Position numbers and translations under genes: made by a program | In this document: positions 1 through 64,000 of the stretch, piece by piece | How the letters are laid out: each line of letters starts with the position of its first letter | Position numbering within the stretch: the first letter of the stretch is position 1 | The notes under the pieces: model-generated | Database searches by the model: none | What the model saw: the letters and a program-made list of their open reading frames with translations, nothing else | Told to the model about the DNA's origin: nothing | Assembly: GCA_024137785.1 (NCBI GenBank) | Contig: JAHRHZ010000098.1 | Coordinates: 21,262,113 to 21,326,112 of the forward strand | DNA from: Ginglymostoma cirratum | Taxonomy: Eukaryota | Direction: 5' to 3' | Length of the DNA stretch: 64,000 nucleotides

Positions 1-268
1 AGGGAACTCGGTTCAATTCCAGCTTCGGATGACTGTCTGTGTGGAGTTTGAGTGTTCTCCCTGTATCTGTGTGGATTTCTGCCCAGTGCTCCAGTTTCCT
101 TCCACTGGCCAAAGATGTGCGGGTTAGGTGGATTGACCATGCTAAATTGCCCTATGATGCCCATGGACATAGGGTGGGCAACTGGATGGGATGCTTTTCG
201 GAGGGTCGGTGCAGACTCAAAGGGCCAAGTGGCCTATTTCTGCACTGTAGGGATTCTATGATTCTGTG
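1..268 (+). mobile_element. HE1-type (V-SINE) tRNA-derived SINE, 5' end cut by window edge
   Basis: B-box-like ggttcaattcc, V-domain-like gtgtggagtttg...tctccctgtatctgtgtgg, and CR1-like tail ending gattctatgattct. Homologous to 6580-6872 and 21188-21503. Confidence 0.88.
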
Positions 269-2099
269 AAAAGTGGGGAAGTGGTGATAGGATTCCCGAA
301 CTGATTGTCAACCCATTGATCCAGTTCTTTAATTCTCCTTCAGTGGCCAAAAAGTCCTGATGTGGAACTTGAATTGGAGTTCATGGCCTAGAGTAGGTAC
401 ATTGCTATTGCACCGTAAGACTTCCACTAAAGTTAAATTGGTAATCGTTTTGTCCAACAGGCGAACCTATACAAACTTTTGCATGTGCTCAAAGTATTTT
501 ATTTAATAAATACCTTCCACCTGCATATTGTTCACATAACATCCATTAACAGCATGGAGCTGAAAGAGCCAGTGATGTGAGGTACAAGGAATAACAAATA
601 TCACCAAAGCAGTAATAACAAATAAGGACCAAAGCTGGAGGAGATCACTGAGGGAAGAATGCATTGAGAAATTTGAACTGTGTTTATTGGGGCACCAGAG
701 CTTGGTAAAAATATAGATGATGAACGTGAAAGACTTAACGCAAATTAATTTATAAAGTATAATTGTAATAGTTTTAGTGAAATTAATTTCTGTTTTTAAA
801 TCTATAGACTAGGGTTTTGTTGTAGTTGAGGAATAGGGTGAAATTCAAGCAACAATGCAAACATCCAGGATTAAAAAGCAGCTTTGGATGGAGGCAGGAT
901 GGAAGATCCGCTGGGTGTTGGGAAGGGTGCTGCCATTACCCAACACTAGATTTAGCTTGATAAGGTTTATGATTTCACTGGAAACTCCAAATGTGTGTCT
1001 CTTTTTGAGTGCATACACTAATTATTTGGTGCACTAATTTATTGTGACTCTGCATAACTCAGCAGCCACCTTAGCATTGTGTCAGAGAGGAATGGACAAC
1101 CTATAAATAAGTCGCAATCTGCTTCATTGTTCGAAATATTGTATGACTTTTTTTAAGTAGTTCTACTGCTACGCACTTCTGCTTTTCTGGAGATGAGCCT
1201 GTTTTCTTTCTCTCAAAAAGCCTAACTCTGGCTGCTTGACATAGATAACAGCAAGTCCATGCTCATATCTCAGTATCAGATTTTGGGTGGGGAAAATTTG
1301 TTCTTGAAGGGCTTATACAGTACCTACATCATCACTTGCCAATCTCCACCTCGTGACATTGGTGAGGGGGGGAGGTGGTGACACTAGGAGGAGGAAGAGA
1401 ATGAATAGTAGCCTATATAGCAGCCTGCAATCTATATGTTATTCTAGGCACTAATTTTTAATTTTTTCATGCTTGGGATGAAGGACAGGTGAATACATCA
1501 CTGCTGCTAATAAAAGGAGGGAAAATTGCACTAACAAAATTCCCGGGGAAGTGATGTGAAAATTGTTGAAATGGAAGGTCTCCAGGACAAGCTTAGTATA
1601 ATAAATACCTGTATTGTCACCCTGAGTTCTATTCCAGATTTTGTTTTAGTTTTGTATTACCATGAATTACAACAGTTGCATCAAAAGCAGGAATGAAATG
1701 AGGAGAAGAAACACATGAGCCACAAGGAGTCTGTTCATTTTGATTTGCTAAGTGATCATGAACTAAGTTTTATACTTTATATTTATGTACTTGCTAGTCA
1801 ACTCTGTTTTGAAGTTTCAGGGCATGGCACCTACCAACCACTGTTGCAATTAATTATATTATGAGATTTTTAAAAAATTATTTATAAGCTATATTGGTTC
1901 TTGGTATAGATGTATAAACATGTGAACTCTAAGAGCAGTTAACCTGGTCCCATGGTGTCATTGCTGCTGGTTTGATGATCTGTGCTTTCTCGTTGATGAG
2001 TTGGCATGCTTTGAGATGTGTGTGAATGAATCAGTGTTTTGAGCAGTACCACAATGTTACACCAGTATATAGCATTACTGGGCCATGTGGAAATCTAGT

Positions 2100-2450
2100 T
2101 TAGATTAGTATTGTACACTTAGTAATGGATATATTAATTGGGGGTACTAAAGATTATTAAAGACCTAGTCCAGATTTATTGTTTTGAGGAAATGGAAGAT
2201 AAAGTTTATGAGGTGGATAATGTGTGTATGGAGTTTGTAAGGTACTTGATAAGGTACAAAAGAGTAGCTATAAAAATCAAAGTACTGAAGGAAAAATAAC
2301 CACATACATAGAGAGATATTGGTAAAAGACAGAAAATGAAGAAGAGTAATTAATGTTCTTTAGACCGAATAGTTTTGTGGAGGCATGTGTCCCAGGGATC
2401 TGTGCAGGGACTTTTGTTTTCTATTTAGAAATTATTTGAATATTGACCGC
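2100..2450 (+). mobile_element. Highly decayed CR1 reverse-transcriptase fragment
   Basis: Remnants of CR1 RT motifs (FE.., VD.V.M.F.K..DKV, VSQGSV.G.LLF) with frameshifts. Confidence 0.5.
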
Positions 2451-2790
2451 AGCAACCTTATGCTGATGCCCCCAGGCCCACAGCTCCCCCATTCCCAATC
2501 TCCAGTGAAACCACGCATGCACAGAAAATAGGCGCGCAATTGAAACATTTCAGCATTTCAACAAATCTCATTCATTAGTGCACATGCAAACATTTCTTGA
2601 CAACAATATGCATGCCTCTCAGTGTCAGCAAACATGGCCTAATTTCACAGCAAGGAATTCATACCTGTTGTGAACTTTCTTTTGGGGGTAAGGAGTTCCT
2701 GCAATATGCAGGCGATCAGGAGTTAAGGAGTTGTTTACAAGTGAAGCTGATTTGGTTCTCAACTAAGTAAGTAAGTTTGAAGTGGAAACA

Positions 2791-3442
2791 TGTTACAGAG
2801 ACACAGAAACGCAGACAGAGAAAGACACAGAGGGTGTGCTATTGTGTTCCCTGGAAGAAGCTACCAGTTCTCTGCAGTAAAAAGGAAGAAAACCAGATAC
2901 CTTTCCTGCAACAATTGTTGAGAGCTGTGACTTTTGAATTCACAAAATCAGACATTTTCCAAGCAAATCGATTGCCCTGTACTTCTTTAAAAAACAGAGG
3001 AAGCTTGCAGAAAGGGAGAGTTGAACAGCAAGTGCTTGCAAATTGAAGAACAATCACCCCAACATCTGAAAGAAGATGCAGAGACCTCTGAACTGACTTT
3101 CTAGTTTTCTGTAGCTCTGCAATAATTTATTTTCCCTGTGTGTATGTTTAAGGGGGAGTTACTAAGGGGTTTTGAGTTTTAATTCGTAGCTAGTTCTAGT
3201 TCTAATTAATTAGTATACCAGTGTTTTATATCTTTTTACCTGCAGCAATAGTCTAATTGCTTACAATAAATAATAATTCTTGTTTAGTACTGAAACCTGG
3301 TCTGTGCTTTCTTCCAACCTTAGTTTGAAGCCAGGTAAATCAGGTAGGGTGCTTACCTTATTAAAAAAACCTTTTACGATTTGGTATGACTCCTGGAAAA
3401 GCAGGGCTTGATTTTACAGCATGCTACCAGTGGATTGTAACA
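2791..3442 (+). mobile_element. Candidate solo LTR
   Basis: Starts TGTTACA (2791) and ends TGTAACA (3442), perfect 7-bp inverted termini. 652 bp with an internal AATAAA near 3265. No intact TSD. Confidence 0.5.
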
Positions 3443-4129
3443 AAGTACAGAGCAACTTTCAATGTGCGTGTGTATGTTCCCATCTCTAACAATCCCTTGA
3501 TAAAGATCTATGCTGTCATTATTGCTAACTTCTGTGCCTTAATTCAATGTATTCAAGTAATTCCTGGTAAATTAGGCCATAGATTGTGATGAACAAATAT
3601 GTACAACATTGGGAGATTAAGACAGTCAACTTTTTGGTCTGCGTGACTATAGTAATTTCTTTTTTCCACAAAGGCTGTGTATCATGCCAGTATATGATTT
3701 ACTGGGGGGATAGCTCCAATTCCAATACTATCTCAGTAGCCCTCCACAAGGAGGTGGCTATTCTTCATCGCTGAATCTGACAAGCTGTTATTTGTACTAA
3801 GCACCCTGACACCGGTGGAACAATACCATGCAGGTATTAAGAACTTTAGAAAAGAAGAAAGATAGAAAATGAAATTACCAAAAGAAATGTATAAAGTATG
3901 AAGAATAAAACTGAAAAACAAATTGGTTTGGTAGCATTTACTTGGTTACTTTTGATAATAAACAGGGTAAACCCTGAAACTGGAAATGGCTTGAAGCCTA
4001 CAGTGTTTGCAGAATATGTTCAAACTAACCATTGCTGGCAGACCTCCCAACCCTGAGGAAAGAGCTTTTGTTGGAGGAGGGCTTTCAAGTCATCGAGTCT
4101 GCTCTAGATCCCTGAAGGAAAAAGTCACT

Positions 4130-4470
4130 CGGTGCCATTCCACATCTTCCTGCCATAATCCTGCACATTCTTCTTTTTTCAAATAATAACTACATTCTCC
4201 CTTCAATGCTTCAATTGAGTCTGTCTCCACTACACAGCTTGTGCACTCTAGATCCTAACCAGTCGCTGTGTGAAAACATTCCTAATGTCTCTGTTCCATC
4301 TTTTACCAATTACCATATATCTCTGCTTCTTTATTCACTATCCTTCCATATATGGGAACAGATTTTCCCGTGTCTACTCCATCCAATTTTGAACACCTCT
4401 AATAATTATCCTCTCAACCTTCACTTCTTTAAGGAAAACAGACCCAATTTCTCAGTTCTGTGTGTGGAAG
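4130..4470 (-). mobile_element. Decayed CR1 3' fragment
   Basis: Antisense resemblance to the CR1 3' ends at 36140-36680 and 32115-32525. Confidence 0.6.
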
Positions 4471-5149
4471 TGAAGATCAATATAACGGTCAAAACTTAGG
4501 AAAATTTGTGCAATCTGAATTTACTATCTGTTTAATTAGTTTATTTACAGTAAAATGTATTCCATTTCACATTGTATCTTCTGCTTTACTTTCCATTTCT
4601 CGCCCAGACGTTTTTCCTCTAGAACAAACGAAGTGAATCGTGCAGCCTTGTTTTAACACTTCTTGTGAATTTGGTCTTTTCAATTTGAGTGCAATCTCCT
4701 GTCCTAGTTCCTGCGAGGTGAACCTCAGGGCCTTTATTGTCTATAGCTGCTCATCCTTTTCAAGATCCTGTAGACTAATGTTGTTTTGTGGGTTTTAAAG
4801 ATATTTTAAACCTTTTCCCTTTCAAAGCCATTTGCATGGCAGAATGAATCACATGTACAATTGTACATGCTAATTAACTATTCTTGAGATTCCAACTCTA
4901 TATTTTGGAAGTAAGTGGGCATGCTGTTTACAACCTGACATTCTCCACCATTTTCTGAAGCCTTGCACCTTTTTCTTGGTAAACCATCTAAGTTGTAGGT
5001 AATCTTTCTAATAATCAACCTACTGTGTTCTGCTGTCAGGCAGACCTAACCTAGTTATCTTCATTTTTACTTAAAGACAGTTGAAGGAACGCATAAAACA
5101 AGGCGGGGTACACTTGGTATGCAGAACAGATAGAGAATTAGATGTACAA

Positions 5150-5810
5150 GAATGTAGTAGCCTTGCAGTATGCTGACATTATAGCACAATACTTGCAGAA
5201 TCAGAGAGACCTTATAAAATATCATGGATAAGGAATATCTTGATATTTAGAATATGGATTGTACATGAAAACCAAAAAGACAAAAATGGTAGTACTTAAA
5301 AAGTACATTTGTACATGAGAAGAAACGAGAATGAAGGTTGAAGTGGATGGTGTCACACCGGAACAAGTAGATAAGCTTTTCTATTTATGACAAATGATAA
5401 CAGAAGATGATAGATGCCCTACTGAAGTCTGACGAAGGATAGAGATGGTCCGAAGCAATTTTGTGAAGATGAAGGCTTTGTTAATAACAACTCAAATTTC
5501 TGTAACCAGGAAAACATCCAAAAGTTATGCTACTTTTTGTTCACTTTCTGTTTGCCTCATAAAACTGAACAATAGGAGTTGTGGAAGAAAATAGAGACGT
5601 TTCAAAATGTGGACACTAAGAAGTATTTTTAAAAATTCCATAACACTAACAAAGAGATGTTTGCAGTTGCAAGAGCAAAAAGGTATCTTTAGAAGTGACA
5701 TCTGGAAAGGGAACAGTCAGTATTTTGACCATTCAGTCAGAGCTGAAAAGCTACCAGGACCTCTCCTGAGGGGTAAATTGGAGGGCAGCAGAAGGAAGAG
5801 TTGAGCCAGG
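5150..5810 (+). mobile_element. RTE-clade LINE ORF fragment
   Basis: Translates LQYAD..., then ...KTKKTKMVV... and KVEVDGVTPEQVDKLFYL*QMITEDDRCPTEV*RRIEM. This resembles the RT C-terminus of RTE-type elements, with stops and frameshifts. Confidence 0.7.
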
Positions 5811-6579
5811 TGTAGTTATGATTGCAAACCAGCTTCAGTTTATAAGGATGACATAAGATTGCTGAGTGTGACGTACCATGACAGTAGATCTACCAGCAGC
5901 AGCAGCATCAGTTTTAGCAGTTGGGGTGGTGTGATTTGTGCATATATTTAAAAAAAAACATTAACTCTTCTCCCTTTGTTCTTTAACAACATGGTTTTGT
6001 GAAGTTTGCTGTATCATTTGTTCTAATTGGGAATAAAGGATATCAAAACGGTCAGTTGTGAATGTCAACAGATGTCACTCAGCAGACTTTATATGATATG
6101 TCTGTAACAATTCAAAGAAATTGCTTTTACCATGCAAATTAGTTCTTGGAAGAGGCCTAATTTGAAATTGGTTCTTTTTAGTGTGCTAATTGAAGCACTG
6201 CATGTTGCATCATACTTGTCAGCTTCAGTCTGAAATCATTTGTCGATTCCTGTAGTTAATAGCAGGCAGATCTTCATTCTGTTGTCTTCCTTATTGAATC
6301 TGTAAAATGTGCCAGTGTAGTTTTAATGGAAACAGCACGGACCTCATTTGCCTGCTGGTGCCCTGTGTTTCCTTTGTTTGGGAATGCCCACCAAATTAAG
6401 TACCACTGAGGTGCTGTGATTCCTCCCAGCCTTTTTGGGACCAGACGCCACCCGGGACAGAAATCTAGCCTGCTGAGATCTGCCAGCTGACACAAGCTGG
6501 TTTCCCTGTTGAACAGCAGCATCTCCAGGGAGGCTTTGGGAGCTGTTGGTGGTCAAACACCCACTTAAATTCTAGCACT

Positions 6580-6872
6580 TAGAATCATAGAACCCCTACA
6601 GTGCAGAAAGAGGTCATTTGGCCCATTAAGTCTACACAGACCCTCTGAAGAGCATCCCACCCACCTATTGCCGTAACCCCACATTTACCATGGTTAACCC
6701 ACATAACCTGCACATCTTTGTACTGTGGGAGGAAACCAGAACACCTTGAGGAAACCTGTGCAGACACAGGGAAAACATGCAAACTCCACCCAAACAGTCA
6801 CCCAAGGGTGGAATTGAATCTGGTCCCGAGTGCTGTGAGGCAGCAGTGCTAACCACTGAGCCACCATGCCAC
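6580..6872 (-). mobile_element. HE1-type V-SINE, near full length
   Basis: Reverse strand begins ggcatggtggctcagtggttagcactgctgcctcacagc (tRNA-like head) and ends in a gattcta tail. Confidence 0.92.
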
Positions 6873-7814
6873 TGGATCACAGGTTAATGGTGAGTGATGG
6901 TGGGAAGGGGTCTTGTATTGTGGGATGGTGACCACATGGGCGAAGGAGAGAGAATTCAGCAACAAGAACAGGAGTTTGGATCTCATTCCTTTCTCTTGCC
7001 AGGTTCCTTGATCAAGTCCCTGCCCGTAGTTAAGGCCTCTCAACTTCAGTGTATCTGTCCTGTACCCTATTGACACTGCTGTGAGAACTGTATTCTAAAT
7101 ACAGCTATACTGTGATTTGTATAAATTCAGTGTTACCATTTTAGTTCATGTACTTAAAACCTAGGTTCTTTCTTTCAAAAGCTTTATCAATGTGTCTCTG
7201 ACCTGTCCCTTGTTTCATCATCTCAAACATTGCCTCCTTTTCTCTCTACCATTCTGCCTATTTGTCTTGTTACCTTACTTTGTCTTCTTTCCTCTTCCCT
7301 ATGTTTCCTCTACCTTCTATCTACATTGTGCCATTCTATATCATCAACAAATACATTTGGAGTTCTCTGTGTCTTCAAATAAGTGCTTGGAAACCAGCAA
7401 AGATGAAGTGCAGTAGGCTCAGAAAGATGAGGGTACAGGAAACAGCAGCTGAGAATTCAGGCCATGCCTCAATGATGGAAATGGGGAAGTGGGTGCTAGC
7501 ATAGAATTGCGAAGAAGTTACTGTGTGGAAACTGACTATTTGCCCATCCAAACTTTGATATTTATCCTTCTCATCAGCTGTAGTTTTAACTCACATATTA
7601 CCCTGTTCCTACATCTCTTTCCAACCTATTTAATCACTTTTTGTTGATTTTTCTTCCTGCTTCAATTAATAACTAAAGCAGTCAAATTGGCAACCCACTT
7701 CAGGAGTACTGAAAGAAGTCTATAAAGAATATATACTGTTACTACAGCTTGGAACTAACTGCCAGGCATAATGCAATGGCCTTCTCAAGATGTTTGAACT
7801 AAAATTATTTTGAA

Positions 7815-8215
7815 AAAAAAACTTGCATTTGTACAGGATCTTACATCCTCAAGCCACTTCAAAGCACTTACAACCATTTCATTGCCTTTGAAGCGCACTG
7901 TTGCAGTTTAGACAAATGCAGTTGGCAATTTGCACAGAGTCATATTCCACAAACAGTAATTGAATGACTGGCCAAATAATCTGTTTTTACTAGTGTTGTT
8001 TGAAAGCCAAGATTGGCTAGGAGTTTGGGAGATCTCCTTGCTCTTCTTTGTATAGTCCAGTGCTATGGGATATGTTACATTGCCCTGAACAGGCAGACAG
8101 GTTCTCAATTTAAGATTTCATCTACAAGACAGCAACCTGCTCTGAGCAACACTCAGAATTGCACTGGAGTGTCTGCCTAGATTACATGTTGAAGTCTGTA
8201 ATTGGCATTTGATCT
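7815..8215 (-). mobile_element. Deu-domain SINE (SacSINE1/AmnSINE1-related)
   Basis: Reverse strand carries Deu-like core (gaagagcaaggagatctc..., tgtgcaaattg...) and tail ending aaatgcaagtttttt. Homologous to 37480-37830 and 40440-41240. Confidence 0.7.
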
Positions 8216-11200
8216 TTTAATAGAAAATTTCTTCCTCTTACATAAACAGATAACTTACATTATATGATTTTTTTCAATGGAAGTCTACAATTTTTACTAA
8301 CCCTATTTGGTATTTTGGAGTTATGAGCACCTTCTCTTAAAATTTAACTGTAACAACTTGTTCTTACATTGCACCCTCTTGTTAGTGGAACAGTTAATCG
8401 ATGTGTTTATTCCACGCAGCACTTAACTAAGCACTGGTCACTTTCCAGTACATTTAATGTTGTTTGCTTAATTTTGACAAGTGGATAAAAGGAATTTTCC
8501 CTTTAATGTGGATTTTTCCATTAAGAAGATTTACACTGAGTTTCTCTGTTCCTAGAGAACAGTCTGAAGAATGTCAGGTTGAAACCTTTTCCAATCATTA
8601 CCTTTAGTAACTGGGATTTCTAACCAGATTTAATATGTAGTTTCATCTGGTTATCTCCATACAAACTGAGCACCACAGCATGTTGGGATCTGTACTCCTG
8701 TACAAAATCTCCCATGTGGTTGTATTTTTGAGAGGAATGTTGAATAGAGATAATGTGTGTGCTGTGAGAGGTCAGGAAAGTAATTGAATGCTCTCAAGCC
8801 GCCAGTTGACAGCAGCTGATTCAAGTTAGTATTGACAGAAGCCAAAAAGGGCAGAATGATCCCCCACTTTGTGAAGCTGCCCGCAGTTGGTGTACAGCCT
8901 GGGAAGCTTTGGAGGACTATCTAGAAAATAAATTTGTATTCAAAGATGAGTCTATGGTTTTAATACTTCTTTTCTCATTGTAAAAACAAATGATTGAACA
9001 ACTATTGTTGCATCACATTTTTCAAGTCAACTTTTGTTCTCATGTTTTATAGTAGAGTAAAGTAGTAATTGACTGAAACATGTACACAGTATCCTGTATG
9101 TGTGATACAATCTTAATTTTAAGGTTTTCATTGTAATTTCAGATGTTGAAGTAAATACAATCAAGTGAATGCAGTTAAGGAAGCTGTTATGTTATTTTAA
9201 TTTTAGATGCTGTTCGTCAGATTATTTTTGTGTTTTAGGACCTGCTCGTGCTTGTTTCAAGGGATTTGGGTGCAGCAGCTCTGCAGCTGCCTGTGGCTAA
9301 GCTTTTTCACAAACTCACAGTTTACCTTGTCAATTTATCAACACATCATGCCATTTCCTTTCTGTGAGATTGGCAGTAAAACGGCGTTATGTGTTTTATT
9401 AAAATCTCAGGATATGTATTTCATGAATGAACAATTTTTCATTCATTTGAGTTGCTTTATTTCACCAAAGACTGGGCAGCAAATTTTATTCTAGCTTTTA
9501 TTTACTGATGGCTTCAGTTTGTTTCCTTGAATTGGCAAAGGCATAGTGTTGAGTTCTTCTCTCTAGTGAGACAGAACCTCATTCAAATTTAGTTACTTCC
9601 TCCATATTTATCTCCATGAATTGTTCCTAAGCAGCTGTTGCATAAGCTATGAAGTGGCATTTCATGGCCAGTGTGATGGATTTCTGTGAAAAGCTACTTT
9701 GTTTCCAACCCCTCCTAGTTTAAGGCAGACAGCAGATTGAACAGTGAAAGCCCCTGAATGTGTCATGTGTAAACATGCTTCACATCATTTGACATTTTAA
9801 AAGGGAGGATAAAATCAAATATTTTGGCTATTGAGAGCTCTTAGTTTAGAATAGTGATGCTGTTCCCATTTCTTATTTTTCTTCCAACAGTCATAAAAAT
9901 GATGATTCCTGGGAATTGGGATGGTGCTGAGGCAGCATGGTTTCAGCTTTTGTTCATACTTTCATATACAGCCTAACCCAATGGTGTAGAAATTTACCGT
10001 CCTGTTGGCTGTTAAGATCTATGTCGGATGAGTTTGGTAGCTTCACTATAGTTCCTAGTTTCTGTGTATGATCTTATGGTAATCTAATTTAGTGCAGCAC
10101 TAAAGGGCATTGTGAGAAGAGACTTTAGTGTTGTCCATAGGGTGATTGGAAGTTTGCACTGTAGTAGTGCCTTTCAAGTTGGGATTGCAAGACACTGTTG
10201 GAGCAGTTTAGAGGGAAGTTTAGACTACATTTGGTTATGCTGTGCATGGCCAGGGAATGGTGACAGATGCATGAAATGGAATGTGTTTAATCCCAATGGT
10301 GATATCTCTCTGAAGAACAGTTATACCAGAAATAATAATTTCTGTTCTCCCTGCAGATGCTGACTTACCTAAAAAATGTTTTCAACGTTTGTTTTTCTTA
10401 ATCAAACCGAAAGCTGTTATTTAAAGTTTAAACAAAATAATCCTGCATCTCTATAGTCAGATATGAACAAATGAATAATATTGTATTCATTTAAAATGAT
10501 TCTCCACTAATTAAGAAATGCCCAGATTTATGTATCACTCATAATTCAGGAAAAATACTTGCCACCAAAAGATTGAAGAAAATATGCCAAATATTAACAA
10601 AAGAAAAATTAACGCAATATTTAAATGAAAAATCCATTGTGATTTACATCTTATAAGCCTGACCTTTATGTGACCTTCTTCATAACACATTGCTGCAACC
10701 AGTGTTAGTTATGTTTAAAGTGGTATTTTCCTACAGTTAAGAGTTAAATATTAATGAGTGGAACCCAGGCATTTATAGCTCAGGAACCTTATAGTGTTGT
10801 TGACTCCATTTAAAATTTGACTCAGTGAATACATTAATCACCCTAATTTGCTGACTTTTTGTTGTGCTTCTGGACTGTACTGTCGTTGTTAGTCTGTTAC
10901 AGGAAATAGCAGATAAAAGCTTGAAAAGTGCTGAGCATGCGAAGTTTTTATCTAATTTCCACCCTTTTTCTATCCAACCACCCAGATGACAATGATTTTT
11001 CTGGGGTTTGATTCCACAGGTATGGTCATCCTCATCCAGGTGTCATTCTTCATACCTAAAACTAGATTTGCCAGATCCACCTCAAAAAAAGGTCCCCAAA
11101 GATTGCAATCTTTGCTCCAAGAGGCAGATGCAGGATTGAGTTGGGCCTGGCACTCTCAGAAGGAGAGTATAAGCGGCCACACTGGCAGCTAAGTGCTGAG

Positions 11201-11269
11201 GTGGGCAGGTAAGAATGCCTGCCTCCATTCTCTGGGAGTTTTCTTCCAGTTGTGTCAGACGATTATAGA

Positions 11270-11690
11270 CTTCAGTTTCAGATAGGAGAATTGTCAAAGG
11301 ATACAGCGGGATGTAGATAGATTGTGGATTTGCGACCTGATAGAGATCTACAAAATTATGAGAGGCATAGATAGTCTGGATATTCAGAGACCTTTTCCCA
11401 GGTTGGGAAGGTAAACTATAAGAGGACACCGGTTCAAGATAAGAAGGGAAAGTTTAGGGGAGAAGTGCAGGGAAAATTTTTCACACAGAAGATGGTGGAT
11501 GCCTGGAATGCACTGGCAGTGAAGGTGGTGGAAGTGGGCATGTTAGCAACTTTTAAAGTGTATCTTCATAGACACCTGAACAGAGGGCTAGAAACCATGT
11601 ATTGGCAATAAGTAGCAGATCTAAATAAGGATTAGGGATCGGCACAGGCTTTATGGGCTGAAAGGGCCTGTTCCTGTGCTGTATTGTATC
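11270..11690 (+). mobile_element. CR1 (HER1-like) LINE 3' fragment
   Basis: DLIEIYKIMRGID motif, FFTQKMVDAWNAL, and 3' tail gggctgaaagggcctgttcctgtgctgta. Confidence 0.9.
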
Positions 11691-12554
11691 ATATATTTGT
11701 GTAAGAGAGTCACAGGACTCAGGGCAGACATTAAGTTAATTGTGGGGGACTCTGCAGGAGTCAGAAATGAAATAAAAATACAATAGTGATGATTTTATGA
11801 TGTATTCCCTTCTGAGAGGGCTCAAAAGTTGCCCCCAAGAGATTAGTCAGCAAATTTTCAGCAATACACAGTAGCTCTTTGTAAGTTATCAAAAAGGAAG
11901 AATGTCACTATAATAGAAACGTTGAGAAGGGAAAGTATCAATTATGAACAGTTAATTTCATATCACCATTTAAAATAAAAGCAGAATTGAATTTCCTTAC
12001 AGTTAGTTCTAATTCTAGTTCTAATGTTCTGTGTGCTAAGGATTTCATGGTATCTTTCTGACGCTGAAACCTTGGTTTCAAATGACCGTGTAATTCGGCT
12101 AATTATCAATTTAGAAAAGTTTAGTCATTGCTTAAACATTGTCATTATACTAATAAAGCATTTGGCCTTCCTGATCTTATTTCTTCCTAAGATATTTTGA
12201 TGCTCTTTTCCCCTTCACATTTCTAGTCATATCTCTGCATTTTAGTCTCAGTTGGCCTAAATGAATAGGGCCCATAATGCAGATGGTAGTATTGCTGTTA
12301 CTTCACATTTCACTTGGTGAAGGAGAAGACGTGGAGGAGTGTGAAATGACAATGTAAGTTTCTCAAAATCCCTGCTAAGCATTCTGCTGCTATTAAAGGG
12401 TACTCGCTGATGTATCTGCAAATTGATCAGCTCCTCATTGCTATTCAGTTACTCCAAATGGATAGTTTACATGTGCAGATTGATTTAAGATTGGGTTTGG
12501 CTATGATACCCCTCGCAGTGGAATAGCTCACTTTCTCCAAATAATGAGAACTTC

Positions 12555-12960
12555 TTGAGGTTGGTTGGTTTGCCGAGCTGGTTTGTTGTTCCGCAGATGT
12601 TTCATTACCCTGCTGGTAATGCAGCATATAGTGCATATAGTGGTAATGCAGCATATAGTGCAGCCTCTGATGAAGCATCGGTGCGTTTTCCCGCCTGGTT
12701 TTTAAACTCTGGGGTCCATTGAGCAGGATTGCCTCACTTCCGGTTCTCCTTCGTAGTGGAGTGTATATGGGGTCGAGTTCTATGTGTTTGTTCACGGCTT
12801 TGTTCATGGAGTACCAAGCTTCTAGGAGTTCCCTTGCCTGTCTCTGCTTAGCTTATCCCAGGATTTTGGTGTTTCTCCTTATCCATGTGGATTGAGGTGA
12901 GTGGTCGGCGAGCCAACCAACCTCAACACCCACAACCCGAGCTACAAATCTACTCCCAAA
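12555..12960 (-). mobile_element. Penelope-like element 3' fragment with inverted terminal piece
   Basis: Minus strand reads ...AKQRQARELLEAWYSMNKAVNKHIELDPIY, like the C-terminus of a PLE GIY-YIG domain. ttgaggttggttggtttgccga (12555) is inverted relative to tcggcgagccaaccaacctcaa (12905-12926). Confidence 0.8.
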
Positions 12961-14456
12961 CCTAATGAGAACTTAATTTTTGACTATGACTTTAAAGGGA
13001 GGCATATCCATCTGTGAGAGGTGAATACACCAGACTAGTATTATGTTTTCGAATACACTAATCTCTCCACGTGTGGTAGCATTTGAAAATATGATTTACG
13101 CGTAATACCAAGTGTGCATTCTGAAAAGGTGGTTGAAAACGAAAAGACCTTTAATCTGAATAAAATTTGTTGCAACAGTTTCTTGATCCTCTAGCTAGTT
13201 GAAATCTATCTTGCTGTTACTGTGTTGGAAGACCAGTTGATCTCTGCCTTTGAGAAAGAAATATTAAAAATGGGATAAAGAATGAGAGGGTAGCTTTGGC
13301 AGAACAGAGCAGCAAAAAGAAGGAACTTCAGAGAAGACAGGAGACAGCAGGGTTTCTGGAAGTTAAAATTGGGGTTTGGCAATTTTATTATCAGTACCCG
13401 TATAGAAATTTTAAGTTTCTGAGAAATAGGTAGAGACTTCATCAACGTGGAATTGTGTGACAAGTTTATTTGCTTCATATTTTTGGAAACATGATAGTGT
13501 TTTTTAAGTAAAGGTTGTTGGTATTACAGTTATTTAATCACATAGATTCTGCAGAAGGAAGCAGCTTCTTGATTTGTCATCAATATTGTCATGTGTGTTT
13601 ATCATTTCCAATTATCAACGAAAGGAGAAGTACATGCTAATGCACGTGTGAGTGCACAGGATCCAGTTCATCTGTCATGAGACTCTGAATTATGTTATTG
13701 TAGAAACAGACCATGTGAATCAATTCTTAAACAGAAAGGATATTGGCTCTGATTACTGGAATGCTTGATACCAGTGAATCACGGAGGGCATTTGCGGCGG
13801 ACATAAATCTGTAATCTAATTCTAAGCCTAAGCATGCCAGACAGCACTTATGGACTTCTCAGCCGCATCTAAGTCACATTACCCAAACCTTGAGGCCATG
13901 TTAAATAATATGCCTCTTGAGTAGGTAATTGTGCATGTGCAGGAGCTAAAGGGAGTTCAAATAAAGTTTAGATTTTAAAATATTGCCTTGATTTTTCCTC
14001 TTCCCCACATCCTGGAATTATTCCTGTTGGGAATCTACAAAAGGTGGATCAGAAACCTTGATTGATGCAATGTGCAAGAAATCAAAGCCATTATAATCCT
14101 TTTAATTCCTATCTGATGATCTCGAACCATCCAGCTTTTGTATTTAAAATCGTATTACCTGCTTCTCCTACATCAACTATTTTTGAGCCAAGATTGAAAA
14201 GGATGCTTATTCATCTTCATTTTGTGGACCTGCTTGATGATATATCTAACAATTGTTATTTGAGCACATTACTGCTACTTCACATACTTTAAATATTTAT
14301 GTAGTGTTTTCTTGTTTTGTAATTGTATATAAGATCTGACAGAGATGTGTGGTTTACTAAAAACAAAACCACGGAGTATTGGTGAGGATATAATTCAAAG
14401 AATGAACGAGTTAAAGGTTCATTTCATAGTGTGGTGTATTTTCGCATAAAACAGCA

Positions 14457-14684
14457 AGACCCTCTCCACCTATCCTCTCCTCTATCCATCCTCTATCCGC
14501 CTCCACCTTGCTCCCTATTTATTTCAGAACCCTCTTCCCCTCCCCCATTTCTGATGAAGGGTCTAGGCCCGAAACGTCAAGTTTTCCTGCTCCTATGATG
14601 CTGCTTGGCCTGCTGTGTTCATCCAGCCCCACGCCTTGTTATCTCGGATTCTCCAGCATCTGCAGTACCTTTTATCTCAGACCC
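14457..14684 (+). mobile_element. Penelope-like pLTR fragment
   Basis: Near-identical to 35805-35990. Candidate 6-bp TSD AGACCC at 14457-14462 and 14679-14684. Confidence 0.8.
14548..14581 (+). ncRNA. Minimal type I hammerhead ribozyme motif (intact core)
   Basis: ttt-CTGATGA(14551)-a-GGGT ctag GCCC-GAAAC-GTC^aag: conserved core, stem II, minimal stem III, GUC cleavage triplet and short stem I. Confidence 0.75.
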
Positions 14685-17600
14685 GTTAGGTGTTTTTAGT
14701 TTCATAAGTTTTTGTTCCTGGTTTTACAAAGTTTGTGATTTTGTAACACTGTTGGATGATACACTCGCTACATTCCTTTAACATGAAGAGAGGTTAGTTT
14801 TTGAGCCTATAATAAAGCAGTATAATATCTCAAGGAATGCTTGGGGAGCAGTTTGTCTTTGCATGATTACCAAAGCAATTCAAATCAGGCTGTTTGCACC
14901 ATCTTAATGAGAACCTCTTGATGTGCATTTAATTCATTTTTGCCATACAGGTTAGTCTATTTGTCTGTAAAAAAAAAAAATCAATATTGTGACAATAAAG
15001 CTAATTCAATTCAATTCCATCACAAAAAACAGTGGACAGAATTCAACAAACGTTGACATACAGGTGGAGTATCAACCAAGGAAGAAACGATTAATTTTGG
15101 ATTCAGATTCTGGAATGTTTTGATTTGATCCATTTAACATTGAGATAGAGGGCAAGTTGACTTATTTAAGGAATTTTAAGGTTGTTTTATTTAGAAAGTT
15201 AATTATTTTAGTATGCTGTAAGTTGTCTCAGCTATTGTTGTCAAAATATGAGCAGAGTTTTCAGAGCAGATTGTTGGCTGTAAATTGGCTTGGAACCTCT
15301 TCAGTGAGGTGGAAGTTCTTAATGCAAAGATTTATTTATTCAGCTTTGTAGCTTGAGCATCAAACAACTGGGGAAAATCTTCAAGAATGATTGTTACAGT
15401 GTTGAGTAAGCACAGTGTGATATCTATCTGTTTACTCTGTGCCCTTTTCACGTGTATATTTATGAAATCAAGTGCGATGTTTCCTTTCTTCAGTTTTCTT
15501 TTGGAATTTGTGTTGTAAATCACAAATGTAAATTCAGCCCAACTTTATGGTGGCGAAAAGAAATTGTTTACATGCTAAAAGAAAATAAGTGAGGTGTAAC
15601 AGCCTTGAATCTGTATTCCCTAAGCTTACCAAATGGGAGGCTACTCTCTACTGATGAGGTACCATTTTTGGTTTAATTTCATGTTATAGATTTTCCTTTG
15701 TAAGGAATTGCACAAGCATTGTCAATTTTTCAATTTATCATTGTTAAAGCAAGACTTTGCCTGTCTGACTCAGAATCAAGCTTGTCTCCTCAGTATTAGG
15801 ATCAACATATCAGATCACAAAAGGTAGCAATGAGGTAGAAAAAATGCATTTTCTCACAGTAGTGTGATGTGTCATTTTTACATCACAATATTGAAGAGTT
15901 TAGTAGGCTACTGAAACATTTTACTTCTGTTGAAATGCAGCTTTATCTCATTACAACATTTTAAAATGGAGTCTCTTGCCAGTTTTCAGACGGGGCTGCA
16001 AAATGAGGAATGTATGGTTTCAGATTTTTTTTAATCGGTCTAGAACTGAAGAGAGACATAGCTACTTTTTGATAAATAGATAAAAATTTGGTGGAATATT
16101 ATCATTTATTTAAAATGGTGACCAAGTCACCAATTATCATTTGGCCTCACTGTTACTACCTGTTTTGTTTTCTGTCAATCCACATTCTGTGAGTTAGAAG
16201 CCAAAAATACCCGTTGCAGTATTCTGTAGGTAACACACAATGTCAGTACAAGCATCAGGTGACTGGTTTTTTTCGGGGTTCTCTAATGTGTTGTGAAATG
16301 TGTATTCAAGAGCCACGTTTTGGAAAATATGCTAAGAAATTCTCCTGTGTAATTGTTGGCAGCATGAACTAATTTCAAAACTGGACTGGTAAAGAGCAAA
16401 ATCAAATCCAAGATCCTTGAAGCAAAGTGTTGGCCATTACTTGTCTTCAAAACAAAGACAGAAAGTGCTGTAGAAACAAAGCAGATCTGGCAGCGTCTGT
16501 GCAGAGAAAAATGGAGTTGTTTGACTGAAATGCAGTTCCTTGTTCCTTGTGATCTGCTTTTTCCTCATTTTAAACTTCCATTGGGAACTATTGCAGCAGT
16601 TCATTGAATAGTTTGTAGCACATGTAAAAGGTGCAATTTCCCCACTTTTTATTAATTGTCACAGTTAGAGTATAAAGTATTGTTAAAGTTTACCAACCTA
16701 TTGTACTATATTGTCTCTGTAGCTGCTGTAATCTCTGGGGTGATCAGTAGAGTGCTGAAAAGTTACTATCCATCCTCAGCAAGTTGTGCTCAGTTACTGA
16801 ATGGCAAATATCTTTAAATGAGCATAGGTGAGTTGAGTTCTGATTCCATGCTGTCCAGAAATGGGGGAAAGTGGAATTTGAGCTCCTTAGTCTATATTTC
16901 ATCTTCTCAGTTGGATGAAGATATCTAGTTAAAAATCACTAAGTTTCTTGAGTTAAGTTGATTTTTGTTTGGTCTCCATTCCCACTGTCATGATTGCTGT
17001 GCAAAATGCTTTTTACACAAGAAGAGGAAGGATAACAGATACAACTGTCTTTTTTTAAACCCAAAAAACAGCAGTTACATTAGACATACTATGTCAATTA
17101 GAATTTTGTTTTTTAAAAAATGGTTAGGGTTCAGTGTGTATCAGACTAATTTAGAGAAGCAGCTTGTCAAAGACAAGACTTTGTATTACATGCATCCTAT
17201 GCAAAAAAACTATCTTAAAAATTTTTCATTGTACAAGAATATTTATACTGTAAAGGTTTCTTTTTGAAATTGCTTATTTGCTGTCAAAGTATCATAACAC
17301 CATTAGCTTTCACATTTGGCTCAGCAGACATAAACAATTATGAAAGAAGAGCTATAAGCTAAGCTGTTATTAGCAATTTGGAAGTTTTGCTTCAACTTCG
17401 GCATGTGATTCAAAGAATGAATAGTTCTGAAACTGGCACAGCTGTTGTATTGCAATAGGTAAAGTGAAACTGCACTTCGATATTTAATCTTACACAGCAA
17501 TAAATTTCCTTCATGTGGTCTCACCTACTTCTGACTGCTGCAATTTAATGGATACACTGGTACTGAAACTGATATAATTGATAAAACCTGTTCAAGTATT

Positions 17601-20257
17601 CTGAAGAAATCTTATATTCAACTCAAATATTAATAACTCTGTTTCTCTCTCCTACTGAGCATTTCCAGCACTTTCTAATTTAATCTCAAATTGCCAAGTG
17701 TCCGTAGTATTTTGCTTGCATTTTATTACATATTCAAATACTTTCATATGTGGATTCTAAAATGTGAATGTAAGATTTCTGAATGTAGGTGTTCAGAGTG
17801 TAGCGCAAACTGAAAAGATTGAATCCTATGAACAGAAATTATTCTCAGCTTTTAATTTGCTTGCATGTCCCAGTGCACACTGTTGATCCTGGAATGTGTA
17901 CCCTAATAGGATCATTGTCAGCAGTGACCAACATATAATTAGCCACAAATTCTCCAGAACTACTTCAGGCAATGTTCATTGCGTTTTAATTGTTATTTTC
18001 TGAACTAGTAGATTGAATGTTGCATTGTTTTTGGGTAATCCAAAGCCTGAAATGTGCTTGATGATATTTGCTGTGTTGGATATCAATCAATCAATATTGC
18101 AAACAATTTAATATTAATTCATAAACCCCAAGACAAATGCATTGAATTTGAAGTGGTGTCTTTTAGGAAATTAACACAGCTTGCACCTCAATTTGGACTA
18201 TGCACACTAGCTTTGAAAGATATGTAGAAGTAATAGTTTCAAATGATTTTGGTGTAATTTTTATTTGATAATTTTTTAATACTTGACCACTGTAATTATT
18301 ACATTCGTATGGGTAGGTTTGACATCTGGAGTCAGGGAGTGGAACAGGTGGGGAGGGGTAGTGAAGAGTTGTGTGAGAATTGAAGCTGGGAATTGGAGCA
18401 TTTCGGGAAGTAATCATTTTTGATTGATACTTATCTCATGAAACATTAGTTTCAAGGCTGAAGCTGAAGTGAGTTCAAAAAGAAAGACTGGCGTTTATAC
18501 AGTGCTTTTCACAACTACTCAACACTTCAAAGCACTTTACAGCTAACGAAGGACTTCTCGAGTAGCCACGGTTGCGATGTGGGAATCCATAGATTCTGTT
18601 CTATATTAGGAAATTGATTTCAACTGGTGAACACTAGCAGGAGATTACATGCCTAATGATAGGCAATATTTTGTAGTTGGGTATTTACCATGGACAATGA
18701 AATTTGAGAGAGAAATATTTTGCATTTGATTTGAACTAAATTTGGTCTCTTAGTCGAGGAATACAAGTGACAGAGTAATGGCTACTTACCACTGGCTGCT
18801 TTGTTTGCTGTATAACCTACAAGCTGACCCAAAAATTTCACTGAGAAAAGAAACAAACCTGAAAATCTGTGAAAAGGACTGATGATTAAAATAAAAATTT
18901 GAGAGGCATGGAGTCCATGTCAGTTTCCTAATCTGATCTTTGTTTTGAAAACCATGACTACTTATGAATGAGTTAATGATGCTACATAGCTATAGACTTT
19001 AGTGTAAAATAAGTTGGTTAATGTTCAGCACAGAAATTGTGTTTCAGTGGAAGGCCAAAGGAAATCCTGTTTGCTGAACAGTGCCTCAGTAGCTCATACT
19101 GAGTGGAAGTTACAATAATGGTTACGCAAGCTAGATGTACTGTTTGGAGATTTTGTTAGAAAATTTGTTTCAAAATTTCAGATATAACAGATTGTGGCAT
19201 TAAATTGAGCGAACATTTTATTGCACTGCCAAAATATGAATGTGTGTATTTTTTAAATTGAATTTCAAATTTATTTTGTTTAATTAATAATTATTAGTAT
19301 TTATAATTTATAATATATAATTTATATCTCGTCTATTTACTGTGTGACAATGATTTTGTTTCTGAATGTAATGTTAGAATGAATGTACTGTAGTGTTATT
19401 ACAAGTGGTTGACCAGTTTAAGCACAATAATTTTGGGGTGGCTCACTTATTTTATTATTTCTTACCCTTTTTACATCCTGAGTTGGTGATTATTGTAGAT
19501 TTGTCTAGAACTGCATGAACAATGTTCTCCAATCCTCATTCACTGATGCCAAAGCCAGGGAAATTCATGTTCTTATCTATGGAATTCTGTGTTTTCTTAC
19601 GGCATACAATTCTAACAACAAAAAGCTACACCACTGACAAGCAGGTGCCTAGCAGAGATCTTGGCCTAAATTGCTACTACAAAGCAGGGTAACTTGTGTT
19701 AGAAATTCCAAAATTGAAGTACCTGTCTTAAAGAAATGCTCCCTGAATGTCACACTTCTTTGTCCAGTGGTGATGTGTGAGGTGGAATTGGGCCTGCACC
19801 TTAGAAGCATATTGTAGGTGGTTGCGGGGGTGATGACTGCTGAGGTAAGGTTGTTCTAAAGTCCACCTCTGTTCTTTTGGGATTTTGTCCCAGCTTTATT
19901 ATAATCTTTTAGGTCTTGTAACTCTTACACATCTCACCCATACACCATATCATGGCTGTTTAAACCCCCGTGCTAACTTATGACCTCCTTGCAGCCGTGT
20001 CATCCTGGAATGACTTCAGGAGCCATGAGTTGATGAAGTAAAGTTTGAAAACCTAAAAAAATTTCACCATATTGAAAAAAAAAAGCCTCTCATGAAAGTC
20101 TATTCCAATCTTTTAAATCTCAAGTGGCTAAACACTAACTGGAAAAAAAGTCTGTTCTGGCCTTGCATTGAGGATAACCAATCCTTTAATAGCCTCTATA
20201 AGCTATCAATCAAACAATGAACTCAGAACTCCCTTGCTGAGATAATTTATGTTCACG

Positions 20258-21000
20258 TCATCAAGATGATGGTGGAGTATGGCTCCTGTGTTGGAGCTTG
20301 TCCGCTCTGATCACCTTTTTTTCTTTCTTTTTCCTTTACTTACTTCCCATTACTCACCATTGGTGGCAGGGCTCGACTGAGCCCAGCACAGACCTCGTGG
20401 CAGCAGCAAGTGAGTCGCTATTTACTTTTCTGGTCCAAACACTGGACCTGGCATTGGAATTGCCAGCTGCTACTTCGGCAGAGGAGACGTTGGCAAGGTA
20501 GTTCCAGTGGCGAAAGATAGCGCCTGAAGATTGATGACTTTGTTGTTGGTTGGGTCTGGCACTGGCAGCGGTGAAATGGTGGCGGAAGGGGAATACAGCG
20601 ACATTGTCGAGGTGGGCCCAGTATCGAGGTGTGCGACTCTGACATTGCTGGCTTTGGTGGAGGCATCCAACCCCACTGGCAAAATTTGGAAATGTGGCTA
20701 TGCTTTTTGCATTTGGGCCCTGTCCATCATTTTGGAAGCTCAGCTGAATTTGCCTGGTGCAGGTGGTGTTGAGGCATTGGCAGAGGAGAATTGGCCTAGC
20801 GATGAGGTGGTGGAGGAGGGATGGCAGTGCAGGCATCATTCGAGATGGGCCCATTCAGGACTGATGGTCTTCCTTTAAGCAAAATCTTTTTTAAAAATTC
20901 TTAAAACTATCCAAAATGACACTGGATCATGTTAACAGTGGAAAAGCTATTTGCTGTAATTTACTGTTTTTCTCACTGTAAAATACATGTGACAATAAAA
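20258..21000 (+). mobile_element. GC-rich non-autonomous retroposon with Rex/Babar-like 3' tail
   Basis: GC-rich block starting caagatgatggtgg and ending tacatgtgacaataaa. The same tail motif gtgacaataaa occurs at about 14989 followed by (aattc)n. Confidence 0.45.
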
Positions 21001-21187
21001 TTGTAGAATCATAAAAGTGTTCAGAGTGTCCTCAGGAAAATATCAATGAATAACTTTTGATACCAGTAGTTTAAATCTTATGGAGACTACAGCCAGATGT
21101 TTCCTTCCATTTTTAAAGAATGTTATGATATAAAATTATAGATTTTATTCGTCTTTTAAGAGCATTTATGTCTACTGTATGGATTAA

Positions 21188-21503
21188 TAGAATCCCTACA
21201 GTGTGGAAATAGGCCCTTCAGCCCAACAAGTCCACACTGACTCTCCAAGCATCCCACCCACACCCATCCCCCTATAACCCACCTAATCTACACACCCCTG
21301 AACACTATAGGCAATTTAGCATGGCCAGTCCATCTAGCCTGCACAGCTTTGGACTGTGGGAGGAAACTGGAGCACCCAGAAGAAACCCACACAGAAATGG
21401 GAACGATGTGCAAACTCTACACGGTCGCCTAAGGGTGGAATCGAATCCGGGTTCCTTGCTCTGCGAGTCAGCAGTGCTAACCACTGAGCCACCGTGCCAC
21501 CCC
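21188..21503 (-). mobile_element. HE1-type V-SINE, full length
   Basis: Reverse strand gggtggcacggtggctcagtggttagcactgctg...gattcgattcc (A/B boxes), V domain and CR1-like tail. Confidence 0.93.
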
Positions 21504-23059
21504 ATAGATATATAGATATGTGAATCCCCACACTGAAGTTAAGGCCTTTGCAACAGCCAGATCAGAGGTTTAAACACAGCAGTAAATTCAAAGGGCCCGG
21601 CTGAGCTAGAGTTTCCCTTGTTTAAAGCATACCATCCCTCCAACCCCACTGGCAAAATTTGGATCTCAAGGAAATGTGGCTGTGATCTCTGCATTTGAGC
21701 CCCATCCACCATTTTGGAAGCTCAGCGGAATTTGTGCGACTATGAAAATCCAGGCCCCTGTGTCAGTAAAAACAATGTTGTATCCTTAATGTGTTGTCAA
21801 CATGCTTCAATTGTTAGCAGAAAAGCAAATTAGTCACTAACTACAAGCTACAGTCTGTTTCTCGATCAATTTTCCAGGATAGCGGCTGGAAGGAGCTAAT
21901 GCTTTTAGTTGCTACAGCACTTGTGTTTGAACTGAATGTGCACAGCAAAACGAGTGTGCACCTGCATCTTTTTCGATGCCCTATCAATTTGAATCTCGTG
22001 ATGCTGACTTTTTGGAAATGGAAAATTGGACCTTGAACAATTGTCCCTTATAAGATGTGAGAAACGTTCCATAGTCCAAACTCCAAAGCAATGCATTGTG
22101 ATTTAATTTGAATGAACTTGCCTGTGGATACTTCATACTGTTAACAGCTACCAATCTGAATCAATAGTTTCATTTTCCTTATGAACACTATCAACACACA
22201 TCTGACTTGTTGCCAATGCAAAAAGAAAAGCTCTTGGTGTGCTTTTCCTGATTTGGCTCAGTAATGCCCCTGTCCCTGTCCAAGCAGTATATCGTTTTAT
22301 AAACTGAGTTGTGAACAGAATTTAAAAACTTAATAGCCTCTTAAAATTACACAAAAATAAACACAGCAACCACCAGATATTGTCTCCATGTTTGGCAACA
22401 GAAATTGTACTGATGCGTATGAACACATGTTTCAGCATTTCTCAACTTGGGCATGTCAGCACTGATTATCTCACTGCTGCACATTCCTGATAATGTTAGC
22501 ACACCTCACAAGAATAGCAGTGTAATTTTGGTAGATCGACGAGTGCCACAACAAGGGTGGCTAGGAGCATTACATATAAAGTTGACTCTAGTCTTTGCTG
22601 AGAACCGAAATGCATTGCACAATTGTCCTGGGATAGGTAATGGATTTGGGTTAAATTAGTGTATTTGCTGCAATCTGAGATACCAGCATAGGATACTAAA
22701 ACTATAGGTACCAGTGGATCCTGCTCATAATATTTCTCTTTGTAAACTCTTTAATGATAAGAGTTTTTCAACTATGGTCAGGAATGCTGCATTTCTACAA
22801 AATTTTGTTTTTAGAATCTCTCTGCACTGTCAGACTATTAGTCAAAACAGGTCTCAAAAATAGTGCAGGTATGTCAAGTTGTTTTTAATATTTGTACAGC
22901 TTCCCTTTTCACCTCTCCTGGAATCCTCAGAAAGGCCCATTGATGGGACAGTTGTTGTCTCCTAAAAAGCAGCAACCCTAATTGCCCTATCCTGTTCTCT
23001 CCCACACTTCCCAGCCATGTGTTTGCCAGGGGTGAAACTTGCTGACCTCTTCACAGATC

Positions 23060-24300
23060 TGACCCTTAGATTCTGAGTTAGCTATTACTGCCCCTTTTGC
23101 ACTTCCAAACAAAACCCTTGCCATCCTTGAGCTTATTGTAGACAATCATGTAGATATTTTGCCGAGAAAGTGGCATGGCTGAGAAGAGGTGATGCCTTCC
23201 TGCTAGTTGAAGCTTCTCCCTAGCTATACCTGTAACCACTTGCTCTACTTAAACCATTGCAGTAGTACTGTAGCCTGGACCTCAAAATTTTATCTTGATC
23301 TGTCTCCTACTCCTTAAGCAACTTCCTCCTTTTGAGTATCTCCCCTTATTCCACTCTTCACCCATCAAAACCTTCTGTGCCACCCACCCAAATATCATTT
23401 CGAATTTCTCACTGAGATATCTTCTTTTTCCTTTCATCTACCTCTGCAATAATCGATTTATCATTCTTGGTGATTTCAGCCTCCATCTGAACTCTTCTGG
23501 TTCTCTCTCCCCTGAGTTTATTTTTCTTCATTCTTAACTGTGTCTGTTCATCTAAACTGTCCCACACATGCATAGCCACTCCTTCAATCTCATTATCTCA
23601 TGCAGCCTCACTATCACCAATAAGGCAATTTACATTTGATTCTTCTTTTTCCTTTTATCACTCTCAAACTGTATTCCTTTCCACCTTTCAAGCCAACTGC
23701 GTTCTTTGTCTAACAGCTGGGGAGAAATATGTCTTTCCCCCAAGTCACTTAACTCTGCATTCTGACAATTCTACCTATCTACCTTTTTTGACCTTTCATT
23801 CATCAGTGCTACCGCAATTGATATTGCTTCACTTAAGTGTAACACCTCCACCGCCTTTGCTGCCTCTGCCCACTAAAACTATGTCTCTTTCCTACCATGA
23901 CAACTCTCCCTGATATATCCCTTGTCTGTACTCCCTTAGACTTTAATATCTTGGGGGAGAAACTGGTTTAATCATCCATTACTACATTTGGACCATTGAA
24001 AGTATTATCAAGTAACACCTTCTGTCACTGAAACTGCTCACTGTCCAACTGTCCAGCTCACGGAAAAACGAAAATATCACTTGGCTTCTCTTCGCCACCA
24101 CGAATCAAGTTCTTAAACTACCCTTGCCCACCTTCTTCATGCTTACTTCCAAAAAGTAGTCAACCAGTGGAATGTTTTAATAACTACTTAATAAAGATCA
24201 AGACCATCTTATCGATGTCTCTGCTGCTTCCCAACTTTCTCCTAGCTGCTGGACTAAATGCCCGAACTTTGAGTTCACATCTCTGTCTGGTCATCATCAC
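23060..24300 (+). mobile_element. Decayed L2/CR1-clade LINE, AP-endonuclease region
   Basis: Remnant motifs LIVDNHVDIL..., IILGDFSLHLN and PTH..SHSFNLII; pyrimidine-rich sense strand typical of L2. Confidence 0.7.
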
Positions 24301-24704
24301 CCCCTCCCACTCTATTAGGCACCATTAACATTTAGAAAGGAAATTCCAACACCCAGTAATTAACTGACAGAAATATGCTACAAGATTTCACATTTTGCAA
24401 TAAAAAATATTGTTCATAAAGAGAAACTAACCCAAGACAGCACTTCTACATTGGCATTGTAGCTCATAAAGACCTATGCCAGCTGTACCTTCTTCCTTTT
24501 TTCCTTAGTGTTACAGTTGTCCCCTGACCCAGGAGTCCTTCTGGAAGATTTTTTTTAAAGAAAATAGACTTCCACATTCTGTGCAGTGAGTGATAAAACG
24601 AGTACTTTCTCTGCTTGAAGGGAAGGCCTAACTGATGGTCATCTCCTGTGCACTACTCAATCAGATGAGATGTATTCTACACATCAGCAAACATACTGAG
24701 AAGG

Positions 24705-24852
24705 AATGGCTTAGTAGCCTTGTTGCTAGACTATTAATCCAGAGATCCTGTAATGTAGTTGACTCTTAACTGCTCTTTGAATCATTAGGATTGGGCAATA
24801 AATTCTGTCCTAGCCAGTGACGCCCACATCCTGTGAATGAATTTAAAAAAAG
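24705..24852 (+). mobile_element. Internally deleted tRNA-SINE with CR1-type tail
   Basis: tRNA-like head joined to gggcaataaa...gccagtgacgcccacatcctgtgaatgaatttaaaaaa, a tail shared with 34050-34590 and 33260-33810. Confidence 0.65.
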
Positions 24853-25469
24853 TACAATTGGCTCTGTCTGCACCCCGAACTGAACTGCTTGTTTGTGTTA
24901 ACAAACACACATACGTTAATTGAACAAAAGAACCAAGGCTTCACCCAGAAGCATTAACTTGATGGCACCATGGCATGCTTTGAGATGCTTGAAGGAAAAA
25001 TACAGAATTAATTTTTACCTTCAACACAACTCTTTGATCCTGTAACCCAAATTAATAATTTATAAATTGCATATATGTAATTTCCCTCTCTGCAGATTAC
25101 CTGAGTTCATGAACATCCAGGGATGGGTCGCTCACTGTTTTTTTTTTTACTAGCAACTCTGACCTTGTATGATAAACCTAAGTTAGCTTTCCAATACTTA
25201 TTTAAAGTGCACTCATTTGAGATGCCGATCAGTTCCTTAAACAGAAATCCCCATTTTCTACAGTTAAAACTTCTTCATTTCCTAAATCTAAAAGTAATAT
25301 TCTAAAAAAAGTTTGAATCGTCGATCAGGTATCAACAGCACCTCAAAAGTTCTCTCCAAGCTCATTGGCTGTTTTTAGGTTGGAGGTTAAGAGTTTGACT
25401 CATTGTCCAGGATGCCTTGGTGGCTTGCTACTACTAGTAATGCCAACTGTTACCAAGGTATGTCAATGA

Positions 25470-25790
25470 TGGAAGAAATAGTTGTTTAAGCTGATGAAGG
25501 ACATGCCAATAAAAGTACTCCCTTAGCGTGGATGATATTGAAATTTCCTGAGTGTTGTGGGATCAGCACTATCTAGCATGTGAAAAAAAAATGTTATCAC
25601 ACTCCTGACTTACACTTTGTAGGTTAGTAAAGAGACTGTAGGGAGTTGGAAGATAGGTTTTTCACCACAGGATACCTATCAAATGACTTGCCCTGGCAAG
25701 GGCAGTGTAATTGATCCAAATTAGCTTTATCCAGTTGGTCCAGTTCAGTTTCTGGTCAGTGTGATTCCCAGGACGTTGTTGTGCATGGAT
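25470..25790 (-). mobile_element. Decayed CR1-family fragment
   Basis: Shares atcacactcctga...ttgtag with 33734-33760. Confidence 0.55.
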
Positions 25791-26806
25791 TTAAAAAGCT
25801 AACATTGGTTTTCTTTAAAGCATCAGGGTGAATGTCTCACCTCAAGAGTTTTGTTTTACAGGAGCTTTGTATCCTAATTGAATTTCCACAGTTTTCTTCC
25901 GCCTCATCCCCTCATTTTCTTCGATGTTCACTATGCCCATATGTGAGATTGTGGTCCAGGTCTGTCAATATATATGATTGACATTATTTGATTCGAACTA
26001 GAAAGCTTTATTGTATAGTTATCCCTGTCCTCCTACCCCACGCTACCAACAAATTCTTTATTTCCAACTCCAGTGTTCTCCCCACTAGCAAAGGGTACTT
26101 TATTAACGAGGGGAACCAAAATGCCAAACATAGCAATACAGCTCTTAACAAAAATACTGTGCTGTTTTGAATGCAGCAAGCTCATCACCTTGGTGTAAAA
26201 TGAGTTCTGTTCTTCCAAATGCTTCTGCATGGAGAATTTGGACATACTTGTACCACTGCTTCTCCATGTAAGTGTTTTTATTCTCGACAGGGTTTACAAA
26301 TCAAATGCAGAACTCAAGGTTAAGCCTTTCACAGTGAATAAAGGAGGAAAATCAGAAGCTGAGTAAAGCTAGGTGACTGCTGAACACTTGTTGCGAATGG
26401 ATACAAAACAGGATTAGTAAAAGTGTGGGCAAGGCTGGCCATTCGCCAGCTTTCTCAGCTGGTGATGTTGCTAAACTGGCTGGTACTGGATTTTCTTAAT
26501 AGCCCTTTTGTTTAACTTCTTTCAAATTCATGACAGAAAATTAACTATGTGCCAAAAAACACATTGAGAAGGGTGTTTTGGTTTGAGGATAAACAACCAT
26601 GGTACTTACTCATCATCCAAACAAAAAATCGAATTACCTGCACACTTCAAAGTTTTTTTCTTAAGATTAAATCACAATTTTATTCAAAAGGCTTTAGTCA
26701 CTCAGTCATAAAACGCGTTATAAATTCTGTAGTATTTTTAAGTGGAGGAGCACCAATTAAGTATTTTATAGTTGGATTTATTTATGAGTAAGCCTTAGTT
26801 CTTATA

Positions 26807-26940
26807 GTTCTGAGGAAGGGTCACCAGACCCAAAATGTTAAGTCTGATTTTTCTTCACAGATGCTGCCAGACCTGCTGAGGTTTTCCAGCAACTTTGTTT
26901 TTGTTCCTGATTTACAGCATCCATGGTTCTTTTGGTTTTC
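26807..26940 (+). mobile_element. Short Penelope-derived repeat starting with a degenerate hammerhead
   Basis: CTGAGGA(26810)-a-GGGTC acca GACCC-aaaat (GAAAC mutated), followed by cacagatgctgccagacctgctgag, which is shared with 27870 and 52381. Confidence 0.75.
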
Positions 26941-27704
26941 ATCACTCTGCTGCTTGGAATTCAAATACAGTGTGTAAATACTACTTCTTCCACATGGTTT
27001 GGATTCTGTGCATTGTGAAGGCAATGCTTTGTCATACAGCCAGACATTTGTGTCAGACATACTATGTCTGTAGTCTGTTAAAATATTTCTTGTACACGCC
27101 GAAAATGTTTTATTTCGTGACAGGAGGAACTGTTAAATTCATTCTAAACAGTCAAAGCATGGTAACAATGCTTGCGTGGCAAATCAGATTATGATATCTG
27201 TAATATCGAAGTGTAGTAGAGGAGTGAGTCTGAACTTTTGATGTTTTACCCAATTTTGGCATTAATGCCAGTATTAAAAACAGACTGGCTCATGAACAAA
27301 TATGCAGTTAGTCTGAGTTAGAATTGATAACTGAAATTGCTGCAGAATAAATTCAGATAGAATGAGCAAAGAAAATGAATGCACTATCATTCCAAGATGC
27401 ATAGAAGATCAAAACTTTCGGGATACCTATTCCCGCCAAAAACAAAGTCAGAGGTATTGGTGAACCCATTGTCCTCAGCCCAACAAATAACTGCTTCACA
27501 TGAGTTTTATTGTTGGAACAACTTGATCAAGATAAAAAGGTTAAAATTTTAAATAAACTGATTAGATCAAAACTTGAATCAGTCCATTGGTCTGAGTTCA
27601 AGTCTAAACTTAAGAAACTAGGATATAAACTGGCATCGGCTGCAGCATTAGCGTTAGGAAACAGCAGCCAGTTTTACAGTCCATCTGATTTTCTATTGTA
27701 ATTA

Positions 27705-27927
27705 AAAACCGAAAGAACTGCGGATGCTGTAAATCAGGAACAAAAACAAAGTTGCTGGAAAAGCTCAGCAGGTCTGGCAGCGTCTGTGAAGGAGAAAACA
27801 GAGTTAGCATTTCGGGTCCAGTACTGAGGAAGGGTCACCAGACCTGAAACGCTAACTCCATTTTGCTTCACAGATGCTGCCAGACCTGCTGAGCTTTTCC
27901 AGTGACTTTGTTTTTGTTTCTGATTTT
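27705..27927. mobile_element. Fold-back (inverted-arm) Penelope-derived repeat
   Basis: About 27730-27820 is the reverse complement of about 27838-27927. Hammerhead-like CTGAGGA...GAAAC sits at 27824-27850 at the junction. Confidence 0.85.
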
Positions 27928-30900
27928 CTACTGTGTTGACTTCAGTGGGGGGGGATGGGGGGAAATTGGAGGGGGAGGGAAATGGGGATGGGGGAGGAGT
28001 GAATAAATTGGGCAATGTGTGGAATTGGCTCCTGGCTCACTCTTACCTGTTTTGCACTTCAAGAGGAAAGGGTACCCCAGGTAGTCGTAGTTCGTTTTAG
28101 TTCTGACATTGAAGGCCTTGTTTTCTAAAATATTGCTACAAGTGAAACATTTCGTACTTTTCTCTTACTAAATCGCCAACGTATCCTTAATGTGAGAGAG
28201 AGCTTTTGGGTTCCTTTTGATCTAATCAGTTTTCCTGTTTGGATAGCAGGGTTTATGAAAGCACTATTAAACTCTACCAATGTAGCGATATCAAACTAAG
28301 TACCAGAGAAGATGCTGTTCCTGAATTCGTGAAAAGATGGTATATTTTTAATTACATCCACTGTGAAAATGATGTCAATACAGCAGCATGTCAGTTTGGG
28401 CAGCTGTCTGTGCACAGTGTGATCTGTAAGTTTGCTGACAGCATTATGGTGAAATTGAGCAGTTCCTCAAGCAGCAGAGAGCTTTTAAATACAGAGTTAT
28501 GTCATGATTGCATTAACTGACACATTGAGACAAGCTTGTAGCTATGAACTTGACAACCAAAAGAATTTTCCAACGTAAGCTTAGGTGGCCTGAGATCTGA
28601 TGTTTGACAGAAGTGGAATCTCTGTCCTCTTTTGGAAAGTGCCAAGAAAAATTTAAAGGAAAATAGAGATGGGCCCACAATTATGCCTTTCCATGGTTAA
28701 TTATATTTAATGTGAAATCTTGGTTCAAAAGAAGTATTAAATTGATGTCATTCTCTCATTGACATTCCTTACAATCAAATCTGGCATTTATTTGCAAAAT
28801 AACATAGTTGTATGGTTGAAAGTAGAGGAGCATGAACTTGCAAGCTGGCTTATCAATATCCAAAAATTTCTTTTTTGTCTTTTTTGTTCCCTGAGTGGAA
28901 CCGTGAGTTTGCAGCTAAAGAATCAGAAGCAGTTTACACATCAGTTGAGTCAGATTCGATGGGAAATGAATGTCTTAGAGAGACAAACATTGTTAAATTG
29001 CCCTCTTCTTGTCAGAATCTCTCAGAATTCAGCTAATGCCACTGGTCCTGCATATGAAAATTTGGCCAGGATTTTACAAGATCAACCATGAGCTTCTAAG
29101 GTGTTGAGAGTAAAACAAAGCAGCTATTTGGTCCAGAATATGTTTTCCATTATTATTGGTACCCTTCTTTGCTTTCACTTTCAACTTTTCCTTGTTTCAT
29201 TGTCTCAATGCTGGCTGATCATTCCCATAAGCACGCAATCATTTTTGAATCTGGACTCTAGCTAAGTGCTCTTCCTGCTGCTGGCATTCTCCATTTAACT
29301 AGGATGGGGACTGGTACCAACACGCCAATTTACCAGTAGCTGGTGGTGGCCAACTTGGAAACATAGAAAGGACAAAGAGTAGGCCATTCAGTAAGATCAC
29401 GTTGGAGTGGTACTTAAGCTTGGAGTCTTCTAACTCAGATGCAGGAGATTTATTCCATGAACCACACCAGCTATCTATGTCATAGTTCCCCCTTCATAAT
29501 ATGGACGTTTGGCGCATAGAAAAGCCGTCTTGCTATAGCTTTGTGATTGAATGAATGGGCAGACAAGAAAAATGTCTCTTTTGCATCAGGGACCTGAAGT
29601 TCAGAAATGAAGCATAAATGCCAGCATGAAAATAAACATTATATATAAATGGAACCAATTAACCAAGAAACCAGAGTTTAGGTCCAAATTGAAACAGTTC
29701 TTTGAAAGACATAATGGACCAGATGATTCTATTCTGAACTGTAAGATTCTACAAAATAACAATACAAGTACTGGCATGTTTTCTGCAACAAGTATTGTGT
29801 TATATTTGTACAGTTCACCTTTTATAATGTCCACACAAATAAAGCAAACTTTGAAATCAGTGAGTCTCATTGGAAAGCTGTATGAGTTACGTGGGAAAAC
29901 AAAGAATAGCAGAGATCAAAAAGCTACCAATGGTTTATATGATTTGACGCATATTATCTTTCACTTCTAGAATATTAGAAAGTGATATCTGACTAAAATT
30001 AATGTGGAAATAATTACTATACTTTTCCCACATCTGATTTATTTAGGAGACATTAGCAACTTGTAATTATATGTGGCATGGTATTTTCTCAGACCATTGA
30101 AATGAAATTCTGCTCAAGTTTATTTCCTTTGTTTTGTGCTAATGGTTTTACCTTGATTTGTGATTCTTCATCTTTGATTTATGTTACGTTCCGTGAGGAA
30201 GCTGACTGTTGCTGCAATGGCCATCTTGGATGTGCTTTTAATGCAATAAGTGGTTGAGGTCAATACAGTTTCTCGGTATGATGATATTGTCTTTCAGTAG
30301 CATGTTCTGCAGTTAGTTTGTAATGTAACCCCTTTTGGGTTCCCTGAAAGCAAATTTGGTAAAGCTGATATATGATGGAACTATATACATTAAAAAGATA
30401 ACCGAGGTTATTTTAATCTCTTGCCCTGTGGTGAGTTTAGAAGTGGGGAGAGCATTTAATGGTCAGGATAAGGAAGTTGGCACCCTTGCTACATTCCTAC
30501 TTGTAACAGGTCAAAATAATCATTTTTTTTCCCAAGGGTTCCTCTTGAGATATGTTTGGGGGCCACTTTTCATTCTCACTAACTCTTTTATGAAGTGATG
30601 CAATCATGGAGTATTAATACCTTTTGTAGTTGTGTTGACTTATGGGGTATTTGAAGTCACACAGGAACAGAATTAGAATAATTCATCAATATCCGAAATG
30701 AATATCAACTCTCTCTGAAAATTAAGGCCACAACACACAACAATAGCATATTTTGTTAGACACCACAATAATTAGATTAGGACAAGACAATAGGCATAAG
30801 TTAACAAAAATTTTGTCAAAATAACTGACACACAGCCCTGTACATAAAGGACGATCACATCAAACACAGATTCCACTGATTGGTGAGGTCATAGCTAATG

Positions 30901-32114
30901 CATTTCTATTATGTATCCACACAGTTGGAACACTTTTTAATCAGGCAGTTATTACCCTATTTCCTGCACCCTGGATCTTAATCTACAATTTAAATGTAAC
31001 AATTTACAATGTTTGTAACAATATGATCCGCTTTTTTTCCAAGTAAAAACTTCTTAAGTTCTGTCCTTTATACAGCTTTAAACTAGAGATTCCACATTAA
31101 TCACCTCTGATTTAAAGCACTATTGCATCCCATTTAGCTTAAAATTCCTTTGTTCATAGGTTTAAAAGTGGTCTCCCTCCTTTACAACCTCCATCCCCTC
31201 TCCTTGCAGCCCCCTACCCTCAATCTTCCCTTGCAACCAATCAGAAGCCAGCTGCTCTTTTGCTCAACACTCCGCAAGGAAGGCAGCAGCTGTTGCAGGC
31301 AAGATATGCATCTAAGGCTCAGATCATTTTTGGATCCCTGGATGCAGGAGGGATTTCCTAGTGTGGGGCTCACAAAAGAGGAGGAGATAGTAGTGAGGGC
31401 AGCGGTTGGCTGTCAGTTACACCTCCCCTCATTCCAAAGCTGAATCTGTCAGCATACATTGAGAGCCTAATTTGAATGAGGGGATCACCCACCCGTGCAC
31501 GTGCATACACATACAAACACCCAACCCAACCAGGAAATCACAAGTACCTTTCACCGGTTTGCTCATCGTGTTCATTGTCACATGGCAACAGACCCAACTA
31601 CCATTGATCCTGAGGATATGCCTGCTGGTGACTTCTCAGCTGCCTGTTTGTCACATTAATATTGTGCCAGGCTTCCCAGAAGTGGTTCTTCCTGGCCCAC
31701 TATCTGAGACCCTCAGCACCTCCATAACATTTCTCCCCAAGATATTTGATTCCAGATCTGTGATGAGTTTGTTACCCTTGGCATTATTTGGCTAGAAATG
31801 AAATGATCAACAGAGTCTTGACACTTAATCCCTAGCTAGCGAGCTCCCCCTTTTAGATGTGGACCTCAAGTGTGGGTGGGATTGAGGTTACCTTTAATGC
31901 CTTCTGTAATTGAATAGCATTTCGTGGTTAGGCTTACGTATGAAAAATAGACAATTGACTTGGGATATCCTACTTTGTGAAGCTGAACATGTTTATGTAG
32001 TAAAACCATCAAGAAAACTGTGAAATAGTTAAAAACAAGGTCCTAATATGTTGTTTTATTAAACATTGGATGGTTAGAAGACATCATATATGTAACCATT
32101 TGTTTTCAATCATT

Positions 32115-32525
32115 ATTTGGGCTTATACTCACTGGAGTTCCGGAAGAATGAGGGGGAAATCTGTTTGAGGTATGTAAAATGCTAAGAGGCTTGATAAGGT
32201 GGTTGTTGAACAGATACTCCCCTTTGTGAGACAGTCTCGAAGAAAAGGTCATTTAGTATAGAGTGAGAGGAGGTAGGTTCAAAACTGACATGAGGAGAAA
32301 CAGATTCACACCCTCTGAGAGATGCGTGTGGCACTCATTGCTCCAGAGTGCAATGGAGGCAGAATCAATCAACAGATTCAAGAAAGAAAAACAGGATAAC
32401 GAGCTGAGGGGAGCAGGCAGGAAAGTGGAGTTGACACCAGGATAAGGTCAGCCATGATTATGTTAAATGGTGGAATGGGGTTGAAGGGCTGAATTGCCTA
32501 CTCCCAGTCTTAATTCTGATGTTCC
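32115..32525 (+). mobile_element. CR1 LINE 3' fragment
   Basis: LGLYSLEFR-RMRG.LFEVCKMLRGLDKV, MRRN.F, and tail gaagggctgaattgcctactcc. Confidence 0.88.
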
Positions 32526-33259
32526 TAGTATAGGCCGCAAAGGTTTTGGTACTGAGTATATTGAACTTAGATGCCATGTGCACTTAGGCTGTGTATTTGT
32601 GAAAAAAATGCACTGGTTGGCTACTATTTATACAGTTCATGTTAAAGATAATGACCTGGCAAATTTTGATGTTTGTATTAGTTTTACTGTGATTTATGGA
32701 GTCATTTAATTCAATCGAACAGTTCAAAATATATTTTCATTGGAATTAATCTTTTTACTTTTGAGCCATTCAGCACTCCATACTTGCTGAAGTTCTCTGA
32801 TCTTCTGTGTGTCGGTAGCAAGTGTCGATGTGACTAATGTATTGCAGCAAATCTAATGCGGTCATTTTCTGAAACTTGTATTTCGCTCAATACTTATTGA
32901 CAAGGCCTTTTGTGGTTTTCTTGGAAAAGTAGAGGTATGGAGACTTTTTAAAAAATCACCCTGTTCAGAGATGTTATTATACACCTCTGGAGCAGATTTG
33001 ATTCGAACCAAGGCCTCCTTGCTCAAGGGTAAAGGCAGAACCACTGAACCTGCAGTACTAATACAGATGTTATGTAGGTGAATTATCAACACCTTGATCC
33101 GCTTTCCTGTCAAGGTTACATATTAAATTTTCGCAATCTTATGATTTATTCTTGTCACCATTACTAATGCTACAACCTAAGTTCTTCATATCAGTCTTTG
33201 TTGAATTAAGTTTGTTCTTTTTATATTGCATTCCTTCAAAGTAATTGTGTTTTTAAAAA

Positions 33260-33810
33260 TGATTCATGGATGTTGGTGATGCTAGCTGGGCCAGTATTTA
33301 TTGCTCACCTTAATTGCCCTTGACAAGGTGGAGGTGAGCTGCCTTCTAGAACCACAGCATTCTGTATGGTGCATACAAACTTACAGTGGTGTTAGAGAGC
33401 AAGTTCCAGTATTTTGTTCCAGTGACAATGAAAAAATGGTGATATACTTCCAAATCAGGATGGGAAGTGGCTTTGCAGAGGAACTTACAAGTGGTGGTGT
33501 TCCTAAGTATCTTCTGCCCTTGTCCTTTTAGATGGTAGAGCTGACAGGATTTGGAAGGTGCTGTCTAAGGAGCTTTTAGCAAATATTATAATCATTCTAA
33601 TAGATAATACGCACTGCTGTCATTGTGCTGATGGTGGAGGGAGTGAAGGTTGAAAATATTAAATAGGATATCAAATAAATGAGCTGCTTTGTCCTGGATG
33701 GTGTCCACTTTCTTGACAGGTAGCAAGTATTCCATCACACTCCTGATTTGTGCCTTGTAGATAGTGGACAGGTGTTATGGAGTCAGGAGGTGATCTAATC
33801 GCCACTTCAA
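33260..33810 (-). mobile_element. CR1-family LINE 3' fragment
   Basis: Reverse complement of the family at 34050-34590, including the gggcaataaa tail. Confidence 0.75.
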
Positions 33811-34049
33811 TTTAATCAGTTTTCAACAAGGTTAACACCACATCACAGCTGGACAAAATTCTGGAAATTATTGTTCTAGTTAAAAATCTAGGTTCTGTAA
33901 TCAAAATTCAACTATTTGGCATTCAACAAATATAAAATTACACTTTCAGGGTGAATGAGTAGTAAGTATGAATTTGGTACAATGTTGAAAGTTCAAATAC
34001 ACGTATTCAATCACTTCTAATATTTTATAGATTTTCAGTGATAATAAGG

Positions 34050-34590
34050 GTGCAAGAATGGCAGTTGCTCCCCTCCTGACTCTGAAAACCATGCCTACCG
34101 GCTACAAGGCGCAGGTCTGTGGTGTGCTGTAGTGTTCTCCACTTGTGTGTTTGGGTAACTCCAATAACCTACAAGAAACTCAACATCATCTAGGACAAAG
34201 CAGCTGGCTTGACCAGCAGCCTATCCACATCTTAAACATCCAGTGCAAATTGCTGCGGTGCCTCCTATGTGCATGAAACTTCTTTTGACAGCACGTTCTA
34301 AATTCTTGATCTCTACACCTAAAAGGACAAGGAGCATGTGAATAGCACCACCTGCATGTTCCCCTTCGGTTAATACATCATTCTAACTTGGAACTATATC
34401 ATCTTTCCTTCTGGTCAAATCCCAGACCTCCCTATCTGAACACCATTGTGGATGCACTTACACCATATTGGCTGGCTGACTACAGCAGTTCAGGAAAGTA
34501 GCATACTTATCACCTTCTGGAGGATAGTTACGTTTGGGCAATAAATGCTGGTTTTACCAGCAATTGCCCCATTTCATTTAAGAACATATC
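34050..34590 (+). mobile_element. CR1-family LINE 3' fragment
   Basis: YKAQV...SPL and KKLNII*DKAAGL motifs, tail gggcaataaatgctgg. Confidence 0.75.
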
Positions 34591-35118
34591 AAAAAATGTC
34601 AATTCATTGGTTTTTAATTGAATGCATTTGGGAAGGGACCTCATCACTGCACCCTGTAGAGAAATGTAACATCACCGACAACAATTTCTGGTCTGTATGA
34701 GTACTAGAAATAGCCATCAATTTCAGAGGAGTAATGGCAGTGAATGTTGATAGCCCCTCCATCATTTATATTGCCAAATAATTTCAAGCCTGAAAAATGT
34801 TTCACTGTCCGTGGATCCTGACATACTGAATTATGTCAGAGTGGTTATAAATATTGAAAGACAACAGATTTATCTTGCTTTTGGTGTTTTGAGGCAGACC
34901 CCAGCTTGAAATGTTTTGTAACTTCTAAAACTTTTCAATGTTCTGGAATCCACAATGAACTTGTGTATTGGATTTTTACACAATTGCATAGGAATTCATA
35001 TTGTATTTGTTAGGTTGCAATTATTTTGATGTGTTTGTGTGTTAAAACTACTACTCCCAGAAGCAGCAGATAATCTGTTCATGACAGATTTAATTAAAAC
35101 TTTTTTTGAAAACAAAAG

Positions 35119-36007
35119 GCCATTAGCAGAAGTAATGTATCAGAGATCATAGGAACTGCAGATGCTGGAGAATCCGAGATAACAAGGTGTAGAGCTGGAT
35201 GAACACAGCAGGCCAAGCAGCGTCACAGGAGCAGGAAAGCTTGACGTTTCAGGACTAGACCCTTCATCTGAAATGGGGGAGGGGAAGAGGGTTCTGAAAT
35301 AAATAGGGAGGGGGGGAGGCGGATAGAAGATGGATAGAGAAGAGGATAGGTGGAGAGGAGACAGACAAGTCAAAGAGGCGGGGATGGAGCCAGTAAAGGT
35401 GAGTGTAGGTGGGGAGGTAGGGAGGAGACAGGTCAGTCCAGGGAGGACGGACAGGTCAAGGGGGCGGGATGAGATTAGTAGGTAGGAAATGGGGGGGTGC
35501 GGCTTGAGGTGGGAGGAGGGGATAGATGAGTGGAAGAACAGGTTAGGGAGGCGGGGACGAGCTTCAAAATCTCCCCTCCCCCTACCGCATCCCAAAACCA
35601 GCCCAGCTCGACCCGCCTCCCTAACCTGTTCTTCCACTCACCTATCCCCTCCTCCCACCTCAAGCCGCACCCCCCATTTCCTACCTACTAACCTCATCCC
35701 GCCCCCTTGACATGTCCGTCCTCCCTGGACTGACCTATCTCCTTCCTACCTCCCCACCTACACTCACCTTTACTGGCTCCATCCCCGCCTCTTTGACTTG
35801 TCTGTCTCCTCTCCACCTATCTTCTCCTCTATCCATCTTCTATCCGCCTCCCCCTCTCTCCCTATTTATTTCAGAACCCTCTTCCCCTCCCCCATTTCTG
35901 ATGAAGGGTCTCGGCCTGAAACGTCAAGCTTTCCTGCTCCTGTGACGCTGCTTGGCCTGCTGTGTTCATCCAGCTCTACATCTTGTTATCCCGCCATTAG
36001 CAGAAGT
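35119..36007. mobile_element. Young palindromic Penelope-like insertion with 15-bp TSD
   Basis: Arms 35178-35563 and 35605-35990 are near-perfect reverse complements. Direct repeat GCCATTAGCAGAAGT at 35119-35133 and 35993-36007. Confidence 0.92.
35895..35928 (+). ncRNA. Minimal hammerhead ribozyme motif (intact core)
   Basis: ttt-CTGATGA(35898)-agggtctcggcct-GAAAC(35918)-GTC^aag. Confidence 0.7.
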
Positions 36008-36139
36008 GATTGACTAGATGTATTCATGTGGGGTTCAGGCAGTATGTTTGGAATGGTGCGCACTAGTCTGAAATGATATTTTATGGCTATCCACCCACCT
36101 CACCCCCAACAAAGGAGGATGTGATGAATTTGAACGAGA

Positions 36140-36685
36140 CCCCTGTTTCACTTCTGTTGGAGTATTGTTTTCAATTCTGGGCACTGCACTTTGAGAAAGA
36201 TGTGAAGGTATTGGTGAGAGAGCAGAAAAGATCTACAAGAATGGTTCCAGGGGTGAGAAACTTCAATAATGAAGATAAATTGGACAAGCTGTGACTATTT
36301 TTCTTGGAGAAGGGTATGTTGGGAGGAAGTTTGACAGAGGTATTCAGAATTGTAAGGAATATAGACAGAGTACCTAGGGCAAAACTGTTCCCACTTGTGG
36401 AAGGATCATGGATGTGAGGGCACAGATTTAATATAATTGGCAAAATAAACAGAAGTAACATGAGAAAAATCTTTTCCGCATTATGAGTGATTTAAGGTCT
36501 GGAATGCATTGCCGGAGAGTGTGGTAGGTTCATTCAAAACATTTAAAAGAGAATATGACTATTACCTGAAAAGGAAGTGCAGGATACAGGGAAAAGGTAA
36601 AGAAAAGACACTAAGTGAAATGCTCATTCAGAAAGTGGGGCATTTGAAATGGGCTGAATGGTTTCCTCCGGTATAAACAATTCAG
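36140..36685 (+). mobile_element. CR1 LINE 3' fragment
   Basis: LEYCFQFWALHFEKDVKVLVREQKRSTRMVPG is a classic CR1 ORF2 C-terminus, followed by a 3' tail. Confidence 0.9.
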
Positions 36686-37479
36686 TGATACTCCAGTTAG
36701 TGCCTAATGCTGGTACATTTCTGGCATTTGATGAGTGGGAGAATCCTAAGGAATGCTTTCTGTAAAAGCTTGAAGCTTCTAATCAGAATATACCATGCTT
36801 ATGACAATTTCATATTTCATGACTGATTAGAATTTTGTTTTTCAAAAAAGGAAAATGCCTGCTATTTGGATTTCAGTAGACCAACAAGACCTTGACTTCT
36901 TGTCATTGTTCAGAAAAAAACTGCTTTTTCTGACTCGCTATCATCTGTACCATAATTTACTTCGTAACATTCCTGACGAGGAACTAAAACGATCTGCAGA
37001 GCAATATAAAAACACTGCCTTTTTTTGCAAGCATAGCCATAACCTTGAATGTGGAGAAGGATATTCCTTATGTAAAGCTATCAGTAGGGTCACACACTGG
37101 TTAATATGTAGATAAATAAATTTGAAAATGCATACAATGGGTTTTTATATTTTGTTATGATGCAACATCTATTAGATGATGTGACAACATTGCAACTGAA
37201 GCCATATCTTGCCCCACCCCCTCTGTACAGCCATTAATTTGCTTTATTCTGATGTATTTATTTGTACTGAACATTTAATAATGGATGAAACCATTACAAC
37301 ATTTTGTGGGAAATTTGGAGTTAATGCTTGTTGGAAAATATTGACAAAGAGTAATGTCTTATGGGAATGTTCATGTTTTAATGATTGGAGGTCATTTATG
37401 GTCACCCCTAATGTAAGGACCAGTTTGGACTACTTTAGATTTGCTGATCTTTGGTTTTTCACAAAAATGTTAAAAAAAA

Positions 37480-37830
37480 GGAACTTGTATTAAACCACAT
37501 TTTTCAGATCGCAAGTGTCGCATGTACAATGTAGAACTGAAATGAATTGACCCTTTCGCACGCCACCAGGTGCCTCAAACAGCAATGAGCTAAATGGTCA
37601 GACCATTTAGTTTTGGAGTGTTGGTTAAAGGAAGAATGCTGATTAGGAAACTGAGATTTTTTTAAAAAATAGTATAATGGGTTTTTGATTTAAAGTGTTT
37701 CTGCATAGCAGCACCTCTGATAATGAGCACCCTCCTTTGCTGCACTGAAGTGTGAGCTTAAATTGCATTTTCAAGTTTTAACTGGGGCTGCATGTCCACA
37801 GTTTTTTTGACTCTGACAAAGTGCTGTCAT
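37480..37830 (-). mobile_element. Decayed Deu-domain SINE
   Basis: cagcacctctgataatgagcaccctcctttgctgcactgaagtgt is the antisense Deu-like core; similar to 7815-8215. Confidence 0.6.
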
Positions 37831-40439
37831 CTGATTGACGTTGAAACATACCAATGGAATAATTGAATGTGATCTCCAAACCACTTTTATAAATCCTATA
37901 ATCAGGTAATAAAAACCATCACCGTCTACCAATGGGCTTAACTGTATGTAGAAAGATTTGTAGAATGTGGTTGCCAAAACACTAGTATAAATCCTGAAAT
38001 CTCATAATAAGAATGGAATGTGACTCAATCAAACATCATAGTGCAATTGGGCTTGAGTATTTTCTAAATGATGGATAACAATATCTCAATGCAATTTGCT
38101 GCCAGAAATATTTTCAAGTTCGATTATGGTAACTGTAACATTGCGCAAAAACTAATGTTCTTTTGGGAGTCGGAATTTGGTGAAAAATTTCAATTATCCA
38201 AATGTTTGAATTTAAATAAACAAAACAGGCAGTTTTAGCTAAATTATTTGAACTCCATAAAGAGTAAATAATTATGATAATTGATTAATTGGTATTCAAT
38301 CTCCTGATGATGTGTTTGAGAAATGTTTTACTAACATGGGTTACTTTGGTTCAAATTCTAAATCCAAATCTCCACAGTCAAAGATATATAGCTCATTTTA
38401 AAAAAAGCAGTAATTGATGATGTTTTGAAAAGGATAATGTCACTGAAACAAGGGGCAAAGGAGACTTTATTCAAGTTCATTATTGAGATACAATATTTAG
38501 ACGGCTGGAAGCCTGTTGTATATAATTTTACCTGCTACACCTGCTCTGTGATTTTGCTATGAGCTTATTGAGTTAAAGAGGGAAAACATTTTAATTTTGT
38601 GACACAATCACCACTTTTCTTTGTATTGAAAACATTAAATTATTTACTTTTCAACAGGAAGCTTAGCAAGGATTTTGACATTAATTCCAGGGGTAGCTAT
38701 ATATATATAGCTGGTTTGTTTTTTGGTGGTGGGGCCTTCAGCTCCCTAGTCTATAAGCTCTGGAATTTCCTCCCTTGACTTTTCTGCTTCTTCTCCTTTA
38801 CAAACCTCCTTGATCCCTACTTTGACAAAGCTTTTGGTCATTTGCCCGAATATAACTTTTCGGTATCGAATTATGTTTAATAATTCTCCTGTAAGACACC
38901 TTGGGACATTATACTACTTCAAAAGTGCTGCATAAATGCTAACTGTTGTTAATATCAGACAGTTCTGGTCAGAGAGACCACAATCAAGATTACAATAAAT
39001 GTTTTCTTTTATGGCTCCATATTATTGATTTATTACTAGCATTACAGTGATTAAGGATAAAGAAATTAAGAGGCAAAAGAAAATCTCTTACATAATTGTG
39101 CAAAACCTACACAGTTTCTTAGATATTGCTATATTTCAGATAACAATGGCTGTGGTAATACACAGTGGGATATATCATAATTTTGCACATATGGACAAAA
39201 TCATACTTTGTGCTTTATCAGGACAAGGGGCATCCCTCAGCAGCATGATTACATCAAGCTTGGGAGATAAGTATGGAGTTATTAAATGAGTGGTGGAGTA
39301 CATTGACTTCCTTATGTGTCATTTGACCCCAGGTTCCCTCTGGTTGTGGGAACTCTGAAAGGGGATCCTGCAGAGTCATGGCAGTAATTAATGAAGGCAT
39401 TGCGAGTTTCACCTGTCAGCTGGACATCTGGCCAGAGTCTTTGGAGAAATCCCACTGTAGAAAGCTGCTGGCCAATCGCAGTTTGATGGTTGTGCATTGA
39501 AAGCAGTGTTGCGGAACAAGGAGCTGTCTCTTGGAATGAAGGATTCCATCCCACCCAGGAGTCCGATGGAAACTCTAACTGAATTTGAATTTTGGGCTTC
39601 TATATGGTATGTGCATTTGAATCCAGTGGCAGTGATTTGAGGCCCCTTAGTCATCAGTGATTGCCCATATGAGGGCTTCATTGGGTGTTGGGCTGGAAAA
39701 CTATCTATGAAGCTTCGCACCCCAAACTTAATCAAGACTGAGGTGAGAAAGAGGTATGGTCACCATCCACCAGTCTCCTGCCCAATTAAATACCGCCAAC
39801 ATGCTCTAGAGGAAGGCATTAAATTCGAGCGGGGAAGAGAGAGAGAGAGTCAGCATCTCCTGATGTAACTGATATATCCCTTACTAGTGTAGTTATTCAA
39901 ATAGTATGAAAGGGAGGTTTGTTGGCACAGAGAATGTATGGATAATAAAAGGCGGAATATAACATGATTAAATAACAGAAGTGTTAAGAGTTGAAATTAA
40001 TAGTAGACAAAGTAGCTGTTTCAGAAATCATGGACTTTATCCACCCATTTTATGTCAAATTTTCTGTCTTTCTCAAAGTAATGAAGCTTTCAATTAGATA
40101 GCAGTCTTATACATCACTCTTAATTATCAAATATTTCATTTTTGGCATTGCAGAATTGTTTGTCACAACTATATTTACATTCATACCACTTTACATAATT
40201 CTTATTGGCTCTAAGTGTGATACGATTGTGAGTATGGTCCCAGTTTTTATTCCTTCAACTTTTAGTCCTGGTCTTTTAAGTTTCTAGCAAAGAGAGTCTC
40301 CAAGTTTGCAGTGCTGCTGTTTGAAAGAACAAAAGCTAGGTATTGTCCAGTTGAGGGCAATTTTAATTCCGATGTTATTTCATCTAGTTACAGAACAGCA
40401 AAACTCATCAATAAGGAGAGATCAACTCAAATGTAATAT

Positions 40440-41240
40440 CACCTAGTCAGCAGATCATGGATTCAAATCTGACTCTAGTGACTTTCGTTCATAATCCAGT
40501 CTGATACTTTTAGTGCTCTGCTGGGGAAATAACATAATAAGGGAAAACTGAACTACTGGAGTTATTTTATTTCAGATGGAACATTAAACCTAGGTCTTAT
40601 CAATGTCTCAGCTAAGTGTAAAGCTACAATAGTACTGTTTAAAGAAGACCAGGGAGTTCTCTGGATATCCTGCCAATAGTTATCCCTTAACCACCACTCT
40701 CCTAATCAGATATCTGATCAGTTATATCCTTGCTTTGTGCAACTTCACTGTCTGCAAATTAGCTGAATGTTTGCCTATGTTAGAAACCATGACTACACTC
40801 TTTTAAATTATCTTTTTGACAGAAGATATTTTGGGGTGTTCAGTTTGTATTTCTGGGATTAAACCCACTGTCTAGTTTTACAAAAATGATAATTCACTGT
40901 CTGCCTTGGCTCAATGGCAACGTTGTCTCCTCTTCTGGAGGTCCTTGCCCTATTCTAGACCTTAAGCACATGGTTTAAATTAATACATAAGTGTATTTCT
41001 GAGGGAGTGCTCAATTTTTGGGAAGTGCCAAATTTCAAATTGACATTCAACCATGGCTCAGTTGACCCTTCTAACTAGATGCAAAGATCCCCTAGCACTG
41101 AATGTTCTTCCAATGTCCTGACCATAATTTATGCTTTAACGAAAACTTATTTAAATGTTTGTTCATCTCTTGCTGTTTGTAGCACTTTGCTATGTAAATT
41201 GGTTATTGTATCTACCCCACAATAGCAGCAATTCCATTTA
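40440..41240 (+). mobile_element. Two tandem decayed Deu-domain SINEs (about 40440-40850 and 40905-41240)
   Basis: First copy has aaagaagaccagggagttctc...tcctgccaatagttatccc; second has ctgagggagtgct...aaagatccc...ttgctgtttgt. Confidence 0.65.
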
Positions 41241-41488
41241 GAGTATTGCTTTCTAACCATTCATTCACGGACATGGGTGTCACCATCAAGGCCAAAATGT
41301 TTACCCATTATATTTGTCCTGGAGAAGGTGATGGTGAAACACTGCAGTCCAAGTGATGGTGAGTTCTAGGGAGGTCTAAAAATTTGGCTCCGAGACAGTG
41401 TAGGAATATTTCCACGTCAGGATGGTGTGTGATTTGTAGCAAAACTTGAAGGTGGTGTTCTCATGTATTGGCTGGCCATATCCTTCTA

Positions 41489-42365
41489 TGATGTGGAGGT
41501 GCCGGTATTGGACTGGGGTGGACAAAGTCAGAAGTCACACAACATCAGGTTATATTCCAACAGGTTTATTTGAAAATACAATCTTTCGGAGCATTGCTCC
41601 CTCTTCAAGCAAAGTGAGAGGGAAACACACAGAACACAGAATTTATGGGCAGAGAGGTCAAGGGCAGAGGGATCAAAACATCGCACAAATGGTGTGAATA
41701 GAGTGTTGAATGATAAATCTCTACAGGTGATCAAAAGTGTTAGATGGTGTGATTAAAATGTCAACAGCCGAATAACAAGCAAAGTGATGACCTGTAATCT
41801 GATTAAATGAAGCAGGGAGATAACTACACAAATTTAAAAATAAGGTGGTGTTGGTGACAAACCAAATGACTGGAACAACATGATAGGTATAAGAGTCACA
41901 CGCTGAGGGTCTAACCAAAGTAATAAGTAATCCAAAACTGTACAAACTAATTAAGGTAGAGAGATCATAACAATTTATCAAGGTAATGGTGTCAAAAACA
42001 GGACAGTAAGGAAGATTTTACAGATAGAACAGTGTGGTGGGGTCACAAGTAGTGTGACATGAACCCAAGATCATGGTTGAGGCCTCCTTCATTGGTATGG
42101 AACTTGGCTATCTGTTTCTGCTCGGCGATTCTGCATTGTTATGTATCTCAGAGGCCACCTTGGAGGACGCTTGCCCGAAGATCAGAAGCTGAACGTCCTT
42201 GACTGCAGGGAGGGAACATTCCTGTCTGGTGATTTGTTGTACGGTGTCCATTCATCCATTGTCGTAGCGTCTGCACAGTCTCGCCAATATACCATGCCTT
42301 GGGGCATCCTTGCCTGCAACATATGAGATAGACAACATTGGCTGAGTCACATGAGTATCGGCCAA
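41489..42365 (-). mobile_element. Penelope-like element with GIY-YIG endonuclease fragment and 3' region, nested in older CR1-family sequence
   Basis: Minus strand 42357-42236 reads YSCDSANVVYLICCRQGCPKAWYIGETVQTLRQWMNGHR, then ...EQKQIAKFHTNEGGLNHDLGFMSHY. Degenerate hammerhead (TTGAAGA-g-GGAGC aat GCTCC-GAAA) on the minus strand at 41580-41608. Antisense CR1-family pieces flank it (41260-41480, 42440-42710). Confidence 0.9.
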
Positions 42366-43456
42366 GCAGGTGCTGTTAAAACAGAATTAGTGAGTTGTTT
42401 CAATGCCTGTTGTATGTTTTGCTGAAGCTGTGTGCCAGTATAGCCTGGAGAATGTGAATATTTACATTGGTAAATGGATTATGATTGAGTGGGGTGTTTT
42501 ATTTTGGATAGTGTTGAACTTCTTGAAATTGTAGGAGCTACTGCTCTTGTTCTGCTCAGTGGTAAAGGTCATTGGTTTGGATGGAGCTGTCAAAGAAGGC
42601 TTGGTAAGTTGCAGCAGTACATCTTGTAGATGGTACACACTGCAGCTATAGTGCACTGATGGTGGAGGTAATCAGTATTTAAGGTGGATGGGATGCCAAT
42701 TTAGCAAGCTGGTTTGTTGTTTATTAGTTGTAGAGTACATTAGCATATTCTGAGGACTTGAACAGCCTTCTATAAAATAAAAGTACATTCCTCCTCTAGT
42801 TTGTTTGTTCATTAAGCAATTGTTTGATGTTTAATATATTTAATCTTTGTTAATGAATCTATTACAATTTATCAATTTCTGAAATTGTAACTTCAAGAAA
42901 CAGACTTCATTCAGAAACTTTACATCATGAAGTATGTGATATGGGATATTTCTTAGATATATAGGCTGGCTTAAACCTTCTCCAGCACTTGGAGTTATGA
43001 TAATACAATGGAATATGTTATAGAGTATGTACATGTTTGTTCACGTGGTGGGGGGGAATTAATTTATGAATCAAGATGGTCCAGATGCAAAGCATTAACA
43101 GTCACATTGTTGGAATCTTTCCTTCTTCCCGGAGATATTTGCAAATGGACCACACAGAAGTTTTAAAATAATTTTTAATCATTATAACATGTTATTCGGA
43201 ATAGCTTCATAGTTTTGTTTGGTGCTCTTAACTATCTTACAAATTGTACCCTGAATTATGATAATATAACAAGTGCCTCGTATTAAATGTATTTACCCTG
43301 TGATAGAACGAAAGCCTTCTTGAATTACAGAGAGATATAGGTTCACAGAAATACTTGAGAGCAGGTCTTGCTGTGCACCATTCTGTGCAAATGCTAAGGT
43401 TCTGTTCCAGTGATTGACTAACTCTTAAAGGTTAAGAAATCAGGACCTTGAAAAAT

Positions 43457-43554
43457 GAGATAACAAGGTGTAGGGCTGGATGAACACAGCAGGCCAAGCA
43501 GCATCAGAGGAGCAGGAAAACTGACGTTTCAGGCCTAGACCCTTCTTCAGAAAA
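43457..43554 (-). mobile_element. Short Penelope pLTR fragment with intact antisense hammerhead
   Basis: Same family as the 35 kb arms. Minus strand 43550-43523 reads CTGAAGA-agggtctaggcct-GAAAC-GTC. Confidence 0.85.
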
Positions 43555-44795
43555 ACGTTGCTTTCTGAAATTCCTATTTCATATGTTGTTCACTATATGA
43601 TCAAAAATCATAGTTGCTATTTATCGGGCACCAAATATAAATTGTGCAAAACTGCATGATGTAGAATAATTAGATTTTGTAAATTTGGAAAACAAGGTGA
43701 AACGTTTGTGATGAAAAGAAGCTGAGAAGTAAGATGGATAGAGATAACTTATCTGCATCACACCTGTTATCCCTCTGATCATTGGGGTTATTCGTCCAGT
43801 CTTGAAGGATCCAAATTGTTTCCATGGTGATCTTATGTTTAATGATGCATTTGGCTTACTGCTGCCTGTAGTGATATTTTTCTTTAGCCAGTCTTGGGTT
43901 CAAGGAGCAGTGCTGATGGTTTCAGAAGGGTTTTTCATCCATACTTTCACTGGCTGAAGTGCTGTAGCAATGATATAAACACTATCTCTGAAAGTAAAGG
44001 CTCATGTGTGTGGGAAGACGGAACACTTATACTGCTTGCAAAGACCTGCCACTTGGTCATCTAGAAGCATGCATCTGCAAATTATGACTTTTTTGATTAA
44101 TGCTATGTGCCATTTTCTTTGTCTGCTGTTACTGAAATGTGGTATCCATTTGCAATGTAAGTAGGAATTTTGTGGCATTGTGATTGTAAGTTAACACCGC
44201 TGACCTGGCCAACAGTCTAATCCTGTCAATATTGTGCCCCAATAATAGGATATTATCAACAAACTTGACTTCCTGGCTTGAGAGCCAGTAGTGTGTTACT
44301 AAGCACAGTACTTGCCATTGTGAAACCTGTGCTTCAATGCATCAGTTAATTTTCTATTAGATTCTAGTTTCAAGTTATTCACATTCTGCTTTGCCAAAAC
44401 GGTGCTGCCAAAATCTGTCGTGATGGGTTTCCCATTATTAAGCAGAGAGCAATTTCCGGTCAGCTGCAAATTCTGGCTTTTGTTCTCCTAGTGAATTATG
44501 TAAATTGTTTTCACAAGCGAATTAAAAGCCTGATTTAAAATCTGTATGGAGCCATGGATTATTAAAGACTCCACAAATGTTTATCTGAACACTACGGCTG
44601 CATTGATATTGTGACTATATTGAGAGAAATACATTAGACTGCAGAGAAAGAAGGCGTTGTTAATTAAAACCTTCAATGTAGATGGGTCACATGAAGGCAT
44701 TACTGATGAGATGCAGGAGATGGATTAAAATCACAGAAAAATGAATCTTGTGACAAATTTATCCTAATTTTTTTCTGTTTATATATCTTTTTCAG

Positions 44796-44897
44796 TGCTC
44801 AAAACCGAAGCACAGTACTCCTTGCTCTGCAATTACAGAGATAAGGAAGTGTACTCAGCTCGAGACGCCAGACAACATAAACACTTTTGTCCTCAAG
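44796..44897 (+). CDS. SH2B3: SH2B3/LNK-like coding exon (equivalent to human exon 3), PH domain
   Basis: Polypyrimidine tract ...tttttcag| acceptor and aag|gtaaat donor; 102 bp, phase 0-0. Translates [34 protein letters not shown], close to recalled human SH2B3 SSRPKLQAACSSIQEVR(R/W)CTRLEMPDNLYTFVLK. The 'CT.LE.PDN..TFVLK' pattern favours SH2B3 over SH2B1/2. Confidence 0.95.
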
Positions 44898-44924
44898 GTA
44901 AATAACAGTTGATAACTACTACCA

Positions 44925-46030
44925 CAACAACTTATTTATAGTGCATCCTTAACAAAATGTCCCAAGGCATTTCACAGGAGCATTATTAAACAAAACGTGA
45001 GATGCCACCAAATTAGGAGATATTGGGTCAGATGATCAAAAGGTAAGTTGTAAAGAGTGTCTGAAAGCAGAAAACAAGATAGTGAGGGTGGAAGGTGTGG
45101 GAAGGCCATGTCAGAATTGGAACAGAGGCAAATGAAGGCAAGACCACCAAAATTGGTTGGATTAACATAACAGGAGCTGAAGGTGCACCAACAACAAAAT
45201 CAAGCAGTTACTAATAGTGAGGCTTTAGAGGTGCAAGGTCACATAGGTATTTGAAAACAAAAATGAGAATTTTATAATCAAGGCTTTGCTTGACCAGGAG
45301 CCAGTGTAGGTGATCAGAAAGCACGGGGCCAGTAGAGAATGGGACTTGGTACAGGTTGAGACATGAGGCAGCAGAGTTTTTGTATGACCTCGGGTTTGCA
45401 AGGCGTACAATGTGGGAGACTAGCTTTGGGGTAGTTGAGGCTAAAAGTAACAAAGCTAAATGAAGGTTTCAGCAGCCAATGGACTGAGACAAGCAGAATC
45501 GGTTGATGTTGCTGATTTGGATATGGGCAGCACACATATGAGGCTGAAAGCTCATCCTTTTGTCAGATGTTTCACCAAGATTGCAAACAAACTGCTTTTA
45601 TCTCAGGTTGTTGCCGGGGAGAAAGCTGGAGCCAATAGCTGGGAACAGAGTTTGTAGCAGTGACTGAAAACAACAGTTTCATTCTTCCTGATATTTAATT
45701 GGAGGAAATTTCTGATATTCTGATATTGGATGTTGAATTTGCTGTCTGATAATTTAACAATACCGGAATAAAGGGAAGTGGTACTGAGGTAGAGCCTGGG
45801 TGTCTTATGTAAAAACTAATGATGTGCTTTCAGATTTTGGAGATGAGTTGACAACAGTTTCAATTACTTTGAAAAGGAAATGAAGGGTGGAGATGGGTTA
45901 ATAACTTGAAATGAGAGTGGGGTCAGGGCCTAGTATTTTGAGTAGAGGGTTAGGACAGTTAATTTAAAGGAGAGAGGGATAAAGCTTAACAGAAGAAGTT
46001 TGCAATATCAACTAATGTGAACTAGGATGG
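44925..46030 (-). mobile_element. L2 LINE 3' fragment
   Basis: Minus-strand translation PVLSDHLHWLLVKQSLDYKILIFVFKYLCDLAP matches the L2 'LHWLP...RI.FK' motif. The tail lies about 30 bp from the exon donor. Confidence 0.85.
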
Positions 46031-47049
46031 GCTTTTGTGTGTTCAGAAAATCTGTTAAGAGTAAAGCAATGGGTTGAAGTGCCTTTAGGACATTTTTGTG
46101 CTGTGGAATTACACCAGTTGTGCTGTATTGAATTGTTTGTTGCAAATAAGCTCTAATTGCTGGTGCTGTAATAAGGTACTCAATAATGATCTATGTTATG
46201 TATCATTTAGAAGATGCATTATGAGCAGTGTTCTGAATGGTACAAACTGTTCCTGATAATGTCTGTCAAACGATGAAGTTTCCATGGTGGTGGTATTGAT
46301 TTATCTCTCTCTTTTAACTTGTGAAAAGCTTTCATCATTGTATATTCTCAGTGATTTACAGATGTTTCTGTTTGAACAAAGAAACACCACACCTCACCAA
46401 TCTGCAATCCACTTTTTATGACATTTTTGTGACTTTTTTTTATTGAAGTGCAAATTATATTGCAAGTATTTAATTTGCTGGCTGTAGCATCAAATACCTG
46501 GAGCAGTACAGCAAAATTTTTTCTACCTTCAGTCATATATTGGACAATTATAATGCCAGACCTTGCGGTTCTATGTGGAGGATTTTAGTCCAGAATTCCA
46601 GTCTTGTCTGATGAGCAAATTTATCTTCCATCAATGTGCAAGCTTTGCAGCTGTTGGTTAATTTTGTAGATATTCAACAATTGTAGAGGCCTTCACCTTT
46701 TGTTTCGGAGACTGGTCCCTCTCTGAAGAAGGCACTTCCTCTTGGCTTGCCGTTCACAATACTTGATGACTTTGTGTCCCAGAAGCAAGTGGAAGAAGGA
46801 ATTCAAGTAATTTGCTTCAGAAATGAGGAATATAATGTTGCAATTATAGCTTGGAAAATTTATTCAATTATGTGTCTCAGTTTTTGTTTGATCTCTGGAG
46901 GGATCAATGAATACATTGCATACATTGCATTTGGTAGGATTGAATGGTGTTTTGTTCTCTTCTGCAATGTTCTTCTAAGAACTGTGAGAACTTAAAAGGA
47001 GCATTTGGAAATATGTAAAAGAAAGAAACTGTTAGTATAAATGAGAAAT

Positions 47050-47900
47050 CATAGAAGTGTTATCAAGCAGAAAGAGGTTATTTGGCCCATCAAGTGTGCA
47101 TTGGCTGTCCAAATGAGTGTTGTGGCTTAGTGTAATTCCCTTGCACATTGTTTCTGTTTAAATAATAATCTAAAGTCCTCTTGAGTGCCTCAACTGACTC
47201 TGCCTGCCCCACACTTCAGGCAATGCATTCTAGGCCTGAACCACTTGTTATGTGAAAGTTTTTTCTCATATCTCATTTTGTTCCTTTGCAGATGACTTTA
47301 TTTCTGTGCCTTTCATTCTTGAATCTTTTGTGAATAGGAACAATTTGACCCTAAGTACTCTATACAACTCACTTCAATGAGATTTGAAATATTCCATTGG
47401 ATCTCCTCATTGACTTCTCTCCAAGAAGAACTGTCCAAACCTTTCCAGTCTGTCCTCATGACTGAAATTTTTCATCCTGGGAACTAGTTTTGAAAGCCCC
47501 TTCCATGTGAACTGCAATGCATTCAAATTTTTCTTATAGTTTGGCATCCAGGATATTGTATGCTTTATGAAATCTCTCTCCACCAGTCCTGTCACCATCA
47601 GTGATTTGTGCACATATGCACCCTAGCCCTTCTGCTTTTGCATCCCCTTCAGATTTGTACCCTTTACGTTGTCCATGTTCTTCCTATGAGAATGCATCAC
47701 CTTGCACCTCTCTGCATGGAACTTCATCGGTTACTTATCTGTCAACTTCACCAACTTGTCAGTGTTCTTTTGAAGTTCTACTCTATCCTCCACACAGTTT
47801 TACTGATCTCCCGAGTTTCAGACCATCCACAAACTTTGAAATTGTATCCTGCACACAAAGATCCAGATCATTGATATCACAACAAACCCCGCTTCAGTCC
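47050..47900 (-). mobile_element. CR1 LINE 3' fragment
   Basis: Minus-strand ...WMPNYKKNLNAL...KLVPRMKNFSHEDRLERFGQFFLE; tail at about 47050-47100. Confidence 0.85.
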
Positions 47901-48859
47901 GAAAAAACATCCATTGATGATTTTTCTCTGTTTTGACTCTGTTTCCTATCACTCAGGCTTTGTATCCACGTTGCTAGTCTGCCTTTTATTACGCGAGCCA
48001 AAACATTTTACTTGTTTGTTTTGTGCCATTGTATTGCAAACCTTTGAAAGTCCATGTGTACCCTTTCAGCAGTGTTATCTTCATCAACTTTTTGTTATCT
48101 CTTCAAAAATCTCCAGATGATAGAGTTAACTATTATGAGTTTATCATCGTTTAAAAATTAAAGCTGTTATGCACGACTCCTGCTTCTTATTTGAAAAATA
48201 AAGTTAAAATTAAGGTTTTGGTGCTTTTATCTCTCCTTCTGTACTGCTAACTTACCTTTCTGAATGCATTGATTTCCTCCTGGTTGAATGTTATAAGCAT
48301 CAGTTTCCACTACATCATTCTGATACTACGACTAGACTAGGCTAGAATAACAAGGTTGCCTAAAAGCAGCTTAAAAATTAACTTTCTCTTGGTCCAGTTA
48401 CATGTTCAACCTAATCCTAACATGCACATAATTCAGTGCTCATGCTGTTAGAAATATACTTTTTGATATTCTTTTCTACATTCTAAAATGGGAGAACAAT
48501 TTGCCCAAGTTGTTTCCAGGTGGATTTAAATACCTTGAGATTTGGAGGCCAAATACCCAGCACAGGCTAGGACACTGATTACAAGGTAATTTTGAGGAAT
48601 AATTATAATGTTATTTATGAATTCCTGTGCTAACTGCATTGTGTAGGCAGTTCTTCTTCTAACTGAAACAAAAGTCATGAAAGACATCCCTTTAGGATGA
48701 TGTTGAGATCCAGTAGACATAGCCATTTTCCTTTATCTTATTGATTCCAGCATACTTATGTCCTCAGTTATATTTTCCTATGTTGTTCCCCATATCTGTT
48801 TATGTATCATTTCCAATCCAAAAAAAATCTATCAACCCTGCAGTTTTGCATTGAATGCC

Positions 48860-49175
48860 AGCAGTAGTCTTTTGTGCTTTGCTGTGTGATACTGAGGTAT
48901 TCAGGCCTGAATGTCCAAAATTTGAATCCCAGTCTGTGCTGAGTTACCTGTCCTCAGCACATACGAAAATAAAATGGTCATCCATTATTGTGACCTTTGG
49001 CTGGAGAAGAGAAAATTCAGTCAGGGTTCTTAGTCATGATATTTGTCAGGTGTCCCAGCTGGAATATATAAATGTTGGGTGAGGAAAGGTCAGCTTTGGT
49101 TCTGTTGTTCAATGTCCCAATATTTGTCAGCTAGGCTTATATGGACAAAGTACCACAGGGCCACAGCACCCAAAT
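48860..49175 (+). mobile_element. Ancient tRNA-SINE (AmnSINE2-like)
   Basis: gatactgag...gaatcccagtctgtgctgagttacctgtcctcagc...aaaattcagtcagggttc...gggtgaggaaagg resembles a recalled AmnSINE2-type consensus. A second copy lies at 55055-55330. Confidence 0.5.
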
Positions 49176-49469
49176 TCTAATTATACTCTGCCATTGTGTT
49201 TTATGACCATTATCATTCATATCAAATATTTATTAACATAGCTAATAGTCTGTGATGGCCCAAACTTATGGACATATTTAATATGCATTACACAGATAAT
49301 AATGGTATCGTGCACAATAAGAGTTCAGTTGAGAAGCTCTGACATCATGACCAAGTTGCAGAACTTCAAGTGTCAGAGGTAATGGGATTGCATGAAATAG
49401 GAAAAAAATTAATAAATAGACCTACTTGGTTTGATTCACATAACTTGGACTCATTATTCATAAATCAAG

Positions 49470-49825
49470 TCATTTAGGAAAAGAAGTAGGCCATGCAGTC
49501 CCTTAAGTGTGTTCCACCATTTAATGAGATCATGGCTGATCTGTGGCCTCCCTCCATATACCTGCCTGTGGCTCATATCCCTTAATATCTTTGCACAAGA
49601 AAATTATATCCATCTTAGATTTAAGTTTAACAACTGATCCTTCATCCATTGCCACTTGTGGAAGAGAGTCACAAACTTCAATCACCTTTTGTGTGTAGAG
49701 ACCTTCCCAACATCTCTCTGGTCCTAATTCTCATACTGCGTCCCTGGTTTTAGAATCCCCAACCAGTGGAAATAGCTTTTTGTCTACTCTATCTTATCCC
49801 CTTAATATCTTGAAGACTTCAGTCA
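49470..49825 (-). mobile_element. CR1 LINE 3' fragment
   Basis: agaagtaggccatgcagtccc...atttaatgagatcatggctgatctg is the antisense CR1 tail. Confidence 0.8.
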
Positions 49826-50949
49826 TATTTCAATTGTTTGTTATCTGTAATATAAAGTATTGTGCAATATTCACACTTCATATTGCAAATTTTGAGTTTT
49901 TTTTATGTTGATGATGTGTAAAGGGACAAACCGCTGTCAACATTTCATGTCATGCTCTTACAGAAAGCCATTAAGTGGTGCTGTTGCAGCACAGTTCACT
50001 ATGAAGGTGATAAGCTTGCGGTCTCCGTAAAGACTGAAAATCTTTGATTATGATGGGGTTTAATGTGGGGTTTAACATTAATAAAATTAATGTTTGAGCA
50101 AACATATACAATCCATGTCTTGACAAATGGTTTTCCCGCTGCAGGAAAAAAAATGAAACAAAAAATTGTTGATCTATTTTCTCAGCTTCATGTCCAGCCT
50201 GCTCCAAAAATGTTGCCCTGCCTGTGTTTGCTTGACTAGGTCTTTAGAATCCAGGTCCACTTTTCAGCCTTGGGCCTTGATGAACACTCCCAGCTCAAAT
50301 GCCTGAGAAAAAAATAGCAAATTTTTCAAACTAGCAAATTCCTAATAATTAACGTAGAACAAAGAATGAAAAATATTCCAGAAGTGTCTTCATGCAGAAA
50401 AAAGTAAACAAAAGTATGCTAAAAGGTGCACAACCGCAAAACGACAAACAAACACAAACAATTAATCTAACACAATCACACTAGCGCAACTGAATCACAG
50501 CGAAGCTGTCAAAAACCAGAAATTGAAAACATCTGTTTCCTTCAATGCCACCATTGACTATGGTTGTTGGCCAGTTGCCATTCATGATTTTAGGTTGTTT
50601 TCAACTGGCAACTCTGAAACGTGACTTCAGGTCACAAGATAGTACCCCTTTGCTCAACAGTTCTTCAACAGACCTATTAACATCCACGTTATATTGTTGC
50701 TACAAAATCCCATTCATCATTAAATCACGTTACTACGTATGTACCCAAAAGTTAGAGACATTTCAAATGATTAAAACACCAGGAATGTACATAGACAAAC
50801 ACTAAAACAATTAAACAAACTCATACAGATACTGAGACTGTAACACCACCAATAACAAATCATTCCAAATCTACACAAATGTACAGATTACCACTAAACA
50901 CACTTATATTTTGCAATTCCATGTGCTATTTATATACTTATGTGTACAA

Positions 50950-51160
50950 ATCACACCATCTTAACTTGGAACTGTATTTTTACCTTCGCTGTCACTGGGT
51001 CAAATTCCTGTAACTCACTTCTTAACACTATAGTTGATGTACCTACACCAGGTGGATCGCAACATTTCAAGAAGGTGGTTCAGCATTACCTTTTCAAGTA
51101 CAATTAGGAGATGACAATATGTTGGTTTACCTAGCAGTGCACACATGAAAAAAATTAAAA
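50950..51160 (+). mobile_element. CR1-family 3' tail
   Basis: Homologous to 34375-34590 (aacttggaact..., gtcaaat, ttcaagaagg). Confidence 0.7.
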
Positions 51161-51998
51161 TAAATCTAATAATTGCCAAATCTAAATACAATAAATTTTA
51201 AAATTGAATTTAACAAATATTTAAGTGACTTACTTTCAATACTGGTAGTAACTTTCTGTTTCGATACTAAATGCATCTAGCTTCTCCAGTCAATAACAAT
51301 CATAAATATCCAGATGATTAACACTAGTTCAAACACACACTTTCCTAAGTATTTATGATTTCGTATATATGCTTTGATATACTGTCAAATAGGATTAGTA
51401 GGAAGCAGGCTTGCACTCACAGTTCTTATGTAGGGGATTACTTGTGAAATCCAGGGATGGTGATGGGAGGATTAGGCTAAGTCAGGGAGGGTAGGAGGTG
51501 GAGACAGCACTCTGATCTACTGTGCTGTATTTTGCAGTAGCTTGTGACAGGATAGAATTAACAGAGGCCTTGCAGCAAATCACGTGCCTTCTTTCTTAAA
51601 TGCGGAAAGGTACATGCCATAGGGCGGCCTAAGTAATTAGTCTTGGGAGCATGAATAAGTTTCTGCTTATTGTTGTATTGTTCAAACTTCGCTATCTGCT
51701 TTGAGTTTCCTTCCTTGGTGGAAAAATAAATTTTAGCAATAATCTAACAACAATAAAATAGATCTGTCATGAAAATTTGGAAGGAAAACCAGTTATGAAA
51801 TCCCATAGTTAAGCAAATCCTATATCTAAAAAAGTAATTTTATAAAAACATTCATTCATTCTTAGAAAAGATATGAATATGACTTTGAGGTGAAATAGAC
51901 AGTGGAGTCTCAAGGAAGCAAGGTTAGATTTTTATTCTTTTCTTTTGTTGAAGCTATTTCCTGAATCTTGATATTTCTCTTCTTTTCCCTTGAACTAG

Positions 51999-52090
51999 GT
52001 CAACAGCTTCTTAGAAGTTATTTTTGAAGCTTTCAATGATCAACAGTTGAATTTATGGACAACAGATATTAGAGAATGTATAAACGCATG
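51999..52090 (+). CDS. SH2B3: SH2B3/LNK-like coding exon (equivalent to human exon 4), PH C-terminal helix
   Basis: Acceptor ttcttttcccttgaactag| and donor tg|gtaaga; 92 bp, phase 0-2. Translates VNSFLEVIFEAFNDQQLNLWTTDIRECINA(W); recalled human sequence is [27 protein letters not shown]. Contains the invariant PH-domain Trp and continues the previous exon's frame. Confidence 0.95.
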
Positions 52091-52245
52091 GTAAGACTCA
52101 ATTTCTTCTTAGTTTTCCTTTTAACGTGTGAATGCTGAAAGTCCACATAATGGTACCAATATGATACTTGCACAGTTACATAAAAATTGAAGTTGAAAGT
52201 CAGATTTCTGGTACCTGGAATATTCTGTTCTATAAGTTACTTTTT

Positions 52246-52470
52246 CAAACAAAACCAGAAATTCCTGAAAATTTCAGCAGGTCTGGTAGCATCTGCGGAG
52301 AGAAAACAGAGAGAACTTCAGATTTAGAACTTCAGTTCAGAAGAGTCACTAGACCCAAAATGTTAACTCTGTTTTCTCTCCACAGATGCTGCCAGACCTG
52401 CTAAGATTTTCCAGTGATTTCTGTTTTTCTGTGATTTCAGATTTCCAGCATCGGCTGTTCTTTTTTTTTG
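52246..52470. mobile_element. Fold-back Penelope-derived repeat
   Basis: About 52257-52311 is inverted relative to about 52366-52423. Decayed hammerhead remnant (gaagagtcactagacccaaaatgttaac) in the loop. Confidence 0.8.
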
Positions 52471-55054
52471 TCAATTTACTTTTCATCCTCATTCCTCTCA
52501 GTGTGACATTTAATCTCTTCTAAAGAGCTTAATTAATGTACTGCCTTGAGCCCTCACTGCTTCTTAGGTGCTTCAGCCAGCTCTGATTCAATATCTGTTC
52601 TATCACATTGCGCAGGAGCATGAATATGCAGTTAGAAAACATTTGTTTAAATTGGTAACTCAATCAGACATTGTAATGGTAAGATGATGAATGAGTTGAT
52701 ATGAGTTAAATGAACTTTCATGTACTCTGAAAACAGGATTTCTGTAAAAGAAATTTATTTATACAAAACAAGATCTGAACTTCTGTCTGCGTTTTGTTAT
52801 CTCATTATTCTGCAGTTTTAAAAGGTGGTGACCTGAATATAAAGTATTTATTCTGTCTTCTCTTTTTGGAGCTTCCTTGGCTTCAAAATTAAATTTAGTA
52901 CAATCTGCAATTTGTTGATACGTATTTAGTACAAGAAAAAGAAGAAATTATATTTATGTAGCATCTCATTAAAGGCCATAAGATGAAAGAAATAAGATTT
53001 TCATTAAAAATGGATTTATTTCTCTATTAAGTCTGTTACCAGTGAACTTTTTCTTGTACTAAGTATTTGCAGTTTTGTAAGGCATGGTAACTGTTTTGTA
53101 AATCAAAATCTGTTTTATGTTAGTTGCTGTACACTGCTATGTTACAACATGACTTTCAGTTCTTTAAAAAGATGTTGATAGTCATCACATCACATGCTGA
53201 ATAGATACATTGGATAGAGTGTTTTGTATGTCTACAAGATTGTTTTGGTTTGTTAAACTAAAAATAAATATATTTAAGTGGCATAGGCTTTGGGTCAGCT
53301 CTGTAATATGTACATGGTATTGAGATCATGTTGCAAATTAATAAAGGTGAAATGGCACCATGAAAGGGGTGACCAAACTTGGGCTGATGTCGAGATTGCC
53401 ATGTGACAATGTTTCTAACCTCACCTGACTCCAGTTCTGTCTCGGTTCTTCTGCTGAAATCCTCATCCACGCCTTTGTCACCTTCAGTCTCAACTATTCC
53501 AGTGTTCTCCTGAATGTACCATTTGATAACAATATTGTTCTACATATTCTGCTGCCCTGACATGAGCAAGGCTCACTTCATCTTTTGATCTGCCAGCTGG
53601 CAAGGAGACCCAATGTGAAGTATTTTCAGAGCTTTGAAAATAGACCATGTAGACCAGCAAGTCGGGAAACCACAGCATTACTCAGTGATAAATGTTATAA
53701 CCACAAAATTTGTTATGTGACAAACATTTGGAGTTGCACATTTCATCTATTCAATTTTCAAGAAACTGGACAGCTTTATTCACTTAAATTCTGTGAAATC
53801 TCAACCAAAAACTATGTTTGCAATATCACCATTTTAGCAGAAATGAAGGTACTAGGAAAGAGAGATTGTGTTCTAAGACAGGTGAAAAGCTAAGACTGAT
53901 GAAAAACAACATCGTGTTGCAATAGAATCTGAAGACAATACAGAAAAATGGGTCAAAAGCACCTTGCAGCTACAAATTGAATTGTGATAGATTCATTTAT
54001 TTTGCACCGTTTTCTCTGAAGGAAGTGACTTACTGACCCATAGCAATTCTTTGAGTCAAGATTAAGAGAAAGTTCTCATAAGCTATTTAGTTATGACAGA
54101 GTTTTATTGCAGCTGAGCTGATTCTGTTCTTACCTAATGTTTGCCATCTGGTAGGACTGAGCTTAAATCAAATAACTGAAAATTAATCTTGCAGCTTTTT
54201 GGTGTTTATTATCTCATGCCTTTTCCCATTATTAACCCATTGGGGAACTAATTTTGCATTCTTTTTCTCAATTGTCCGCTGGCTTAATTGTGACCTGTAA
54301 ATTTAGGTAAGTAGTCAAGTCTCCCAGTTATCAAAATCATAGTTTGTTGGGATTAGGTTGAGTTGTTGAGGTTATTATTTATTAAAACTTGGGTAGATTG
54401 AGAAATCTTGAAAGAATGTCAGCAATAAAGGATTAGGGTTTGGGATGGGAAAGTGGAGAATAATAAGCCATGATTTTATTGAGGAGGCATACGGTCTATT
54501 CCTGCTTCCCTTTCTAATTCTTTTACAAGAATTTTACATATTCTTTCAGAAATAAATGTAAAGGAGATATCCTTTAGATCTTTTCTGAGCTACTGTAAAT
54601 TTTTGCCCTGAAAACTGAAAGTACTGTTTCAGTAGGAGAAGATAAAAACACCCTCTAGTAATTGAAGTCTGCCATCTTTGTATTTAATTCTCAGAATTTA
54701 CATATATTACGGAGCCAGTGGTGGTTTGATTACATGGTGCTTAGTTAAATCTAGGTTTCATATCTTGATTGTGTTTATGTTGGGGAACAGGTAGATTAAG
54801 AAGTTGAAGCAACTTTTCTGATTTTGTTTGCCTGAAATTAGGCCAGTTAAGATCAGCACGTGATGAGGACCATGACCATGTGGTTTATGCCCAGCCGGGA
54901 ACAAATTTATAAAATATGCTACCAACTCTGCATTATATTGAGGGCCTTGTGACACAATGGTACCTCTGGGCCAGAAGGTCTGGATTCACGTCCCCACCTA
55001 CCATGGAGATGAATCAGAACCTATTCCAAACAGGTTGATGAAAAAATAATTAAC

Positions 55055-55330
55055 ACTGGTTTCATCCCTGGCAAGTGCTGAGTTTGTGATCTCATACACA
55101 AGGTGTTAGTGGGAGGGATACAATCAGTCACAGCATCATTTTGCTTGGATGAGAGAAATCAGCTTTCCTCCTGCTCTTGGTAACTACTTAGTGGTTCCTT
55201 TTTTTTTTAACTTGGAAGTTTATTCATCGCATTGAGCTTTGTAGTGGTATTGGTTAAAATCTTTGCTAACTCTTGCTGAGTTCATGCATAAAAACGTTCA
55301 CTTGTGCTGGAATGATTCACTGGACAGGCC
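55055..55330 (+). mobile_element. Ancient tRNA-SINE (AmnSINE2-like), second copy
   Basis: atccctggcaagtgctgagtttgtgatctca...gagaaatcagc is similar to 48925-49030. Confidence 0.45.
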
Positions 55331-55559
55331 TTGCAGGAAGTGGTCGTTGTGAATCATGTTTTCTATTTAGGGCAAAATAGTTTCGTATAATGTTGAATGA
55401 CTTAAGGGAAATCAGTTCCCCAGTTTAAGGGTCATGCAGTGTACTTGCTCATGCTGTTATAATCACAGCTGAATCCAAGTGATTGCACTTCAGTAATGCA
55501 TTTAGACTGATGTGTGCAATATGAGGCTTCTGGAGCATTGTGAGAGTGAAAAAATTGTC

Positions 55560-55895
55560 ACAGTTGTACAGCATAGAAAAGACCCTTCAGCCCACCATGT
55601 TAATGTCAGCCAACAACATCAAACTGCATTAATCTCATTTGGTCCATAACCTACTCTGCTGTGACATTTTAACTACTAATCCAGATGCTTCTTAAATGTT
55701 GCGAGAGTACTTGCTTCCAGCACCCCTGCCAGGCAGCAAGGTCCATTGTTTGTACCACCCTCTAGCTGCATGTTTTTCTTTTTCTCTCAGATCTCCTCTA
55801 AACCATTTACTCCTCACCTTAACACTTAAGCAGTCTGGTCTTGGACATGTCTGCCGTGGGGAAAAGATTCTCACAATCTACTCTGTCTATATATA
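55560..55895 (-). mobile_element. CR1 LINE 3' fragment
   Basis: Minus strand ...LKVR..RFRGDLR...; tail cagcatagaaaagacccttcagccc. Confidence 0.8.
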
Positions 55896-55899
55896 CCTC

Positions 55900-56775
55900 C
55901 CAGTGTACTTCCAGTGTCCATGGTGACCACGTATGTAGGAAGAGTGTTCTGTAGCTGCAGCTGCATGGAGCACCTGGAGCTGTAAGTAGACTCACTATGG
56001 AGCATCCATGATGTTGAGGCTGTTGTGGGTAGCACATTTAGTGAGCTGGTCACACCACTAGTAAGGGCTACACAGGCAGAAAAGCATTGAGTGACCCACC
56101 TGGAAGGTTGGCAAGCGTGGGCAGGCAGTGCAGGAATTCCCTGTGACTATCCTCGCTCAATATACCTTGATATACCATGTTGCATATTGTTGGAGGAGGA
56201 TCCTCTTAGGGGAAAGCAGCAACAGCAAAGTTTTTGGTACCACGATTGTCTCTTCTGTACAGAAAGGGAGACAAAAGACTGGGAGAGCTTTAGTGACTGG
56301 GGACTTGATTGTAAGGGGAACCAACAGGCGGTTTTGTGGCAGCAAACGAGACCTTCCAAATGGTATGTTGCCTCCCCAGGATCGGGGATGACTCAGAAGG
56401 TTGAGGGCATTCTGAAGGGGGAGAATGAACAGTCAGCAGTCATGGAGCATGTCGGTGCCAACGACATGGGTAAAAAAGAAATGCGGTCCTGCAATGGGAA
56501 TTTAGAGAGTTGGGTAGTAGATTAAAGACGAAGACTACTAAGACTGTAATCTCTGGCACTTCCAGTGCCATATGCTACTGAGTATGAATAGGAAGATAGA
56601 TCAGACGAACATGTAGCTAAAGGGATGGTGTAGGAAGGAGGTCTTTAGATTTTTGGATCATTGGGACAGCTTCTGTGGTAGGTGGGACTGGAATGGTTTG
56701 TACTTGAACCAGAATGGGTCCAATATCCTTGCTGGGAGGCTTGCTGGGCTGTTGAGGATGTTTTAAACTGGAAAA
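55900..56775 (+). mobile_element. CR1 ORF1 (SGNH/esterase type) fragment
   Basis: RALVTGDLIVRGTNRRFCG (GDS-like block), EQSAVMEHVGANDMGK, and F.FLDHWD.F; frameshifted. Confidence 0.88.
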
Positions 56776-57215
56776 CTTTAAAAAGGTAGGGGGATGGGGC
56801 ATGGAATAGATATAAATTCAGGAGGAAGGTCCAATCAAATATAAAGCCCCATATCTTTTTCATTTTACTTTATTTTTAATGTGGGCTGAACTGGGAAGAG
56901 GACTGTCTTACAATGAAGAACTGAGGAAGGAATTGCTTACTTTTAAAAAGCATATTTCTGAAACTTGTTAAATTGTGTTTACACTGTTACTTTGCAAGAG
57001 TGGAGGAAGGCGTAAGATGGCACCGCTCCAGCGTGTGTATATAGAGTGATATTTGGCCAGCAACAGGTCACGTATTGGTTTGTGGAGTTGTGACCAGTTG
57101 TGGATGACAGGCCATCAGCCTGACAATAACTATTAGCTATTGGGTAGATGAAGAGTTTGTGTGTATGAACGATACTGACAAAGACTTCAGCCCATTGAAA
57201 TGTCAGATGGTGTCA

Positions 57216-57218
<3 letters not shown>

Positions 57219-57288
<70 letters not shown>
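57219..57288. repeat. (TC)35 microsatellite
   Basis: Perfect 70-bp TC run. Confidence 0.99.
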
Positions 57289-57290
<2 letters not shown>

Positions 57291-59399
57291 CGCTCCCCCA
57301 GTACAATAGTTGAAGCTAAAGAAAACCAGCTGTTTATCCCCATGTTTTCTGTTAGTCCAAGTATCAGTCAGGGAAATTAGGGGCTTTGTGTACTTGGTTA
57401 AAACATTTCAAGTTTTATGATAACTCCGGCAATAACGGGGCTTGATTTCCAGCACACTGTGTTCCCAGTGAGGCTTAATAGCACGAACAGAATTGTTTCA
57501 TTATATGTCTCAATTATATCCATCCTAAGTCTATGCTGCTGTGATGTTGAGCCCCAACTCTTATGGCCTATCTTAGCAACTAATATGTAGTGAATTTTGG
57601 CTTCTCCTACACCCTTTCTAAATCCCAGTATTAACTACCATGTGATGAATCTGAACCTGAGCATAATGTTCTAACTAAGGCCTAATAATAGTCCTGTGCC
57701 ATAATGCCATTTGTTTTATGGTGAGGTTTGGTGACACATTATCTATATTCAAAAAACCTATACAGGTAAGTAGAAGTCAGTGGCCAACTATCAGATATTG
57801 AGGGATGTGGAGTAGTGTGGCAAAATGGCAGAGGTGGAAGATGAGCCATAATTTCATTGATTGGCAGAGCAGACTCAAGGGGCCAAATGGCCTACTGCTC
57901 CTATTTTCTAATTAATCGTCCTGCCAATACATGTAAAATAACTGAATTGGATTATCAGAAGTAAACATAAGAATTTTCTATACAACAATCTGATAAAAGC
58001 AGTTGACATGGATTCAGACAGAAGAAAATTCTGCCTGATCTTCTCTACTCCTTTAAGAAATGGCAACCCAAGTGAATTGTTTGAAACCGTCTCACATGTT
58101 GTACGTTGACTTCTAAAAAGTATTTTGATTAATTTTCACATAATTTATTAATTTGATACGAAATTGTAATGAAGAAGTGTAAGTTACCGGAATGGATGAA
58201 GCAACCCACTAAGCTGCAGGAAACGAATACTAGTCGGAGAAATTATGTCATTGAGGGGGAAGTTTGGATTGTGATACTTCAGGTTTTGTTGGTGATGGAA
58301 CTATTTCACATTTACATAAATGACGTGGAATTAGAAGTGGTTAGAATTGCAAATAAAAAAAAAAGGAGATTGAAACTTCGAAGAGGCAGCTCCAAAATTA
58401 TAGAAACAATTGGACGAGATATATACATTTCAAAAAGTTGAAACAGAAGAGAAGTTCATCTGGGGAATTACTCAGAATTATTGTCTAGATAACATTCAAA
58501 CTAAAATATAGACTACTTTTCTCCTTGGTATGTAGACACAATCCATGCAAACTGCCTAGTGGAGCAAACAGGGTATGTTGATTACGGTTTTTCATTCTCC
58601 AAGTGCACCTAGAATTCAATTTCAGGTGACAAAATCGACTCAGTGGACAGGAGAATCACTGTCAATCTTTCTTTTCCAGTGGAGGGTGTATGCAACTGCC
58701 TGTTCGTTCGGCTGCCCCCACCTGAAAGTCAGGTTTCATTGGAAGCAATTATGTCAATTCAGAGTCTTGATGGTTCATGAGATAAGATTGCTGCCTTTTC
58801 TGAATGGTCACCCTTGAGATCGCTGATGAATGTTTTAAAATTCCAAATCGCAAAAGTTAGTTTTCTTTCTTTGACCACACAGATTGTAACCTGCAGGGTG
58901 AAGCTCCCTGACCAGGAGAAAGTTAGGGACAGCTTATTTGTGGAGCACCTTTTTCTAGCCTCTTCCCAATTTGTGATAAGTAGAAGGTATACTGAAGAGA
59001 ACGTGCCAGTCACAGATGTTGCTGCTCAAAGATGTCTCTATCTCAACACAGATGTCCAACAGCCTTTGTACGTCTGTTGCTTGTATGCACGTGTAGGGGC
59101 TTCCATGTTCTTAGCCTAGTCTCTGTCACCAATTCCCCATCACTACAGGATTTGGTAAATCAATGCTGATAGAAGCCTATATGTGATTTTTTTTTTTAGG
59201 TTGAGACCTAAGGGTCCCACCATTGTCCACACTATCACTCAAAAAATTGTCAGAAGGCAAAATCTCTTCACCCATCAGATCCATGGAGTGATTCTGAGTA
59301 CACTGAGATTTATTGAAATGTTCTTTTAATTGTAGTGTTAAAAACATTTTAAAATCCTTAAGCTAGAAAAGACCCAGACAATCAAAAAATGCCAACATT

Positions 59400-60090
59400 T
59401 TCAAAATGAAATATGAGGAAACTATAAGCCAATTAGCTTAACATCAGTCATTTGGAGAATATTAGAGTATTAGTTGCAGTTAGAAATACATAATATAATT
59501 GTGAAGAGTAGCTATGTCTTCATGAAGGGAAAATCATGCCTAACAATTTTATTTGACTTCTTTGAGAAGGTGCTAAGCAGGATAGATAAAGGCAAAACAG
59601 TAGAGGTAATGTATTTGGATTTGCAAAAGGCATTCAATAAGAGACTGCATGTAAGGCTACATAATAAAATTTGAGCCCATGGTTACTGTTGTGGGTCCGG
59701 TATTATAGTGGTCTACAGCACAGAAAAGGACCCTTCGGCCCTTTGAGTTTACACTGGTCATTACAAGCACCCAACTATTCTAATCCCATTTACCAGCCCA
59801 ATTAAGATACGCAAAGAGGTTTTGTTTATTCTGAGGGTAAAGAATCTGTGAAACTCTTTATCACAGAGTGCTGTCGAGGCTAAGTTATATTTATATTAAA
59901 ATATTTATTTATATAAATATTTATATTTATATTATATTTATTACAGATTTTTAATTGGCAGGGGAGTCAAGGGTTACGGGCTTGATGCAGGAAAGTGGAG
60001 GTGAGGATTGTCAGATCAACCATAATCTAATTGAATGGTGGAGCAGTTGATAGGCTCAATGGCCTGTTCCTATTCCTATGTGTTATGGTC
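59400..60090 (+). mobile_element. Fragmented CR1: RT piece, antisense CR1 tail insert, then 3' end
   Basis: NYKPISLTSVI and FMKGKSCLTILFDFFEKV...VMYLDLQKAFNK (59420-59680); antisense tail about 59715-59800; sense 3' region 59800-60090. Confidence 0.88.
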
Positions 60091-61619
60091 TTCTGGTCTA
60101 ACCCTGAGCTAAATTGTTAAAATAATACCATTACATTTCAGTGAATTAACTGCTCCACTTCAAGCAGTTTCATGAATGGGAATGAACTTGGTACCTGTTA
60201 ATAACTTCCGTATTTCACTGTTTAACTACAGGCCAGTATCTACAGTCAGTGTCAGCAGTGAAATGTTAAACACAAATGACCTAAATAAGCGAGAATTTCT
60301 AAAGAATACAATAGATCGTTTTTATTTTTTAAAATGTGCAATGTTTAAATCTGGAATTAGAAATTGAGTGAAATGAAGGAATAAAAACAAAAAAGATTTT
60401 TTTTGCAGTTATCTCGATCAACGGTGACAATAGTTGCCTGTATGACAGGAAATTCAGGAAGCACATGTTGGCCTGCAGGGTTTGTATATCATCTGGGCCT
60501 CCTGATTGCCTCAGTGAGAGGCTTTTCCTGTTATTCAAATACCAAGAAATGTGTCAGCAATTAATCATGGTGAGATTTACAGAACTCTGCACTCCGTCTT
60601 CTCTCAGCCACTTTCCTCATGTTTCCATGAATTAGATTCACATTTCCTGACTAACTGTGTGAAAACTAATGATAGCTTGAGTTGGCCCAGACCCCACTGA
60701 CGCACAGATTGCCTGTAACCCATATCCTGACTACTTTGCTTCTTTTTCTAACCCCTATTTCACATGTTCAGTGTAGTGAAATGTAGACAGTTGTCTTCCA
60801 ATGTGATGTGAACTGGTAAAGTGCAGTATTTATTTTGGCAGCTCATGATCGAGATACAGTGATAATTCAAACATCCAATTCGTAATGAGCTACAGAAACA
60901 GTATTTTTCTGTGAGTTATTAATGTATTTATGTATCAGTAGTGAATAAAACACTTTATTTTTAAATAGAAACTTCTACATTCATTTTTTGACTTGTTTGC
61001 TGATTCCATACAACAGCTCAAATGTTGAGGAATGTGAGTGAGGCTTTGTTTTGGGGTTTGCTTTGTTGCTAAGCTAGTCAAACATTATTCCTCTTCAAAG
61101 TTAATCAATAATATGTCTTTGATGAGAAATATAATGAGAGACTGCTTTTAATGCTGTTTTATGGGCAAGAAGAATATAACTGTGGGTTTTAAAAATAGTG
61201 AGAATGCCATCACTGTCCACTTTATGTGATCCTGCTGTTTTTAGTAGTAATGTTAATGAGATGGCACAAAAAATAATTCCAAGGCGCATCCCTGGGACAT
61301 AGCTCCTGCTGGGAGCTATCCACCAGTTTTACTCAACACAGCTTCGAAGCAGCTCAGGTTTACCATGCTGGCTTTTTCTTGTTGATGGCATGTAAAATTA
61401 TTTTCCAGTTACAATTATCGCACGTCAAAGAGGAATATAGTATGTACTTATTGCTGCAGATGCACTGGGATCCACCAGGCAGACTTCAGAGCATCAGGGG
61501 TGGTAGCCTATTATAGGCTTCTCCTGGTATTGCACTAATATAAACACAGGCAGATTTAAGGATGCATGCTTTCATGGGAAAGGAACAGGAGGAGGGAATA
61601 GGCACAAACAAAATCAATA

Positions 61620-62655
61620 AGGTCTGTCCACAATGCCACAGAATGCTTCCCTCAGCCTTACTGTGCCAAATGTGAATAACTTTGTGCAGAAAAGCACCAG
61701 GGGCAGGAAGTCCATAAGGCAGTGGTCTGCATTTAAAATCCATGTGGAACAGGAGGAGACGGTGAATCCTGTTGAATCGTTCCTGAGCAGATTGTCAATG
61801 TTTTTTGGCAGAATGCCTCCTTTTGGAAGACTCAAAACAAACACAAGTACATGGCTTAGCTAAAGGGTGAGATGGGCCTTCCCAGTTAGATCCATCCTGC
61901 ACACAGATATCCCAGGTCTGCAAGATTCCCACGAGATGGCTGCAGTAAGAAAGAGACTGTTAACTACTCCTTTCTGGAAGGTTTCTTTACAGCAGATGTT
62001 GAAATAGCTGCAGAAGTTTTTGTCCAAGTCCACCTCTACCAGCTCTCGATCATAGGACTGACTAAGTGCTGCATGGGTTGTTCCAAGGAATGCACATTGA
62101 GACAGACATTAGGTGTCACCGGAGGACCAAAAATTGGTGAAAGAAGCTCTGATTTGCCTGAGACTTCCTAGTCTTCCAGTTCAATGGGCTGTTGATGATC
62201 CAATGCTGCAGGCTGGCATATTGGAATGTCCAGAACTGCGTTTTTGAAAGATGAACAAAAATTTCACAGAATTGTAAAATATTATAGCACCAAAGAATGC
62301 TATTCTGCTCAATACGTCTATTCATGCTCTCCAGATGAGCATTTCATTTAATGCTATTTTCCTGTCTTTTCCGCATAACACTGCACAAAGGAGGAGCCGT
62401 TGCAGTGGCTCAATAGGGTAAAGGCATGTCGTATAGCAAGAGACTGGAACGTAAGTAGAACTGCTCCAGCTGTCCGTAGTAAACAGTGCTTGATGTGAAA
62501 TGGAAATGTACAATGTAAATAATAATCTGTAACGGCAAGTGTAGTGAGAGCCTTATGTACCACATTAAAAGAAGTTGATCTGCATTGCACTTTGATGTCA
62601 AATTTGAACTGTTGTGCATTTTTAGAGATGTTATGAATAAAAATATTTTTGGGAA
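61620..62655 (+). mobile_element. Decayed Tx1/L1-clade LINE, ORF2 C-terminus plus 3' UTR
   Basis: Frame pieces LSTMPQNA..LTVP, KSIRQWSA, EETVNPV, WQNAS, VLHGLFQGMHIETDI and QCCRLA resemble recalled shark Tx1 ORF2. Ends ttatgaataaaaatatttttg. Confidence 0.75.
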
Positions 62656-63283
62656 CAGTGTAATAATATGTGTTATCTTCCTTTACTGCTCTTTTATCAG
62701 TTATCTTAAAAGCATCATTGTCAATGTAAACCAATAGCTCATCCCACCTAAAAGGAAGTAGTGATTGAACCTGCAGCAGGAGAAAGATAGCAGCGGGAGA
62801 AATCAGTAAAGGGAAGTTAACAGCCATGATCACTTACTGCCATGATAGAGTTGGCTATTCAAAGGGATAATACGTTGAGCACAATAAGTGGTTACAACCT
62901 GCAATGTCTGTCTACTGTTTATGCAAATAATCTGAAGATTTTATCATATAATTCCACTAAAAAGGTATAATGTTTTGTTTTGATTTCTTGATATTGATTT
63001 AAGAAGTCCTGGGAAATAATTGTCCCTTTATTTGAGCTGGTGTGAGCACATGCAGGTTTAGGAATGAGAAAAAATCCAAAACTGTTGTTAAAAGATAATG
63101 ATTAATGGAAATTTGAAAAATATGCTAACCATGAGATGTTGTATGATGCTATTTCCCATTTGCTCCAAAGGGCCATTTGTTTGAATCCTTCAGGTTTTTG
63201 GACGCCTTAGAGATATCATGAAATGCAGTGCAATTAAGATAATATTAAACCTGCATGAAGTGTTTCAACTTGTTTTATTGCAG

Positions 63284-63378
63284 GTCTGATGGAGCTGATG
63301 TGGAACTGCTTGCTGCTCCCCACTCTAACAGCATGCAGACAGTGTCTGTTGATGGAAGCACAGATTCTGCACACCAAG
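63284..63378 (+). CDS. SH2B3: SH2B3/LNK-like coding exon (equivalent to human exon 5), PH-SH2 linker
   Basis: Acceptor ttgttttattgcag| and donor caag|gtaaca; 95 bp, phase 2-1, matching the phase-2 end of the previous exon. Translates SDGADVELLAAPHSNSMQTVSVDGSTDSAHQ(G), ending like human ...GSTDSLNQG. Confidence 0.9.
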
Positions 63379-64000
63379 GTAACAGGAAGATAATATCATT
63401 CAGTGGTTACAGAAGACTGCATTCAAATGTTGAGAAGTTTTAAAAACACTAACGTAATCCCATATTACCACTCTGCACTGAGGCATTGATGTATATTCAT
63501 CTGCTTACATGTCCCTTAACTGATGTCTTGACTGTCTAATGATACCCCTTAGACATCACAGTGGGTGGAATCATGTATAGACCCCCTCTCCAATTATATT
63601 GTAACATTATTAGTTTCCCATCTTCTTTAAATTGTAATTTATAATTTTGTTTTCTGTTTACGTGTTTTCTCTCCTGTCTTTGAAAATTTAAATTACTTTA
63701 ATTTTCTGCTGATGTTAAATGCAAATCTAAAAATTTATTGTATTCCCATTCTGCCTTGGTGCTGTGTTTTGCAGGGCAGGATTGGGTGACTCTTGAGGGC
63801 AGCAAAATTCTTGGGGTGGTTATCTCTGATCTTGCCTGGCATCTGCAAATCTCAAAATGACTACTTTAGTTTGCAGATCTGAAGGGTCGCTTGAGCTGCT
63901 TAAAAACTCCAGAGAGTTGATTTATTTTAGAATTGTGTGTGGCTATTTTGTGTTCTTAGTTGAATTATTTATAAATGTAAATGCTTTCAAACGCTGTGGT

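Follow-up and report, generated by a model that had tools for sequence, protein, structure and literature searches.

Inverted, two-armed layouts of Penelope-like elements (PLEs) have been described before (PMC8557442, PMC3846280, PMC2377424), and minimal hammerheads of metazoan PLEs also occur as opposite-strand pairs 100-700 bp apart (PMC4209133). In the closest described system, the EN+ PLE unit (Pen2a_Av, PMC3846280; PMC8557442 Fig. 2), an inverted copy lies head-to-head with a direct copy, a tail is found at one end only (a concept shared by PMC8557442, PMC3846280 and PMC11167929), the junction shows a short overlap and a TSD surrounds the whole unit. The formation of the inverted ends is called undefined in PMC8557442, which ascribes the tail to endonuclease resolution, and PMC3846280 explains palindromes at head-to-head junctions by self-priming on an antisense template. 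For Poseidon PAc of Anolis carolinensis, which carries a hammerhead near its pLTR end, the element's protein cuts both target strands and extends them, with two initiation sites, one at each boundary of the tail; the available part of that paper leaves inverted insertions untreated (PMC11167929).

The locus analysed here is a palindrome at 35119-36007 of a 64,000-nucleotide stretch of the Ginglymostoma cirratum genome (the window). It shares each of the above features of the EN+ PLE unit as set out in the available portions of those reports, and, in the reading preferred below, also the two initiation sites and two-strand extension of PAc, along with a hammerhead near the pLTR end (PMC11167929). 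It differs from the EN+ PLE units, in which the inverted copy is a 5'-truncated pLTR, in that truncation has cut both of its arms down to about 430 nt, and it has a 44-nt tail versus a published 30-40 nt and a 15-bp TSD versus 8-10 bp in rotifers (PMC3846280, PMC8557442). PAc belongs to Poseidon, whereas the family found here carries a C-x4-C-x2-C motif before the endonuclease, seen in translations of longer copies, which suggests Neptune, a clade marked by an additional Zn-finger-like motif between RT and EN, rather than Poseidon.

Anatomy and identity of the palindrome

We found that the ~810-bp palindrome with a 15-bp TSD put forward in the original prediction exists and represents a type of insertion already known, with arms, exact 15-mer flanks and AGCT turn all reproduced. 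The inverted arms (35178-35563 versus 35605-35990) are identical in 372 of 384 aligned columns, the differences amounting to 12 substitutions plus 5 single-base gaps, and the arm ends are unequal. The TSD, GCCATTAGCAGAAGT, is exact at 35119-35133 on the left and 35993-36007 on the right and extends no further; since it encloses the whole two-armed unit, the earlier reading of one insertion event is upheld. Two bases separate the right arm from the right TSD copy (35991-35992), and these may be untemplated or may be element bases with one change.

Comparison with family copies identified the left arm (35134-35563, minus strand, antisense to SH2B3) as the last 430 nt of a 5'-truncated element, including a 44-nt tail (35134-35177) that is present on this arm only and carries it 44 nt beyond the limit of the inverted repeat, to 35134. 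The right arm (35560-35990, plus strand, sense to SH2B3) is a tail-less, 431-nt 3' end of the same element, which begins 44 nt further 5' on the element and ends at the tail start. The 41 nt between the inverted arms (35564-35604, plus strand) had been called a spacer; they are indeed present, but consist of the last ORF codons of the element, continuous with the right arm and missing from the left, so that the two units run from 35134 to 35563 (minus) and from 35560 to 35990 (plus). Their head-to-head junction is an overlap of exactly 4 nt, the self-complementary AGCT at 35560-35563, which fits both arms as had been proposed.

Longer family copies run upstream, in one ORF, into coding sequence for reverse transcriptase (PF00078, RVT_1, 29.7 bits versus a cut-off of 29.6, locus L007) plus a GIY-YIG domain at the C terminus (PF01541, E 1.7e-4 and 2.6e-3 in L011 and L004, just under the curated Pfam cut-off). 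This combination marks the family as an EN+ PLE, supporting the Penelope-like origin first suggested, and the copies show the matching insertion habit, namely 5' truncation with an adjacent inverted copy, a one-end tail and a TSD around the unit. A Pfam search of six window ORFs gave no match, and truncation of both arms to about 430 nt has left no ORF in the palindrome. Partial tandem structure (pLTR followed by element body) occurred in 1 of 30 loci, L002, which continues past the tail into ORF-like sequence; its interval 1885-3423 reads from pLTR through tail to the element 5' part, where a long repeat region rich in Pro/Thr/Ala precedes the reverse transcriptase. A non-LTR retrozyme, which consists of tandem head-to-tail hammerhead repeats without a coding parent sequence, was rejected as an identity, the arms being head-to-head and plain truncations of a coding element.

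Frequency of head-to-head units

We then surveyed the shark's own genome with the left arm as query, which returned 6294 first-look candidates. We scored 40 of these and fetched 30; the fetched copies other than the locus itself are 93-95% identical. Among 29 other top copies, a set chosen for a long tailed arm, an inverted arm abuts the copy in 16 and lies across a gap in 2 more, while 4 extend beyond the fetched locus. A TSD of 12-17 nt was found at 10 of the 14 inverted loci examined, with one further 14-nt candidate excluded as element sequence. An unselected, contiguous, non-N sample of 642 kb around SH2B3 (one region of one contig, C98; units of at least 87% identity) contained 31 insertions, 12 of them head-to-head and 8 of these 12 with a 12-17-nt TSD. 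This corresponds to about one such hairpin per 54 kb, or roughly 80,000 palindromes genome-wide if this sample from one contig is typical. The head-to-head layout is thus a routine insertion product of this family, and, with a second palindrome in the same SH2B3 intron, the special status originally accorded to the arrangement is not borne out. The locus itself matters little, other than as a data point on how PLEs build inverted ends.

The 5' ends of many copies fall 95-99 nt ahead of the tail start, just a few bases 5' of the core of the hammerhead (the copy at 43457-43553 of the window and about ten arms in the 642 kb), which may reflect a truncation hot spot or an RNA start.

Origin of the inverted arms

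Our main reading, to which we give a probability of about 80%, is that one event placed two PLE 3' ends head-to-head at the locus, that these have since decayed, and that the insertion was likely two-strand-primed and is likely neutral for SH2B3. As judged from the geometry, the endonuclease would have nicked the two strands 15 nt apart, leaving two 3' ends. Priming of cDNA would have begun at the tail end on one of them (left arm) and, 44 nt further inward, at the tail start on the other (right arm); both cDNAs would stop after about 430 nt and then join at AGCT. Each arm has sequence absent from the other, indicating that neither was simply copied from the other as DNA. In the 642-kb sample, all 12 head-to-head units have exactly one tailed arm, an outcome with a probability of at most 0.5^12 by chance if the arms were independent, although in 3 of the 12 the partner arm ends 29-143 nt before reaching the tail start. 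At the selected loci, 11 of 12 partner arms lack the tail, and both arms of L009 carry one. Two-strand priming of reverse transcription, an ability that the anole protein possesses (PMC11167929), is favoured by the mutually exclusive arm sequence and by the single tail in 12 of 12 units.

As a general account, that shark Penelope palindromes record two-ended target-primed reverse transcription, with starts at the tail end and tail start on opposite strands of a 14-15-nt staggered cut, has in our estimate an even chance of being correct. If this is right, the published explanation of inverted pLTRs by self-priming would give way to one built on the one-tail rule and the mutually exclusive arm sequence, and the abundance of copies in the shark genome would let the question be tested by counting. 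Our literature search, limited to non-subscription papers, found no dual-priming account of PLE inversions. L1 twin priming also uses two primers at one staggered cut and produces a 5' inversion, as here, but twin-primed L1 segments do not duplicate one RNA stretch, whereas the shark arms overlap almost fully.

A distinctly less probable explanation, though one with published precedent, is that the same element formed its palindrome by fold-back or self-priming of the first cDNA or an antisense transcript at AGCT, after which the endonuclease trimmed one tail. AGCT is self-complementary and present in the element at both arm starts, and self-priming (PMC3846280) and an endonuclease-resolved tail (PMC8557442) have both been proposed. 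Plain fold-back on the first cDNA, however, cannot place a tail on the arm without the loop, and both geometries occur, the tail-less arm of the 642-kb units being 5'-longer in 8 of 12, shorter in 2 and equal in 2; in the units where it is longer, as at this locus, a plain copying of either arm from its partner is excluded. Most junctions also lack a palindromic overlap: across 25 junctions, only 3 overlap by at least 3 nt (a measure that later mutation can shrink) and 14 contain extra bases, so that joins like AGCT are not the rule. These junctions contradict palindromic microhomology as a general junction rule.

Allele sharing is compatible with either mechanism. The two arms have 6 non-majority alleles in common, including 2 rare ones, and the rate at which arm pairs share such alleles is 0.58% within a locus versus 0.17% between loci. 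This is what fold-back would produce, but it also fits two cDNAs from one source RNA or later conversion; the 6 shared alleles fit a single source under dual priming and self-priming alike. Four arm differences match alleles in 4-9 other copies. We do not claim two different templates for the two arms, the alleles not being cleanly linked and many sites being CpG.

Hammerhead motifs and the SH2B3 intron

The predicted location in an SH2B3 intron proved correct. The Phe-zipper exon, on the plus strand some 48 kb ahead of the window, has shark SH2B3 proteins as its best named homologues (top match 93% identical, Chiloscyllium punctatum), and the next SH2B3 coding exon, of the PH domain, lies at 44796-44897 (plus strand). 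These flanking exons place the insertion inside a 92-kb intron reaching from roughly 47.6 kb ahead of the window to 44795; the insertion sits 8.8 kb before the intron acceptor with its right arm in sense. The only other Phe-zipper exon found in the genome, at L032 on contig C153, belongs to a second SH2B paralogue, and a third was undetected in this search.

Further copies of the family are present in the same intron. A single tailed copy (14461-14681, plus strand) carries a sense hammerhead at 14551 without a local inverted arm, and a short copy (43457-43553, minus strand) is tail-less. A second head-to-head insertion, L037, lies on the same contig at about 21257970-21259111, beginning 4143 and ending 3001 bases ahead of the window. 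Its arms agree at 98% over 158 nt, its sense hammerhead is close to the family majority, and it has a candidate TSD of 17 nt. The hammerheads of L037 and of the 14461-14681 copy are both nearer to the family majority than is the right-arm motif of the palindrome.

That right-arm motif (35898-35925, plus strand) is a minimal type-I hammerhead with the core CTGATGA...GAAACGTC, and has the CUGANGA and GAAA core, NUH site and palindromic stem III region of minimal PLE hammerheads. The left-arm copy (35243-35270, minus strand, antisense in the pre-mRNA) does not have this set, its core being mutated to CAGATGA (CAGAUGA in RNA) exactly as first read. The right arm shares with the minimal metazoan PLE hammerheads, as far as the available part of PMC4209133 describes them, a type-I core, an unpaired base before stem II (here A), the lack of a stem III loop and a dimer-type palindrome, here ACGU in place of stem III. 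Its stems are shorter (3 bp for stem I and 3-4 bp for stem II, versus 4-5 and 7-8 bp in Schistosoma), and a further difference is the G-U pair closing stem II at 35906/35917 (PMC4209133), where the shark family has G-C. The word intact, applied to the core in the original prediction, holds for the core letters only, given the G-U closing pair, the 3 pairs possible in stem I and the replaced stem III. A U at position 11.1, a CpG site, is common to both arms and 8 of 38 other arms. Rfam at the gathering threshold gave no match in the window.

Folding the right-arm motif alone gave no favoured hammerhead (z +0.72 versus shuffles), and its active dimer was computed at +4.5 kcal/mol versus -23.1 for the best alternative, so that on computed energies stems I and II are not stable enough to permit the active dimer. 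The copy at 14551 is likewise disfavoured (-0.7 versus -33.8 kcal/mol), and dimer energies therefore do not separate live from dead motifs. Single minimal PLE hammerheads show no cleavage and dimers little (PMC4209133), dimer cleavage is the subject of PMC5785218, and the anole PLE hammerhead cleaves only with the element's protein (PMC11167929). A dimer-type minimal motif whose stem II is weakened and whose stem I has only 3 bp would probably have little activity to mask, and the decayed right-arm ribozyme is likely inactive, masked or not. We rejected a functional intronic ribozyme of the CPEB3 type, which is a single conserved locus, active as a monomer and affecting host mRNA, since the motif here has thousands of copies, is decayed and has no monomer fold.

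As anticipated, the plus strand of the palindrome is predicted to fold as one hairpin (-820 kcal/mol versus -328 for 20 shuffles, z = -83), giving a long duplex in nascent RNA. The arms of the nascent RNA would zip into this ~385-bp duplex and bury the hammerhead as a by-product. Because the upstream arm is transcribed first and could pair with the emerging right arm, the proposed masking of the ribozyme is physically plausible; the duplex is predicted to cover the motif, but the motif has no favoured active fold, alone or as a dimer, to be covered. Inverted Alu pairs in introns form duplexes too, and those are ADAR substrates, each pair being two separate insertions. If editing were shown, hairpins that arise in one event could contribute intronic dsRNA in sharks on a large scale, as a property of the Penelope-like family rather than of SH2B3.

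The element 3' region resembles the 3' half of an intron (window 35686-35874, plus strand) ending 23 nt before the hammerhead core, with a putative branch point, TACTAAC (35686-35692, plus strand; 19 of 30 copies), and a putative acceptor, TTTCAG after a pyrimidine tract (35869-35874, plus strand; all 30 copies). We found no donor site in the pLTR. In D. virilis Penelope an intron also ends at the hammerhead (PMC4209133).

That the hairpin is functional for SH2B3, by masking the ribozyme or a cryptic sense-arm acceptor or by tuning the gene through RNA that is edited or diced, is highly improbable. The duplex is predicted to be very stable, and TACTAAC, pyrimidine tract and TTTCAG of the sense arm would lie under it too. 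Against this, the same intron tolerates the unpaired sense copy with an acceptor-like site and a near-majority hammerhead (14551) as well as a second palindrome, similar hairpins recur at the frequency given above, the ribozyme fold is disfavoured, and the AG-free zone, as possible proof of an acceptor site, falls short of significance by itself (P 0.16). Each arm departs from the family majority at 13 sites, core or stem positions among them, giving no sign of preservation. A regulatory role of the hairpin for SH2B3 is unsupported, and nothing marks out this locus among others.

An assembly or fold-back read artefact has next to no chance of explaining the palindrome: long palindromes do trouble assemblies (PMC8557442), but the arms differ in sequence and have unequal ends, the flanking TSD is exact, and the same layout, each time with its own TSD, is found again at many loci.

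Two older palindromes of ~195 nt, from a related hammerhead-bearing family, lie in the window at 27731-27926 and 52245-52434, with a core in sense orientation at 27824; another related piece is found at 26806-26939.
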